The notes below the pieces were generated by a model. That model searched no databases. It saw only the letters and a list, made by a program, of their open reading frames with translations, and was not told the origin of the DNA. The translations under genes and the position numbers were made by a program. 64,000 nucleotides of DNA, from positions 5,856,001-5,920,000 of the forward strand of contig OZ244207.1 in NCBI GenBank assembly GCA_965216875.1. The letters are read 5' to 3'. Positions within the stretch are counted from its first letter, which is position 1; every line of letters begins with the position of its first letter. This DNA comes from Rubripirellula sp. Lineage in GTDB: Bacteria > Planctomycetota > Planctomycetia > Pirellulales > Pirellulaceae. Below are positions 1 to 64,000 of the stretch, piece by piece.

Positions 1-2314
1 CTTTCAATCCTTCAACATCCGCGATCGCGGCTTCCATCTCTTTCGCTTTTTGGCGCAGCACATCCAGATCATCGCCAAACAATTTGATCCCAACGTCTGC
101 TTTGACGCCCGACAACATGTGGCTGATCAAGTGCTGGATCGGTTGTTCGGTGTTCGTCACCACGCCGGGAACTTCTGCAATGGTTTCACGCACCCGCTCG
201 ATGGTTTCAGCGCGATCGGCCGCTGGATCAATTTCGAGCACCATTTCGCTGACGTTCACACCCTCAGCATGCTCGTCCAATTCGGCACGTCCTGTCCGTC
301 GAACGACTGTCACCACTTCTTCGAGCCCCAGAAGGCGCTGCTCGACAGTTCGCGCAATCCGATCACTCGTGTCGAGTGACGTTCCCGGCTCCAACAACAC
401 GTTGACTTGAATCGCGCCCTCATTGAACGGCGGCAAGAAAGCGCGTTCGAGATTCAACAAAGCAATGGTCGCCAGCAGCACCAGCATCGCGGTCACGCCG
501 AGGACAGGGCCAGAAAACCGCGTGCTGAATTGAATCGCTAACGACGCGATGCCCTTCAATCCGCTCAGGAATCGCCCCTCGTGCGCTTCGTCACCTCCCA
601 ACAGTCGCTCTGCGCTCTGAACACCGATCCAAACCAACGGCGTTCCAATGAGTGTCAGCCAAAGTGGATCGATTGGCAGCTCTGCTGGGAATCCGATGAC
701 GTCCAAAACGCGCGGAACAACCCAGTAGAAAATCAGTCCCGAAATTCCCAGCGATAATAGCGGCACGGCAACCTGCCAGGCGCGCTTACCCACTAATAGA
801 AGTGACGAAAGAGCCGGCGTGACCGTTAACGAAACGAGCAGCGAAACCAGAAGAGAGACAATGTATGCCGTCGCAAGCGGTGCAAAGATTTTGCCTTCCA
901 TTCCTTCGAGGGCAAAGATCGGGATGAAGACCAGAACAACAATTCCGGTGCCATAAACAATCGATGTCCGAATCTCGGCACTTGCTTCGTACACCACTTG
1001 GAGTGTTGGACGTGGCTCGTTGCGCGAGCGGTTCTCTTTCAAGCGACGCAATATGTTCTCGACGTCGACGATGGCATCGTCAACGAGTTCGCCGATCGCG
1101 ACAGCCAACCCGCCGAGGGTCATCGTGTTGACCGACAATCCGAACAATGTGAAGACACATGCCGTCGCGACGATCGAAAGAGGGATCGCGGTCAGGGTGA
1201 CAAAGGTCGTTCGGAAGTTCAACAAGAACAAAAAGAGAATCACGACAACCAGAACACCACCATCGGCGAGCGCCTCGACAACATTTTCGATCGCTCGATC
1301 GATGAACGAGCGTTGTGAATAGACGTTCTCGATCCGTATGTCAGCTGGAAGCGACCCACGCAAGTCTTCCAGAGCCTTGGCGATTTCGGCATCCACTTGT
1401 CGCGTGTCGGCATCAGGCTGCTTGTTGATCGTCAGCACTACGGCTTGGCCGCCTTGGACATCACCCTTTTCATCGCGAACAAATGCGGCCGAGTCCCCGC
1501 GTTTGACTTGCGGTGCTTTGACCACGCGTGCCACTTGGTCGAGCGTTACTGGCCGTCCGTCTCGCACCGTCAAAGTGACCTTCTGAAGATCTTCGATACT
1601 TGTGATGCGCCCGATCCCACGAACAAGCAGCTCTTTCGCGCCGCGTTGGTCAAGGTATCCACCGGTCGCGTTCAGATTGGACTGTTCGACGGCCAAACGA
1701 ACGTCGTGCATCGTCAACCCGTAACTCCGCAGCGCATCGGGGTCGATAAGCACTTGGAATTGCAATCGACCACCACCCATCGTGAACACTTGAGACACAC
1801 CGGGAATCGCCAACAATCGCTGGCGGACGACCCAATCAGCGAGCGTACGCACCTCCATCGCTGACGTTTCGCCGTTTTCGCTCCACATGCCATACATCAA
1901 GATCTGGCCCATGATGGACGAGATCGGCGCAAGCGTTGGGTTGATTCCCTCGGGCAGATCTTCGGCAACAAGCTGTAAGCGTTCGTTGACGATTTGCCGG
2001 TCGGTGATGATGTCGGTGTTCCAGTCAAACTCGACATAGATCACAGAAATACCGCTGCCGCTACTGCTGCGGACGGTCATCACCCCACTGGCGCCATTGA
2101 GCACCGTTTCTAGAGGCAACGTGATCAGCGCCTCGACCTCTTCGGGAGCCATCCCGTGCGCTTCGGTGATCACCACCACTCGTGGTCGATTCAGATTGGG
2201 AAACACATCGATCGGCAAGCGAACCGCCTGCCAAGCACCGACTCCCAACAACACCAGCGCAAGCGACAAGACGAGCAGTCGATTGCCGAGTGAGAAGCGG
2301 ATGATCTGATCCAT
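1..2314 (-). CDS. CusA/CzcA-family heavy-metal RND efflux permease (3' end runs off the window)
   Basis: Not in the ORF track because its stop is outside the window. Manual minus-strand translation from ATG at 2314 gives MDQIIRFSLGNRLLVLSLALVLL...RLPIDVFPNLNRPRVVVITEAHGMAPEEVEALITLPLE, later GGLAVAIGELVDDAIVDVENI and MEGKIFAPLA, typical HME-RND motifs. Confidence 0.93.
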   Translation of the reverse strand, partial: MDQIIRFSLGNRLLVLSLALVLLGVGAWQAVRLPIDVFPNLNRPRVVVITEAHGMAPEEVEALITLPLETVLNGASGVMTVRSSSGSGISVIYVEFDWNTDIITDRQIVNERLQLVAEDLPEGINPTLAPISSIMGQILMYGMWSENGETSAMEVRTLADWVVRQRLLAIPGVSQVFTMGGGRLQFQVLIDPDALRSYGLTMHDVRLAVEQSNLNATGGYLDQRGAKELLVRGIGRITSIEDLQKVTLTVRDGRPVTLDQVARVVKAPQVKRGDSAAFVRDEKGDVQGGQAVVLTINKQPDADTRQVDAEIAKALEDLRGSLPADIRIENVYSQRSFIDRAIENVVEALADGGVLVVVILFLFLLNFRTTFVTLTAIPLSIVATACVFTLFGLSVNTMTLGGLAVAIGELVDDAIVDVENILRRLKENRSRNEPRPTLQVVYEASAEIRTSIVYGTGIVVLVFIPIFALEGMEGKIFAPLATAYIVSLLVSLLVSLTVTPALSSLLLVGKRAWQVAVPLLSLGISGLIFYWVVPRVLDVIGFPAELPIDPLWLTLIGTPLVWIGVQSAERLLGGDEAHEGRFLSGLKGIASLAIQFSTRFSGPVLGVTAMLVLLATIALLNLERAFLPPFNEGAIQVNVLLEPGTSLDTSDRIARTVEQRLLGLEEVVTVVRRTGRAELDEHAEGVNVSEMVLEIDPAADRAETIERVRETIAEVPGVVTNTEQPIQHLISHMLSGVKADVGIKLFGDDLDVLRQKAKEMEAAIADVEGLK

Positions 2315-2364
2315 CAGCTGCGAACTTTCCGTCGTCGCGATATGGAGGGACTGGTTGAAACTTG

Positions 2365-3912
2365 CTAGTGCGAGTGGCCAGCGTGCGGGTCGACCGGTCC
2401 CGAGGACCGATTCTTCATTTCCATTTGAAGCTGGTGAGCGCCAGCGGTTGCAATCGTCTCGCCAGCACGAAGCGACCCATCGTTCTTGATCGCGGCCCAA
2501 ACTTCATCGCGGGCCAGAACGCGCACAGGACGCCGATCGAAATGGTCGCCATGATCGACAAAGACGTACCGTTCGACACCCTCTTCGGCGACGGCATCTT
2601 TGGGAACGACAAAGGTATTGTCAAAACCTTGCAGGGGGACGCGCAAGTGCAACCGCGTCCCTGGCTTGTACTTCCAAGAAACGTACCGTTGCTGACCTCG
2701 CTGCTCGTCACGTTCGACTTGGTTTTCGAGCGGCACAAAGAACGGAAGCGCTCGTGATTGAATGCCAACCTCGTTCCCAATGTAAGAAATCTTCAAACCG
2801 TCCACGATTTCAGGTTGGCTTGCCGAATCCAACACGGCCTGGAGTGGGAAGCCAAATTTCGCAGCCATCCTCAGCGACGTCGCATCCTTTTGAAACGCGT
2901 GCCCTTCGATCAAGACACTGCTGTAGTCGGAAAGCCTGCCAAGCGACTCACCTGCAGCAACCGATTGACCTCGATTCACGTTGAGTTCCGTTACAAGAAA
3001 CTCAACCTCAACGTGTTCATGTTCATGTGCAGGAGCATGATCCTTCGAGCGATCGGGATCGGGTTGAGTGTTCGTCGTGAACCCGGCTTGCTGAAGCGGA
3101 CGGACGACCGGTACTTCCCCCGGCGGCAACGATGGAATCGGGTGTTCGGATTCATGATGCAACGAATCATCACCATGAAGCGTCGGCGCGTAGATGGTCA
3201 CCTCTCGAACGAGTTGTCGTGTTGATTCGATCGCTTCGATTTGCGCGTCGGTCAATCCGTGCAACAACAACGCCTGCTTCTCGGCACGCAGTTCCGCCAG
3301 CAATCGGTCGTGTTCATATTCGTGCTCGATCAGCGTCTTGCGCGGAACGGCGCCGCTTTGTGTGATCGCCGCCAAACGCTGGATCTCGCGTTCTTCAACA
3401 TCCAATCGCCCGAGAGCTGCAAGGTAATCAGATTGCGTCTTCACCAAATCCTGGTGCGTCAACCGCAGCGAAAAGAGGGGCTGCCCACTTCGAATCAACT
3501 CACCACGCGAGATATAGATCGCGTTGACCACGCCAGTCAGCGGTGCCGTCACTGAGATGTGCGTGCGGCCGGGCCAATCAACAATCGTCGCTGGTACCGA
3601 GACGTACTGGGTGTAGGTGGTGAGTGCAACGGTCTGCGTCTTCAGCCCCAAGTTTCCTCGACCTTGAGCGCTGATTTCAATTTCTTCACCAACACTCGGT
3701 CCGTGCCCGTGATCATGCTCGTCATGCGCATGACCGTCATCAGCTGTAGCCTGTGTTTCGGTCGGATCCTGGCTACCCAGCCCCAGCTGGCTGCGCACTG
3801 ACGGAACGAACGTTGCTCCGACGACACCAACGATCACGATGGCAACGATCGTCAACAACACGTTTGTCAGTTGAATCCCCGATTGCTCGGCTGACGTTTC
3901 AGACATCTCCAA
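2365..3912 (-). CDS. RND efflux periplasmic adaptor (membrane fusion protein), His-rich
   Basis: N-terminal TM anchor, APLTGVV..I.ISRGELIRSGQPLF lipoyl-type motif, coiled coil, VVPKDAV..EG...YVFV C-terminal region, His-rich tracts and terminal DPHAGHSH; directly upstream of the RND permease. Confidence 0.9.
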   Translation of the reverse strand: MEMSETSAEQSGIQLTNVLLTIVAIVIVGVVGATFVPSVRSQLGLGSQDPTETQATADDGHAHDEHDHGHGPSVGEEIEISAQGRGNLGLKTQTVALTTYTQYVSVPATIVDWPGRTHISVTAPLTGVVNAIYISRGELIRSGQPLFSLRLTHQDLVKTQSDYLAALGRLDVEEREIQRLAAITQSGAVPRKTLIEHEYEHDRLLAELRAEKQALLLHGLTDAQIEAIESTRQLVREVTIYAPTLHGDDSLHHESEHPIPSLPPGEVPVVRPLQQAGFTTNTQPDPDRSKDHAPAHEHEHVEVEFLVTELNVNRGQSVAAGESLGRLSDYSSVLIEGHAFQKDATSLRMAAKFGFPLQAVLDSASQPEIVDGLKISYIGNEVGIQSRALPFFVPLENQVERDEQRGQQRYVSWKYKPGTRLHLRVPLQGFDNTFVVPKDAVAEEGVERYVFVDHGDHFDRRPVRVLARDEVWAAIKNDGSLRAGETIATAGAHQLQMEMKNRSSGPVDPHAGHSH

Positions 3913-4155
3913 TCACCCAACTTGGTCGACGGTGGCGAAGCCTTCCACGTCCGCCTTCGATCTACCATAACGGAATTCGCAATTCTGCACGACGCGGAAG
4001 TGCACCAATGACTCGCCGCGATGGGAATGGCATAGAATCGATCCAACTCAAATCGGTACCGGATTCCTGCGGGCAGCAAGTGAATCCAACGGTCGTCGAT
4101 GACCGCAACCGACCTACAGATCTTCCATACAGAAAAGATCCATTCAGGGGCAGCA

Positions 4156-5103
4156 ATGAACTCCGATCGTCGTAAACGGCTCGAAGGGGTGGTGTGGCCA
4201 TTGGTCGCAATCGATGACTTCTCTACCGAGCAAGCCAAACAAGCCTGTCTCGATTCAACGCCCGGTTACGTCACGCGAACCATTCGCAACCTCGTCCATG
4301 ATGGTCTTTTGCAGCGCTATGCCAGCGACGGCAAAGAGCGGTTTCGATGGAAGGCGGCGCGCGAAACCTTGAAACCAGACGCGTGGATCGAACGCCAAAT
4401 CCATGGGGCACAAGTCAAGGAGACCCCAGAGAAGCAGAGGCCACGTGAGCGGCTATTACACTCGGGTGCAACTACGCTGAGCGACGCGGATCTGTTGGCG
4501 ATCCTGATCCGCGTCGGAGTACCCAAGGAATCGGCCATCGTCGGTGCGCAAAAGATTGCCAACCGGTTCGCCGAGCGATTGGACCAACTACCAAAGTGCA
4601 GCCGTGATGAATTGAAGCAGATCACGCCGGCGGCGACGAAATCAAGCTACGCGCAAGTCATGGCTGGCATCGAACTCGGTCGCCGGGTCGCTCTGCTCGA
4701 AAGTCGGCAACAACAATCTATCATTCGCATCACAACTACGTCGGAAGCAATCGAATTCTGCAGCCAAGAATTCGAGAGGCTGGCCAATGATGGCGTCCAG
4801 GAAGAATTTCATATCGTCACGCTCGACACCAAACACAAACCGATTCACAGCCATCGGATTACGGTCGGCACGCTCGACGCAAGTTTGGTCCACCCGCGGG
4901 AAGTGTTTCGCCCCGCCATCCGTGACGCCGCATCAGCGATCCTCTTGGTCCACAACCATCCCAGCGGCGATCCGACACCGAGTCGTGAAGATCACCAAGT
5001 GACCCACCAGCTGACCGAAGCTGGTGAGCTCTTGGGGATCCAAGTCCTCGATCACATCGTGGTAGCCAAGAACGAGACGCTAAGTATTCGCGAGTGTCAA
5101 TAG
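4156..5103 (+). CDS. radC: RadC-family JAB/MPN domain protein with N-terminal extension
   Basis: ERPRERLL..GA..LSDADLLAILI, GTLDASLVHPREVFRPAI and JAMM motif HNHPSGDPTPSRED. Start placed at ATG 4156; the ORF is open from 4099. Confidence 0.92.
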   Translation: MNSDRRKRLEGVVWPLVAIDDFSTEQAKQACLDSTPGYVTRTIRNLVHDGLLQRYASDGKERFRWKAARETLKPDAWIERQIHGAQVKETPEKQRPRERLLHSGATTLSDADLLAILIRVGVPKESAIVGAQKIANRFAERLDQLPKCSRDELKQITPAATKSSYAQVMAGIELGRRVALLESRQQQSIIRITTTSEAIEFCSQEFERLANDGVQEEFHIVTLDTKHKPIHSHRITVGTLDASLVHPREVFRPAIRDAASAILLVHNHPSGDPTPSREDHQVTHQLTEAGELLGIQVLDHIVVAKNETLSIRECQ

Positions 5104-5114
5104 ACCTGCTTTTC

Positions 5115-5303
5115 TGTGAGCCGAACGCGGCCAGGTTTGTAGTACCGAGCTTCAGCCGGAATCTTCAAAATCTTCCGCCTAAAGGCGGGACTACGAACAA
5201 AGGCGCGAAGGCTGTAAATCTTTGTGAGCCGCACGCGCTAGCGTCGGGCTTTGCACTCTTTACCACCTCTCGCAAGGCCCGACGCTAGCGCGTTCGGCTC
5301 ACG
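5115..5303. repeat. Intergenic REP-like palindrome cluster
   Basis: GTAGTACCGAGCTTCAGCCGGA...TTCCGCCTAAAGGCGGGACTAC (5139-5194) and inverted pair TGTGAGCCGCACGCGCTAGCGTCGGGC / GCCCGACGCTAGCGCGTTCGGCTCAC (~5223-5302). Both classes recur at ~31946 and ~61597-61980. Lies between convergent genes. Confidence 0.8.
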
Positions 5304-5314
5304 GAGTTTGAGTC

Positions 5315-5767
5315 CTATGCGACGCAAGTCCGACGACGAACGGACGCGGTGTAGTTGCTTGGCCTTTGCCGAACAACCGCTGGCTCAGATTGGACGCTCT
5401 TGGCCAATTGTGCTTCACGATCACGCAACGAAGACTGCACGAGTCGCTGAATCCTCTCCATTCGCTCGATTGCTTCCGAAGCAACTTGCTGGGCCAGCAG
5501 CCGATCCTTTTCATCGGAGAGCTCGGCAATCGCAGAAAGCTCCGACTGAAGTCGCTGAAACTCATCGCTGACAACATGCTCCGCGGCCGATTCGATCATG
5601 GGTGATGCAGGCTGGTCATCGAGATGTTCGCTACGCATCACGCGAACACTTGCCGGCGCCTCAATGCCAACACGGGCCCGCCTGCCCGACAATCCAATCA
5701 TTCGAACAACGATGCCGAGCCCTGGGAATTCGATCGATTCGCCTTCTTTCCGTGTCAAAACCAGCAA
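5315..5767 (-). CDS. csrA: Carbon storage regulator CsrA-family protein with C-terminal helical extension
   Basis: MLVLTRKEGESI...RVGIEAPASVRVMRSE matches the CsrA signature; TTG start; ~100 extra aa. Confidence 0.82.
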   Translation of the reverse strand: MLVLTRKEGESIEFPGLGIVVRMIGLSGRRARVGIEAPASVRVMRSEHLDDQPASPMIESAAEHVVSDEFQRLQSELSAIAELSDEKDRLLAQQVASEAIERMERIQRLVQSSLRDREAQLAKSVQSEPAVVRQRPSNYTASVRRRTCVA

Positions 5768-5863
5768 TGTTCAGCCCCCCAAATCGAGAACGTGGTTAGT
5801 AACGAGATGGAGACATCTTAAGGATATATACAAATGTTCACAACCCCGATTTCACGCCCCTTT

Positions 5864-7234
5864 TCACGGCATTCGATGCCAATCGTGACCGTCTTTGAGA
5901 ACACTTGCGCTGATCGACAGCAGCTTTGCCCTGAGCTCTGCAAGCAATTCTGGCTTCTCTGCGGCAAGGTTCTTGGTCTGATTCGGATCGCTCTTTAAGT
6001 CGAACAATTGGAAGTTCGTGTAGCCGCCCGATTTAATTCTTGGAATCCACTCTTCTTTGAACATGTTGTTGGTCGACAGTTCGAAGTCGGGATTGGCCAC
6101 CAACGAGTAGTCCCCATCTCGCATGGCAACGATCGGTCGCGACTTCTGCAGATGCCAAAAGAGAGGTTGGTGCCGACGAAAGTCTTTGGCTTTGCCTAGC
6201 AAAAGTGTCGAGACGTCCGAACCATCAAGATGCACATCGGGCTTGTCGAGATCCAAGAGCCCACAGACTGTCGGCACAACATCAATCAACCCACTTGGAT
6301 TCCTTTCCACACGTCCGGCTTCGATCTTGCCGGGCCAGCAATAGATCCCAGGCACGCGAATACCACCCTCCCAATTGACACCCTTGCGACCGCGCAAGCC
6401 TCCAGTGCGATCATCGCGGTAGCTTCCATTGTCGGAGCCATAGATGATCAAAGTGTTCTCTGGTGGCGCAACTTCGTAGAGTTTCTTGACCAACCGAGTG
6501 ATCGCTCGATCGGTGTTGTCGATGGTTCCCGAGTAGATCGCAGCTTTGTCTTTTGCTTTCCCGTACTGCGTCACAATCGACTTGGGTGCCGCAATGGGTG
6601 CATGCGGTTCGTGAAACCAAACATTCAAAAAGAATGGCTGATCGCGACTGGAATCCATGGCGTCGAGCCAAGCGATCGCTTCATCCACGACAAGCTGGCA
6701 AGAATACCCATCCAACTTGCCAACAGGTTTGCCATTGCGGATGAAGTTGTTTGGATTGTGATGGCTTGGTGACGCGTTGTTTGAAGTCGCAAACCAATAG
6801 TCGAACCCGTGATCCGAAGGCGTCGGTTTTTCGAAGCGGTCACTAGGCAAACCCAGATGCCACTTGCCAATATGAGCCGTTGCGTAACCGGCTTGTTTCA
6901 ACACCTCGGCCAGCGTCACTTCACGCTTGAGCAAATGTGAACGTTGCGATTCATCGTGAATCCAACTGTAGACACCAGCGCGGATGTGATGCCGACCTGT
7001 CAACAAGGTTGCACGGGATGGCGAGCACACCGCGCAGCCTGAATAGAAGTCGCTGAACCGAGTTCCGCGCGACGCCAAATCATCGATCGCTGGCGTTTTG
7101 ACGGGACCACCATAACAACCAACGTCTTTGAATCCTAAATCGTCCGCCAACAACATCACCACATTAGGGCGATCGGCAGCGTCAAGCCCGACGCAAGAAA
7201 CGATAACTAGAAAACAAGCGTAAACGAATTTCAT
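5864..7234 (-). CDS. Cys-type (formylglycine) sulfatase, exported
   Basis: Signal peptide, RPNVVMLLADDLG, CSPSRATLLTGR, GKWHLG, SDNG, KGVNWEGGIRVP; start set at MKFVYACF. Confidence 0.93.
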   Translation of the reverse strand: MKFVYACFLVIVSCVGLDAADRPNVVMLLADDLGFKDVGCYGGPVKTPAIDDLASRGTRFSDFYSGCAVCSPSRATLLTGRHHIRAGVYSWIHDESQRSHLLKREVTLAEVLKQAGYATAHIGKWHLGLPSDRFEKPTPSDHGFDYWFATSNNASPSHHNPNNFIRNGKPVGKLDGYSCQLVVDEAIAWLDAMDSSRDQPFFLNVWFHEPHAPIAAPKSIVTQYGKAKDKAAIYSGTIDNTDRAITRLVKKLYEVAPPENTLIIYGSDNGSYRDDRTGGLRGRKGVNWEGGIRVPGIYCWPGKIEAGRVERNPSGLIDVVPTVCGLLDLDKPDVHLDGSDVSTLLLGKAKDFRRHQPLFWHLQKSRPIVAMRDGDYSLVANPDFELSTNNMFKEEWIPRIKSGGYTNFQLFDLKSDPNQTKNLAAEKPELLAELRAKLLSISASVLKDGHDWHRMP

Positions 7235-7315
7235 TGTGGTGGCTCTGCAGAAAGAGTGGCGGGATGGAGCTGCGTCAGCTTCGCCCAAACCAGGTGAAAC
7301 GAACGGCGCAACGGT

Positions 7316-8200
7316 TCATGCTTGCGACCGGAGCAGTTCTTCGACTTGGTCAAGCGTAGGCATCGACGTTCTCGCGCCAAATTGCGTGCAAGCAAGTGCA
7401 CCGCAAGCCGACGCAAACGCAATGATATCTCGCCACGCGTCGCCGCGTGCAAGCGAAAAAGCGAATCCGGCATGAAATGCATCGCCGGCGCCGGTCTCAT
7501 CAACCGACTCGACCTCGAACGCATTGAGTTGCCCACGACCATCGGGTCGATGCCACACCAACCCTCCTTCGCCGTAGGTGATGACAACATGGCCGCATAA
7601 TTCAGACAACTTGTTGAGCTGGTCGGTCCGATCGTTGCTTCCCGAAACGCTGGTCGCAAAGTTCTCGGACGCGACAAGGTAGTCGACCTTTCCCGCGAGC
7701 ATCCGTGTCCCCTCGTGGGCTGAACCCGCATCAAGAACAACCTTTGTGGCTGAATCTGCAAATCGATCGATCGCTTGCTGGGCAATGATTGGCTGATGCC
7801 CGTCGGCCAGGATCACTTTGGTCGTCAGCTGCTCGACCGGCTGCTTGAGTCCCTGCAAACAGCGATTGGCATGACTCACGACACTTCGTTTGCCATCTTC
7901 TTTTGCAATGACTGCGGCAAGAGCTGTTGTCTCGAGAGAACGATCAACGAAGGTTGTGTCGACACCTTCGGCCCGAAGCGAATTCACCTCGTTTTCACCC
8001 AAAGGATCCGTACCAAGACTTGCTGCGAGACCACTTCGTCCGCCGAGCCTCGCCACACAGACCGCAGCATTGGCCGCCGGACCACCACCGGCGACGCTGA
8101 ATCGAGTCGCACGAACCTTTTCGTTCTCACTTGGATGGTGCTCGACCAAGAAATTAAGATCAACGCAGGACATCCCGATGCAAAAAACGTCAAACTTCAT
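7316..8200 (-). CDS. PfkB/ribokinase-family carbohydrate kinase
   Basis: GGGPAANAAVCVARLG and DETGAGDAFHAGF PfkB signatures. Confidence 0.92.
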   Translation of the reverse strand: MKFDVFCIGMSCVDLNFLVEHHPSENEKVRATRFSVAGGGPAANAAVCVARLGGRSGLAASLGTDPLGENEVNSLRAEGVDTTFVDRSLETTALAAVIAKEDGKRSVVSHANRCLQGLKQPVEQLTTKVILADGHQPIIAQQAIDRFADSATKVVLDAGSAHEGTRMLAGKVDYLVASENFATSVSGSNDRTDQLNKLSELCGHVVITYGEGGLVWHRPDGRGQLNAFEVESVDETGAGDAFHAGFAFSLARGDAWRDIIAFASACGALACTQFGARTSMPTLDQVEELLRSQA

Positions 8201-8477
8201 ATCAAGTGAAAGGGTTCGGTGACGGCGGCATATCGATGCCTAGGTTAGCGGTTGCTGTCTCGTCCACCAATTGGAGGAGGAGAAGAGGAACCACGGATTG
8301 ATCGAATCACACGAATGATGTTTGAGTAAGAATGTTCAATCTCTGGCGCTTCACTCGCTCGTTTTCTACGATTCGATCGATTCTTGATTTGCATGATGCC
8401 CAACCGTGGATCGTCGTGGCACGGCAAGTTAATTTATGAGCCTACACCCACCTCCCCTGCCCTTCCGGATTCTTCTC

Positions 8478-9632
8478 ATGCACCGTTTGCACTTCGTCCT
8501 GATCGCCATCGTTGGCCTCGCCGCCTTCCCAAAAAGCATCGTCGCTGCCGAGCCTCCCGTTGTCCAGGCGATCAACGATGCGATGCAGTCGCACCTGGAG
8601 CGTCCAGAGGCATCCGGCATCGTTACTTTGGTCGCGCGTGATGGAAAGATCGTTCACCTCGGCAGTGTTGGCTATCGTGACATCGAATCCGCTCAGGAAA
8701 TGAATACGTCAACGGTTTTCGCGATTGCCTCGATGTCGAAGCCGATCACTGCGACGGCGCTCATGATCCTGGTGGACGAAGGAAAGGTTTCGATTGACGA
8801 TCCGGTCAGCAAATACATTCCTTCGTTTGCTAATGCCAAACTCAAATCGGGCGATGCCCCGCAGCGCGAGGTCACACTCAAGGATTGTTTGACGCATACC
8901 TCTGGCCTTGCTGGCAGCCAACTCTTTGAAACGTCACTGAAAGAAGTCGCTGAAGAACTTGCTCAACGCCCACTTGAGTTTCAGCCAGGTACCGAGTGGA
9001 AGTACTCTCCAGGCTTAAACGTGATCGGCCGCGTGGTCGAGATCGTATCGGAGCAACCTTTCGATGTGTTCTTGAAGGAACGGATCTTTGAGCCGCTGCA
9101 GATGAACGACACCACGTTCTATCCCAATGAGAAACAAGTCAAACGCGTGGCAACGATTTATGGTCCAAACGAAGACAAGACCGATCTGATTCCGCAAGAC
9201 AACTTCATCACCAAACTGACGACCGACACGCCACCGAACCCTTCAGGTGGACTCGTTTCAACAGCATCCGATCTCTTTCGCTTTTACCAAATGGCACTCA
9301 ACGGAGGTCAGCTCGACGGCAAGCGAATTGTCTCTCAGGAGTCGGTCAAGCTGATGACCAGCTCGCACACGGGTCACCTCAAGGCCGGCTTCACTCCTGG
9401 CAGTCGCTGGGGGCTCGGCTGGGGCATCGTCACAGAGCCAGAAGGTGTGACAGCGGCGATCTCGGCTGGGACGTTTGGGCACGGTGGCGCGTTTGGCACC
9501 CAGGGCTGGGTCGATCCCAAAACAAAAACGATCTACGTGCTGCTTGTACAACGACGCAACCTCGGCGGAAGCGATCGGAGCGAACTGCGTGGCGACTTCC
9601 ACAAAGTGGCAGTGGAAGCGCTCGGGATTTAG
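8478..9632 (+). CDS. Beta-lactamase-fold serine hydrolase, exported
   Basis: Signal peptide, FAIASMSKPIT (SxxK), LTHTSGL, WKYS, FGHGGAFGT. Confidence 0.9.
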   Translation: MHRLHFVLIAIVGLAAFPKSIVAAEPPVVQAINDAMQSHLERPEASGIVTLVARDGKIVHLGSVGYRDIESAQEMNTSTVFAIASMSKPITATALMILVDEGKVSIDDPVSKYIPSFANAKLKSGDAPQREVTLKDCLTHTSGLAGSQLFETSLKEVAEELAQRPLEFQPGTEWKYSPGLNVIGRVVEIVSEQPFDVFLKERIFEPLQMNDTTFYPNEKQVKRVATIYGPNEDKTDLIPQDNFITKLTTDTPPNPSGGLVSTASDLFRFYQMALNGGQLDGKRIVSQESVKLMTSSHTGHLKAGFTPGSRWGLGWGIVTEPEGVTAAISAGTFGHGGAFGTQGWVDPKTKTIYVLLVQRRNLGGSDRSELRGDFHKVAVEALGI

Positions 9633-9903
9633 CTTTTTCTTTCGAAAAATCGAGGGCCCCAGACCCTCGTCTGGCATCCAGCACTGCCGCGGCCGGCTGG
9701 GCCGCGAGCTTAGGGAAACGACGGTTCCTGAGAGGAGGAGATTTCGGCAACATCACCGACGTTGGCGCGCTGCACTGTGCATCCATCCAGCATCCATTGG
9801 TGAATCACGCAGACCTGCCTTCGATGAGAGGATCGATCATCGTCGCAAACGGCCCAGGAGACTATATTGACGTTCACCAGCCACCACCCCTCTCAATGAA
9901 CCG

Positions 9904-12900
9904 ATGACCAGAGCCCTTGCCATTTGCGTTGCGCTTGGTGTGACGATTCTGTCGCAACAGTGGTGCTATGGCCAAGCCGATCCTGTCAGCCTTTCGGCAA
10001 GCGAAATCGCGATTGTTGAGGATGAATCCCCGCTCATTCTCGAGCGGGCCACGACCGCTGGAACGGTCATCTGGATCAACCCCTATTGGCACGGTTTTGT
10101 CATCGCCGACGAATCGAGCAATCAGGGAGTCGTGGTTGAACTGGAAGACAAAGAAGGGATCGACGCATTGAACGTCGGTGACCTTGTTGAAGTCACCGGA
10201 ACAGTTTGGATGTGGGAAGGTCGCGGATGCCTAAAATTCGCCAGCTATGAAACGCTTGGCGAAGGCAAATCGATCGACGCGTTGCCGGTACCGACAACAC
10301 TGGATGTCGATCAGGTTCTCGAGCTTGATTGCCAAAAGGTGACCGTTGAAGGAAGGATCGCCTTCACAGCCCGCTACTTTGATCGGTACGTCTTTTGGAT
10401 CGACGGTTACAGCATTCCCGTGCTTGCTGAGTTTCGCGAGTTCGCAAAGAGAACCGACAGTCTTCAATACCCTGGCGCTCGTGTCCGCATCACCGGCGTC
10501 GCCTACCAACGCAATCACGGCCAATCGACCGGACGCCGGCTCCTCATCAAGCCGAACGGAATCGACGACTTTGAAGTGCTTGAGCCTGCACCTCGATGGA
10601 AGACTGGTCCACTCAGCCAGGGCGTCGTTGTTTGCCGCAAGTCCGAGAACCAGTACTTCTTTCGCGCAAGCAACGGCAACATCCTTCACTTGGATGTGTA
10701 CGATCCGAAGTTTCTGCATGTCGGCGCGATCGTCCGCTACGTCGGTACCGCCGTGGAGACACCGACCAGTCGAAGAGTGGTTGTCGCCGGGCTGGACATC
10801 TACAACACGACACGCGATTGGGCGCTTGGCAATGGCGAGACACCCAAACAGGATGCAGCGAAACAATCCGCTGGCGACTGGACTAAGTTCCGGGGCGCTA
10901 CCACTCCCGCGCTCGCCGAAGAACTGCCAAACAAGTATTTCACACTGGTCAACGAAAACAACGAAGCGGTCCGAATTGAAATCGAGATGATGCCAGGCGA
11001 CATCGAGTCGCTACTCTTGTCGACGGCAAACACGGTCGAAGCATCTGGCTACCTCGATTTCACAAGCAGTGGAACGTCGATCTACCCAAGCAATTTGCGC
11101 GACATTCGTGTGATCGACCGCAAGAACTGGTACGAATCATCACGCATTTGGTTTCTCGGCTTAGGGCTACTGGGAATCATGACCGCTGGCCTCGCAACGA
11201 TCGTTTCGCTGCGTGCGTTGGTCAACCGCCGCACGCGTGATCTTGCCGAGAGCTCTGGGCTACTGACCGCGTCGTATGAAGCCATTCATGAAGGCATCTG
11301 CGTCGTTGACTCCAAAGGCGCAATCAAGACAGCCAACTCACAGTTTTGGAATCTGCTTGGTTTGTCTCCGAGTGACGTATCAGGTTTACAACGCGATGAC
11401 GTGTGTCGCTTACTCGCGGAACGTTTCACTCAAGTCGACGAATTCACCAAACTGTGGATCAGCGCCGATGACGGTCGTCCGCGCGGTGATTTCGATACCG
11501 TGGATGAACCAAGCCGAAGGCTAACGGTGTATTGTGCCGAAGCGGACTCAGGACACTCGCCCGAGAATCTCGGGCACGTGTGGGTGTTTCATGATGTCAC
11601 CCAGCAAAAACAGCTTGAACATTCGCTTCGCCAATCGCAAAAGATGGAAGCGGTCGGCACACTCGCAGCTGGCGTCGCCCACGACTTTAACAACTCACTT
11701 TCAGCCATCGTCAACTTTGCGGAAGTCGCCGCCCGCGGCATCTCCGGAAACAGCAAAGAGCACGAGTACGTTTGCCACGTGCTTGATGCGGCCAAGCAAG
11801 CTGCAGGAACGACACGGGGATTGCTGACTTTCTGTGGCCAACAAACGACGGAAAAGTCGCCCACGGATATCGTTGACCTATTGAAAAACTCGGTCACGTT
11901 CCTTGAGCGTTTGCTGCCAGCTTCGATCAAGATCACACTCGACACCCCTGATAGCGTCGAATTGATCTGCCGAACCGACGAAGCACAGTTGCAGCAAGCA
12001 CTCTTGAACTTGGTGGTCAATGCCCGCGACGCGATGCCCGAAGGCGGCGAAATCACCATCACTGCAAACGCCAACGCGCGAAATGACTTCGTCACGATTG
12101 TCGTTGCCGATAGTGGCGTCGGCATGTCCCGCGAAATCCTCGACCGCATCTTCGATCCCTTCTTTTCCACCAAGGGTCGAGGTAAGGGAACGGGGCTTGG
12201 GATGTCGATCGTTCACGGAATCGTTGAAGATCACGGCGGCACCATCGACGTGGATTCGACACTCGGCGAAGGAACGACGATAACCATTCAGTTGCCACTT
12301 TCGCGGCTGGAACTTTCGGAGCTTGCCCCCGAAGATCGAGGCAAGCAGATCGGGCACGGCAAAACCGTGTTGCTCGTCGAAGACCAGCTGGCCGTTCGAA
12401 AGGCACTCGTCGCGCAACTCGAACACTCAGCCTTCGAAGTCTTGCAGTGCGACAACGGAACAGAAGCGACGGAGATCTTTCAGGCCAATGCAGCAGCGAT
12501 CGACGTTGTCTTGATCGACGTCGACTTGCCTGGAATTGACGGCATGCAATGTCGAGACCGCATCAAAGAGATCTCGCCCGACGCGTCCATCGTGTTGATG
12601 AGCGGATCGCCTCATCACCAAGTCAGTGGCGATTCAACATTCTTGCGAAAACCATTCGGAGACAGCGAGCTCACCTCGACGCTAAAACAGGCGATGACCT
12701 CCAAACCTGTCGAACTCTCCGTGTTGGTGATTGATGACGACCCCATCGTCCGCTCTTCAACCCGCGCTTTGTTACAGGCGACAGGCCATCGCGCTATCCT
12801 CGCCGCTACGATCGCTGAAGCAATCGAGGCTCTTGAAGACAAAGAAAACCCCATCAAACTGATCTTGATGGATTGGAACATGCCCGACGGAAAAGGCCGA

Positions 12901-13092
12901 GACCTGATCGAGAAGATCACGCCTTATGTTGGCGACATCAACGTCGTGATCGTGACGGGTGACGCCGGTACGGAAGACGAGGTGTTCACGCAACATGCTA
13001 TCGTCACCGACGTCCTGCGCAAGCCGTTCGCTGCTGACCAACTCGCGCGAGCGATCCAGCAAACCCAGCTTGATCGCGAACAAGAGGACTAA
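9904..13092 (+). CDS. Hybrid sensor histidine kinase (extracytoplasmic region, TM, PAS, HisKA, HATPase, two receiver domains)
   Basis: SQKMEAVGTLAAGVAHDFNN H-box, NLVVNARDAM, DSGVGM, FDPFFSTK, GTGLGMS; two REC domains (VLLVED...DVDLPG; VLVIDDD...DWNMP). Confidence 0.93.
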   Translation: MTRALAICVALGVTILSQQWCYGQADPVSLSASEIAIVEDESPLILERATTAGTVIWINPYWHGFVIADESSNQGVVVELEDKEGIDALNVGDLVEVTGTVWMWEGRGCLKFASYETLGEGKSIDALPVPTTLDVDQVLELDCQKVTVEGRIAFTARYFDRYVFWIDGYSIPVLAEFREFAKRTDSLQYPGARVRITGVAYQRNHGQSTGRRLLIKPNGIDDFEVLEPAPRWKTGPLSQGVVVCRKSENQYFFRASNGNILHLDVYDPKFLHVGAIVRYVGTAVETPTSRRVVVAGLDIYNTTRDWALGNGETPKQDAAKQSAGDWTKFRGATTPALAEELPNKYFTLVNENNEAVRIEIEMMPGDIESLLLSTANTVEASGYLDFTSSGTSIYPSNLRDIRVIDRKNWYESSRIWFLGLGLLGIMTAGLATIVSLRALVNRRTRDLAESSGLLTASYEAIHEGICVVDSKGAIKTANSQFWNLLGLSPSDVSGLQRDDVCRLLAERFTQVDEFTKLWISADDGRPRGDFDTVDEPSRRLTVYCAEADSGHSPENLGHVWVFHDVTQQKQLEHSLRQSQKMEAVGTLAAGVAHDFNNSLSAIVNFAEVAARGISGNSKEHEYVCHVLDAAKQAAGTTRGLLTFCGQQTTEKSPTDIVDLLKNSVTFLERLLPASIKITLDTPDSVELICRTDEAQLQQALLNLVVNARDAMPEGGEITITANANARNDFVTIVVADSGVGMSREILDRIFDPFFSTKGRGKGTGLGMSIVHGIVEDHGGTIDVDSTLGEGTTITIQLPLSRLELSELAPEDRGKQIGHGKTVLLVEDQLAVRKALVAQLEHSAFEVLQCDNGTEATEIFQANAAAIDVVLIDVDLPGIDGMQCRDRIKEISPDASIVLMSGSPHHQVSGDSTFLRKPFGDSELTSTLKQAMTSKPVELSVLVIDDDPIVRSSTRALLQATGHRAILAATIAEAIEALEDKENPIKLILMDWNMPDGKGRDLIEKITPYVGDINVVIVTGDAGTEDEVFTQHAIVTDVLRKPFAADQLARAIQQTQLDREQED

Positions 13093-14327
13093 CGTTTCAT
13101 TGGTGGGTCAACCACTGTTAGTCCCAGTGGAGCAAACGGTGTTTCCGGCACGACCACATCGCCCAAGTAGGGCGCCGCAACAATTGCCTTTCGCACTGCT
13201 TCCTTGGGCTCGAGACCACGCACCAACAACAGCGACAAGAACGTAAAGTCGCCGAGTGCACTGGCATCCCAGGCAACAATCGTCTTGTAACCCGAAATCG
13301 GAAAGGCATTGCGATCGCGCAACGCCTCATGGATCTGATTGGGGAACTCACCTTTCATCATTGCGCAACCCGAAAGATGCAGCAGCTGCAAATTGCTTGC
13401 CCCCTTTAACGAATCGGCGACGACATTGGCCTTGATGGTTTGACCAAAGACCGTGATTCCCTCGGGAGAACCATGTGTCGAAATCAAAACGACAGCTGGA
13501 CCAGGAAGGAATTGCACCTTGCGACAGAAACGCTGCAAATCGGTTGCGTCATGAAAAAAGCGATGCCGTACTTCAACGTGTCTTGCCGTCGACATCGTGA
13601 AGTAGCTTTCAAGCATGTCGCCAAACGCATACTCCTGCTCGGCGATGCTGCGTTCCCAGTTCGCTTCCAAGATCACGAGCCAAACGCGTCCTGGAACGGG
13701 AATCACTTTTGTTCCGGTCCACGGTGACCATGCCTGCCGTCCCTCTTGCCGCCACTTGCCGTCAATGGAACGCCCGTCATTGGAAATCTTGAACCAACCT
13801 TCACCCGCAGCCTCAGGTTCTTGGTAACGAAACGCGAAGCGTCCATTCTTGACTTCACCTTCCATCTTCGCCTCACCGCCGGCGTGATCGTACGCGCCAC
13901 GAATCTTTTCTCCGTCAACCACGAGCCTCATCAACCCAAACGAAGTTTTCCAAAGCCCGTTAAATTGACTTGAAAGCGAATGACGTTTTCCATTCCAAGG
14001 CAACCACTTTGACGTGCCATCGGCGCGCCACTTTCCTTCAAAGCTGCTGCCGTCGCTCGAAAAGGTGAACGCCGCTTCGCCCTTGTCCGCCCTCTCGGCA
14101 TAGTGGAGCTTCAGCACGTTGCCGTCGAGTTTTCCATCAACACGTCCCATGGCGTAGGTTCCGGTAACCTTACCTCCTTCCTGCGTCAGGTTGAGTTCGC
14201 CATAGTCTGTGCTCCAGGCCCCCGAAATATCCTTCGGCACGGCTGAAACGGCATCCTTTGAACCTTCGTCCCCGCGCGCGGTGACGCCGATCCAAAGAAC
14301 AAGAAAGCAAACTGCGATCATCCGCAT
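13089..14327 (-). CDS. Exported protein: two tandem beta-barrel-like repeats plus a C-terminal putative caspase/CHAT-like domain
   Basis: Signal peptide MRMIAVCFLVLWIGVTARG; repeats G.W.T.(Y/F)G...G.Y...FEGKWR/IDGKWR...W.PW.G; C-terminal VVLISTHGS...LLHLSGC. The ORF is open from 14366. Confidence 0.7.
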   Translation of the reverse strand: MRMIAVCFLVLWIGVTARGDEGSKDAVSAVPKDISGAWSTDYGELNLTQEGGKVTGTYAMGRVDGKLDGNVLKLHYAERADKGEAAFTFSSDGSSFEGKWRADGTSKWLPWNGKRHSLSSQFNGLWKTSFGLMRLVVDGEKIRGAYDHAGGEAKMEGEVKNGRFAFRYQEPEAAGEGWFKISNDGRSIDGKWRQEGRQAWSPWTGTKVIPVPGRVWLVILEANWERSIAEQEYAFGDMLESYFTMSTARHVEVRHRFFHDATDLQRFCRKVQFLPGPAVVLISTHGSPEGITVFGQTIKANVVADSLKGASNLQLLHLSGCAMMKGEFPNQIHEALRDRNAFPISGYKTIVAWDASALGDFTFLSLLLVRGLEPKEAVRKAIVAAPYLGDVVVPETPFAPLGLTVVDPPMKR

Positions 14328-14513
14328 GTTATGCCCCAACAATAGGTTCTGTGTTTTTCGTGTCATTTCGATAACTCAACGACATGACCTTATCATCTGT
14401 TGCCCACGTGTACCAAACTCGATTCTTGCAAACGTGTTATCCTTTTTCCACATCGCATGCCTGAGGCCATCGCCGAGTCTTGCGTCAGAGTCTTTCCCAA
14501 TCATTCCGAAAGC

Positions 14514-15380
14514 ATGAGTACGAAGAAACCCAAATCAAAGGCAAAAGCCAAGCCCTTGAAGTGTCATCTCATTTCCGTCGGCGCCGGCAGTCTGGTGTGG
14601 CAAATCGTTCACGCGGTGATGGGCCAGTACCCCACCGTGAAGTCACAGCTCGTCACGCACGCGTTTGTCGACACAGCGAAGAAGGTCGAATCAACGCTCA
14701 AGAAGGTTCGCGGCAAGAATGTTTGCGTTTTCCATGCGTTACTCGATTCGGAAGCGAAAGCGAAGGTCACCGAATACTGCCAAGACCGCGGAATCCCTGA
14801 ACACGACATGACCGAACAGTTGCTGGGCTTCGTCACTGGAATCACTGGCGTCGAAGCAAGCAATGACCCATCCGAGGAACTTGACGATGGCTATTTTCGT
14901 CGGCTCGATGCACTTGAATTCACATTACAGCATGACGATTCGCGGCGTCTTGAATCCATTAGCGATGCCGACATTGTTGTGGTTGGACTGAGCCGAGTGA
15001 GCAAGACGCCGACGTCTTGTTACCTGGGCAGCATGGGGTTTAAGGTCGCCAACGTATCACTCGTTCCCGAGATCGGACTTCCTAAAGAGCTCAAGCGAGG
15101 CATGAAGAAGAAGGTGGTCGCCTTCACGATTCAACCCAAACGCCTTCAACAGATTCGTTCGCGTCGCATGCAGGTCAACAAGTTCGACGCCACGCTACCG
15201 GCCCCGGAAGACGATGGTGAATTCAACTACACGAGCTTGAAGAGCATCATTCGCGAAGTGATGGACGCCGAAGCGATCTACCGCGACCGCGAGTTTCCGA
15301 TCATTGACATCACCGACCATACGGTCGAGGCGACAGCGACCACCGTCCTGCAACAACTCAATCTACAACGCCCCGAGTGA
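14514..15380 (+). CDS. PEP synthetase/PPDK regulatory protein (kinase-pyrophosphorylase, DUF299)
   Basis: YFRRLDALEFTLQHDD, ADIVVVGLSRVSKTPTSCYL, KVANVSL, IIDITDHTVEATA. Confidence 0.9.
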   Translation: MSTKKPKSKAKAKPLKCHLISVGAGSLVWQIVHAVMGQYPTVKSQLVTHAFVDTAKKVESTLKKVRGKNVCVFHALLDSEAKAKVTEYCQDRGIPEHDMTEQLLGFVTGITGVEASNDPSEELDDGYFRRLDALEFTLQHDDSRRLESISDADIVVVGLSRVSKTPTSCYLGSMGFKVANVSLVPEIGLPKELKRGMKKKVVAFTIQPKRLQQIRSRRMQVNKFDATLPAPEDDGEFNYTSLKSIIREVMDAEAIYRDREFPIIDITDHTVEATATTVLQQLNLQRPE

Positions 15381-15406
15381 CGCCCCCACAGCAATCACTC
15401 TCGCCT

Positions 15407-15547
15407 CGGGGACAGAGCACCTTCGTCACCTTAGCGGGGTCGGCGCACTCACGCCCGGGGACAGAGCACCAGTTTTCGTTTGTTTTCCAATCTCACCCGA
15501 TTTTCCGGGGGACAGAGCACCTCAACCCTACCTCGGGGACAGAGCAT
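15407..15547 (+). repeat. Left array of GGGGACAGAGCAC motif (4 near-exact copies plus 1 degenerate)
   Basis: Copies at ~15408, 15457, 15508 and 15535, degenerate copy at ~15436; all on the + strand, with unrelated spacers. Confidence 0.9.
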
Positions 15548-15695
15548 GATTGTTTGATTTGATGTTATTGACGGTCGATACGGGTCGTTGTCCAATAACT
15601 TTTCCCGTCGAGATCGAAGAGCGATCCCATCGACGCCAGCGAACTGGCTCATCAAGACGAGCTCCAGTCGCATTCTTCTTTTTTGGGGCTCTTCG

Positions 15696-16748
15696 ATGAG
15701 TAGGTGTTCTCGCCGTGATGTGTTTGATCCCGCCGAGGTCAATGTAGCTCACATCATCAATCGCACAGTGCGAAGGTGCTACCTTTTTGGCCACGACCAA
15801 CTAACCGGTACAAACTTCGACCACCGAAAGGAATGGATTGAAGAATTACTTGAGCATTTCGCGGCCAACTTCGGCATCGACCTGCTCTGCTTCGCGATCC
15901 TTTCGAACCACTATCATCTCATCCTGAGGACGCGGCCGGATGTTGTGGCCACGTGGGACGACACCGAAGTGGCTCGCCGCTGGCTAATGATCTGCCCTCA
16001 TCGCAAAGTCGATGGCAGACCAGCAGAACCGAGCGAATCAGAGTTGAACATGATTCGCCATTGCCCGGACAAACTTGCTGAGATTCGTAAACGGTTGTCT
16101 GATCTCTCGTGGTGGGTACGGCTGCTGAATCAACGCGTAGCCCAGCGAGCCAACCGCGAGGAAGCGGAACATGGCCGATTTTGGCAAGACCGATTCAAAG
16201 CCATACGTATTGTTGACGAAGAATCGTTGCTCGCATGTGCTGCCTACGTTGAACTGAATCCGATTCGGGCGGCGATTGCCGAAACGCTCGAGGACAGCGA
16301 CCACACTTCAATCCAACGTCGCATCAATGCCGAGTTTTCACAAGTGGCGGCGAAAGATGAAGACTCACGCAGACATTCGCAAGATTTCCTCGCTCCACTA
16401 ACCCTCGCAGAACAGGCTGGGGACGTCGGTCCAATGCCAAGCCATACGAAGCGCAGGTGCAGCGACAAAGGGTTTCTGGCAATCGACATTGAAAGCTACA
16501 TTGAACTGCTTGAGTGGACAGCTTGTAAATCAGTGCAACGCGAACGCGGTGCCACAACTGTCTTTATACCGTCGATCCTTGGGCGTTTTCGAATCGAGCC
16601 ACGCAGTTGGCTGGAGCTCGTTCTAGCCTTCAGCAAAACCTTCCCGATGGTCGCTGGCCGCTGCGATCGAGTCGACGGTCTACGGAGTAACGAAACCGGT
16701 CGCCGTTTTCGCGTGACCCCCAACGCAAGACGCCTGCTACCCGCCTAG
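15696..16748 (+). CDS. HUH (Y1) tyrosine transposase, RAYT/COG1943-like long form
   Basis: HIINRTVRR, FAILSNHYHLIL (HUH), GRFWQDRFKA, CAAYVELNPIRA (catalytic Tyr followed by NP). Confidence 0.88.
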   Translation: MSRCSRRDVFDPAEVNVAHIINRTVRRCYLFGHDQLTGTNFDHRKEWIEELLEHFAANFGIDLLCFAILSNHYHLILRTRPDVVATWDDTEVARRWLMICPHRKVDGRPAEPSESELNMIRHCPDKLAEIRKRLSDLSWWVRLLNQRVAQRANREEAEHGRFWQDRFKAIRIVDEESLLACAAYVELNPIRAAIAETLEDSDHTSIQRRINAEFSQVAAKDEDSRRHSQDFLAPLTLAEQAGDVGPMPSHTKRRCSDKGFLAIDIESYIELLEWTACKSVQRERGATTVFIPSILGRFRIEPRSWLELVLAFSKTFPMVAGRCDRVDGLRSNETGRRFRVTPNARRLLPA

Positions 16749-16881
16749 CTGCCTTCTCACAATAGCCGTGCCACATCTACCTGCTACCGGTAAGCGCAAC
16801 TTGCGGGAATAGATGCGCGTCTGCACTAGGCACTCGATATAAGTCGTGAAACGTACGGTGAGTTTGTCGATCCCACGCAAC

Positions 16882-17457
16882 GGTGCTCTGGCGCCGTAAA
16901 GAGACCAGGCCAAAAACCCTCATCGGGAATCCAAGCTGCGTCGATTGCGGGAATCCGGGCCACCCGAAAGTGCACTGTCCCCAGACGAGAGGGGAGAGTT
17001 GGGTGCTCTGTCCCCGGTGGGAGGATGCTTTCGGCTCACCAGCGCGTGATGCCCGATGAAGAACTCGGGGCAAAGTGCTCTGTCCCTTGGACAGTACTTC
17101 TTGGACAGTACTTTGAGAGGATGCCTGCATCCTCCCAAAGAGACTCTGGTGCTCTGTCCCCGTCGAGCCCCGTCGAGCCGTCGCTGGTGCTCTGTCCCCG
17201 TCGAGCGCCGCTCCGTCGAGCGCAGGTAAAGTGCTATGTCCCCATTGGGAGAATGCGCCCATTGGATTTGCTCCCGCGATCCTGCCTATGCTCTGGCCCC
17301 CAACGATCCCAACGATCTCCAACGATCCTGGCCCCCAACGATCCAACGATCGGTGCTCTGTCCCCAGACGACTGTCCTGTCCCCAGACGACTGTCATCGG
17401 TGCTCTGGCCCCAGACGAGAAATGAGAGTTGGGTGCTCTGTCCCCGGTGGGAGGATG
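16882..17457 (-). repeat. Right array of the same motif in inverted orientation (GTGCTCTGTCCCC, ~11 copies)
   Basis: Copies at ~16883, 16970, 17003, 17075, 17149, 17187, 17231, 17288, 17353, 17400 and 17433; a ~49-bp direct repeat at 16979-17027 and 17409-17457. Confidence 0.9.
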
Positions 17458-17523
17458 ACTCAACGCAGGTGTCCATTTACGATCACCTGCGTTCTGGGAT
17501 GCCCAAAGCTACTAGCCGTTTGG

Positions 17524-20500
17524 TCAAAACAGGCTTCCTGTCTCGAGCAGCACCAACTCATCCTCGCTTTCTTCCAAGAAACCTCCGTCGCCAAACGCGG
17601 CGATTGCAGCATCGACGGCTTCGGCTTCACTCCTCGCTGCAAGACTCTCGCGTGCAAGATCGTTGATGACCAACAACGCATCGAGAGACGTGATGTCGCC
17701 GTCCCCACCAACATCAAGATCCAAACCGGTCGCCTGTGCCTCGTCAGCGATCGTCGCCTGACTGCCAAAGCGGTTTAGAAAGTTGATGACCAGCAGTGAA
17801 TCGAGCGCAGTGACTTGTCCGTCACGATTCACATCAGCCGAAAGCCGCGAATTCTGGAGACTAACACTGCGTGCCGAACAGGCTCCATCGACGCCGCTGC
17901 AAACATCTGCCTCAGGATCAAACAACAAGACAGTGATGGTCGCGATCGGCATCAACCCATTAAATGCTGATTCGAGCGTCCCGGTCGGAACCCCCGTCCC
18001 AATGAATTCGTCAAGTCCAGCGTGCCGATGAATGACGCCTCCTTCGTCGACCGAGTCGCCACCTTCGGTTGAATAGGCCGCGCCGCCCAGTGGGTCGTTT
18101 ACCTCGGTGCCAGCGTCGAGGATGTCGCGACCGTATATCGTGATCTGCCGTGCTCCCTGGAAGTTACCGAGTTCGTCGAACAACTCGTACTGCCGTGAAT
18201 TGCGATTGGCTACAAACGCATCATTCGACGGAATCACCATACTGACGAAACTGAAGAAACGATTGAGGCTCGAATCCTCCACCTCAATCACTTGTGTCGC
18301 GATCTCACCCGGTTCGATGACAGGAGCCCCCGCAAACCCTTGAGGTGCAGCGATGACGGAACTGGTACCGTCTGACTCTCCTGCAAAACGTGCAACGAGT
18401 TCGCTCGTGTCACCCTCTTCGGCAATCAACTCCAACCCACCAAATTCGGACGCCAATGCTCCTCCGCGAGCGACTTCGAACGCGCCATCGTGAAACCCTA
18501 CAAAGAAGGGCGTGAGTGCCAGTCCGCCCTCCGGCGTCAACGATTCGATCTCAACCTGCAGCCGCACGCCCACATCGACTTGAAACGCACCAACAACGTC
18601 AGACTCACTGGCTTGGCCAAGCGTATCACTCACTTCACCGGGGCGCAGATTGACGGTATACCGCCCATTGTCGCGTCCGGTGAATTGGCCGTCTTGAGTT
18701 GTCACCGTGTAGGTCGCGGTTACCGTCGTGGGTGTCGTTCCGATCGCCGCATCCGTCTCCACTGCAGTCACCGTCAACTGCCTAGCCAATGGCCCAACCA
18801 CTGCGATGTCTTCGATTCCGATCGATGTCGGGTCAATGCCAGATGGATCGCTATAGGTGACATGAACCTCGTGCGTTGTCGCCCCCGCAACCACGACATC
18901 GTCGGCCGCGACGCTGGCGGTCGGCCCATCGCTGTCGACCGGCAGCGACGTTCCATCTGTCAAACTGATTGTGATGCGTGCCAGTGGCGTATCGCTCACA
19001 AAAGCAGACTCGAGCGTTTCACCTGTCGGCAATCCGGATCCGATGAAGTCGTCCAGCCCTTGGTGCCGCGTGATCACACCGTTCTCATCCACGCCATCGC
19101 CGCCTTCAGTCGAGAAGGCAGCCCCGCCGTCCACCTGATTCAGTTCCGTTCCGGCATCCAAAACGTCGCGTCCGGTCAACGTGATCGTTTGCGTTCCCAA
19201 AAAGAAACCATCTTCATCAAACAATTCGTAGGCCCGCGCGTTTAGGTTGGCAAAGAACGCATCGTTAGATGGAATCAGCATGCTCGCGAAACTGAAGTAC
19301 CGATTCAAGTTGGTATCGAGAACCGAGAGCGTTTGTGATGCCACTTCACCAGGTTCAATGACCGGCGCGCCAGCGAATCCCTCGGGCGCGACAAGGACGG
19401 TATCGACACCACTTGATTCGGCTGCAAACCGAGCAACGACACCCGAGACATCCCCTTCTTCGGCGAGTGCCTCCAAACCACCAAACTCGGCGGCGACAGC
19501 GCCGGCTCGAGCAAGTTGGAAGTTGCCCTCATGCACGCCCACCCAGAACGGAGTTTGTGCCAAGCCCCCTTCGGCTGCGAGATTCTCGACAGTGATTGTC
19601 AGTTGCACGGGCACCAACACCTGTAATGATCCAAGCGCTTCCGCGGTAACTTCGTTTCCAAACACGTCACCCACTTCGCCATCAGCCAATGTGATCGTGT
19701 ATAGCCCGTTGTCAAAAGTCGAATACGGATCGCCGTCGGCGGTTGCGATTTGGTAGGTCGCGGTCACTGTTCTCGGATCGGCAGTGTCAGCGTCCGTGGT
19801 GACACCGACCACTTCGAGTGGTTCGTTGAACAAGCCAGTCACTTCAATGTCGCGGGTGTCGATGGTTGAAACGTCGACACCCGAGGCATCGCTGTAGGTC
19901 ACGCGCACCTCATGCGTGTTTGCACCGGGACTCATCAAGTCGGTGATGTCCGCGTTTGCGGTCGGTGCCTTATCGTCAATCGCATCGGCGGGCGCGTCCG
20001 CAAGACTGATCGTGATGCGTCCGATCGGCGTCATGTTGCCAAATGCCTGGCCAAGCGTCCCCGTTGGGACTCCGGTTCCGATGAATTCATCCAAGCCGTC
20101 ATGGCGTCTGATAACGCCACCCTCATCCACCGATGTTCCCCCTTCGGTACTGTAGGCAGCGCCGCCGCCAACCTGGTTCACTTCAGTGCCGGCATCCCAG
20201 ATATCTTGTCCATAGAGCGTGATCGTGCGAGCGCCCGTGAAGTTGCCCGACCGGTCAAACAGCTCAATACCACGGGGGTCCAGGTTCGCAATGAATGCGT
20301 CGTTGGATGGAATCACCATGCTCGCGAAACTAAAAAATCGGTTTCGCTGCGGATCGCTCACGTCAAACGCTTCAAGTACCGACTCACCTGGCTCGAACAC
20401 AGGGGCTCCAGCGAATCCGTCGGGGGCAAAGATGACGGTCGCATCGTTCCCCGTCTCGGACTCGAAACGTGCGACCAATTCACTCGGATCACCATCTTCG

Positions 20501-21813
20501 GCGATCAGTTCCAAGCCTCCAAAATCACTCGCAACGCCGCCTGCACGAGCGACTTCGAAGTTGCCATTGTGAACACCGACAAAGACCGGCGTCTGCGCAA
20601 GCCCACCGAGTTCCGACAAGTTTTCAAACGTAACGTTCAACCGCACCGGAGCGTCTACGGTGAACTCACCAAGTCGTTGTTCAGCAGCTGTATGCGCAAA
20701 AGTGTCACCCACCTGGTCACCTAGCAATACGACGCTGTAGATACCATTGTCCAAATGCGTAAACGATCCCGAGTCGGGCGCGACACGATACGTTGCAACA
20801 ACTTCGCGCGGCGTCGTCCCGGCCGCTGCGTCCGTGGTCACAGACAAGACATCCAGCTGAGTCAAGAAAGGACTCGTCACGCGCAGATTGCTTGGCGTGA
20901 TGCTCGTCAGATCGATTCCCGATGGATCGCTGTAGGTGACCGCAATCTCGTGGTAGTCAGCGCGTTGAGTCAGATCGCTCGCGTCGAATTGCACACGAGG
21001 AGCCGTCGCATCGATCGGGTCGCTCGGGTTTGAGGCTTGAGAAATCGTGATTCGTGCAATCGGCGTCTGGGACTGGAACGCGCGTCCAAGTGTCTCGCCT
21101 GTAGGTAACTCCGAACCGATGAAGTCGTCCAGGCCCGTGTGTTGAGCGATCACGCCATTTTCGTCTGCCGACGTGCCACCCGCTGTTGCGAACGCCGCTC
21201 CGCCGGCTGGATCATTCACCTCAGTCCCAGCATCCCATACCTGCGAGCCGTAGACGACAATCGTTTGAGGCCCGAGGAAATCGCCCGAACTGTTGAAGAT
21301 GCGATAGGCTTGCTGGTTCAAGTTACCAATGAACGCGTCGTTGGACGGAATCAGCATCGAGGCAAAGCTAAAGTACTGACTCTGCAGTGGATCATCGACG
21401 GTGAACTGTTCGGTGACGACTTCGCCAGCCTCGAACACGGGCGCTCCCGCGAAACCATCCGGCGCCAAAACCACCGCATCGTTGCCAACGCCATCGGCCG
21501 CAAATCGAGCGACAAGTTCACTCGGATCACCTTCTTCGGCAATGAGTTCAAGCCCACCGAAATCGGATGCCGCAGCACCGAGATCTCCCAAATCGAAGCT
21601 ACCGTCATGCGCCGCGATCCAAACGGGCGTGTTCCCCAAACCTGTTTCCTCGGACAGGTTCTCGATGCTGATCTGTAACACCTCCGCAGCCAACAAGCGT
21701 CGACGTTCAAGCGATTCGAGATTCAGCTTGCGTGAGTTTGTTTTGCGATTGGAAGATTGATTAGACAAGCCGGAACGACGCGCCGATTTAGCGCGGGCAA
21801 AAAGCGATCTCAT
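17524..21813 (-). CDS. Large planctomycete surface protein: 4 spondin_N-like domains, 3 Ig-like spacers, C-terminal dockerin-type domain
   Basis: LNLESLERRRLLAA N-terminal motif; four copies of TP(V/F)..G.H.G.F...LELIAEEGD...SFASM.IPSNDAF...DAGTE.N; three VTYSD.SG.D...VTATY modules; DVNRDGQVTALDSLLVIN dockerin. Start set at MRSLF. Confidence 0.88.
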   Translation of the reverse strand: MRSLFARAKSARRSGLSNQSSNRKTNSRKLNLESLERRRLLAAEVLQISIENLSEETGLGNTPVWIAAHDGSFDLGDLGAAASDFGGLELIAEEGDPSELVARFAADGVGNDAVVLAPDGFAGAPVFEAGEVVTEQFTVDDPLQSQYFSFASMLIPSNDAFIGNLNQQAYRIFNSSGDFLGPQTIVVYGSQVWDAGTEVNDPAGGAAFATAGGTSADENGVIAQHTGLDDFIGSELPTGETLGRAFQSQTPIARITISQASNPSDPIDATAPRVQFDASDLTQRADYHEIAVTYSDPSGIDLTSITPSNLRVTSPFLTQLDVLSVTTDAAAGTTPREVVATYRVAPDSGSFTHLDNGIYSVVLLGDQVGDTFAHTAAEQRLGEFTVDAPVRLNVTFENLSELGGLAQTPVFVGVHNGNFEVARAGGVASDFGGLELIAEDGDPSELVARFESETGNDATVIFAPDGFAGAPVFEPGESVLEAFDVSDPQRNRFFSFASMVIPSNDAFIANLDPRGIELFDRSGNFTGARTITLYGQDIWDAGTEVNQVGGGAAYSTEGGTSVDEGGVIRRHDGLDEFIGTGVPTGTLGQAFGNMTPIGRITISLADAPADAIDDKAPTANADITDLMSPGANTHEVRVTYSDASGVDVSTIDTRDIEVTGLFNEPLEVVGVTTDADTADPRTVTATYQIATADGDPYSTFDNGLYTITLADGEVGDVFGNEVTAEALGSLQVLVPVQLTITVENLAAEGGLAQTPFWVGVHEGNFQLARAGAVAAEFGGLEALAEEGDVSGVVARFAAESSGVDTVLVAPEGFAGAPVIEPGEVASQTLSVLDTNLNRYFSFASMLIPSNDAFFANLNARAYELFDEDGFFLGTQTITLTGRDVLDAGTELNQVDGGAAFSTEGGDGVDENGVITRHQGLDDFIGSGLPTGETLESAFVSDTPLARITISLTDGTSLPVDSDGPTASVAADDVVVAGATTHEVHVTYSDPSGIDPTSIGIEDIAVVGPLARQLTVTAVETDAAIGTTPTTVTATYTVTTQDGQFTGRDNGRYTVNLRPGEVSDTLGQASESDVVGAFQVDVGVRLQVEIESLTPEGGLALTPFFVGFHDGAFEVARGGALASEFGGLELIAEEGDTSELVARFAGESDGTSSVIAAPQGFAGAPVIEPGEIATQVIEVEDSSLNRFFSFVSMVIPSNDAFVANRNSRQYELFDELGNFQGARQITIYGRDILDAGTEVNDPLGGAAYSTEGGDSVDEGGVIHRHAGLDEFIGTGVPTGTLESAFNGLMPIATITVLLFDPEADVCSGVDGACSARSVSLQNSRLSADVNRDGQVTALDSLLVINFLNRFGSQATIADEAQATGLDLDVGGDGDITSLDALLVINDLARESLAARSEAEAVDAAIAAFGDGGFLEESEDELVLLETGSLF

Positions 21814-22168
21814 TTCGAATCCGAGAGGCAGGCGACATGAAGGCTGAAAAGATAACTGCCACGAAATGAGCTTCGAATAAGCGCGCCCGCCACGATTTGG
21901 GATGAAACATTCGCACGAAAAACATGCGAATCGAGCGTTGCGCTCGCCGCCCAAAAACGCCCTCCTCGCTGCCAAACGTTAGCGAGCAAACATGAAGACG
22001 AGCCAACCGTTCGCTGCGATACACACGGCCGTTTTATCGTCGATGTTTCTCACGAACATGCGTGCGCTGGGTGGCTCAGATGGTCCTAGTAAAGATCCGC
22101 GCGCCGACACCTGCGTGATCGACTTTTTCTGAAGCCCGCAAAAAAAGTCGTCGAAGATTCGCCGCTGC

Positions 22169-22780
22169 TCAGCGGTTGATGTCGACACCACCGCGTGAGA
22201 AGCAAATGCCCTGCGTTCCGCCAGTGCCAACCATCACCGCTTCGATCAACGGCTTGTTCAGTTCGTTGTCGCCGCACCAGTCGACCAGAAAGTTTGCTCC
22301 CGACCCGCCAGAGCTATCGCGGCGTTCGACAAGGAATTCGATCGTTTGCAGTGGCGCAAGCCTGATCGGTTGTTCGAGGTACGACTTCACTCGCTTGCCT
22401 GATGTGTCGTAATAATCGACTGTCTTTACATACAACGCGTCTTCGGTGTCGGTGTTACGAACGCTTAGGGTCACTTCCAACGAATAGGGCGAACCGCCCT
22501 GGAAGTAAACGTGTGAATAAACGGGAACGTAGACCAACTGTTGCAATGGAAGCGTCGCGACATCAACATCTCCAACGCTTTGCTCGTCGACCGAAGGTGG
22601 CTGATAACTGCGGGGCGGGACAAAGCTGATACGTTCCTCGACTTCGCCTAGTCGGTGATCGAGGTAAAAGGCAACGCCAGCGATGCAGGCAAAAATGGCG
22701 AGAAAGACACCAAAGAAAACGACCGCACCACGTTCCCACATCCAAACAAACCAGCCGGGATAGTCTTTTTCTTGTTCCAT
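22169..22780 (-). CDS. DUF3124-domain membrane-anchored protein
   Basis: VYVPVYSHVY, TLSVRNTD, VDYYDTSGK, GGSGANFLVDW, PLIEAVM; one N-terminal TM. Start is uncertain. Confidence 0.85.
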   Translation of the reverse strand: MEQEKDYPGWFVWMWERGAVVFFGVFLAIFACIAGVAFYLDHRLGEVEERISFVPPRSYQPPSVDEQSVGDVDVATLPLQQLVYVPVYSHVYFQGGSPYSLEVTLSVRNTDTEDALYVKTVDYYDTSGKRVKSYLEQPIRLAPLQTIEFLVERRDSSGGSGANFLVDWCGDNELNKPLIEAVMVGTGGTQGICFSRGGVDINR

Positions 22781-22880
22781 TTTCGGTTGCTCGTGATCGA
22801 ATGCCGCAGATGCCCCACGCCATTGTCTGACATAGCGACCGGCGCGTCGACGCCCAATGAGACCGGAAACTCGAGATGCG

Positions 22881-25800
22881 TCAATGACTGCCAGAAAACG
22901 CGGTGTCTTGTCCTTGGACAAGCAGGTAGGTTTGGTTCGCAGAGAGCGATCCGAAGTCCTCGGTGGTTCCGTCTGGCCATCGGACGCTCACGTCATTAAC
23001 GCGATCCGATCCGCCCAGCCCCGCGCGAAGGATTCGCTCGTTGCTGCACATGAATCCGTCTCCTGCGGTCGCCCAGAGGCTTCGCCTTTGACCATCAACT
23101 TCGAAAGTGACGACGGCGCCAACGGCGTCGCGTGACGAGTTCGTTCCTACAAGTCGAAACGCAATTCGACGGTTCTCTGTCTCGGTCTGGTTGATCAGCA
23201 GTTTTGCTGGCTCGAACGTGTGCGTCACCAGAACGTCAACCTTTCCATCGACGTTCGCATCGATGGTCCAAAGTGCTCGCCCAATGTGGTTGTTTGCAAA
23301 GTAGTCGTCCCAAGCATCATCGTCGACCAATTGAAAACGCCCATCGACTCCGCGGCGAAACACTTGGAAAGGCTCGCGCAGTGGAACTGCACGATCGGGA
23401 AATTCACTGATGTGGCCATTGGTGACCAGCAACTCGAGCAATCCATCGTTGTCGAGATCGATTGCTTCGGTTCCAAATCCGACCACGAGCACGGTAGGCT
23501 CCATCAAACCTTGACGCCCCGTCGAATCGACCCACGTTCCTGGTGAGACCTGTTCGTAGTAGATGTGGTACTCGTTCGCAAACCCGGTCACGAAGATGTC
23601 CAGATCACCGTCGTTGTCCATGTCGCCGCTAGCGATTCCCATTGAAGCCTGCGATCTGGACCTGCCATCAAGTGCCAACCCGCGTACGACCGCGCTGTCT
23701 TCGCGAGGATCGCCCCCACTCTTATCGACAAGGTAGTACTCATTGGCCGTCATGTCGTTGGCGATGTAGACCGCTTGATGGTCTGGCTGCAATTGCCCCG
23801 CCAAGATTCCCAAACCGCGTCCCGGCGTTACGCCCGCTTTCCATCGCGATGTCACATCAGCAAAACCACCTCTGCCGTCACCCTGAAGAAAGACATCATC
23901 TCTTGCCGCGAACTTGAGTGGATGACACGGGCCGGGAACGCCCGCCTCGTTGACGCAAGGCTGTTTGATCGTTTCCAACGCGTCGCAGTAGTTCGTCGTC
24001 ACCAAATCAACCACACCATCGAGGTTGACGTCAACAAATGCACCACAACTCGTCCATTGTTCTGCATCCTCACCTAACAATGCGGAAACATCTTGAAACG
24101 TTCCATCACCATTGTTCCTTAGTAACACGTTGTGACCGAAGTTGGCGTAGAACAGATCAGGGAATCCGTCTTGATTGAAGTCTCCGACTGCAACGCCCTG
24201 ACCAAAGTGGCGATCGCCAGCACCAGCCGCTTCCGTCACCGGACCAAAGCGACCACCCAAGTTTCGCAGCAACTCGTTGCTTTTCGAATCGATCCCACGC
24301 ATCGTTCCGGCCGCACCTGCGACCACCAGATCAGGCAACCCATCCAAATCAAAGTCGATCGTTCCTCCGCCGATGCCAAGTGAGCGTTCAAGTGGCATGA
24401 CGTCGACATCGCCAGGGTTGTTTTCTCCCCCGACGCCACCAAGTTCCCATTGACTCGTTGCGTCCTTCATTCGCAAGTGATCGGTTGATTCCAGTTTTGG
24501 CGACAGAACAATGCGGTCGCCGGCGTCGGGCTGAAGCGAATCAAACCTTGGCGGCGGTAGGTCAGAGAGATCGATTTGAAGCGCCGGCTGACTTGAAACC
24601 GAAACCCAACGATCGTCGAGCTCCAAATTCGCATCAACCTGTTTGCGGACCAAACTGAAATCGGGAGTCGGATCTTTGTAGAGTCGTGAAGCGATCCCGC
24701 ACCAGGCTTTGGCTTCTAGGTTTCGGCCCAATCCCGCCAGCAGTTTCGCCAACTGCACCGCATCTCGCTGACTTTGCATTTGGTTTTTCTGAAAACCCTT
24801 GATTTGCTGACGCACTTTTTGCAGATCCGAAACACGGCGTTCAATGTCAGCAAGCTGGTCGTCAGAAAAGCCTTGAGCTTCAGGCGAAGCTGATCCAGCG
24901 AGCTTGCCGATCGCACTCGCCAACCGGCTCCACGCCAGAATCTTATTGGGAGCGATCTGAGTGGCTTGCCAATAGGATCGACAGGCTCCCTGATGGTCTT
25001 GTCGATAGGCTGCCCAATCGCCTAGCGTCAACCAATAGTTCGCTTGGTTTGTGCTTTCTTCCCCGCGCGAGTTGTACCACTGTGGCATCTCTTCGTAGCG
25101 TTGGGCTGATGTCAGAAGCTGGCCGTACAATGCGTGCGCTGGTGCAAAGCCGGGGTGTTTTGCCAGGATCTGCTGCAACACGACCGCAGCTTCATCGTCC
25201 TTGTTGACGTCGTACAGATAGATCGCGTTTCCCAATCGGACGCGCTGGTCATCAGGATTGAGGCGTACCTGGCGCTGTCCAATCTCAGGTTTGAAGCGAT
25301 GCTGGTTCAGGTCGGTGATCATGCAGAGTAGTGACGCGTCCGTTTCACCTCCGCGAATCAGGGGCTCGACGTGCGCATTTGCGAGATCAGTTCGGCCAGC
25401 GCCAAGCAAAAAGGTGATCAATCGTTTGCGGAGCATCTGTTGATCCGGGTGCCGTTCCAAGCTGGTCTCATACAGCTCGATCACTTGGTACATCCGACCG
25501 AGGTCAAACAGCGACTTGCCGACGGCGTTGATGCGCGAGGAGGGTTGATAATCGCCTAGCTGGCAAGCGAGCAACATCAACTCAGCCATCTCATCGATGT
25601 CATGGTCATTCGACGCGACCTCAGCAGCGGCCATCATGACATCGGGGTCTTCTGGATGCTCGACCAAGGCGCGTTTGGCGTACGCTTTCGCCTGATCCCA
25701 ACGTTTTTGTTCGACAGCCGAAAGCAAACCTGTGGCAGAATCCACCTTCGAAGGTTTCGATGACTCTCTTGCAGCAGCCTTCGCGCTGGCGGCAAGCTTG

Positions 25801-25889
25801 CGGCGATTGGACTCGTCAGCCGAACTGCAGCCGGCAACGACGAGAACTACAGAGAACCACGCGAGCGAAAGGGACTTGCCACTTTTCAA
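22881..25889 (-). CDS. TPR plus FG-GAP repeat ASPIC/UnbV (CRTAC1-like) lipoprotein
   Basis: Lipobox-like VVAGC; helical TPR region; repeated DFDLDGLPDL/GDFNQDGFPDL/GDMDNDGDLDIF; C-terminal SSRDAVGAVV...GLG...VRWPDG. Confidence 0.9.
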   Translation of the reverse strand: MKSGKSLSLAWFSVVLVVAGCSSADESNRRKLAASAKAAARESSKPSKVDSATGLLSAVEQKRWDQAKAYAKRALVEHPEDPDVMMAAAEVASNDHDIDEMAELMLLACQLGDYQPSSRINAVGKSLFDLGRMYQVIELYETSLERHPDQQMLRKRLITFLLGAGRTDLANAHVEPLIRGGETDASLLCMITDLNQHRFKPEIGQRQVRLNPDDQRVRLGNAIYLYDVNKDDEAAVVLQQILAKHPGFAPAHALYGQLLTSAQRYEEMPQWYNSRGEESTNQANYWLTLGDWAAYRQDHQGACRSYWQATQIAPNKILAWSRLASAIGKLAGSASPEAQGFSDDQLADIERRVSDLQKVRQQIKGFQKNQMQSQRDAVQLAKLLAGLGRNLEAKAWCGIASRLYKDPTPDFSLVRKQVDANLELDDRWVSVSSQPALQIDLSDLPPPRFDSLQPDAGDRIVLSPKLESTDHLRMKDATSQWELGGVGGENNPGDVDVMPLERSLGIGGGTIDFDLDGLPDLVVAGAAGTMRGIDSKSNELLRNLGGRFGPVTEAAGAGDRHFGQGVAVGDFNQDGFPDLFYANFGHNVLLRNNGDGTFQDVSALLGEDAEQWTSCGAFVDVNLDGVVDLVTTNYCDALETIKQPCVNEAGVPGPCHPLKFAARDDVFLQGDGRGGFADVTSRWKAGVTPGRGLGILAGQLQPDHQAVYIANDMTANEYYLVDKSGGDPREDSAVVRGLALDGRSRSQASMGIASGDMDNDGDLDIFVTGFANEYHIYYEQVSPGTWVDSTGRQGLMEPTVLVVGFGTEAIDLDNDGLLELLVTNGHISEFPDRAVPLREPFQVFRRGVDGRFQLVDDDAWDDYFANNHIGRALWTIDANVDGKVDVLVTHTFEPAKLLINQTETENRRIAFRLVGTNSSRDAVGAVVTFEVDGQRRSLWATAGDGFMCSNERILRAGLGGSDRVNDVSVRWPDGTTEDFGSLSANQTYLLVQGQDTAFSGSH

Positions 25890-25995
25890 AAACTGACTCC
25901 ACGAATTGACGAACCGAAGAACCGAATGTATTCGTCGCCCATTTTGCGGTCAACTTGATCATCCCAGACCTGGCGGGGTATGGCCTTCACCCTCG

Positions 25996-26721
25996 CTACT
26001 TCAATGGGATCTCGGCACCCTTGTCTTTGGACTGCTGATAGATGTCCGACATTTCATCATAGGCCTTGCGCAGCTTCTTGAGCCGCTTTTCGAATCCTAC
26101 GCGGTCCTTTTCACCGCAGCTTGCGATCAGGTCTTTGACACACCAAGCATTCCAGTAATGATTCTTGTGTGCGTACTCGGCGTCAGGAATCTTGAAGATC
26201 TCCTGGTGCATGCGAATGTCGTGGGGAATATTGAACGCGTCCTTCGAGTCCTCATAGGTGAACAGATAGAAGAAGTTGTCAAAGCCTCCCCAAGTGATGC
26301 TCGACAGACAGAGCGGACAGGGCTCGTGCGTCGAAAGAAAAACGCATTCGCTCGCAGGCGGACGCTCGTTTCTTGGAACGTCGTAAAACGAAAAGATTGT
26401 CGTCACTTCACCGTGCATCAGTGGGTTGCCAGATTCGGTGTTGGTCTCGGCCACCACCGTCGAGAGATCCGACTTCTTCAGCACCGCACCACCGAAGAGT
26501 TTGCTTCCGCCCCGGACCCCCTTCTGTGTTTTGGGGACAATCTCCTTTTCGATCACGGTTAGCAATCGATCGATGAACTGCACTTTGTCATTCGAGATTT
26601 TGGCAAAGTCTTCGTCGGTTGGATTGATACCTTTCTCCTTTGATGAGCTCCGGTCATCGGCTCTTCCCAACGATCCAACGAGCGTGCACACAGCAACCAT
26701 CAAAAAGCACCTGAATCGCAT
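25996..26721 (-). CDS. Zinc-dependent nucleoside/nucleobase deaminase (CDA fold) with predicted signal peptide
   Basis: NPLMHGEV and STHEPCPLC zinc/catalytic motifs; hydrophobic N-terminus MRFRCFLMVAVCTLVGSLGRA. Confidence 0.85.
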   Translation of the reverse strand: MRFRCFLMVAVCTLVGSLGRADDRSSSKEKGINPTDEDFAKISNDKVQFIDRLLTVIEKEIVPKTQKGVRGGSKLFGGAVLKKSDLSTVVAETNTESGNPLMHGEVTTIFSFYDVPRNERPPASECVFLSTHEPCPLCLSSITWGGFDNFFYLFTYEDSKDAFNIPHDIRMHQEIFKIPDAEYAHKNHYWNAWCVKDLIASCGEKDRVGFEKRLKKLRKAYDEMSDIYQQSKDKGAEIPLK

Positions 26722-26782
26722 TTCCTACCCTCCCACTCGAAACCGCTTGCTTGGCGACCAATCTAACATCCTGCCCAATAGG

Positions 26783-27400
26783 CTATGCTTCGCGTTTCGG
26801 TTTGCCGAGCAGTGCGATGGAACCTCGCCCGAGTTGTTCGCAGGTTGCTGCGGCCACCCCAAATTCAGCATCCAACGCTTCGACGCGACTCGCTTCGACG
26901 ACAGCCACTTTCCCGGACCAGGGGTCGGGCGAACCAGGCAAATAGACCGAAACGAGTCCGTTGTCTTCGCATCGCTCCGTTTCGAATCCGATGCGCCGCA
27001 TTTCGTCAAAGCGTATGACGACCGGCTTCATCTCTGCCTTGGCGTGGTCACCACCAATACTGTCAGCCATTTGGTCTTTCAAAATGGCATACCGTGGAAA
27101 CAGAAACACAAGTTTCTTCTCGAAGGCTTCAGAAAACTTCCGACTGAACGACCAACGTGCCAGGAGGCCTGCCGAAAAACAGAGCAACAGCAGAATGCCA
27201 ATCGACATTAGAAAGAGCAGCGCAATGCCGCTCGGCGTCTTGATAAACCCGGGAAGAATTCCAGCCAAGCCTTCAGCGATCGCCAGCACGATCGGAACAA
27301 CTTGGCCAACGAGCGCGCCGACGACAATCAAAGGCAACAGGAACAACAGTCCCCCGATCGCCGTCGTGCGCAGAAACCGAATCGGATTGTTGCGAGACAT
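26783..27400 (-). CDS. DUF502-like membrane protein
   Basis: Two TM segments (GGLLFLLPLIV...), P.Y..LK, VSVYLPGSPDPWSG. Confidence 0.8.
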   Translation of the reverse strand: MSRNNPIRFLRTTAIGGLLFLLPLIVVGALVGQVVPIVLAIAEGLAGILPGFIKTPSGIALLFLMSIGILLLLCFSAGLLARWSFSRKFSEAFEKKLVFLFPRYAILKDQMADSIGGDHAKAEMKPVVIRFDEMRRIGFETERCEDNGLVSVYLPGSPDPWSGKVAVVEASRVEALDAEFGVAAATCEQLGRGSIALLGKPKREA

Positions 27401-27546
27401 CGATTTATCTTTCCCGGTGTAGGTGGTTGGATGCACCAACATACCCACCAACGCCACCCCACGTCGTCAACGACAGCTCCACATTCCCGGCGTCCAACAT
27501 TCTGATGTCGGACATTCCACGTCGGCCGGTCCGCTAAGATCAAGGC

Positions 27547-28200
27547 ATGACGCAGCAATCATCGCCTCCTTCGATCACCACTGGCCAGTTTTGGCATTTC
27601 GTCTCTCTGGCGATCTTGCTTGGGCTGACCTGGGCCGCTTGGAGCTGGCTTGCGAAACCTTTCCCCCTGCTCTTTTGGCTTGCAGTGGCTATTCCCATAC
27701 TGCACCAAGTCTACGTTTGGCTCGCTTGGCGGCTGGAACTTCGATCAGCTTGGACGAGCAATCGAATCGGGTTCCGCGGATACGTCGCTTGCTTCTTCCT
27801 TCTGTTTTTCGGACGCTTCCTTTCGCTCTTCGCTTTGGCTTGGGTCGACCGAGGATCACTCGAACTCCCGCTCGTTCCAAGGATCGTCCTCACTCTGTTG
27901 ATGATGCTGGCAGGCCTCTATGCGATGTATAGCGTTATGCGTTACTTCGGCATGGCTCGCGCCGCCGGCGCAGACCACTTTGATCCTGAATACCGCGCCA
28001 TGCCGCTGGTCAATCAAGGGATCTTTCGGTTCACCAACAACGGCATGTACCTCTACGCGTTCCTGCTTTTCTGGGCCATCGCCGTCGGCTTTGCGTCAAG
28101 CTCCGCTCTTGTCGTCGCCGCTTTCAGCCATGCCTACATTTGGGTCCATTTCTACGCCACAGAAAAGCCGGACATGAACTACCTCTATTCATCTCACTAG
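27547..28200 (+). CDS. Integral-membrane phospholipid methyltransferase (PEMT/ICMT-like)
   Basis: Multi-TM protein with G.DHF, LVNQGIFRFTNNGMY and C-terminal EKPDMNYLY, similar to PEMT-family motifs. Confidence 0.7.
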   Translation: MTQQSSPPSITTGQFWHFVSLAILLGLTWAAWSWLAKPFPLLFWLAVAIPILHQVYVWLAWRLELRSAWTSNRIGFRGYVACFFLLFFGRFLSLFALAWVDRGSLELPLVPRIVLTLLMMLAGLYAMYSVMRYFGMARAAGADHFDPEYRAMPLVNQGIFRFTNNGMYLYAFLLFWAIAVGFASSSALVVAAFSHAYIWVHFYATEKPDMNYLYSSH

Positions 28201-28462
28201 CTGGCTTGCCTGACATCCTTCCTGTTTGCCGTCCCAGCACGGAAGTGAACGACAACCGTTGTGATCACTGGCGCGAATCAGTAATGGCTATGCTGTTGGC
28301 TAAGAATTTGTCAAAGTGCCGCCACTTCGAAACAACTCGCGCCCAAAACGCTAAAGAATGGGGCCCAGTTTTGGCCGGCGACTCCAATCATGGAGTGGAC
28401 ACAATCACACTGATTCGCGGATGATCCATGACTCCTCTTTGCCCACTACCGCCTAGGTTTGC

Positions 28463-29401
28463 ATGACTGACACTGTTTTGTCGGCCGATCGACTTGTGAA
28501 ACGATTTGGCGAAACACTTGCCGTCTCGGAAGCTTCGCTACAGATACGTCGCGGAGAAATCTATGGACTGCTCGGTCCGAACGGCGCTGGAAAGACAACC
28601 ACGATTGCAATGATCTGTGGCTTGCTGAAACCCGATTCTGGGCAGGTTTCTGTTTGCGGCAAGGACTTTCATTCCGATCCCGTCGCAGGCCAAAAACAGA
28701 TGGGCGTCGTACCTCAGGAGATCGCTCTTTATGAAGAGTTGTCCGCGTTTGAGAACTTGGTGTTCTGGGGAAAACTGGCTGGATTGTCATCGCAAACTGC
28801 CAAGGCACGCGCCAATGAGTTGCTCGAAGAACTTTCGTTGTCCGACCGAAAACGCGACACCGTTAAAACGTTCTCGGGTGGGATGAAGCGCCGCGTCAAC
28901 ATTGGCTGCGCACTCCTTCACGAACCTGCATTACTTTTGCTGGACGAGCCCACCGTTGGAATTGACCCTCAAGCGCGAGCGAACATTCTGGAGTTTGTCC
29001 GCGACCTCGCTCGTCGCGGAACGGGAGTCCTCTACACCACCCACTACTTGGATGAAGCCGAAACGCTCTGCGACCGAATCGGAATCATTGATCACGGCGA
29101 AGTCCTGGCCGACGGTTCCCTGTCCGAATTGCAGGAAAGCCTCGGTGGCGACCAACTTTTCGTTCTCGAAGGCGATTTTTCTGGCGCCGACACAAACGAT
29201 TGGGACGGGTTTGGCCAGCGATTTCGAGTGATTCGTATGCGTGACCACCAGTTGGTTGTCGCATCAACCGACCAGCGGCACCCGTCTGAATGTTTGCGAG
29301 AACTGCTGGACATTCCTATCCAGCTCGACAACGCGACGATCAAAAAGCCCAATCTCAACGACGTCTTCCTTCAACTCACCGGGCGTGAACTGAGGGAATA
29401 G
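28463..29401 (+). CDS. ABC-2 type exporter ATP-binding subunit
   Basis: GPNGAGKTT, FSGGMKRR, LLLLDEPT, YTTHY. Confidence 0.95.
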   Translation: MTDTVLSADRLVKRFGETLAVSEASLQIRRGEIYGLLGPNGAGKTTTIAMICGLLKPDSGQVSVCGKDFHSDPVAGQKQMGVVPQEIALYEELSAFENLVFWGKLAGLSSQTAKARANELLEELSLSDRKRDTVKTFSGGMKRRVNIGCALLHEPALLLLDEPTVGIDPQARANILEFVRDLARRGTGVLYTTHYLDEAETLCDRIGIIDHGEVLADGSLSELQESLGGDQLFVLEGDFSGADTNDWDGFGQRFRVIRMRDHQLVVASTDQRHPSECLRELLDIPIQLDNATIKKPNLNDVFLQLTGRELRE

Positions 29402-29402
29402 C

Positions 29403-30704
29403 ATGATCTGGGCTTTGATTCAAAAAGACCTCCGCCGCCTACGCGTCAATTGGCACAGCACGGTGATCCTGCTGGCGATGCCGCTTTGCATCACCGGTTT
29501 AGTCGGTGCCGTTTTTGGTCCTGCCGCGCGCAACAATGAGATGCCTCGCATCAAGTTGGCCGTCGTCGACGAAGACGACAGTGTGTTGGGGGGGATGCTG
29601 GCCGGTGCGGGATCTTCCGAACGTGGACGTGATTCGCTCGACACGGTCGTTGTCGAGCGCGAGGAAGCGGACAGATTGATTCGAAACAATGAAGTCAGCG
29701 CTATCATTGTCATCCCCAAGGACTTCACCTCGACGTTTCTGAAAGGCGAGCACCCACCGCCCATCGAATTGATCAAGAATCCAGCGCAATCGTATCTCCC
29801 CGCAATCACTGAAGAGTTGATGTGCGTGGTCACGGAATTGCTCAACGCGCTCGCCTTGAACCTCGCTGACGAAGTGCCGGACATCGTCGAGATTTTCGAA
29901 CAAGACGGCGCCCCCGATTCGGCCAAACTCGCTCGCAGCATCACTCGCATCGGCGACAAGCTCGAGCGAGCCGAGGCTTACGTCTTTCCCCCGATCATTA
30001 GCTACACCAAGAACGCGCCAAAAGACACAGACTCGTCGGTGGTCGATGGAACGGATTCCGAAGCGACCGTACAGGAGGACTCAGGACCTACGTTCAATAT
30101 CTTCGGGTTTGTTATCCCAGGTATGGCGGCAATCTTCTTGCTGATGACAGCCGAAGGAAGCACTCGCGAACTGATCGTTGAACGACGCAGTGGGACACTC
30201 GATCGCTATCGGACCTGCCATGCAAAGTTGTTGCCTCTGTTTGTTGCCAAGTCGATCTTTTCGTTGGTAGTGGTCATCGCTTCAGGGCTCATTATCCTTG
30301 TCGGTGGTTCGCTCATTTTCGACATCACGTGGACGCGACCTGTCGAATGCATGCTGCTGACGGTGGCGTTCAGTCTGTTTTCGGTCGGATTCACCTACCT
30401 ACTCATTGCCGTGGTTTATCGAGAAAAACTCATCCTGGCGATGAACACCGTGGTGATCATGCTGATGGGATTCTTGGGCGGATCGATGATGCCCGTCCAG
30501 AGTCTTCCCGGAATCATTCGCGATGTGATTAGCCCCGCGCTTCCGAATTACATGTACGTCGAAGCATTCCGCGGTCTGCAAAACGGACACTCGGATGCCT
30601 CGTGGATCGGCATATCGATCGGTCTTTGCCTTGGCGGGTTCGTCCTTCTTGTGGCTGCGATCGCAATCTTCCAGCGACGATTGCTGCGGGGGGCAACGAC
30701 ATGA
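29403..30704 (+). CDS. ABC-2 type exporter permease
   Basis: N-terminal TM, LAVVDED extracytoplasmic domain, ERRSGTLDR, five C-terminal TMs. Confidence 0.9.
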   Translation: MIWALIQKDLRRLRVNWHSTVILLAMPLCITGLVGAVFGPAARNNEMPRIKLAVVDEDDSVLGGMLAGAGSSERGRDSLDTVVVEREEADRLIRNNEVSAIIVIPKDFTSTFLKGEHPPPIELIKNPAQSYLPAITEELMCVVTELLNALALNLADEVPDIVEIFEQDGAPDSAKLARSITRIGDKLERAEAYVFPPIISYTKNAPKDTDSSVVDGTDSEATVQEDSGPTFNIFGFVIPGMAAIFLLMTAEGSTRELIVERRSGTLDRYRTCHAKLLPLFVAKSIFSLVVVIASGLIILVGGSLIFDITWTRPVECMLLTVAFSLFSVGFTYLLIAVVYREKLILAMNTVVIMLMGFLGGSMMPVQSLPGIIRDVISPALPNYMYVEAFRGLQNGHSDASWIGISIGLCLGGFVLLVAAIAIFQRRLLRGATT

Positions 30705-31846
30705 GAACGATATGGATCCTTGCCGCCAACGACCTTCGCGTCTTTCTGAAAGACAAGATCGGTTACATCTGGTTGTTTGGCATGCCGATCGTGTTTATCT
30801 ACTTCTTCGGCACGGCCATGCGGTTCGATAACAGCGAACCCTCGAGCCCCAAGCCGAAGTTGGTGATCGACAATCAAGACCAAGGTTTCATCGGTGCCCT
30901 TCTTGTTCAACAACTCGAACAAGAAGGCGTGCGGGCGATTGGCAAGGAAGCGAGCAACGAAAAGGATCCGATCGTCGAGATCCCTGATGATTTCACGCAG
31001 CGGGTACTCGAGGCAAAGTCAGTCGACGTCAACCTGATCGAAAAACCGAGTGGCAACCTCGAGCCTTCGGCCATGATCGAAGTCAGGCTGACCAGATCGA
31101 TCATTGCACTTTCATCAGCCATCTTCGCAGTCGTGACCGACGACGCGGTCGAGGGTGAACCCGAGATTACCGAAACGGCACTCAAAGCGATGCTTGAACG
31201 CGAACGAAAGGTCGCGTTAGATGTTTCGTTTGCGGGACGTCGCATAGTGCCGAGCGGGTTTCAGCAATCGGTCCCTGGCTACGTGGTGATGTTCATTCTG
31301 ATGAACTTGCTGATCTTTGGCAGCTTGGGGATCTCGTCCGAACGGACGGCGGGAGCGCTACGTCGCATCGCCGTGAATCCGGTCAAACGTTGGCAAATCG
31401 TGATCGGCAAAATCTTGGGACGCTTCTTTCTCGGTGCAGTTCAAATCGTCTATTTGTTGGTCGTCAGCAGGCTGCTGTTCCGAGTGGACTATGGCGATCA
31501 CATCCCAACCATTGGCGTGACGCTCTTGATCTTTGCTTGGGGCTGTGCGGCACTGGGCGTTCTTGTCGCTGCCGTGATCCGAACACCAGAGACAGCGCAA
31601 GGCGTTTGCACACTTGGTTCGATACTGTTGGCTGCGATCGGCGGATGTTGGTGGCCCCTGGAAATCATGCCTGATTTCGCAAAACAGATCGCTCAACTGA
31701 CACCCACGGCGTGGGCGATGAGCGCGATGCATCAACTGATCAGTTTTGGCGGTAGCATCGCCGACATCCACGTCGAACTGGGCTTGATGGGCGCCTTCGC
31801 CACCATCAACACCCTGCTCGCCGCCAAATTCTTGCGGATTGAATAG
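30701..31846 (+). CDS. ABC-2 type exporter permease (second)
   Basis: ATGA overlap with the previous gene; ERTAGALRRI..P, GGCWWPLEIMP. Confidence 0.9.
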   Translation: MRTIWILAANDLRVFLKDKIGYIWLFGMPIVFIYFFGTAMRFDNSEPSSPKPKLVIDNQDQGFIGALLVQQLEQEGVRAIGKEASNEKDPIVEIPDDFTQRVLEAKSVDVNLIEKPSGNLEPSAMIEVRLTRSIIALSSAIFAVVTDDAVEGEPEITETALKAMLERERKVALDVSFAGRRIVPSGFQQSVPGYVVMFILMNLLIFGSLGISSERTAGALRRIAVNPVKRWQIVIGKILGRFFLGAVQIVYLLVVSRLLFRVDYGDHIPTIGVTLLIFAWGCAALGVLVAAVIRTPETAQGVCTLGSILLAAIGGCWWPLEIMPDFAKQIAQLTPTAWAMSAMHQLISFGGSIADIHVELGLMGAFATINTLLAAKFLRIE

Positions 31847-31945
31847 ATGCGTCTTGTGGGCACTCCGTCGTAGGTCATGCTCTGCATGACGGGCGTTTCG
31901 ATTTGCGCGCTGTAGCGTGCAAGGCCGTGAACGCTATTGCACGTT

Positions 31946-32190
31946 TGTGAGCCGCACGCGCTAGCGTCGGGCCGTGCAAGTGTCGGGGCATACTGTTTTG
32001 GTGTGTTGACATACCGGCGGCTACCGTCTTGCCGCTCACCTGTGAGCCGTGACCGCGCAAGCGGCCGGGCGCAACACATGTTGCGCACACCTGTCATGCG
32101 GAACATGACCTACGCAGGGACGCCATCGTCGCCTTTTGCTCCGCAAAAGTTGCGTTTGCGGACGCTACTTTCGCGGAGCGAAAGGCGACA
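31946..32190. repeat. Intergenic REP-like palindromes (three classes)
   Basis: TGTGAGCCGCACGCGCTAGCGTCGGGC (~31946), GTGAGCCGTGACCGCGCAAGCGGCCGGG (~32042) and inverted pair TCGCCTTTTGCTCCGCAAAAGT...ACTTTCGCGGAGCGAAAGGCGA (~32129-32188). Confidence 0.78.
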
Positions 32191-32264
32191 TTCAAATGAT
32201 CACAACGTAGGAACAAGGTAACGAGGTTGGTGCTGACACTGTCGGATTTCATCCTACCCGCGTC

Positions 32265-34595
32265 CTACATCACATTTCGCAGGTGATCGACGAAATCATC
32301 GTCGTCACCTAGCTGTCCGATCTTCTCTGCACAGACTTCGCATGATTCGAGGTGCTGTTCCACAACCTCAGTGCGTTTGATTGAGAGCGCGCCGCCGATC
32401 CATCGCCGCAGGTCATCTTCGCTCGGATGCTCTTGAATGCCGCCCGCAGTGCTATCGACCACACTCGCAGCTTTCGTCTCGTCCTGCTTCTCCGATTCGC
32501 TTAGTTCGCGGTAATAGGGATGCTCTGCCCACCACTGCGTTGCCGATTCGTTAGTCCATGTTTCATCAAGTTCGATTGACGCCAACGTCTGACGTAATTC
32601 TCCCGCGGTGGGTCGATCTGAAGGAGCTTTCGAAAGGCAACTTAGCACGATGTCATCCAACGACTGAGGTAACCCCTTGCGATAGTTGGAAGGTGGTTTG
32701 GGGCGCTCTGATACATGTTTCATCAACAGCGGCATGACGCTCTTGGCATAAAACACATCTCCGCCGGTCAACAGAGAGAATGCAACGCAACCGAGTGAAT
32801 AGATATCGGATGCAAAGGTCGCCGGATGCCCCTGCGCTGCTTCGGGCGAGATACATGAAGGCGTGCCCTTGATCATCCCCGTCGAATCGACGCTTTCATC
32901 TGCCGTCTGATTCATACTGCCAGTGGTACGAACAATCCCAAAGTCGAGCAGTTTCAAGAAGTCGTCCTGAGTTCCCAATTCGCAAACGAACAAATTGGCC
33001 GGTTTCACATCTCGATGCACAAGCCCTGCACGATGAGCCTCCTCGAGCGACAAGCAAGCTTGATCAAGCAAATAGACTGCACGTGCCGGCGAAAGTGGAC
33101 CGTTCTCACGAATCAAGCGTTGCAGATCGATGCCCTTGAGGTATTCCATCACATAATAGAAATCACCCTCTTCGGTCATCCCAAAGTCATACAGTTCAAC
33201 CGTATGAGGTGAGCGAAGATTGGCCGTCGCCTTCGCTTCGCGCTGAAAACGTTCGCGAAGCATTTCTCGCGTGTCTGCATCTCCCGTGAGCGCACGCTGG
33301 CGAATGAGCTTTACCGCGGAAGGGCGAGCAAGGAGCGAATGCTGTGCGAGCCAAACCTCGCCCATTCCACCCTTGCCGATCTGTTTTTGAAGCGTGTACC
33401 CGCCAACTCGACGACCCTCGCGCAGTAGTTCCGCAGGGATCTCGACCTTTGTGCCCGATGACCACGCGACAGATCGCTCGATCACGCTGCGGAGCTCGCG
33501 TAGGTTCCCGGGCCACGTGTAGCGCCGCAGCATCTCGATTGCATCTTCGGTCAATCCTTCGAGTACTTTTCCGGACGAAGTCGCGCGAGCGGTCAATACG
33601 TGTTGCGCGATCTCAATGATGTCTTCACGTCGTTCCGCAAGGGAAGGAACTGACAGTCGAGTTTGCCCGACCAATCGCTCGAGCTGAGCCATGTCCACCT
33701 GCTCTGGCGTGCTGCCCGAAGTCAACGATGCGATCACGCGAATATCTGGATTTGGCTTCTCGCCCGCAGTGCGACACTGATCAGCCTCCTCAAGAAACCG
33801 GCAAAGGTTTTGGCAAGAGTCGTTGGTCAGTGTTTCAACGCCCTCGAGGTACAGCGTTCCACCATCCGCCAACGAAGCCTTGGCAAGTTGTGTCTGGCCG
33901 TCGTTGCCCTTGCCAACTTTGAAAATGGAATCGTCCGTGCTGGCTAGGTGCGCACAGGCGACATAAATGAAGGGTCGATCACGGCGCGCCGACTTTCGAT
34001 GGATCGACCGCGCGACAGCTTCTTGGCCAGCACCACTTGGTCCGGTAAGAAGTAGAGGTGTATCCGACGCCGCACACTGCTTGATGCCTTCACGTAGCAT
34101 GCGCACAGAAATGCTATTACCTAGCAGTGCTTCGCCGTGCTTGCGATGCTCGGCGTCCGCCAACTCGCGAGCCACGGCAAGCTCGTGATGCAAACGGCCG
34201 TTCGCCTCGCCGAGGTGTTGCTCCAGCTCGACAATCCGCTGCCCCGCGTTCAACCGGGCTCGCAGCTCGCCGCGGTCAAAGGGTTTCGAAACAAAGTCGT
34301 CCGCCCCTGCCTCGATCCCCGCGACCACATCCTTCTTTTCTGACTTGCCGGTCAACAGAATGACATAGACATAGCCTTCGTCCGATTGACCCGCGCGAAT
34401 CCGCTCGACCAATTCGACGCCACTCATCGCGGGCATTTCCCAATCGGAAATCACGATCGAGAACGCTTCCGCCTGAAACTGCTCCCAAGCCTCTTTGCCA
34501 TCGGCAGCCTCAACCACCTCATGCCCCATCTGCTCGAGCAATCGCCGCAACTTCGCTCGAGTGAGTCGTTCGTCTTCAGCAATGAGGATTCGCAT
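32265..34595 (-). CDS. Multidomain signalling protein: receiver, degenerate sigma54-type AAA+, Ser/Thr kinase, C-terminal HxxxCxxC zinc finger
   Basis: ILIAEDE...SDWEMP...SKPF; LLGNS...LLLTGPSGAGQE...WPGNLRELRSVIER; IGKGGMGEVW, AVKLI, HRDVKPAN, DFG, SPE; QHLESCEVC. Confidence 0.9.
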   Translation of the reverse strand: MRILIAEDERLTRAKLRRLLEQMGHEVVEAADGKEAWEQFQAEAFSIVISDWEMPAMSGVELVERIRAGQSDEGYVYVILLTGKSEKKDVVAGIEAGADDFVSKPFDRGELRARLNAGQRIVELEQHLGEANGRLHHELAVARELADAEHRKHGEALLGNSISVRMLREGIKQCAASDTPLLLTGPSGAGQEAVARSIHRKSARRDRPFIYVACAHLASTDDSIFKVGKGNDGQTQLAKASLADGGTLYLEGVETLTNDSCQNLCRFLEEADQCRTAGEKPNPDIRVIASLTSGSTPEQVDMAQLERLVGQTRLSVPSLAERREDIIEIAQHVLTARATSSGKVLEGLTEDAIEMLRRYTWPGNLRELRSVIERSVAWSSGTKVEIPAELLREGRRVGGYTLQKQIGKGGMGEVWLAQHSLLARPSAVKLIRQRALTGDADTREMLRERFQREAKATANLRSPHTVELYDFGMTEEGDFYYVMEYLKGIDLQRLIRENGPLSPARAVYLLDQACLSLEEAHRAGLVHRDVKPANLFVCELGTQDDFLKLLDFGIVRTTGSMNQTADESVDSTGMIKGTPSCISPEAAQGHPATFASDIYSLGCVAFSLLTGGDVFYAKSVMPLLMKHVSERPKPPSNYRKGLPQSLDDIVLSCLSKAPSDRPTAGELRQTLASIELDETWTNESATQWWAEHPYYRELSESEKQDETKAASVVDSTAGGIQEHPSEDDLRRWIGGALSIKRTEVVEQHLESCEVCAEKIGQLGDDDDFVDHLRNVM

Positions 34596-34621
34596 GGATC
34601 CAGAACATCAAAATGTGGCGA

Positions 34622-37243
34622 TCAGTTGGCGGTTTCGTCTTTGCGCGAAGTCTCCAACACTCGCTCGATTTCGGCAAAGAGCAACGATCGTTTGACAGGT
34701 TTCGAAACGTAACCGTCCATTCCTGCTTCCAAGCAACGTTCCTGGTCGCCCTTCATGGCGTTCGCGGTCATGGCAATGATCGGGACGTGCGTGGCGCCGG
34801 AATGATTCTTTTCGCGAACCAGGATTCTGGAAGTTGCTTCGAACCCATCCACCTCGGGCATTTGAACATCCATCAAGATCAGATCAAACGCTTCGCGACC
34901 TGACAACTCAACCGCTTCGCGTCCATTATTAGCCACAATCACCTCGTGGCCGGCTTTCTCGAGAACGCGAATTGCAAATTTTTGATTCGTCTTGTTGTCT
35001 TCGGCCAACAAAACGCGAAGCGAACCTTGGCGCTTGCTGTCAGCAGCCTGGCTAGCATTCACTGGCGCTGGTTGCTTGGAACGCTCGTCATCACCAACAA
35101 GCGTCGTCACGATCGCATTCATCAACAACGACTGTTTTACCGGCTTCAACAGGTGGGCGCTCACCCCTAGCTCTTTGCAACGCGGGATGTCTCCGGGTCG
35201 CGTTCCGCTGGTCAAGAAGATCACGGGCGTATGGTTGTCTCGGCTTCGTAGCTCTTGGAACAACCCAAACCCGTCCATCTCGGGCATGTTGACGTCCGAG
35301 ACGATCAAGTCGAACCGTTCATCGCCGTCCAACCGTTGACATTGATCGAGCGCGGCCGGTCCGCTGTCGACGGCAACCGCAACCATGCGCCAGTTCCTAA
35401 AAATCTCTTCCAAGATGCGCCGGTTCGTTGCGTTGTCATCGACCACCAACACGCGTGTTCCCTCGAGCACGGCGCCGTCGGTCGAATCTTCGATGCGTTG
35501 GTGATCGGTGCCAACGCCCGCAATGATGGTAAACAAGAAAGTCGAACCCTTGCCCGGTTCACTTTCCACCCAAATCCGTCCGCCCATCAACTCGATCAGT
35601 TGCACGCAGATGGCAAGTCCCAGTCCAGTGCCACCATATTTTCGCGTTGTCGAAACATCCGCTTGCTCGAACGGGCGAAAGATAGTGTCCGCTTGTTCTT
35701 TGCTGATACCAATCCCCGTATCCGCAACCGAAAAGAGTAGCTCGACCTGGTCGTCATCGCGTTTGTTTTCAGAAACGCTAACAACAATCTCGCCTGTCTC
35801 GGTGAATTTGATTGCGTTGCCAACCAAGTTAAGAACAACCTGTCGGATTCGGTGCACATCACTGACGATCCCGTCATGCACATCCGGCGCAACGTGGTAG
35901 ACCAATTCGAGACCTTTTTCGTGAGCTCGCGTTGCCAAGGTGTTCAACATGTCGGCAAGTGTGTCGCGAAGCCGAAACGGATGCGATTCGATTTCTAGGC
36001 GGCCCGCTTCAATCTTGGAAAAGTCGAGGATGTCATTGATCAGGGCGAGTAAGGCGGCTGCCGACGCGTTGACCGTTTGCATGTAGTCGCGTTGTTCGCT
36101 GGACAGATCGGTGTCCAATGCGAGATCGGTCATTCCGATGATCGCGTTCATCGGCGTTCGAATTTCGTGACTCATGTTTGCAAGGAAGTCACTCTTGGCG
36201 TGGTTTGCCGCTTCGGCATCCTGGCGTGCAACCTCCAGCTGCTCGGTGCGTTCGGCAACCATCTTTTCGAGATTGTCTCGATGGGTCTGCAACGCGATCT
36301 CAGCTTCGCGTCGGGTGGCAACTTCGGACTCGAGTGCCTGGTTCGTGCGAGCAATCGCGCGTGCCCGATCCGCAGCCGTCTGCGCGAACCACGCTGCTGA
36401 TGCCATCGCAATGGCCAGAAGCGAGCCGACGACGAGCATGATCGTGGCCACGTTCGAAAGCGACGAGACGTGGCCATACTCGTCAAAGATCCGTTGGTTA
36501 CCCGCGTTGAGCGCCTGCCACAGGCAAAGCGTCACCGTGAGAACTGCGATGCACAACGGGACCGGCATCCAAGCGGGCAGCCACGATTCTTCGCCCAAGT
36601 CCTGGCTCCAGACGAACATCAAGAACCCAGTGCTGACAAAGATGAAGCCCACCGACGTGTGAACCGCCATCCGAGTCAGGTTTCCCCATCCATACGCAGT
36701 CTCGAGTTGCGCCGCGTACCCAGAGAGAGCGACCACGCCGAGCCCGAGGGCCAACGAAGCAAGTACCACTCGAACGAGCGATCGGTGGCTGATCGACGGA
36801 AAGGCTGCGGCCAACCCGATCAAGGTGAAACAGACTGCGGTATTTGGCGCCATTCGTCCTGGCTGGGACGTTTCAACGGTGATGTCATGCTTCATCAACA
36901 GTTCGTCGATGCCAAAGTCGACGTGGGTGATGTACTCAAGCAGCGTCAGGCTACCGACCACCGCGGCAAAACCACCGGACCACACCGCCCACCGTTGGTG
37001 TCCAAAACCGACCAGTAAAAGACTCACGCCGCACAACACGAAACCCAATGCAGTGTTGTATTGCATGGGCACAAAGGTCGGCAGCACTTGAATGAGCGTC
37101 AAAGTGCGCGTGTGCCACCCATAGATCACGACGAGCCCAAGAGCCAACGTCAAGATCCCAGCGAGATTGCTACAGCGAGTAAGAAAAGGTCTCAAATTCA
37201 AAACTGACCTGGCAGATCCAGGTGTTATTCGAGGTGACTTCAT
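34622..37243 (-). CDS. Multi-TM hybrid sensor histidine kinase with two receiver domains
   Basis: About 8 TMs; [44 protein letters not shown] domains VLVVDDN and VLLAEDN...DVQMP. Confidence 0.94.
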
Positions 37244-37331
37244 TGACTAACTTCATCCGACCCACAATTCCTCATAACGGGCCGCCGCATTCTATTCGCT
37301 CTCGACGCGATCGGCACGCCGACCAGCGCAC

Positions 37332-37360
37332 AAAAAAACGCGGCCGAGGGGCCGCGTTTT
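37332..37360 (-). terminator. Intrinsic terminator downstream of the HdeD-like gene
   Basis: AAAACGCGGCC-GAGG-GGCCGCGTTTT perfect stem, with A7 on the left giving a U-tract on the minus strand. Confidence 0.8.
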
Positions 37361-37383
37361 GGATTCGATCGTTTTGGATCGTT

Positions 37384-38016
37384 CTATTCGGTGGCCTTCG
37401 CAACCTTGCGAGCGGCCATGGCGATGACGATTCGTGCGACGCCGGCTGTGATCAGATTCACGCCGACCAAGATGCCAATCACGAGGAACGATGCTTGGGG
37501 AAGTGCGGTCATCACAAGGATGCTCAACGCGATACCTGCGACGCCGCCAGCCATCGTCCATCCCCAACCAGGAATGTCGCGTGCCTGGATCGCCAAGACC
37601 ACTCGAAGGATTCCGTCAACCAACATCAACGCGGCAATCAAGAAGGTGAGCGACATCAAAGTGGCAAAGGGATAGAACGCCATCACAGCGGCCAACAGGA
37701 TCTGGACGGTACCCGTCAGAAAGGCCTCCAGCTTCAGGCCCTTCTCGGCAAAGCAAACGCCGGCAAGGTTGAAGCAACCGACAACAAACAAGGTCACCGC
37801 GATGAACATTCCGACGATGCCCGTGGCCAAGACGGGTGACAGCAGAGCTGCCGTGCCGCCAACTACCGAGATGATGCCGGCGGCCAACACCCATCCCCAA
37901 TCTTTGGCAATCTCGTGAACCAGCTTTTTGAGGTCGCCAAACTGGGCGGCTGCCTGTGCGTTGGTCTGTTCTTGGGTACTGGCTTGATTTGTCTGAGGTG
38001 CGTGTGCGATGGACAT
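37384..38016 (-). CDS. HdeD/DUF308 family membrane protein
   Basis: WGWVLAAGIISVVGG...P, six TMs, GWGWTMAGG, IGILVGVNLI; start set at MSIAHAP. Confidence 0.88.
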   Translation of the reverse strand: MSIAHAPQTNQASTQEQTNAQAAAQFGDLKKLVHEIAKDWGWVLAAGIISVVGGTAALLSPVLATGIVGMFIAVTLFVVGCFNLAGVCFAEKGLKLEAFLTGTVQILLAAVMAFYPFATLMSLTFLIAALMLVDGILRVVLAIQARDIPGWGWTMAGGVAGIALSILVMTALPQASFLVIGILVGVNLITAGVARIVIAMAARKVAKATE

Positions 38017-38193
38017 TTTCGTCTCTCCAGAATCGAGGTTTTTTACTTGTGTTGCCTTGTTTCCGGCGGCCGTTTCACCCGCCTGACACCAGTAAATGGC
38101 CCCAATCGCCCAGCGATTACACCGCCCCGGGAAAAACACGAGATTTCTCATTCACTCCTCAGGCCTGAATACTCGCTGCTCGGTCGGTGGGGA

Positions 38194-38600
38194 GATGAGT
38201 TGGCCACAAAAAGCACGAGAAGGCCCAAAAATAAGGCAAGCTGAGAGCGGTAAGAGCTTGAGCCAGGCTCCATCGATTCGTGCACCTGTGCAAACCACCC
38301 TCCACCGAGTTTCTTGTTCCTTTTCGCGCTTCTAGTGGCAATCCCAGTGCGTCTCCCTGGGGCAGATAAGCTGGCCACGAAAAACACGAGAAGACACAAA
38401 AAGAAGACGAGCCAACAAGCGACGAGAGTTCAAGCAGGCACCGTCGATTCGTTCTTCTGGGCAAATCGCACTCCGCAGAGCTTCTTGTGCCTTTTTGTGC
38501 TTCTTGTGGCTATCCCAATGAGCCTCTCTGAGGAAGATGACCCTTCTTGGCAAACCTATCCCCGAGTTTTTTGTGTCTTTTCGTGCTTCTTGTGGCTATT
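38194..38600. repeat. Left cluster of GCCAC...GTGGC hairpin units flanking the GxxExxY gene
   Basis: Units at 38203-38339 and 38374-38510, plus a lone right arm at ~38566-38596. Confidence 0.85.
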
Positions 38601-38659
38601 CCGCGCAACTGGCCAAAGACGACAAGCATGCCTCCACTCACGCTCAGGTGCGAGGCGTC

Positions 38660-39046
38660 TTAGTCGCGCCGATTCATCAGGTATTTCTTAACGTAAATCT
38701 TCGGGGCACCGAAGTTGATGAGTAACCCCGTCTCAATACGCGAGGATGTTAAGTACCCCAGCAACTGAGCGATGTGCTCATCTTTAATTGCTCTGCATGC
38801 TTTGAGCTCAACGATGAGGCAGTTTTCTACGAATAGGTCTGCAAAATACTCTCCAAGTATCGCTCCATCTTCATCGTAGACCCTCAGCGGACACTGCTGC
38901 TCTGCGTCCAGCCCCAGTTTTCGGAGTCGATGCACGAGCGCGTTCTCGTAGATCTTTTCGAGATGCCCATGCCGATGATACTTGTGAATCTCAAAAGAGG
39001 TTTGCCTTACGACATCGCAGAGTTCGTTGATGTTGTTCCATATCAT
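38660..39046 (-). CDS. GxxExxY protein (PD-(D/E)XK nuclease-like)
   Basis: GHLEKIY motif, ADLFVENCLIVELKA, QLLGYL, GLLINFG; 128 aa. Confidence 0.93.
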   Translation of the reverse strand: MIWNNINELCDVVRQTSFEIHKYHRHGHLEKIYENALVHRLRKLGLDAEQQCPLRVYDEDGAILGEYFADLFVENCLIVELKACRAIKDEHIAQLLGYLTSSRIETGLLINFGAPKIYVKKYLMNRRD

Positions 39047-39174
39047 CGTTGTGCCCCATGGAATTCGGTTTCAGTGACTGCCCATCACCCCGCGCAACCT
39101 ACCGTGAATCGAGAATCCATCGCTGTACTTTATATGCGTCTTGTCGTATTCCAGCCCGTCTCGTTGAGGAGAAT

Positions 39175-39482
39175 TGAGTTGGCCACGAAAAACACAAGAA
39201 GACACGACAAGATGGCAGCAAAGAGCGATGAGAGCTTGAGCCAGGCTCCATCGATTCGTTCATATGGGCAAACCACACTCCAGAGTTTCTTGTGCTTTTT
39301 CGTGCTTCTTGTGGCTATCCCAATGCGCCTCCCTGGACAGATGAGTTGGCCACAAAAAACACGAGAAGACACAAAAAGTGAAGACGTGCCTACAAGCGAC
39401 GAGAGCTCAAGCAGGCACTTCGATTCGTTCTTCCGTGAAAGCCACATTTCACAGAGTTTCTTGTGTTTCTTGTGGCTATCCC
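39175..39482. repeat. Right cluster of GCCAC...GTGGC hairpin units flanking the GxxExxY gene
   Basis: Units at 39182-39315 and 39349-39476; a diverged direct repeat of the left pair. Confidence 0.85.
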
Positions 39483-39573
39483 GATGCTCCTAGGTGAGCC
39501 ATTGACTGATGGTGGCGGCTGCGATACGGTGGCTTAGCCACCGTACCAAACTCCCCTGCCCTCTCTGCTTGCC

Positions 39574-40362
39574 ATGCAGACCCAATTGCAACGCAATCCC
39601 GTTTATCAGCAGCTCAACGATTTGCTGCGTTCGACGCTTGCCAGTGAATACGCGTCGGGCGACCGCTTCATGACTGAGCGTGAAATCGCCAAACGCTTCG
39701 AAGTGAGCCGCGCGACGGCCAACAAGGCACTCGCTAGCCTCGTCTCGGAAGGTGTGCTGGAGTTTCGCCGCGGCATCGGAACCTTCGTTCGCCGCGATGT
39801 CATCGACTATGACCTTCAATCGCTTGTCAGCTTTACCGAAAAGGCGCTCTCTGCTGGCCGAAAGCCGTCGACGAAACTCATCGTGTTCCGTTCCGTTGCC
39901 TCAGACGACGTCGATGACGAGATTCGATCCGCCATGAATCTCAAAGCGGGCCAACCACTTTGGGAATTGGAACGATTGCGTCTAGCCGATGGCATTCCAG
40001 TGATCTTGGAGCATCGTTATGTGATGAAGCAACACTGCGAAAAACTCACCAGGGCCCAGGCCTCCGGTTCACTCTACAAAGCTTGGACTCAAAAACATGC
40101 GTTGAAGATCTCGGGTGCTGACGAAGTGATCCGTGCGGTCGTGTTGAAATCCCGCGAAGCCAAACACTTGCAGGTCGCGTCTCGCACGGCGGCTTTGGAA
40201 GTCACCGCCGTCGGCTGCCTCGATGACAACTCGCCTTTGTGGTGGGAACGAACCCTTTATCGAAGTGATCAATACGAATTCCACAGCCGACTCGGTCCCA
40301 TCCAAACGGCGACGCCCGCTCGCGGGCAACTCCGTGGACCGGCCAACGAAGGATCGAAGTGA
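39574..40362 (+). CDS. GntR-family (HutC/UTRA) transcriptional regulator
   Basis: PVYQQL...TEREIAKRFEVSRATANKAL..L..EG...RRGIGTFV; UTRA-like C-terminus (LERLRLADGIP). Confidence 0.93.
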   Translation: MQTQLQRNPVYQQLNDLLRSTLASEYASGDRFMTEREIAKRFEVSRATANKALASLVSEGVLEFRRGIGTFVRRDVIDYDLQSLVSFTEKALSAGRKPSTKLIVFRSVASDDVDDEIRSAMNLKAGQPLWELERLRLADGIPVILEHRYVMKQHCEKLTRAQASGSLYKAWTQKHALKISGADEVIRAVVLKSREAKHLQVASRTAALEVTAVGCLDDNSPLWWERTLYRSDQYEFHSRLGPIQTATPARGQLRGPANEGSK

Positions 40363-41324
40363 TGTATGCAGGTATCGACCTCGGCGGAACATCGATCAAA
40401 GCAGCGATTGCAGACGACGTTGGCGAACTACTGCTGAGTCGAACGATCGCGACGGATTCGAATCGTGGTCCCGATGATGTCGTGCAACGGATAGGCGCGC
40501 TTGTTCAAGAGCTTCTTGCCGAGCACGGTGGTGATCAATCACTGGCTGGTCTCGGTATTGGCGTGCCCGGTTTGGTCGACATTGAAAAGGGTGAGACAAA
40601 GTTCCTGCCCAATCTGGCTACACAGTGGCGTGATATTCCGGTTGCCGCAATGCTCGCCAACCAACTTTCTTGCCCGGTTCGATTGCTCAACGACGTTCGC
40701 ACAGCGACCCTCGGCGAGTTGCGGTGGGGCCACGGCAAGGACGATCCGAAAGTCACCATGGCCTTCTTTTCGATCGGCACTGGTATCGGGGGCGGTATCG
40801 CAATTGACGGCCAGTTGCGGCTTGGTCCACTCGGCGCTGCAGGGGAACTTGGCCACCAAACCATCGATCCCAACGGACCACGCTGCGGTTGTGGTAACCG
40901 TGGCTGCCTTGAGGCGTTTGCCAGTGGTCCGGCGATCGCTGGCGCAGGGGTTCGATTGATGCGATCAGGATTGGCGCCGACGCTTCACGATTTGGTTGAC
41001 GGATCAAGCGATCGGGTGACACCGCGTGAAGTCGTCATTGCTGCCGAGCATGACCCGTACGTTCGCGGTGTTCTTGTCGATGCTGGAAAGGCGATTGGGA
41101 TCGCCGCTGCCAACGTTGTAGCGATTCTTCATCCACAGTTGATCGTTCTCGGTGGTGGCGTCGCCGAAGTCGGCCCTTTGCTTAGTGAAACGGTTGCGAA
41201 CGAAATCCACGAACGCATCGGAATGTTTCCTACGGATGATGTTCGCGTTGAACATTCCTTGCTGGGCGAACAAGCCGGCCTAAGAGGCGCGATCGCGCTG
41301 GCGATGCAAGCGGCTCAAAGCTGA
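40362..41324 (+). CDS. ROK-family sugar kinase
   Basis: GIDLGGT, NDVRTATLGE, GTGIGGG, GELGH, CGCGNRGCLE; TGATG coupling to gntR. Confidence 0.93.
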   Translation: MYAGIDLGGTSIKAAIADDVGELLLSRTIATDSNRGPDDVVQRIGALVQELLAEHGGDQSLAGLGIGVPGLVDIEKGETKFLPNLATQWRDIPVAAMLANQLSCPVRLLNDVRTATLGELRWGHGKDDPKVTMAFFSIGTGIGGGIAIDGQLRLGPLGAAGELGHQTIDPNGPRCGCGNRGCLEAFASGPAIAGAGVRLMRSGLAPTLHDLVDGSSDRVTPREVVIAAEHDPYVRGVLVDAGKAIGIAAANVVAILHPQLIVLGGGVAEVGPLLSETVANEIHERIGMFPTDDVRVEHSLLGEQAGLRGAIALAMQAAQS

Positions 41325-41372
41325 AAACATGATTCTACCCCACTCCTTCTCACGTCCCATCGGAGAAACAAG

Positions 41373-42158
41373 GTGAAATACACGTACGAAGAACTGGCAA
41401 ACATGATCGACCACTCGCTGCTGCATCCGACGATGACAGACGCCGATCTTGAAGCGGGTTGCAAACTTGCGGCTCAGTACGATGTCGCCTCGGTCTGCAT
41501 CAAACCCTACGCTGTCAAACAGGCCGTCAAGTGGCTTGCCGGAAGCAGTGTGAAAGTGGGCGCAGTGATTGGCTTTCCGCACGGAAACTCGTGCACGGAA
41601 TCGAAGCGGTATGAAACTGAATTGGCCTGCCGTGATGGCGCAGTCGAAATCGACATGGTGATCAATATTGGCAAAGCGCTCGGCGGCGATTGGGCCTATG
41701 TTGAACAGGACGTCGCAGCGGTGGTCACCGAGGCTCACAAACACGGCGCGAAAGTCAAAGTCATCTTTGAAAACGACTATTTGACCGAAGGCGGCGCGGG
41801 GCTTTCGAGTGACGACTTCAAGCGTCGCCTGTGCGAGATCTGTGAGCGCGCCGGCGTCGATTGGGTGAAGACCTCGTCAGGTTACGGGTTCGTCAAACAA
41901 GCTGACGGAAGCTACTCGTACAAAGGCGCAACGGAACACGATCTGAAACTGATGCGAGCCAGTTGCAGCGAAAAGGTTCAAGTCAAAGCGGCTGGCGGAG
42001 TGCGGGATCTTGACGGACTGATCCACGTCCGCGATCTGGGCGGATCGCGGTGCGGCGCGACAGCGACCGCAGCAATGCTCGATGAATATCGCAAGCGGGA
42101 ATCGGCTGGCGATGATTCCAACGAAGCCGCCGGTCAGATCGGCCAAGGGGGTTACTGA
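41373..42158 (+). CDS. deoC: Deoxyribose-phosphate aldolase
   Basis: IDHSLLHP, VIGFPHG, EIDMVINIG, KVIFE, WVKTSSGY (Schiff-base Lys), VKAAGGVR. Confidence 0.93.
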   Translation: MKYTYEELANMIDHSLLHPTMTDADLEAGCKLAAQYDVASVCIKPYAVKQAVKWLAGSSVKVGAVIGFPHGNSCTESKRYETELACRDGAVEIDMVINIGKALGGDWAYVEQDVAAVVTEAHKHGAKVKVIFENDYLTEGGAGLSSDDFKRRLCEICERAGVDWVKTSSGYGFVKQADGSYSYKGATEHDLKLMRASCSEKVQVKAAGGVRDLDGLIHVRDLGGSRCGATATAAMLDEYRKRESAGDDSNEAAGQIGQGGY

Positions 42159-42456
42159 GCGCCGAGCTTTTCTCACGCTCCAGTCCCAACCCAGAGTTCA
42201 GGTCGTAAACCATCGTGTTCACAGACTTGTGGGCTCGAAAGCTTCAGCACGGTTGTTGGGCCGAAGGTCCTGGCATTTGCCTAGCCGAGTCCGTAGGACT
42301 GGGTTGTCAATCTCAACGATGACCGAGGGCCGAAGGCCCGACCATTTGTCTGCTGGCAATTCGTTGTCACGGCATCTTGCCTAAAATGGGCCGGTCGTTG
42401 ACGTGATGGCTGCCTCCAACACCAGCCATCGGGCTACGCGAAAAGGAAAATCAAGC

Positions 42457-42722
42457 ATGCCACCCCTGATGCGTTTAAACGTTGTTGCGCTATTCGCGAT
42501 GGCTACCTTGTTGCAATTTTCGAATGCCGATGATGGCATCGTTGCGGCAAGATCAACTTAACACTCGCCGACGGCAAGGAACGCACATTCACGGCCGATG
42601 AAATCGAAGACTACTGGGCATCGCCCAATTCATTGATGCCCAGTGGTCTCGAGTCAACAATGACGACCGAAGAGTTCCGTGACCTGTTAGCCTTTCTACA
42701 GTCAAACACCGGCGTTGAATAA
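42457..42722 (+). pseudogene. Internally deleted remnant of an exported PVC-type heme-binding/dehydrogenase protein
   Basis: RBS plus signal-peptide ORF MPPLMRLNVVALFAMATLLQFSNADDG.. (42457-42561), joined out of frame to GKINLTLADGKERTFTADEIEDYWASPNSLMPSGLESTMTTEEFRDLLAFLQS (42546-42722), resembling the C-terminal SLMP.GL...RDLLAFL end of planctomycete heme-binding domains. Confidence 0.6.
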
Positions 42723-42921
42723 AACTCTGCAACGATGACGCTTACGCCGCTGGCGGCCGAGTGATCGCTGTCTTTCCAAGTATGAATTGGGTGTTCGCAG
42801 CATCGATGAGAGCCGTTTGCAGAGCGGATCCGAAATGGCCAGCAAGAACGATGACTTGCCGTGCGTCTACTCTTCTGACGGCTCAACGCTTTCCCCTTTC
42901 TACACTCCCAGAGGATTGATC

Positions 42922-43131
42922 ATGTCATCCGCCGATACCCAAACATGGCCCGAACTCGCCATCGGTCTTTACGACAAGCTTACCGGTCGCAACGCGGAAA
43001 TCAGCTATGCGTTTGACGATTTTCAAGTCAACATTCCCAGCTCAACATCCAACCAAGCCGAACAGGCGACTTGGCGGATGAACGGAACGTTGCGAATTTC
43101 GACGCGTAACGCCGAAAACCAAAATGATTGA
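42922..43131 (+). CDS. Small conserved hypothetical protein
   Basis: GAGGA RBS; 69 aa TWPELAIGLYDKLTGRNAEISY...W.MNGTLRIST; overlaps the next ORF. Confidence 0.7.
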   Translation: MSSADTQTWPELAIGLYDKLTGRNAEISYAFDDFQVNIPSSTSNQAEQATWRMNGTLRISTRNAENQND

Positions 43132-43438
43132 TCAAAAAGCGATCTTCATCGTTGCGGATTTGGATTGCATGCTTAACAACAAGCCGGTTCGAATCCGCAA
43201 CAACGGTGATGATCAAATCAGCATCGAATTCTCTGACTTCCGATCGCTGCTGGTTGCGTGGCGAATCATGAGGCCCGCGGGTCGAGACAAGTCCATGAGT
43301 CTATTGAGTGTTCTGGATCAGATGGTGGACGTGAAAGTCCGTGGCCGGACGCTTTGCCAATTCAACGCACCACCAAATTGGCTTGCTCGATTGTTGCGAC
43401 TATCGAAAGCGCGCGTTCATCTTTTTGCTCACACTTGA
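43124..43438 (+). CDS. Hypothetical protein, translationally coupled to the previous gene
   Basis: 104-aa ORF with an 8-nt overlap. Confidence 0.6.
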   Translation: MIDQKAIFIVADLDCMLNNKPVRIRNNGDDQISIEFSDFRSLLVAWRIMRPAGRDKSMSLLSVLDQMVDVKVRGRTLCQFNAPPNWLARLLRLSKARVHLFAHT

Positions 43439-43584
43439 TCACTCACTGTCGTAGGCCGCATCAGGGAGCGACAGCGACACAGATCCGGCACAGTGGAAGG
43501 ATCCGTCACAAGCCGCAAGGCGATCATTCACGACTATCCCAGTCCAGCACACGGGGTAATGCCGCGTGTTGCCTCTCGTCACCT

Positions 43585-45081
43585 TCAATCGCTTCGTCGT
43601 TCTGCGACTCTTTTTATCCCATTGATCATTCGGGGAAAGACGAAAAAGTGGAGCGGAAGTACGGCGTACCAATAAAGCAAGCCAAGCAAGCCGCGCGGAC
43701 GAAACCGAGCTGTCTGGGTCACTCTTGATCGCGATGGTCCACAGTCTTCCACGACGAACTCAAGTTCCGCTTCACCTGGGAGTTTCATTTCAGCGTGCAA
43801 GCGGAGCAACTGATTCGGCTCGTATCCGTTGACCCGCCAGAAGTCGATGACTTCGCCGTAGGAAACATTTTCGGGGTCACGTCGACCACGCCTGAGTCCG
43901 GGACCACCAATGACTTTGTCCATCAACCCGCGCAGCCACCAAAGCCAATCGGCTCCCCAGTAACCGTGTTTGCCGCCGATCCGACAAAGTGCGTTGAATG
44001 TAGCCTCGGCGCTTGCATCAACATCTCGGCTGCGTTCGTCTTGAAAAACGGTTCCGCCCGACCACTGTGGATCGCCCGGCATTTCACCTGCGGTCGACCA
44101 ACGCGTTTCAACATCACCGCTCTGCAAGCGACCGAGCGCCGCGTCGATCGCTTCTTCGACGGTAAACAGCGGACCGGGCATCAATTCCTGCGCCATGTTG
44201 TCCCGGCACACCGTCCGGTTTCGCAATCCTTCGGCCAGCGGGCGGGCGATACTCGAGTTCACCGGCGTGACGAGCGAGATCCAGAGCGAACTGAGCCGAG
44301 GCGTGAGAACAGGTACGGGAACGATCAACCGCCGCGGCAGCCCGATCGACTTTGCCATCTGTACCATCAACGCCTGGTACGTCTTCACTTCTGCGCCGCC
44401 AATGTCGATTACCTTTCCAGCTGTTTGCTCAACCTCGAGACACTGAACCATGTATCGCAGAACGTCTCGAATCGCGATGGGCTGAGTCTCGGTTTTGACC
44501 CACTTGGGTGTGATCATGATTGGCAAACGCTCAACCAAGTACCTTAGGATCTCGAACGAGGCTGAACCCGAACCGATGATCATCGCAGCACGAAAAACAG
44601 TCGACGGGATTTCGCTTTGCTGCAAGATCTCTGCCACCTCACGTCGACTGCGAAGGTGAGCGCTCAGGTTTGGACCAAGTTCGCCCAGACCGCCAAGGTA
44701 GATGATTCGCTTGCATGAACAGTCTTTAGCGGCCGCAAGAAAATTCGACGCGAGTTCGCGATCACGATCGGCGTAGTCGGAACCGGCGCTGATCATCGCG
44801 TGAACGAGATAGTAAACGACGTCAATGTTTTCAACAGCGCGGCGAATCGAATCGACATCACCCAAATCGCCTGAAACGACTTCAAGCCTTTCATTCTCGC
44901 ACCAGGGAAAGGCTTTCGTCTTTTCGGGGCTGCGAACCATGCAGCGTACGAGATGCCCCTCATCCAAAAGCCGGGGTACCAGTCGCCCGCCGACATATCC
45001 AGTCGCGCCGCAAACGAGAATTCGACGCGAGCCTCCCGCCAGTCCCTCATCAATCGTTGATCGGCCCAGTGCGTCGGTCAC
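43585..45081 (-). CDS. Atypical SDR NAD(P)-binding protein with C-terminal DUF2867 (YbjT-like)
   Basis: GATGYVGGRL, YYLVH, IIGSGSASFEILRYLVERLP, LWWLRG.MD..IGG, DFWRV, AEMKLPG. Confidence 0.9.
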   Translation of the reverse strand: MTDALGRSTIDEGLAGGSRRILVCGATGYVGGRLVPRLLDEGHLVRCMVRSPEKTKAFPWCENERLEVVSGDLGDVDSIRRAVENIDVVYYLVHAMISAGSDYADRDRELASNFLAAAKDCSCKRIIYLGGLGELGPNLSAHLRSRREVAEILQQSEIPSTVFRAAMIIGSGSASFEILRYLVERLPIMITPKWVKTETQPIAIRDVLRYMVQCLEVEQTAGKVIDIGGAEVKTYQALMVQMAKSIGLPRRLIVPVPVLTPRLSSLWISLVTPVNSSIARPLAEGLRNRTVCRDNMAQELMPGPLFTVEEAIDAALGRLQSGDVETRWSTAGEMPGDPQWSGGTVFQDERSRDVDASAEATFNALCRIGGKHGYWGADWLWWLRGLMDKVIGGPGLRRGRRDPENVSYGEVIDFWRVNGYEPNQLLRLHAEMKLPGEAELEFVVEDCGPSRSRVTQTARFRPRGLLGLLYWYAVLPLHFFVFPRMINGIKRVAERRSD

Positions 45082-45160
45082 AATTTCTCCAATGAAACTC
45101 TGCGATGTTACCGGTCAGTGTAGATGTTTGCACAGACCAGCAAGGCAAAAGTCGCTCGTA

Positions 45161-45660
45161 TTCCGGAGGCTCACGCCACCGGCATGAAATATGTCGGCCT
45201 CCGGCCTAAAGCGCTAAACACATCCCGCCTAGCCCGGAGGGCGACACAAGAACTGACGGGGTCGTTAGACCCCGGTGATGAAAACGAAAACTGACCAAGC
45301 CCGAAGGGCGACACAATTCCAATGTATCGCCCTCCGGGCTGAGATTTGCTTCGCTCGTTTTCCGGTGGCTCACGCCACCGGCAAGGAATATGTCGGCCTT
45401 CGGCCTAAGCAGTATTGGACTGAGCGCTAAACGCGTCCGCTTAGCCCGGAGGGCGGAACAAGAATTGCCGGGGTCGTAAGACCCCGGTGATGAAAACGAG
45501 AAGTGTCCAAGCCCGGAGGGCGACACAAGTCCAATGTATCGCCCTCCGGGCTGAGATTCGCTTCGCTCGTTTTCCGGTGGCTCACGCCACCGGCATGAAA
45601 TATGTCGGCCTCCGGCCTAAGCGCAAAACGCGTCCCGCCTAGCCCGGAGGGCGACACAAG
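45161..45660. repeat. Tandem array (~2.4 copies, ~200-212 bp unit) of composite REP-like elements
   Basis: TCCGG(A/T)GGCTCACGCCACCGGCA recurs at ~45162, 45361 and 45573; each unit holds AGCCCGGAGGGCGACAC and its inverse TCGCCCTCCGGGCT. Confidence 0.9.
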
Positions 45661-45758
45661 CCACCCTTTGACCGCTCAACGACAATTGTTCCGTACATCT
45701 TGCAGTGTGGCTAAACTGCATCTGAGTAGCGACAATTGATCGATCTTGTTGAGGAATT

Positions 45759-46847
45759 TTGGCTTTGAGCGTTTGCATTCTGGGAATCGGTACGGCTGTA
45801 CCCGAATACACGATGAGCCAGGATGAGGCGATGGAGATGTCGGCCGACCTCATCTGTCGCGACCGCCGCGAAGAGCGGTTGATGCGGGCGATCTTGAAGC
45901 GTTCGCAGGTAAAGAACCGCCACACCTGTCTGCCCTACGAGACCGCGTACCGTTGGATCGACAAAGTGTGTGACCGGGGTGCGTCGCCTGGAATCACGAC
46001 AAAAGAACGAATGGCGATCTACGCTGACCACGCCGGTCCGCTGTCTGTCGCATCGGCGACTCAGGCACTTTCCGTGTCACAAGTGGACGCCGACGAAATC
46101 ACCCATCTAGTCACAGTCACTTGCACAGGTTTTGAAGCTCCCGGTGTCGATATTCACTTGATCGAATCACTCGGTCTTCCCCGCAACACTCAGCGTATCC
46201 AAGTCGGATACATGGGTTGCCACGGAGCAATCAACGCAATGCGCGTCGCGGACGCGATCGGTCGCTCGGATCCTTCAAGCAAAACGTTGGTTTGTGCGAC
46301 TGAGTTATGTAGTCTGCATTATCGCACGCAGTGGGACGATGAGCGGATGCTTGGAAACGCACTCTTTGCGGACGGATCGGCTGCATTTGTCAGCGGCCAA
46401 GCCAAACCGGAGCAACTTCCGGTCGCTTCCATCAAGTCGACGGCATCCTACCTTGCGCCCGATTCCAGAGAGTTGATGTCTTGGACAATTTCCAACCACG
46501 GGTTCGAGATGACGTTGTCGAACCTTGTCCCCGATGCCATCCAACAGACCCTTCGACCGTGGCTCAATGGCTGGCTCGATTCCCAAGGACTCACGCTGAA
46601 TGGCATTGGCTCATGGGCGGTTCATCCGGGAGGCCCACGCATCCTACGTGCGGTTGAAGAATCGCTTCAATTGCAGCCAGATGCCTTGGATGTTTCTCGG
46701 GGAGTTTTGCGTGAATACGGAAACATGTCTTCGCCGACCGTCTTGTTCGTTCTCGATCGGCTAACAACACAAGCGGCAGCGAAACCTTGCGTCGCCTTGT
46801 CGTTCGGCCCAGGCTTGATGATCGAAGCCGCCTTGCTTGACGGTTGA
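45759..46847 (+). CDS. Type III polyketide synthase (chalcone synthase-like)
   Basis: Catalytic triad GYMGCHG, AVHPGG, GNMSSPTV; LFADG and FGPGL. TTG start at 45759 or 45765. Confidence 0.94.
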   Translation: MALSVCILGIGTAVPEYTMSQDEAMEMSADLICRDRREERLMRAILKRSQVKNRHTCLPYETAYRWIDKVCDRGASPGITTKERMAIYADHAGPLSVASATQALSVSQVDADEITHLVTVTCTGFEAPGVDIHLIESLGLPRNTQRIQVGYMGCHGAINAMRVADAIGRSDPSSKTLVCATELCSLHYRTQWDDERMLGNALFADGSAAFVSGQAKPEQLPVASIKSTASYLAPDSRELMSWTISNHGFEMTLSNLVPDAIQQTLRPWLNGWLDSQGLTLNGIGSWAVHPGGPRILRAVEESLQLQPDALDVSRGVLREYGNMSSPTVLFVLDRLTTQAAAKPCVALSFGPGLMIEAALLDG

Positions 46848-46871
46848 GAGCAAGCTCGAGGGTTGCGACCA

Positions 46872-48056
46872 CTAGCGAGTGAAAGGACGGTTGAGTGATT
46901 TGACCAAGGGTCGCGCCAACATTGGGAAATAGGAAAGTCCCCAAGCAGCCGAACGCACCAAGCGAGGGTATCGCAGCAGTCGACTCACGACACGACACTT
47001 GCTCATGCGACCTCCCAACAACCGCTTCCTTTCCATAGCCCACTGCGGGCCGGTGTGAACCGTCCCTGCGTCGAGCGACTTCAGCGCAAGCGGCGCAACG
47101 GCTATCCCTGACGCCAAAGCCCAAGCCATTCCTTCTCCGGTAAAAGGCTCGACGTACCCGGCAGCGTCTCCAACGACAAAAAACCGATCGCCGAAGACCA
47201 TCGGCCTCGTTTGCGAGAGCTTCGCCGTTCCGCGCCAGTGAGCCGATTCAACCAGTTCGTGCATCGGGAGCCCTGCCGATTGGGTAATCCGGCTTGTCAA
47301 ACTTCCGATGCCGCCAGCTTGCTTCACTTCGTCAGCGTCCAACGCAGCCGCCATATCGAGGCGTCCATCCTCAAGCCGAACGAAACCGACATAGCCACTC
47401 GGATCGCACGCCATGTAAATCGTATGGGGCGCGTATCCTTCGAACGCGTGATCCAGAATCGCACCAGCACCAATCCTTGAACCGGGATCTGTTGCCCGTG
47501 GGTCGTCGACTTGGTCGCTAAACATTCGCCGCCCAAGCCCCGCAGCAACAATCACGATCCGAGCGTTTGCTTGTTCTTGCACCGACGACTGTTTCAGTCG
47601 CACGGTGCATGAACGCTCATCGCTTTGGCTGATGCTCGCTCGGGTGTCAACCAACAACGCTGCTCCCGCTCGAACCGCGGCGTTGGTCAATTCCAGATCC
47701 AAGCGTTCCCTCGACAGCGACACACCTCCATCGAGCACGATCGGAACGTGCCTCCGTCCGCTCGCCAATACGAATCGCTCCAAGCGCGGCGCACGACATT
47801 GGGCAGCCAAGTCTCCGAGGCCAATTCGATCGAGTTCTTGAAGTGCAGCACCGTTGAGACAACAACCACACACCTTTCCGCGCGGCAGTTGGTGCTCGTT
47901 GACCAACAGCACTCGCGCACCCGCCAAAGCACATTGCCTAGCAGCGATCGCACCCGAAGGTCCAGCGCCAATGACCAACACATCCCACTCACTCTGGGTC
48001 GCCTCGGTCATCGTGATCGTTTCTGGCTGCGGCATGCTCGATCCCGAAAATGCCAT
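46872..48056 (-). CDS. FAD-dependent oxidoreductase (geranylgeranyl reductase-like)
   Basis: DVLVIGAGPSG, PRGKVCGCCL, VGDAAGYVEPFTGEGMAWAL. Start is uncertain. Confidence 0.9.
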   Translation of the reverse strand: MAFSGSSMPQPETITMTEATQSEWDVLVIGAGPSGAIAARQCALAGARVLLVNEHQLPRGKVCGCCLNGAALQELDRIGLGDLAAQCRAPRLERFVLASGRRHVPIVLDGGVSLSRERLDLELTNAAVRAGAALLVDTRASISQSDERSCTVRLKQSSVQEQANARIVIVAAGLGRRMFSDQVDDPRATDPGSRIGAGAILDHAFEGYAPHTIYMACDPSGYVGFVRLEDGRLDMAAALDADEVKQAGGIGSLTSRITQSAGLPMHELVESAHWRGTAKLSQTRPMVFGDRFFVVGDAAGYVEPFTGEGMAWALASGIAVAPLALKSLDAGTVHTGPQWAMERKRLLGGRMSKCRVVSRLLRYPRLVRSAAWGLSYFPMLARPLVKSLNRPFTR

Positions 48057-48181
48057 TTCGTCTTTCACCCTGTCCACGCGAACCCGATCGGCCGCCTTGT
48101 CGGGTCCAATCTAAACTACACTACAAGTCCCCGCGCATCATCGCGATTGCCACGTCAATATCGAAATGCCAAAGCCCCACC

Positions 48182-49531
48182 ATGAAGACACTCACGATTC
48201 TCACTTTCATCGGGTTGTGCCTGGTCCTCCACCCGTCCAACGCCGATGTCGGCGCCGCTGAAACGCCTTCCAAACCCAACATTGTCCTGATCTTTGTTGA
48301 CGACTTGGGGTATGGCGACCTCGGCTGTTACGGGCAACAGCAGATCAAGACTCCCAACATCGACCAACTTGCTCGCGATGGCCAACGATGGACCAGTTTT
48401 TACGCTGCGGGAAACTTTTGCGTCCCCAGTCGCAAGGGATTGATGAGCGGTCGGCACCCCGCGCTTCTGAAGCGTCAACCTTTAGCGAGCGATCGCGATG
48501 CTCTGCTTCCGGCGATGCTGAAACGAAATGGGTACGCAACCGCCATCCTTGGTAAGTGGCACTTGGCTGGCTACCCAAAAGATTTCACCCAGTCGCCAAT
48601 GCACCCGCTTGAGTGTGGATTCGATGATCACTTTGGCACACCCGGTAGTAACGATGCGCCTGGTCCACCTCTCCAAACGCGCGAAGCATTCGACAAGGCG
48701 ACTCCATCGACGTGGAAGATCCCACTCATTCGCGGTCGTGAAGTGGTCGAAGTTCCTGCAAAACAAGACTTGTTCACCAAACGCTATACCGAAGAAGCAG
48801 TTCGCTGGATTGCGCGAAAGAAGGACCAGCCGTTCTTTCTCTACTTGGCGCACAACATGCCTCATGCCCCCGTCTTCGCGTCGGATTCATTCCAAGGACG
48901 CAGCCAAGGCGGACGCTTCGGCGACGTTGTGGAAGAAATCGACTGGTCCGTCGGCACAGTACGTCAAGCGATTCGAGATGCTGGAATTGAGGAACAGACC
49001 TTAATCATCTTTACCAGCGACAATGGTCCTTGGACCGTGTTTGGTCCGCATGGCGGAACCGCTCATCCGCTCCGCGGCGAAAAAAGCACCACATGGGAAG
49101 GCGGCAGCCGAGTGCCGGCGATCTTCGCGTGGCCCGGCACGATTCAGCCGTCGGTGGTTGATGGGATTGGTGTGAACCTCGACCTTTACGCCACGTTTGC
49201 AGCGTTGATCGGCGACGACGACCTGCCAACGAACAAGCCTGGTTGGATGTCGACCGACCTGAGCGGGACGCTCCTGTCCGGCCAGCCCAGTGCGCGCAAA
49301 TCGTGGTACTACGGGCCCGCTGCATACCGATCTGGAAAATACAAAATCATCCGTCGAACCAATCCACCGACCGATCCCATCACTCGAAAGAAACGCAAGG
49401 GAACGTTTCACGACCCGCCGTTGTTGTTTGATCTTGAATCCGACATCGGCGAACAAAACAATCTCGCCGAGCAACATCCCGACGTCGTCAAACGACTGAC
49501 CGACGATGCCGACGCAATCGCAAATCGGTAA
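48182..49531 (+). CDS. Cys-type sulfatase, exported
   Basis: KPNIVLIFVDDLGYGD, CVPSRKGLMSGR, GKWHL, TSDNGP, EKSTTWEGGSRVP. Confidence 0.93.
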   Translation: MKTLTILTFIGLCLVLHPSNADVGAAETPSKPNIVLIFVDDLGYGDLGCYGQQQIKTPNIDQLARDGQRWTSFYAAGNFCVPSRKGLMSGRHPALLKRQPLASDRDALLPAMLKRNGYATAILGKWHLAGYPKDFTQSPMHPLECGFDDHFGTPGSNDAPGPPLQTREAFDKATPSTWKIPLIRGREVVEVPAKQDLFTKRYTEEAVRWIARKKDQPFFLYLAHNMPHAPVFASDSFQGRSQGGRFGDVVEEIDWSVGTVRQAIRDAGIEEQTLIIFTSDNGPWTVFGPHGGTAHPLRGEKSTTWEGGSRVPAIFAWPGTIQPSVVDGIGVNLDLYATFAALIGDDDLPTNKPGWMSTDLSGTLLSGQPSARKSWYYGPAAYRSGKYKIIRRTNPPTDPITRKKRKGTFHDPPLLFDLESDIGEQNNLAEQHPDVVKRLTDDADAIANR

Positions 49532-49681
49532 GCATCAATCTCATTCTTGCCCCCTTCCTTTCCCATTCCTTTCCAGAGGGTGCCCGTAGCGACCGCATGC
49601 CCACCCAACCAGACTCGAGCCCTCATACAACTGCAATGACAATGTACATTTGCAATAGAAAACACCGAGGGTCTTTGTTCG

Positions 49682-50410
49682 ATGCTTTCGCACAAAGCGC
49701 ACAGCACCAAAACGGTCGCTCATCAAAAGTCATTCCATCGTGTTCGTGTGATCCCCCCGTCGCACTCGCCGGCAGCGGAATACGAAGCGCTTCGTGAAGA
49801 ACTTCTCGTTGGAAAGAAGTATGTCTTTGAAAGGCCACTCTTGATCATCACGATCAGTGTTGCAGCTGCAAACTTCACCAACGAAGCTCACTTGGCTTAT
49901 CTTCCACCGATCGTCATCGGACTGATGGTTTTCAATCTTTGGTTCACCGTAAACCGAATGCACAGCATTGCGCGTATCGTCGCCTACGTGCAAATCGAGC
50001 TTGAAGAGAGGAAATGGGAGCCGTGGCTGGGTTGGGAAACGTGCCTTAGACACTTTCGACTCTGGATCAACCGCAATCATTCGACGCGCCACAGCCTTAT
50101 GAAGGCTCGATTTGACAACAACGCCGTCCCCGACGCGATTGGCTACTACCCGATGATCTTCTACATGCACATTGCCGTGGTTGCGTTACTCTTTCTCGTC
50201 AGCGTCCGCAGTGTTTTCGCTGATTCGAGTTTTGCCAACATCGCACTCTTGCTCGTCACCTTTGCAATCTCGGTCGTTTTCACCTACACGGCTTGCCGAT
50301 GGCGTCCCCGAAGTTGCAAGAATCTGATCGAGCAAAACCGAGTTTGCTGGGAATACGTTTTCGAAGGACTCGAGCGTGATGGGATTCGAAAATCACGACA
50401 AATCAGATAA
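49682..50410 (+). CDS. Hypothetical 4-TM membrane protein
   Basis: 242-aa ORF with two pairs of hydrophobic helices separated by RIVAYVQIELE...WET; true start may be downstream. Confidence 0.6.
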   Translation: MLSHKAHSTKTVAHQKSFHRVRVIPPSHSPAAEYEALREELLVGKKYVFERPLLIITISVAAANFTNEAHLAYLPPIVIGLMVFNLWFTVNRMHSIARIVAYVQIELEERKWEPWLGWETCLRHFRLWINRNHSTRHSLMKARFDNNAVPDAIGYYPMIFYMHIAVVALLFLVSVRSVFADSSFANIALLLVTFAISVVFTYTACRWRPRSCKNLIEQNRVCWEYVFEGLERDGIRKSRQIR

Positions 50411-50434
50411 CCAACACGAATGCGCACGGCCGCC

Positions 50435-51538
50435 CTACGCACTCAGCGCAGCGTCCGAACGCGCCACATACCAGCTGTTTTGTATGTCGTGCTCCAAGTT
50501 TTGAATCGTCACGTTATTGAACCCTGCTTCGTTGAGCATCCTTTCCGCAAGCTGCTCACCCCAGACCGTTCCCAACCCGGCGCCGTCCTGTGCGAGCGAG
50601 ACTGTCATGCAATGCATCGTGGAGATCATATAGAGGAACGGACAGAGCAGATGTCCGATATTCTCCTCCAACTTCGATGATGCCTTCAAGTCTTGCATCA
50701 GAAAGGTTCCGCCGGGACGCAGCATCGAGTTCACGTTCTTGAGCACGGTGTCGGGCGCGCGTTGGTCATGAATCACGTCGAACGCGGTGATCAGATCAAA
50801 CTTGTCGTCGGATGCCACGGCGATGTCCGCAACTTCGAATCGAATGTTCTTCAAACCAAGCCGATCCGCTTCGCTACGAGCTGATTCGATTGGCGCCTCG
50901 CAGAGATCACGACCGACGAAACGGCTATTTGGAAAACGCTCTGCCAGCGCGCACAGGGCCCGACCGCTTCCACAACCGATGTCTAGAACATCGATTCCCT
51001 CTTCGAGCTTCTCTTGGGCATCGGGGACCAGCGGCAAGATTTGTGTGAAGAGCCCCTCGACAACAGTCCCCATCGACTCTTCTGCCATGACCGTATGAAA
51101 CCGCGAAAAGGCTTCGTAGGGTACACCGCCGCCGTTGTGAAAACAGTCGACGATTTGCGATTCAACTTCGCCCATCATCTGCAGGAACTGGAAGGTTGCC
51201 GCGATGTTCCCGCTGCCCGAAGCTCGCGTCAACAGCGCCGCGTGGTGCTTTGGCAGAAAATAGGTTTCGTTGTCACTGTCGTATGCGACGATTCCGCCCG
51301 TGACCATCGCTCCCAACCACTCGCGCACATAGCGTTCCTGGCACGAAGCCTTTTTCGCCAACGCTTCGCTCGATACCCAATCGTCGATTTCCGCCATCGC
51401 GTCAAACAGACCGGTGCGGTGGCCGAGTGAAACGCCAAACGCCAACGTCGCGCGATTCAAGGTCTCGATCATTTCACCGGCAAACGCTTCAGACGCGGCA
51501 TCGACATTTTCAACGTTGACCTTACAAGCTTGACACAT
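50435..51538 (-). CDS. Class I SAM-dependent methyltransferase with N-terminal winged-helix (Rv2258c-like)
   Basis: GHRTGLFDAM, ERYVREWL, GGGVPY, VLDIGCGSG, FDVIHD, MHCMTVSLA.DG.GLG. Confidence 0.9.
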   Translation of the reverse strand: MCQACKVNVENVDAASEAFAGEMIETLNRATLAFGVSLGHRTGLFDAMAEIDDWVSSEALAKKASCQERYVREWLGAMVTGGIVAYDSDNETYFLPKHHAALLTRASGSGNIAATFQFLQMMGEVESQIVDCFHNGGGVPYEAFSRFHTVMAEESMGTVVEGLFTQILPLVPDAQEKLEEGIDVLDIGCGSGRALCALAERFPNSRFVGRDLCEAPIESARSEADRLGLKNIRFEVADIAVASDDKFDLITAFDVIHDQRAPDTVLKNVNSMLRPGGTFLMQDLKASSKLEENIGHLLCPFLYMISTMHCMTVSLAQDGAGLGTVWGEQLAERMLNEAGFNNVTIQNLEHDIQNSWYVARSDAALSA

Positions 51539-51684
51539 TTCCTGGGCTCCGTCGGTTAAAGGCTTTTTCGATGCGAGCAGTGTACCGGAAAGCGATCGAA
51601 ATTCGCATCTTTGCCAGCTTGCTTTTCGTTGGCTGCTTCGTTTCGTCTAAAATCCGACCCTGCCGCCAACAAGGAAACACGTTC

Positions 51685-52419
51685 ATGCTGACAAGACTTC
51701 TCTCAATCATCACACTCCTCCTGCTGACCTTGCCAGCGTTTTGCGAGGAGCAGGATGCGGATGACACATTCGAGCAGTTCCGCTGCGATATCATGTCGAT
51801 TCAGTTGCCGAGAAGCGAATACTCGACCGCCTACTTCTTTGAAAACTATGCCGTCGAGTTCAAATCGGCAAATCAAAAAGAGATTGTCGCGTTTTACGAC
51901 CTCGACAAACACACATTCACTCGAGTCGACCCCACCGCCACCTTGACGCTCGAAGAATGCGAAGAGTGGAAAAAGCAAGCGACCAAGGTCTACCTATCCC
52001 AGGTCGACGAAGAACGTCGACCCGAGTGGGCGCGATACTACAAACGCACGCTCCACCCCGAATACGAAGTATCCAAGGAAAAGGCAGGACTCACGATCAA
52101 AGGCGAGATCCGCCGGTTTCAGATTGAGGGCCAACTCGAGTTGAGTGACAAGCAAATCGAACGCTTTCTCGCCTTCCACGAACTACGCGCCTACCACCGA
52201 AGAATGACGGAGCGGATGATTCCGCCCGCGCCGATGCTCGAAGTCAACAAGGCACTCAAAGAGCACAGCTTCGTCCCTGAACTGATTCAAGTCACAGTCA
52301 AACATGGGGAAGGCAACCAGTCGCAAGAACGGACGGCGTTTCGAATCTACAAAGCAAGTGATCAAGAGATTTCCCAAGCACGAAAAGCAATGCTCGCCGT
52401 CCCGCCCGAAGAGGATTGA
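51685..52419 (+). CDS. Hypothetical exported protein
   Basis: AAGGA RBS, signal peptide MLTRLLSIITLLLLTLPAFC; 6 nt upstream of the sulfatase. Confidence 0.7.
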   Translation: MLTRLLSIITLLLLTLPAFCEEQDADDTFEQFRCDIMSIQLPRSEYSTAYFFENYAVEFKSANQKEIVAFYDLDKHTFTRVDPTATLTLEECEEWKKQATKVYLSQVDEERRPEWARYYKRTLHPEYEVSKEKAGLTIKGEIRRFQIEGQLELSDKQIERFLAFHELRAYHRRMTERMIPPAPMLEVNKALKEHSFVPELIQVTVKHGEGNQSQERTAFRIYKASDQEISQARKAMLAVPPEED

Positions 52420-52425
52420 TGAGGC

Positions 52426-53835
52426 ATGAACCGAATTGTTTTTTTGGCAGCCTGTTTCTTGGCAATCATGGCTCCGCCTTCGCGAGCAGACGAAAGCCGC
52501 TTGAGCATCGTGCTTTTTCTGATCGATGACCTTGGCTGGATGGATTTGGGTTGCCAGGGAAGCACCTATTACAAAACACCCAATATCGACCGACTCGCAG
52601 CGGAAGGCGTCCGCTTTACTGATGCCTATGCTGCGTGTGCCGTTTGCTCTCCCACCCGCGCCTCGATTCTCACCGGCAAGTACCCGGCTCGCCTGTTGCT
52701 GACCGATTGGTTGCCCTCCGGTCGGTGGGATCCGAAAGCCAAACTGATCGAAGGCCGAAAGATCCGAGGGCTGCCGGTCGAAGAAATCACTCTCGCCGAA
52801 GTGCTCCGCGAGCATGGTTATCAAACGGTCCATCTTGGCAAGTGGCACTTAGGAAGCGAACCGTTTTGTTTGCCCGAGCATCATGGGTTCGACATCAACA
52901 TCGGTGGAAACGCTCACGGTGCGCCCGGTCAGTATTTTTTTCCGTACCAAGGCAACTGGTCCATTCCGACGACATCTCACCGCGCGAAGTGGAACGTCTT
53001 TCGCGATGGAACAAAGGGCGAATACCTCACGGACCGACTCACCGACGAAGCCGTGAAGGTGATCCGAGCATCGGGTGACAAACCCTTCCTGCTCTACTTT
53101 CCCCACTACGGTGTGCATTCTCCTCTTCAAGCACCAAAAGACCTCATCAAGAAATACGAGCGAATCCCCGAGGCAGAACGTCAGGGCAAGCCGGTTTACG
53201 CCGCAATGGTCGAGAGCATCGACAATAGTGTTGGACGCGTCGTGGATGCATTGCGCGAAGCAGGCAAACACAACAACACTGTGATCATTTTCACGTCCGA
53301 CAATGGTGGCTTCTTCAAGGCTACCAACAACGCTCCATTGCGGGCGAACAAGGGAGCCTACTACGAAGGCGGGATCCGCGTTCCACTGATCATTCGCTGG
53401 CCAGGGGTCTCAAAACCAGGGCGAGTGATTGACGAACCGGTCATCAGCAACGATCTGTATCCAACCTGTTTATCGGCCGCTGGTGTTGCGTCGATGCCCA
53501 ACCAACACCTCGATGGTGTCGACTTGAAACCATTGCTTTCAGACGCGGAAACACTTTCCCGGGAATCACTTTTTTGGCATTTCCCGCATTACAACAATCA
53601 TCCCTCCAGCTACCCGTCGAGTGTGATTCGCAAGGGCGATTGGAAGCTGATCGAATCATTCGACCCCGCCAAAATCGAGCTTTACCACTTGAAAGTCGAC
53701 ATAGGGGAAACGACCAATCTTGCCGAAACCGATCCAGCGCGCCGAGATGCTCTTCTCGACGAGCTCAACGCCTGGAAAGCCACCGTCCGCGCCGAACCGA
53801 TGCGTCCCAATCCTAATCACGCGCCAATGGACTGA
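52426..53835 (+). CDS. Cys-type sulfatase, exported
   Basis: IDDLGWMD, CSPTRASILTGK, GKWHLG, TSDNGG, KGAYYEGGIRVP, WHFPHY. Confidence 0.93.
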   Translation: MNRIVFLAACFLAIMAPPSRADESRLSIVLFLIDDLGWMDLGCQGSTYYKTPNIDRLAAEGVRFTDAYAACAVCSPTRASILTGKYPARLLLTDWLPSGRWDPKAKLIEGRKIRGLPVEEITLAEVLREHGYQTVHLGKWHLGSEPFCLPEHHGFDINIGGNAHGAPGQYFFPYQGNWSIPTTSHRAKWNVFRDGTKGEYLTDRLTDEAVKVIRASGDKPFLLYFPHYGVHSPLQAPKDLIKKYERIPEAERQGKPVYAAMVESIDNSVGRVVDALREAGKHNNTVIIFTSDNGGFFKATNNAPLRANKGAYYEGGIRVPLIIRWPGVSKPGRVIDEPVISNDLYPTCLSAAGVASMPNQHLDGVDLKPLLSDAETLSRESLFWHFPHYNNHPSSYPSSVIRKGDWKLIESFDPAKIELYHLKVDIGETTNLAETDPARRDALLDELNAWKATVRAEPMRPNPNHAPMD

Positions 53836-53942
53836 GTTGCAGCGGCCTCCACATCCAGATTCTCGTAGTGGACGAGGCCACGAGTCCCCCTGTCAATCCT
53901 CGCCTACTAACAAGAAACGAGGGTTCGCAACAATCGGAGCGG

Positions 53943-54566
53943 CTATGGCAGTTCAAGAATAGCGATGTCTTTGAACTCAACGTGCATGTCAGTTCCCCCA
54001 TGCAGCTGCAACGCGATGTGCCCATTCTTCAAACAAGCTTTGTCGCCGATCAATTCCGTCACCATCACGCCATTGATCGAGACCGTGATGTCATCTTTGA
54101 TCGCTGTGACTGTCATATCGATCCAATCGTCACGGGAAACGATTTGTTCAATGAGTTGAGGATCCGGCTTCCTCACCCAGCCTCGCAACGACGTTTCGTA
54201 GAGACCGCCGACGGCAGTGCTGGCATCAACTTCTGCTTGAAACCCCTTTACGGCGACGTTCGTGGTGGTCTTTTGAGCTCGAAAGTAGAGTCCCGAGTTA
54301 CCTTGATGAACGCGAAACTTGACGCGAAGTACAAAGTTGCCAAATTGCTCGTCTGTCACAAGCAGTCCGTGCCGTGGCTCTGACTTCGGACTCGTTCCGA
54401 CAATCACCCCGTCGACCACCTCCCACTTGCCGCCTGGCTGAGTGTGCCAGCCTGTTAAGTCTTGGCCGTTGAAGAGCGGCTTCCATGTTTGAGCGGTCGC
54501 GTTTTTTGAAAACGCCGCGACGGCAAAAAGGAAGGTCAAGGAGGGCACAACCAATCGAAACATCAT
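53943..54566 (-). CDS. DUF1080 (3-keto-disaccharide hydrolase-like) exported protein
   Basis: WKPLFNGQDLTGW, W.V.DG.I, NSGLYFR, GHIALQLHG, VEFKDI. Confidence 0.9.
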   Translation of the reverse strand: MMFRLVVPSLTFLFAVAAFSKNATAQTWKPLFNGQDLTGWHTQPGGKWEVVDGVIVGTSPKSEPRHGLLVTDEQFGNFVLRVKFRVHQGNSGLYFRAQKTTTNVAVKGFQAEVDASTAVGGLYETSLRGWVRKPDPQLIEQIVSRDDWIDMTVTAIKDDITVSINGVMVTELIGDKACLKNGHIALQLHGGTDMHVEFKDIAILELP

Positions 54567-54578
54567 TTCTCTTCGCAA

Positions 54579-55175
54579 CTAGTTTGAGGCGATAAAGTTC
54601 GCGGCCAAGTGTTCGCGGAATCGAGTGAAGTCACTCTCGATCTGCGGATTCTTCATGACGTCATAACACGCAAACGTCTCCAACGGCTGCATGTCAAAGA
54701 ACCGAAAATTCAAATGCATCGGCCAAAACAATTCATCAGCTGACTTGCCCTCAAAGAACGTCTGTGACACATCATTGAACGAGTTGCCCGGCGCGTTGAA
54801 GGTCAGCGAAAGCATGTAGCGTTTACCACTGAGTGTGCCTCCTGTTCCGTATTGCTTGGTTGGATCGGACCTTGTTCTGCCGTCGCCGTCACAAAGACGC
54901 CCGTCCATGCCAAAGGAATAGACATGGTCCATGTATTTCTTGAAGCTCCACGGAACGCCCATCCAGTTCACTGGAGTTTGAAGGAGAATGGCGTCAGCCC
55001 ACCGATGCTTTTCGATTTCTGCATCGACTTGCCAGTCATCTTTCATCGTTGTCAGCTGAGTTTCGCACCCCGCAGCCGCAAAGTGCTCGAGAGCAATATC
55101 AACCATCGATTGGTTGAGCTGCCCTTTTGAAAACTCGTATTCCTGATGAGCGTTGATAACGAATATCTTTTTCAT
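54579..55175 (-). CDS. mdaB: NAD(P)H:quinone oxidoreductase, MdaB-type flavodoxin-like fold
   Basis: [55 protein letters not shown]. Confidence 0.88.
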
Positions 55176-55323
55176 GAGTCTTTTGGCTCTGGACGTTCGG
55201 ATTTTGGAACTTGGTGCAGGAGTTTTCGGCAACAAACGAGCTTATCGCAATCACCATGGCAGTTGGTAGTACCGACCTTTCTTCGGGATCAATACAGATA
55301 CCGCCGGAAGGCAGTGCCGGAAC

Positions 55324-57945
55324 TCACTCCTCGATCAATCTCTTGTACACCTTAAGAGCGTGTCCATAGGCTTCGCGAGCATCGTTTTGCTCAGCCTCTG
55401 CGTACGTGTTTTGCTTTGTTTTCCAACATTGCTCGACGCCCGCCAAACACCACCTCGCACTGTCAACCGAGCCTCGCACCGGTTCGTCCCCGACAACGAT
55501 GAAGATCGGATTGGTGTGCGAATGAGGGAACACCCGAATGGCTGCCCAACTGCTCTTTCGGAACTCATGTTTGAATCTCAGTTTTTGCCGCTCACCGTTC
55601 GCCTTGATCGCTTGGCTCGCGACCGGATATCCGTTGACGACCAACTCGGCTTCGACGCTGTCTTTGCCTTGAACCAATCCGGCCGCCTCGACTTCAAGCG
55701 TCACCGCTTCGGCTTCTGAGAGCTTTAGCTCACTTCCATCGACACCGACTTGCACTGGCTCACTCGTCGATGTGGTCGCCGAGAAATCAAGCAGGTGGCA
55801 GAAACCGTCGCTGAGATAGCTGCGACCGTCAGCAATCGCTTGAACCCATTTTTCGAAGGTCAGCTTTCCGTCAACCTTTGCGTAGACTCGGCCGATCCCA
55901 ACGCGCTCGCCACTCATGCATGGAAAGTCGGTCTCGCCGCTTGCCGCCACTCGGAAACCGCAATTCAAGACGTGGTACCACATGTTCCATTCCGCCACGC
56001 GTGGTGTGTTCATCGTGGAGATAAAGTCGACGGCGGGCACGGGACTGCCGTCCGGGCCGGGGACTTCGTGCGTGACGTCGACAATGAACTCGTTGGCACC
56101 AATTCCGTCAAACGCAGGAATGTTGAAATTCGGTAACCCATTGGGACCATCTTTTCCATCCGTGTTGGGGACACGGCCAACAAAAGCGGTAAGCCCGGCC
56201 GCCGAGTGAGCTGGTCCACAGACGGCCCCCTGACGCTTTGCCCAACGAAGCGTATTGAGCCCGAGCGTTGGCCAATGATCTTTTGATTCGCCACCCGGAT
56301 AGATCTGCTGCTTGAGATTCAACAAGTTCAAGTGCCCTGACATGTGCGATCCGAAACCGGAGACTTCGACGTCGTATCGCAGTGTGTAGGGATAGCGTGA
56401 TTGTTCAGCAACCTCGCCACTGAAGAATCGCTTTTGATAATCGAAACAGGGCCCCCAAGTCAGACAACATCCCACCTTAAGGTCTTCGCCCATGATGTGG
56501 CGAATCATGTCTTGCGGTTTTACGCCTTGCGTTGGATTGTCGTAGTGCAGACACCCGGCCGCGTGGATGTGATGATCGCCAGACCACCATCCGGACAAAG
56601 CGGGATCGACCCATCGTTTCACTCGATACATCAATTCGGTCGGCTGGGTACCTACCGTCAACTGCTTGGTTTCCGGAATCGACTCAGGGCCGCGTGAACA
56701 AGTGATCGAGTACTGTCCTGGAGGCAGTGAAATCGTCTCACCATCACCTCGATAGATATGGCGTTGAAAGAAAAAATCGGGCGCCAGACGCTTTGACTGG
56801 GCAGGGTAGATCCTGCCTCCGCTGTCCCGAACCTCGAACTTCGCAAATGCCGGCAAGCCTTCGTCCTCGACACGCAACGTCACGGACGTTGCCGCGTTGC
56901 AATCAAAGTCGATGGGAAGTGGTGCCCAATTCTTACTCCGCTGAGCCGAATACAAGTCAATCCAATCGATTCGCATCTGCCCAGGTTTGATAAGAGGGTC
57001 GATCCGAATTCCCGCCAACTCTCCATCAACATGAAAGGGAATCTCATAGAGCTGTTCCTTATTCGGCTCCAAGATGAAATTCGTTTGTCGGTCGCCGGTT
57101 GCATTCGGAATGTCTTTCGTCCACCAGAACACTTGTCCGATTCCGGCCACTGGTGTCTTGGCCCAGAACCTGAGCATCATCGGTCCACCGCGCGACTCGA
57201 CCACCGCTCCCATGAACGGATCTTCTCCCGTCGATTCGACCTGTAGCGAGCCGTTACTCGCCTTGATCGAAATCTGATTCATTTCATTCCACCCGTCCGT
57301 ATCCTTGTCGAATCGCCATTCGCGTATCAGATCACGATCACCGTGGGGATCCCCGCTGACGTTGAACTCAAGCGTCGCCGACTTTTGCCCTTCATCGCGG
57401 CTGTAGATCTGAACGATGCGATATTCAAGTGCGAGCCCGCTGAGGTTCGCCCGCATCGGCTGGCCTTCAAATGACGAGATCTGCATCCACCGTGACGCCA
57501 CTTCATCGAGCGGTGCCTGCGGCAGCGGGCGAGCATTTGGGCTTTCAATAAACAATCGCCCGGTGCGCTGGTGTCGATTGATCACTTTGACAAGAAACGT
57601 GCGCCAACCCTGCTCCAACAACTCGGGCCTGGCGGCCGCTTGCGTGACTTTCGGCGGCCCCGATTCTTGAACGTCAACAACCGCGAGACAGAGCGGATCG
57701 AAAATTCGCTGCACCGCGTCGGTAACACGCTCAGCCGAATCGAGTTGTTTTGCTTGCTCGAGTTGAACAAGTGCATCCTCGTTCAATGGCCTGCCAACCA
57801 CATCGAGCGCTTCGGACAACCGATGAACCTGTGCCAGGAGCGGTTGTGCGGGCACATCCAAATCAACCACTCGTTCATCAGCCGGACATCGAGGGGCAAT
57901 GACAACCGTCAGCCACGCAATGCAGATTGAGATGCGTTTCATCAT
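55324..57945 (-). CDS. CehA/McbA-family (PHP-like) metallohydrolase, exported
   Basis: GWWSGDHHIHAAGC, EVSGFGSH..GHL, GPAHS, LNCGFRVAASGETDFPC, HTNPIF. Confidence 0.85.
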   Translation of the reverse strand: MMKRISICIAWLTVVIAPRCPADERVVDLDVPAQPLLAQVHRLSEALDVVGRPLNEDALVQLEQAKQLDSAERVTDAVQRIFDPLCLAVVDVQESGPPKVTQAAARPELLEQGWRTFLVKVINRHQRTGRLFIESPNARPLPQAPLDEVASRWMQISSFEGQPMRANLSGLALEYRIVQIYSRDEGQKSATLEFNVSGDPHGDRDLIREWRFDKDTDGWNEMNQISIKASNGSLQVESTGEDPFMGAVVESRGGPMMLRFWAKTPVAGIGQVFWWTKDIPNATGDRQTNFILEPNKEQLYEIPFHVDGELAGIRIDPLIKPGQMRIDWIDLYSAQRSKNWAPLPIDFDCNAATSVTLRVEDEGLPAFAKFEVRDSGGRIYPAQSKRLAPDFFFQRHIYRGDGETISLPPGQYSITCSRGPESIPETKQLTVGTQPTELMYRVKRWVDPALSGWWSGDHHIHAAGCLHYDNPTQGVKPQDMIRHIMGEDLKVGCCLTWGPCFDYQKRFFSGEVAEQSRYPYTLRYDVEVSGFGSHMSGHLNLLNLKQQIYPGGESKDHWPTLGLNTLRWAKRQGAVCGPAHSAAGLTAFVGRVPNTDGKDGPNGLPNFNIPAFDGIGANEFIVDVTHEVPGPDGSPVPAVDFISTMNTPRVAEWNMWYHVLNCGFRVAASGETDFPCMSGERVGIGRVYAKVDGKLTFEKWVQAIADGRSYLSDGFCHLLDFSATTSTSEPVQVGVDGSELKLSEAEAVTLEVEAAGLVQGKDSVEAELVVNGYPVASQAIKANGERQKLRFKHEFRKSSWAAIRVFPHSHTNPIFIVVGDEPVRGSVDSARWCLAGVEQCWKTKQNTYAEAEQNDAREAYGHALKVYKRLIEE

Positions 57946-57952
57946 GTATTCC

Positions 57953-60034
57953 TTAGCGAGCGTCGACGTCGGGGCTTGTTGACGCCTCGAGTAGTACATC
58001 GGTCGTTGCGCGAAAACCGAGATCTTGAGTCCCCTGTCCAGCGTCTCCCACGATGCGAACTTCTCTTAGCCCAGCAAACTGCGGAGTGACGCACATCACT
58101 TTGAATTCGGACGTCGCGCCGGAAAAGTACGGCGAGGTAAAGGAGCCGTCGACAACTTCGATCGAGCACCAGCTCGCAGTACCCGGAGGACTGGTGGAGA
58201 CATCGATCGCCGTCAAGTTTAGCGGCGCCGTGATTCCAGCTGCATTGTCGACCCTGATCAACCAATACTGTGGCCGGCGCTGTTCGAGCTTGAGCTTCGG
58301 TTGAAGACTGCGGACTTTCACGCGTGACTCGGGGTTGATCGATACTTCCAAAGCGACCAATGGTGCCAACGCCTCGTCCAATTCACGCCGCGAGGTGGCG
58401 TTGCCCAGGTTGTTTAACACGGCTTGGGTCGTTTCGGATTTGTTGAAGCGAAGCAACGCGTTGCGCAAACGACTGCGTGACTGCTGCCACGTTTCATCGC
58501 GAGCGAACGTGTGGTCGGCATTCGCGTCTCTGTGTCGTTTTTGCCAAAACTCGCGTGCCTGGTGGTGCCAACGCAAAACGGATGCACGCGCCGTCAAGTC
58601 CGGAACGTTTCGAATCACGCGTTCGATTCGTTCGTCGATCCAATCCAAAAAGAACTGCGCCGACTTGCGACTGACCCAAGGACTTCCGTCGGGTCGCGGG
58701 ACATACCAGGGTGCAGTGGATGCAAACCGAAAAGTATGATCCACGTCGGCGACGGCTCGCACCAGAAACCATCCGGGTTCGGGCAGCATCACGGTCGTTC
58801 GAATCGTTTGATGCGGCTCCTGCGAACATGGCACACGCTTGATGACATTCCCGTTGTGGATGACTTCAATCTGCGACACCGGGTCGTTGGAATCAAGTTC
58901 GACTTCCAACGCGACTTCCTTTCCGATCTCGAATGGAATCCCCGCTCCGGGCAACTGCCCATTCGACTTGACTCGTACTAGCGGGCCATTGGTCACAAAG
59001 CATCGCCCTTCCTTTAGCGCGCTGAACCAGCTTTGACACGTCAATGGCATCTCGCTCAAGTGAACGTAAACACGGTTGTAGCCGACAGGGTTTGGAAGAA
59101 CGCCCGATGCGCTGCCGGCTGAGGGCGGGATCCGGATTCCGCAGTTGAGGATGTGATAGTAGATCTGTTGCGTCCAAAGACCATTGCCATGCGGGCCGGG
59201 ATACTGCTGGAGGTCGCGAGCGCGCCCCCATGCTTCGTTACCCAAGACGCCGCCGCGATGCATGTGGTTGTGTGCAATCCCAATCGAGTCGGGTTCGGCG
59301 ATCGCAATCCAAAGCGGCACATCCCACCAAAACGGCTTTTCAATATCGATCCAAACGTTTGGATTCTGCTGTCGCGCCTGTGCGACAAACACCATCGGCG
59401 AAGGAAACTCGCGCGACTTCACCGTGAGGTCCAGGGCCCTGCTGAGACCAAAGTACAACAACGCGCCACCTTCGCGTTCGTCTTCGCCGGCGCCAATGCT
59501 GTAGACGCGACCATCTCCCATCGAGAAGTCCGTTTTCGACAACGATCGAGCATTCGGAGCCGGTTGATTCCACCATCCAATCACAGGAGCAAAATCGAGG
59601 TCCTCGGCCGACATCAGCAGTTCGACATCCGAAACTGGTCGATGCACATGCAGATCACCGCTGTACCAACCCGATTCGCGCATTGAAGTCAGACGAGAGA
59701 GTTGAGAGACAACTTTGGTCGTCTTACCGCGTTCCGCTGTCACACTGCCCGACAATCGACCGAACTCAGGCCCGCGTTCAATTTCCCACGTGTATTCTCC
59801 TGGTAGCAAATCGATCGAGGCTTTTCCAGGACAGACGAAGTGATCCTTCCAAGTCGGCAAGTTCGGTGGCTTGTGGGACGATCCCGCGGCATCACGAAGA
59901 TGAATCCGGCATGGAACCTGTTTGCCGCCGGAGTCCGTCACCTGAAACTCCAAGCGGGTGGTTTCCTGCGCCACGCAGACAGCCGCGTTCAGAAACAACA
60001 GAACTGGCAAAGCGATCACAAACGCGGATTTCAC
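57953..60034 (-). CDS. CehA/McbA-family (PHP-like) metallohydrolase, exported
   Basis: ERGPEF, GWYSGDLHVHR, EKPFWWD, LNCGIRIPPSAGSASG, GYNRVYV, GRCFVTNGP. Confidence 0.85.
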   Translation of the reverse strand: MKSAFVIALPVLLFLNAAVCVAQETTRLEFQVTDSGGKQVPCRIHLRDAAGSSHKPPNLPTWKDHFVCPGKASIDLLPGEYTWEIERGPEFGRLSGSVTAERGKTTKVVSQLSRLTSMRESGWYSGDLHVHRPVSDVELLMSAEDLDFAPVIGWWNQPAPNARSLSKTDFSMGDGRVYSIGAGEDEREGGALLYFGLSRALDLTVKSREFPSPMVFVAQARQQNPNVWIDIEKPFWWDVPLWIAIAEPDSIGIAHNHMHRGGVLGNEAWGRARDLQQYPGPHGNGLWTQQIYYHILNCGIRIPPSAGSASGVLPNPVGYNRVYVHLSEMPLTCQSWFSALKEGRCFVTNGPLVRVKSNGQLPGAGIPFEIGKEVALEVELDSNDPVSQIEVIHNGNVIKRVPCSQEPHQTIRTTVMLPEPGWFLVRAVADVDHTFRFASTAPWYVPRPDGSPWVSRKSAQFFLDWIDERIERVIRNVPDLTARASVLRWHHQAREFWQKRHRDANADHTFARDETWQQSRSRLRNALLRFNKSETTQAVLNNLGNATSRRELDEALAPLVALEVSINPESRVKVRSLQPKLKLEQRRPQYWLIRVDNAAGITAPLNLTAIDVSTSPPGTASWCSIEVVDGSFTSPYFSGATSEFKVMCVTPQFAGLREVRIVGDAGQGTQDLGFRATTDVLLEASTSPDVDAR

Positions 60035-60311
60035 AAGCGTCCTCTTCGTAGGAACCTCCCGGCAATCGGATATTGTTGTTGGTCGCCGATTGCGATGGTA
60101 GTTCTTTTTGCAGCGTTCGGGGTAAACGCCGGCAGCGCAACAAAAAGCGAACGGGACTATTTCCCGTTCGCTTCATCCTGCGCTACGGCTCGGTCTAGGG
60201 CAAGCAACCATGCGAGCGTGACGCCAACGGCCGCAATGCGAACGAACTGCTTGAGCCCTGCCGCAGCCGCTAACACCAACCCGCAGCGTGCACCATGGCT
60301 GTACCCATTGA

Positions 60312-61433
60312 TCACGCCAGGATAGCTGCGTCAGCTTCCGGCTGACTGCGATGCGGATTCGATCCAGAGTAGTACAACGTTGCTCCGACTCCGCCGAACT
60401 CGTGCAGCTTTTCGGCAGCCTTGCCGTACACAAACTCGATCTCCGCGCCCGTTCGAGTGGCTTGGACAATGAGCGAATCGAATTCGCTCGCATCCATCGG
60501 ATAGGGCACGACCACCGTCTTTGCCAAACCTTTGGATAGAGCGGTTTGAACACCTTGGTACTCGACGACGGCCGAACCGTCGCGGTTGTACGCTGCAACC
60601 AGATCGTCGACCACACCTAGGTCATGCTCCAATTCGAAGCGATCGGAAATGCCTCGCACCGTTTCGGCAACGTCATTCTCGGACGTCGTGAAATCGATGC
60701 GTTCAACGGCGACCAAATTCGTTCGGACGAGTGGATGCAACGCATTCTTGATCGCGTGCGCCGACTTGAGATTTCCACCAAGGACCAATCGCTCGACGTC
60801 GGGATCGGACAAGAAGTAGCGATTGAGTTCGGTCGCCACCTCTTTCGTGAACTTCCGCTCGTATTCTTCGGCGCGACTCACATGTTTGTGCGTGTGCCCG
60901 CTTCGTCCGAAGCGACCTGCCAAATCATGATTGGTCTTTAGCACAAGTTCCTCAGTGGCCCGAGCGACAAAGACCTCAATCACCCGTACGTCCGATCCTG
61001 AGGTCAGGACGACGAGGTACTTTTTGTATTGATCGAGATTGAACAGCATCTCTTTCAACTGGGGCAGTCCATAGTAGAGCCTCGTTTTGGTGGGCAACGG
61101 CATGTCAACGGCAACAACTTCGTTGTGATCCGTAAAGAGAACGGCCGAGCGGCCCGAGACGGGATGTTGACTGAGATAGTCGGCGACCATGTCTTCGGTG
61201 TTGGCCCACTTGTTCTGTGCGGCGCGCCGCTTGAGCTTTTCCTGGTCCAACTCTTCTTCGAGTTCCTTCGCCGCGTTCTTCAGCTCAATCAGCCAAGCCG
61301 GGCGATCCTTGCGGTTATCGGGATCCGTTGGATCCAGATTCACATAGGCGGTCAGGACGGGCCGGTTCTCAGAATCGTCCGAACGTACAAAGTCTCGAAA
61401 CCGCTGGAGTACATCGTTGATTCGCGTTTTCAT
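60312..61433 (-). CDS. Bacterial archaeo-eukaryotic release factor (aeRF1/baeRF-like) protein
   Basis: PVLTAYVNLDP, G.S.VLF, P.L..., LVVL...R, RLVLGG, L7Ae-like C-terminus GAEIEFV....L...GGVGATLYY. Confidence 0.82.
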   Translation of the reverse strand: MKTRINDVLQRFRDFVRSDDSENRPVLTAYVNLDPTDPDNRKDRPAWLIELKNAAKELEEELDQEKLKRRAAQNKWANTEDMVADYLSQHPVSGRSAVLFTDHNEVVAVDMPLPTKTRLYYGLPQLKEMLFNLDQYKKYLVVLTSGSDVRVIEVFVARATEELVLKTNHDLAGRFGRSGHTHKHVSRAEEYERKFTKEVATELNRYFLSDPDVERLVLGGNLKSAHAIKNALHPLVRTNLVAVERIDFTTSENDVAETVRGISDRFELEHDLGVVDDLVAAYNRDGSAVVEYQGVQTALSKGLAKTVVVPYPMDASEFDSLIVQATRTGAEIEFVYGKAAEKLHEFGGVGATLYYSGSNPHRSQPEADAAILA

Positions 61434-61589
61434 CTATCCAAATCCTTCTTCGTTGAGGACGCATGGGACTTACTGTTGCGTTGAGCCGTTTGAGTGCTCG
61501 TTAGATAGATGGTTTCAAGTCGCTGGAGATTACAGCAAACGAAAAAGAACTGCCGTTTTTTCGACGCCGCAATCCCCTGTGATTCCCGC

Positions 61590-62060
61590 CGTTCGTAGTA
61601 CCGAGCTTTAGCCGGAATCTTCTGGCTCCATGAGCCGTATGCGCTAGCATCGGGCCTCTCGCGTTTGGTTCACCGTAAGAGTAGGCCGGATCAAGGAGCC
61701 ACAGCGACGCAGATCCGGCAGCGGCGCTCGCCTGAGCGTCGGAAACCGGAAGGCGGCATGCGATCTGGCGAAGGTAGCTACGAAGACCACCGGCGGTGAG
61801 TGGCCGTGATTCACAGTGAGCCGTGATCGCGTAAGCGGCCGGGCATTGCACACAGCGTTTGGTCCGCCGTTCGCAGTACCGTCTTTTGGCGGCGTGCGCG
61901 AAGATTCCGGCTAAAGCTCGGTACTACAAACTGATCAGCCGAATGCGCTAGCATCGGGCCTCTCGCGCTTGGTTCACCGTGGCGACGGTCGCCAGAGCGG
62001 CGGGAACCGGCCAGCGGCATACTATCGCCAACCACCTTCTGGCGAAGGTAGCTACGAGGA
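61590..62060. repeat. Mosaic of at least five REP-like palindrome classes
   Basis: GTAGTACCGAGCTTTAGCCGGAATC (~61597) and its inverse (~61903-61927); AGCCG.ATGCGCTAGCATCGGGCCTCTCGCG.TTGGTTCACCGT twice (~61633, ~61937); GTAGGCCGGATCAAGGAGC (61681); CTGGCGAAGGTAGCTACG twice (~61765, ~62039); GTGAGCCGTGATCGCGTAAGCGGCCGGG (~61816). Confidence 0.85.
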
Positions 62061-62076
62061 CATCAATACGCCGCAT

Positions 62077-62889
62077 CTACCGTTCGTCGCGGGGCGGACT
62101 GGACCGATACTCAGGCGTTTCGCAGAAATAGGCTCCGTGACTTTGAGCATACTGCCCGATTGGTACTGACCAGACTTCCGCTCCGTCCAATTTCGCACTC
62201 AACGACAAATCCGACATGCGCGCAAATGCGTAGCGCCAGTTGATCGAGTCATCGGCGTTCCTGGTTGATTCCAGCAACACCACCGATTCGAGGTCGGTCC
62301 CTTCGACATATCCGAAGATGGCTCCATAAGACTTCGAGTGAGACTGGTCACTGTAGACATAGAGCGGACGAGGGAGGACGCGCAACTCGTTCGTTTTGTT
62401 TTCCCGATCGGTGCTGGTCAACGCGAATCGTCGGGCCAGGTTACGGGCCTGCAGACTTTGTCTCTGCGACGAGGTCGCTGCGGGTACGTCATCGAGCCGA
62501 TGCCACTTAATGCCACCCTCAGGGCAATTCCAAACACGCGTTCCCTGTGTGCCACGGATCGCCGAATCGCTGAGCGATTGCAGTTCGTGGCAGACCCCAA
62601 ACTGATCTCCCCTGGGCCAGATAAAGAGTGTGCCAATCACGGCGGGTCGCTGACCGTCGGTCCACAGATAAACCGCGCCCTGACTGCCGCCGCGAACCGG
62701 CTGACTCCAATTGGTGATTGGCTCCGGACGCAAGCGAAGCGGCTTCGGTTGGGCCGACGTGCCACTGGACAGTTCGTAAGACTTCGCGAGTTTTTCGAAG
62801 TACGGATACCACGACTCTTCCTCGCACTGACCAACCAAAGCAAATCCGAGCAGACAAGCGAGCATCAAGACAAAACGGATCGCAGTCAT
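62077..62889 (-). CDS. Hypothetical exported protein (planctomycete-type)
   Basis: AGGAGG 7 nt before ATG 62889; signal peptide; W..PVR....G..YLW...RP, LRVLPRPLY.Y, GTD.E. Confidence 0.75.
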   Translation of the reverse strand: MTAIRFVLMLACLLGFALVGQCEEESWYPYFEKLAKSYELSSGTSAQPKPLRLRPEPITNWSQPVRGGSQGAVYLWTDGQRPAVIGTLFIWPRGDQFGVCHELQSLSDSAIRGTQGTRVWNCPEGGIKWHRLDDVPAATSSQRQSLQARNLARRFALTSTDRENKTNELRVLPRPLYVYSDQSHSKSYGAIFGYVEGTDLESVVLLESTRNADDSINWRYAFARMSDLSLSAKLDGAEVWSVPIGQYAQSHGAYFCETPEYRSSPPRDER

Positions 62890-63640
62890 CAACCATCCTC
62901 CTCGGCAGCAAACATTAGACATATCGTCTATTTATAGAAGACGAATCTCCCCACGTCAAAACCCACCACTTTACGCGCAGCGAAAGCTGCGTCATTCAAA
63001 TCACCGATCGGGCGTGCCAACTTTAGCGAGAGTGCCTAGACTCAATCTTAGCCACTACCAGTCTCTTGACATGATCGTGCTGTTGGTTGGAACGAGCAGT
63101 TGATTCGCAACTCTCTAGTGGAGACGACGCTGAAACCGTCTTGGCTGATCGACACTCTTGCCATAGAACCGTCGTACCCCGGAACCTACCGTCGAGGCAC
63201 CTGCAGAACGTGCAGCTGCAGTAAACGCCCGTTTCCGCAATCACACGCGCACATAAAAAAGGCCACGCTGCCGGAAGTGGATTGACCGCGTGGCAAGATC
63301 GAGGCCGCGAGACCTCTATCCAGGATTGGTGACGCCGGTGACGTTCATGCCCCGCGTACGTAGCAAGCGACTACCGGTCCGCTCCGTTCTAAGCGGGACA
63401 GCTGCACTTAAGCAACACTAAACACGTCAACTTTTCCGAGAAGCGAAAGAGGTAGGACGTTTGCGAATGAAAGAAAACGCCGCCCAGAGTGTAGGCACCG
63501 GGCGGCAGAGCAACGACACGGCGCAGGCCAGCCTCATGCCTTTCGTAGGATCGACAGCCACGTCAGCGATCGTGTATTAAGAATTGAAAGTTCCTGCAAC
63601 CAGAGTAGAACGGCCGACGACCTTCGTCGAATATAACTGC

Positions 63641-63742
63641 ATGACGATTCGAGATGCTGCGTTCTTTTTGATCGCGTTGGCTGTGTTTGTGATAACGGCT
63701 TTTGTAGCTCGAGTCATCTTTGCGGCACTCGGTGCTAGTTGA
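63641..63742 (+). CDS. Possible small hydrophobic membrane peptide (33 aa)
   Basis: MTIRDAAFFLIALAVFVITAFVARVIFAALGAS, a single TM-like stretch; no clear RBS. Confidence 0.35.
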   Translation: MTIRDAAFFLIALAVFVITAFVARVIFAALGAS

Positions 63743-64000
63743 TTGTCGCGAGCTCGGCAAGAACCAGAAAGACTGCGAACTCCCGACCAAGCCTGAAAGT
63801 CTTCTGCATTGAGACGAGTGCTTATTTGATAGCTGGTCGGTAGCCTTCTCGATTACGAAAACCTAACGACAATGTATGAGTGCATACAAAAACCCATCCA
63901 CTCAAGCGATTGGACGGACTACACAACACATTCGCACGTGGGCGTAACGTGACAATGACTTTACACATCGGCAACGCTGGCCGAGAGATCCGTTGAGTCG

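Follow-up and report, generated by a model that had tools for sequence, protein, structure and literature searches.

The window analysed here is a 64,000-nt stretch of a Rubripirellula genome. It contains an intact transposase gene, starting with an ATG at 15696, that is enclosed by two arrays of a 13-nt motif (Table 1). Together, the gene and its arrays occupy the space between two host genes. The left array begins ∼27 nt past the stop codon of the upstream gene. The convergent downstream ORF (17524–21975, minus strand) presumably encodes a protein with several long internal repeats and a dockerin-like tail. A promoter scan of the element, including its inner left end, yielded no passing sigma-70 site, and the two terminator-like sites in the element correspond to the level expected by chance.

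Table 1. Features of the transposase locus (positions in the window).
Feature	Position	Strand	Remarks
Flanking host gene, PPDK/PEP-synthase regulator	14400..15380	+	PF03618, E 2.6e-67; NF003742 above cut-off; outside the element
Left array	15396..15547	+	Motif copies at 15408, 15457, 15508 and 15535; spacers of 36, 38 and 14 nt
Inner left end, innermost motif to ATG	15535..15695	+	Conserved in two close paralogues
Y1-HUH transposase, 350 aa	15696..16748	+	Predicted RAYT fold, subclass-2.3-type insertions, long C-terminal tail
HuH motif (H72, H74)	15909..15917	+	Invariant in 115/115 aligned sequences
Catalytic Y184 with class-2 Y---NP signature	16245..16262	+	Y184 and N188 invariant; P189 at least 90%
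Inner right end, up to innermost right motif (16970-16982)	16749..16982	-	Homologues share sequence to ∼180-380 nt past the stop codon
Right array	16970..17456	-	Ten motif copies and further truncated copies
Flanking convergent host ORF, 1483 aa	17524..21975	-	Outside the element

At up to two mismatches, the 13-mer matched the window 15 times, compared with a mean of 1.41 and a maximum of 5 in 100 shuffled sequences. All 15 matches flank the transposase gene, in agreement with the original prediction that the motif occurs nowhere else in the window and that its copies point toward the gene from both sides. The predicted right-hand array of about 11 minus-strand copies was recovered as 11 matches from 16883 to 17445; that at 16883 has two mismatches, lies 87 nt inward of the others and may be a chance match. 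On the left, the plus-strand array was borne out with four copies instead of the five or so expected. The motif is also non-palindromic, as had been claimed: no hairpin was detected in it, and six of six folded stretches were no more stable than their shuffles (z −0.5 to +0.8). An Rfam search of the motif regions returned no match. A hairpin or RNA reading of the arrays was rejected on these two grounds. A short inverted repeat does occur in the inner left end (15564–15599).

The identification of the gene product as an HUH transposase held up. The protein matched Pfam PF01797 (Y1_Tnp) with an E-value of 1.6e-5 and scored 46.2 bits against the RAYT model NF047646, below the cut-off of 80. At E ≤ 1e-20, 2435 homologues were found, the named ones among the best 120 being from Planctomycetes; full-length matches of 31–35% identity occur in the Alteromonadales genera Pseudoalteromonas, Catenovulum and Shewanella. 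In an alignment of the query with 114 of its best 120 matches, S201 and S205 were nearly invariant in addition to the catalytic residues. According to Foldseek, the structure model (pLDDT 88.9) best matched E. coli TnpA_REP (4ER8; E 5e-4), with a Z-score of 11.7 and an RMSD of 3.2 over 160 residues, and the next-best fold match had a Z-score of 6.5 (2VHG). A sequence search of the PDB gave weak matches (E 0.17–0.5), the clear result coming from the fold comparison only.

In the model, the strand comprising residues 72–79 is followed by four inserted helices before the core helix starts at residue 137 (the β3–αC insertion), and 19 residues separate the strand at 17–23 from the helix at 43–58 (the β1–αA insertion). 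A profile scan of the whole protein gave no Pfam match to an HTH or DnaA_C C-terminal domain, and the fold comparison, run on the whole model, linked its C-terminal part to no known fold. The text of Quentin et al. (2018, bioRxiv 10.1101/279083) describes TnpA_Y1 subclass 2.3 by a Y---NP signature, a ∼55-aa β3–αC insertion, a ∼10-aa β1–αA insertion and a serine motif, in proteins of ∼325 aa that have a long C-terminal tail, include Alteromonadales members and occur in multiple copies. The window protein has the HuH motif, Y---NP, both insertions, the serine motif, the tail, a length within ∼325–350 aa and relatives in Alteromonadales. Judged by these published features, it is predicted to be a RAYT-fold Y1-HUH enzyme that fits subclass 2.3.

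To place the locus in its genome, we located further copies of the gene and the motif. The genome contains two paralogues at 77–78% identity, one at 40–41% and one fragment. The inner left end is 73% identical over 167 nt to both close paralogue loci. The paralogues have dN/dS values of 0.06–0.07 with dS near saturation, and the branch of the window protein is 0.28 long as compared to 0.07 and 0.09 for the paralogues. In the 8.26-Mb genome, the 13-mer occurs in 42 exact copies and in 84 copies with at most one mismatch. The motif, absent elsewhere in the window, does occur elsewhere in the genome, in clusters. A broader motif pattern yielded 17 clusters of at least three copies, 6 of them with a family gene within 2 kb and 11 without one. 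No cluster was found near the four other Y1 genes of the genome. Five relatives contain 1, 7, 0, 0 and 0 copies of the exact 13-mer.

Several of the gene-less arrays (G000:C1:6428108-6428903, 6555387-6556338, 6195540-6195991 and 4935610-4936783; L007, L009, L004) mix two motif variants, and several are polarised inward like a collapsed element. Some have 28–84-nt non-motif modules in common. These arrays are likely non-autonomous products. The window arrays had no non-motif module in common with the other 15 arrays of the genome at E < 1e-4. Near position 5625000 of the same contig (L010:1159-1612), we observed a one-ended remnant that retains 110 nt of the 3′ end of the gene, 90% identical to paralogue L002. 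Its right end is rearranged and carries a motif, and a left end was not found. At another locus (L008:1493-1540), two outward-facing motifs stand back to back with 8 nt between them, and a reiteration unit there obeys the 11-nt rule on both strands.

The window spacers are irregular in length (14–61 nt) and had been described as unique. This description does not hold for the right array: tested against mononucleotide shuffles, six of nine right spacers contained internal or within-array duplications at p ≤ 0.01 and eight of nine at p ≤ 0.035, as compared to none of the three left spacers. A block of 11 + 13 + 20 + 13 nt is present twice in the right array (16970–17026 and 17400–17456). Some spacers contain inverted copies, and a short inverted repeat inside a right-array spacer (17115–17136) may reflect fold-back synthesis. 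None of the 12 spacers (nine right, three left) matched the rest of the genome beyond chance, and the right array matched none of 50,697 phage records, so that the proposed search of spacers against host and phages came out negative.

To examine how the arrays are built, we collected 33 loci of the inverted type by hand, leaving out short contigs, near-duplicates and loci without a clear motif. These loci provided 64 ends, two loci having no right motif. The ends contained 85 exact tandem duplications, or 1.33 per end versus 0.02 per random 465-nt window. A full motif was present in the inner copy of 60 tandems, the remaining 25 not being counted; 58 units were unique, and 53 had an overlap of at most 3 nt. 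Among these 53 clean units, 49 restarted 6–12 nt 5′ of the first G of the motif, with a mode of 10. By midpoint, 43 units restarted within 7–12 nt, as compared to a null mean of 13 and maximum of 27 in 20,000 draws; this test overstates independence because many loci are sibling copies, the units having been deduplicated by sequence. The inner extent of the units is variable (−1 to 48 nt) and their length peaks at 16 nt. The start is thus fixed relative to the motif, and the end is not.

The junctions carry little homology. Overlaps of 0, 1 and 2 nt were found in 26, 13 and 12 of the 58 units, where 53, 29 and 12% are expected in the absence of homology; these 51 units are therefore near that expectation, and three units had overlaps of at least 10 nt. 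No dinucleotide is fixed at the restart: the 26 zero-homology junctions comprise 11 different dinucleotides, 14 have G as the first base and one has C^T, a proxy count in that a nested restart may be preceded by a base other than that of the original flank. In a looser parse, 113 of 227 junctions were complex or nested instead of simple tandems.

The same rule was found in other subsets. In this genome, 14 of 16 simple units start 7–12 nt 5′ of the motif, four of them in the right array of the window (12, 8, 8 and 11 nt 5′ of motifs 17087, 17161, 17300 and 17365) and six in gene-less arrays; this set overlaps the 64-end set at three loci. The three left spacers of the window contained no clean unit. 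In families with directly oriented motifs, 12 of 15 units followed the rule on the motif strand, with offsets set by aligning the motifs. In 7 of 12 loci, long partial duplications rejoin 8–15 nt outside the motif, the other loci having been missed by the script or having none found. A similar reiterated right end was present at one Pseudoalteromonas locus among four gammaproteobacterial loci inspected. Overall, the end arrays appear to be scars of an enzyme re-copying the tips of its own element, with a restart ∼10 nt outside the motif. The suggestion that the arrays resemble nested element ends was essentially right. Most units consist of 6–12 nt of adjacent flank and part of the element end.

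A second strain, represented by contigs of a sequencing run from another study (X5), carries the same element at the same site. As anticipated, array units differ between the strains. Over the 4.5 kb compared there are 36 substitutions, and five of six length changes fall inside the arrays, which make up 14% of the stretch. The left array of the second strain has two extra units, one of 8 nt and one longer, both restarting 7 nt before motif 15457, and its right array lacks 38, 9 and 47 nt; gains and losses are unpolarised. Two of the differences have overlaps of 23 and 10 nt, which ordinary slippage could explain. In the transposase gene, four of five substitutions change a residue; in the upstream gene, all seven are at third codon positions. 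Considering these residue changes and the lack of a recent sibling, the closest paralogues being 77–78% identical, the window copy may be decaying, with array turnover driven in trans or partly by slippage.

The family was then studied in relatives. Of 41 related genomes, 26 had a match, and the comparison covered 39 regions taken from six of these. Four related genomes of Pirellulaceae contain 2–9 near-identical copies each. The copy groups, of 7, 7, 5, 9, 2 and 3 members, are 89–99.5% identical and have unrelated flanks. Within-genome identities were 98.4–99.2% in G020 group A (6 pairs), 89–97% in G020 group B, 93–98% in G002, 93.5–99.2% in G001 group A (9 copies), 99.5% in G001 group B and ∼95% in G037. 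The copies have sequence in common from ∼90–400 nt before the ATG to 180–380 nt past the stop codon. From this near-identical, multi-copy occurrence in the sequenced relatives, we conclude that the element family is mobile.

The homologous enzymes are accompanied by polarised, non-palindromic motif arrays, as expected from the window. Most families have inward-facing motifs, and three groups have both motifs on one strand. The latter are L043–L061 (G020 groups A and B and G002). In two of these elements, L043 and L047, a right motif is followed by left-end sequence, as in the junction of a circle or concatemer. The G020-B motif can form a hairpin, and the G002 elements L057–L061 contain within the right end what we take to be a long palindromic REP-like sequence.

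The anticipated co-variation of motif and protein was also found. In a tree of 42 proteins, in which several distant rows have no called motif, the window protein belongs to a 12-member clade (support 98/94) in which its motif type is common to different genera. The three protein clades of G001 each have a motif of their own, and the elements of G020-B and G002, which are sisters, have related motifs. Read from the tree, motifs appear to track the protein and not the host.

Comparison of the copies also bears on how they insert. No target duplication was detectable in 28 elements (4.32 versus a cross-pair null of 4.20), the outer junctions being script-set and approximate. One family (L062–L070) has the same 5 nt just outside the left motif in nine of nine elements, which is either a target preference or a carried flank; other families do not keep such a 5-nt sequence. 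IS200/IS605 elements are characterised by a conserved target of 4–5 nt beside the left end. In a head-to-tail dimer, recognised by eye, a right motif with ∼9 nt is joined to the interior of a left end. Two G020 copies carry 249 and 276 nt from the right side of a third copy, closed by a new motif, and these captured stretches include ∼190–215 nt found nowhere else in that genome. Such copies indicate that relatives carry host DNA from earlier insertion sites. The predicted capture of sequence thus stands as hitch-hiking of flanks from earlier sites, seen in relatives and not in the window, and is otherwise not supported. That the unrelated spacers of the window are old flanks we infer only, because capture was seen in relatives and the window arrays had no module match.

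An empty site for the window locus was not found in two congeneric genomes, the neighbour gene being returned in one of the two at 44% identity, and no joint across the element was seen in the low-depth sequencing runs X6–X8. When loci were tested for clean insertion, one of 45, at an intergenic site, had syntenic flanks on both sides in this genome. According to Pfam scans of the reading frames in the flanks, at the outer ends of L067 and L063 a host gene (for an O-methyltransferase and a DDE transposase, respectively) is cut at one end of the element and not continued at the other. These cut genes hint at adjacent deletions; the examples are hand-picked and too few for a claim.

The window copy is best explained as an older, settled copy of a mobile Y1-HUH element in which the transposase gene lies between two inward-facing end motifs, and we consider this model as a whole to be probable. 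Its core, nicking ∼10 nt outside the motif followed by 3′-OH extension and rejoining of the 5′-phosphotyrosine end, is the best of the models considered and is likewise probably correct; nick position, strand and rejoining are read from the products. The enzyme would bind the non-hairpin motif and nick its G-rich strand ∼6–12 nt 5′ of it, in any flank. By established HUH chemistry, it would stay attached to the new 5′ end and leave a 3′-OH; in the text of PMC8266576, HUH enzymes leave a 5′-phosphotyrosine and a 3′-OH that can prime synthesis or resolve the link. A host polymerase would then extend the 3′-OH into the motif, usually by 9–18 nt in all and sometimes by hundreds, and the enzyme would rejoin the 5′ end to the extended 3′-OH, which yields a tandem unit whose start is fixed and whose end varies. 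A nick, extension and rejoining of this kind would produce exactly the fixed-start, variable-end, homology-free duplications observed. Repeated cycles would build the arrays, whose products are those described above, and the spacers would therefore be what remains of one flank after another and of the ends of the element itself. Head-to-tail partial copies, insertions without target duplication, captured old flanks and arrays lacking the gene could arise through long extensions and through joining to a 3′-OH elsewhere; of all steps, how the element gets to a new site is the least certain. Counting against the model, known Y1 enzymes use single-stranded hairpin substrates and cut at set dinucleotides, whereas no dinucleotide is fixed here.

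Other mechanisms must be weighed against this one. In a version set at the replication fork, the enzyme would cut single-stranded parental DNA ∼10 nt 5′ of the motif and join it to the 3′-OH of a nascent sister strand stalled in the motif, with no local extension. Its products would be identical, and the text of Quentin et al. (2018, bioRxiv 10.1101/279083) describes Y1 transposases as needing ssDNA, mostly of the lagging strand. Yet both ends reiterate even though their motifs lie on opposite strands of the same copy, and unit lengths peak near 16 nt, as for a short repair patch; we regard the fork version as unlikely. It is quite improbable that the enzyme places the first motif only and that the host does the rest, through slippage or template switching caused by G-rich motifs or bound protein. 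The long overlaps in 3 of 58 units and in two strain differences (23 and 10 nt), together with the inverted copies in some spacers, indicate that slippage surely acts on existing arrays. However, slippage needs homology, which is zero in 26 of 58 units, and it would not fix the start at 6–12 nt in unrelated flanks.

The element could also belong to a domesticated, REPtron-like system, in which an immobile enzyme retained by the host spreads motif modules round the genome. This genome has no recent copy of the gene, the paralogues show dN/dS of 0.06–0.07, 11 of 17 arrays are gene-less, some having common non-motif modules, and the best fold match is the E. coli RAYT. Relatives, however, carry the element in multiple near-identical copies, the motif has neither hairpin nor GTAG foot, the RAYT model score is 46 against a cut-off of 80, and the locus is not common to congeners in the one possible comparison (the neighbour gene in one of two genomes, at 44%, its flank uninspected). 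We judge domestication to be highly improbable. An array that acquires and stores foreign sequence for a function, as in CRISPR systems, is a reading that is largely refuted already and would explain, at most, the different flank sequences between motif copies and the finding that host DNA can be carried along. CRISPR arrays have a regular repeat–spacer period and foreign-derived spacers, neither of which is seen here: spacer lengths are irregular, most units are self-derived, spacers lack genome matches beyond chance and phage matches, no Rfam family matched, and directly next to the element lie a gene for a metabolic regulator and a large unrelated ORF. Read in the CRISPR sense, the predicted sequence-capturing array is likewise not supported.

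Returning to the nick, extension and rejoining model, a wider claim can be put forward tentatively, as one that falls a little short of probable: these elements may form a widespread transposon family with a single-tyrosine HUH enzyme that would recognise a plain duplex motif, nick ∼10 nt away in any sequence and rejoin to polymerase-extended 3′ ends at both termini. If true, Y1 enzymes would have a third transposition chemistry in addition to peel-and-paste and REP processing, and the end arrays would record, in order, where the element had inserted before and its cycles of nicking and copying. Such a mechanism would also provide a concrete route for a transposase to seed short-repeat clusters, with a bearing on the origin of REP-like families. 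A compact, motif-directed, distance-set nickase-ligase with a clade-varying motif could be a useful tool. TIRYT and subclass 2.3 proteins appear without substrate or mechanism in the texts of PMC3733652 and bioRxiv 10.1101/279083. From the locus and its relatives come a cognate motif, a prediction of where and on which strand the nick lies, and evidence that the elements actively transpose, making cleavage and strand transfer testable.

Some of what was found is already known. The gene-plus-motif association had been called uncharacterised; it matches the description of TIRtrons by Di Nocera et al. (2013, PMC3733652), in whose text a RAYT-like gene (TIRYT) is bracketed by inverted repeats that are not REPs and have GGGGWSAS in common. 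According to the same text, single, paired or grouped copies of the repeats are found elsewhere too, and R. baltica has many genes of this kind. In the window motif, the first 8 nt fit GGGGWSAS; the motif faces inward on both sides and repeats occur elsewhere in the genome. The comparison covers the running text of that paper, which describes pairs of terminal repeats only and mentions neither reiterated ends nor a restart rule, mobility in multiple copies or the capture of flanks. The protein class is likewise known, as subclass 2.3. For this subclass, the text of bioRxiv 10.1101/279083 reports that no flanking REP-like structures were found and that intragenomic identity is low, and it equates TIRYT with subclass 2.1, which has an HTH tail. 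Here, by contrast, ends of the GGGGWSAS type accompany a 2.3-type gene, which has near-identical copies in relatives. The reiteration rule of the ends is the part not found in print: a literature search whose scope did not extend to subscription journals, ISfinder, figures and bioRxiv supplements returned no description of reiterated ends or a restart rule, and none of reiterated ends was found in the text of PMC5581495, PMC3116915 and PMC9977147.

The REPtron of E. coli TnpA_REP/RAYT (4ER8; text of PMC8266576) resembles the element in its core fold (Z 11.7), a gene flanked by its cognate repeat and gene-less repeat clusters. REPtron REPs are hairpins with a GTAG foot that are cut at C|T, whereas the motif here has neither hairpin nor GTAG, restarts keep a set distance from it and the gene is itself mobile. 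The REPtron gene is rarely duplicated, which is true of this genome, but four related genomes have 2–9 near-identical copies. Identity with REPtrons was rejected on the lack of a hairpin or GTAG foot, the score of 46.2 versus 80 bits against NF047646 and the multi-copy relatives. Replitrons (PMC9977147) were set aside, being described in that text as eukaryotic and making target duplications.

IS200/IS605 elements (IS608, ISDra2) share the Y1 fold (Z 6.5 to 2VHG) and the lack of target duplication. They have Y---Q, subterminal hairpins, both ends processed on one strand and precise ends, whereas the window element has Y---NP, opposite-strand motifs and ragged, reiterated ends; identity was rejected on the absence of Y---Q and of subterminal hairpins. 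IS91/ISCR elements have a Y2 transposase, one oriIS and one terIS; in them, strand-displacement synthesis starts from the nick, and overshoot, tandem copies and transduction of flanks occur. AAV Rep, which has a helicase, binds a site without a hairpin and nicks some distance away from it. Flank transduction and tandem copies were seen in relatives of the window element as well. Both IS91/ISCR and AAV Rep differ in protein class from the Y1 RAYT fold predicted here, and identity with IS91/ISCR was rejected as the enzyme is Y1 and not Y2 and both ends reiterate in place of one origin and one terminus. Taken together, the element differs from REPtrons, IS200/IS605, IS91 and CRISPR arrays and, by analogy, may work partly like a rolling-circle element.
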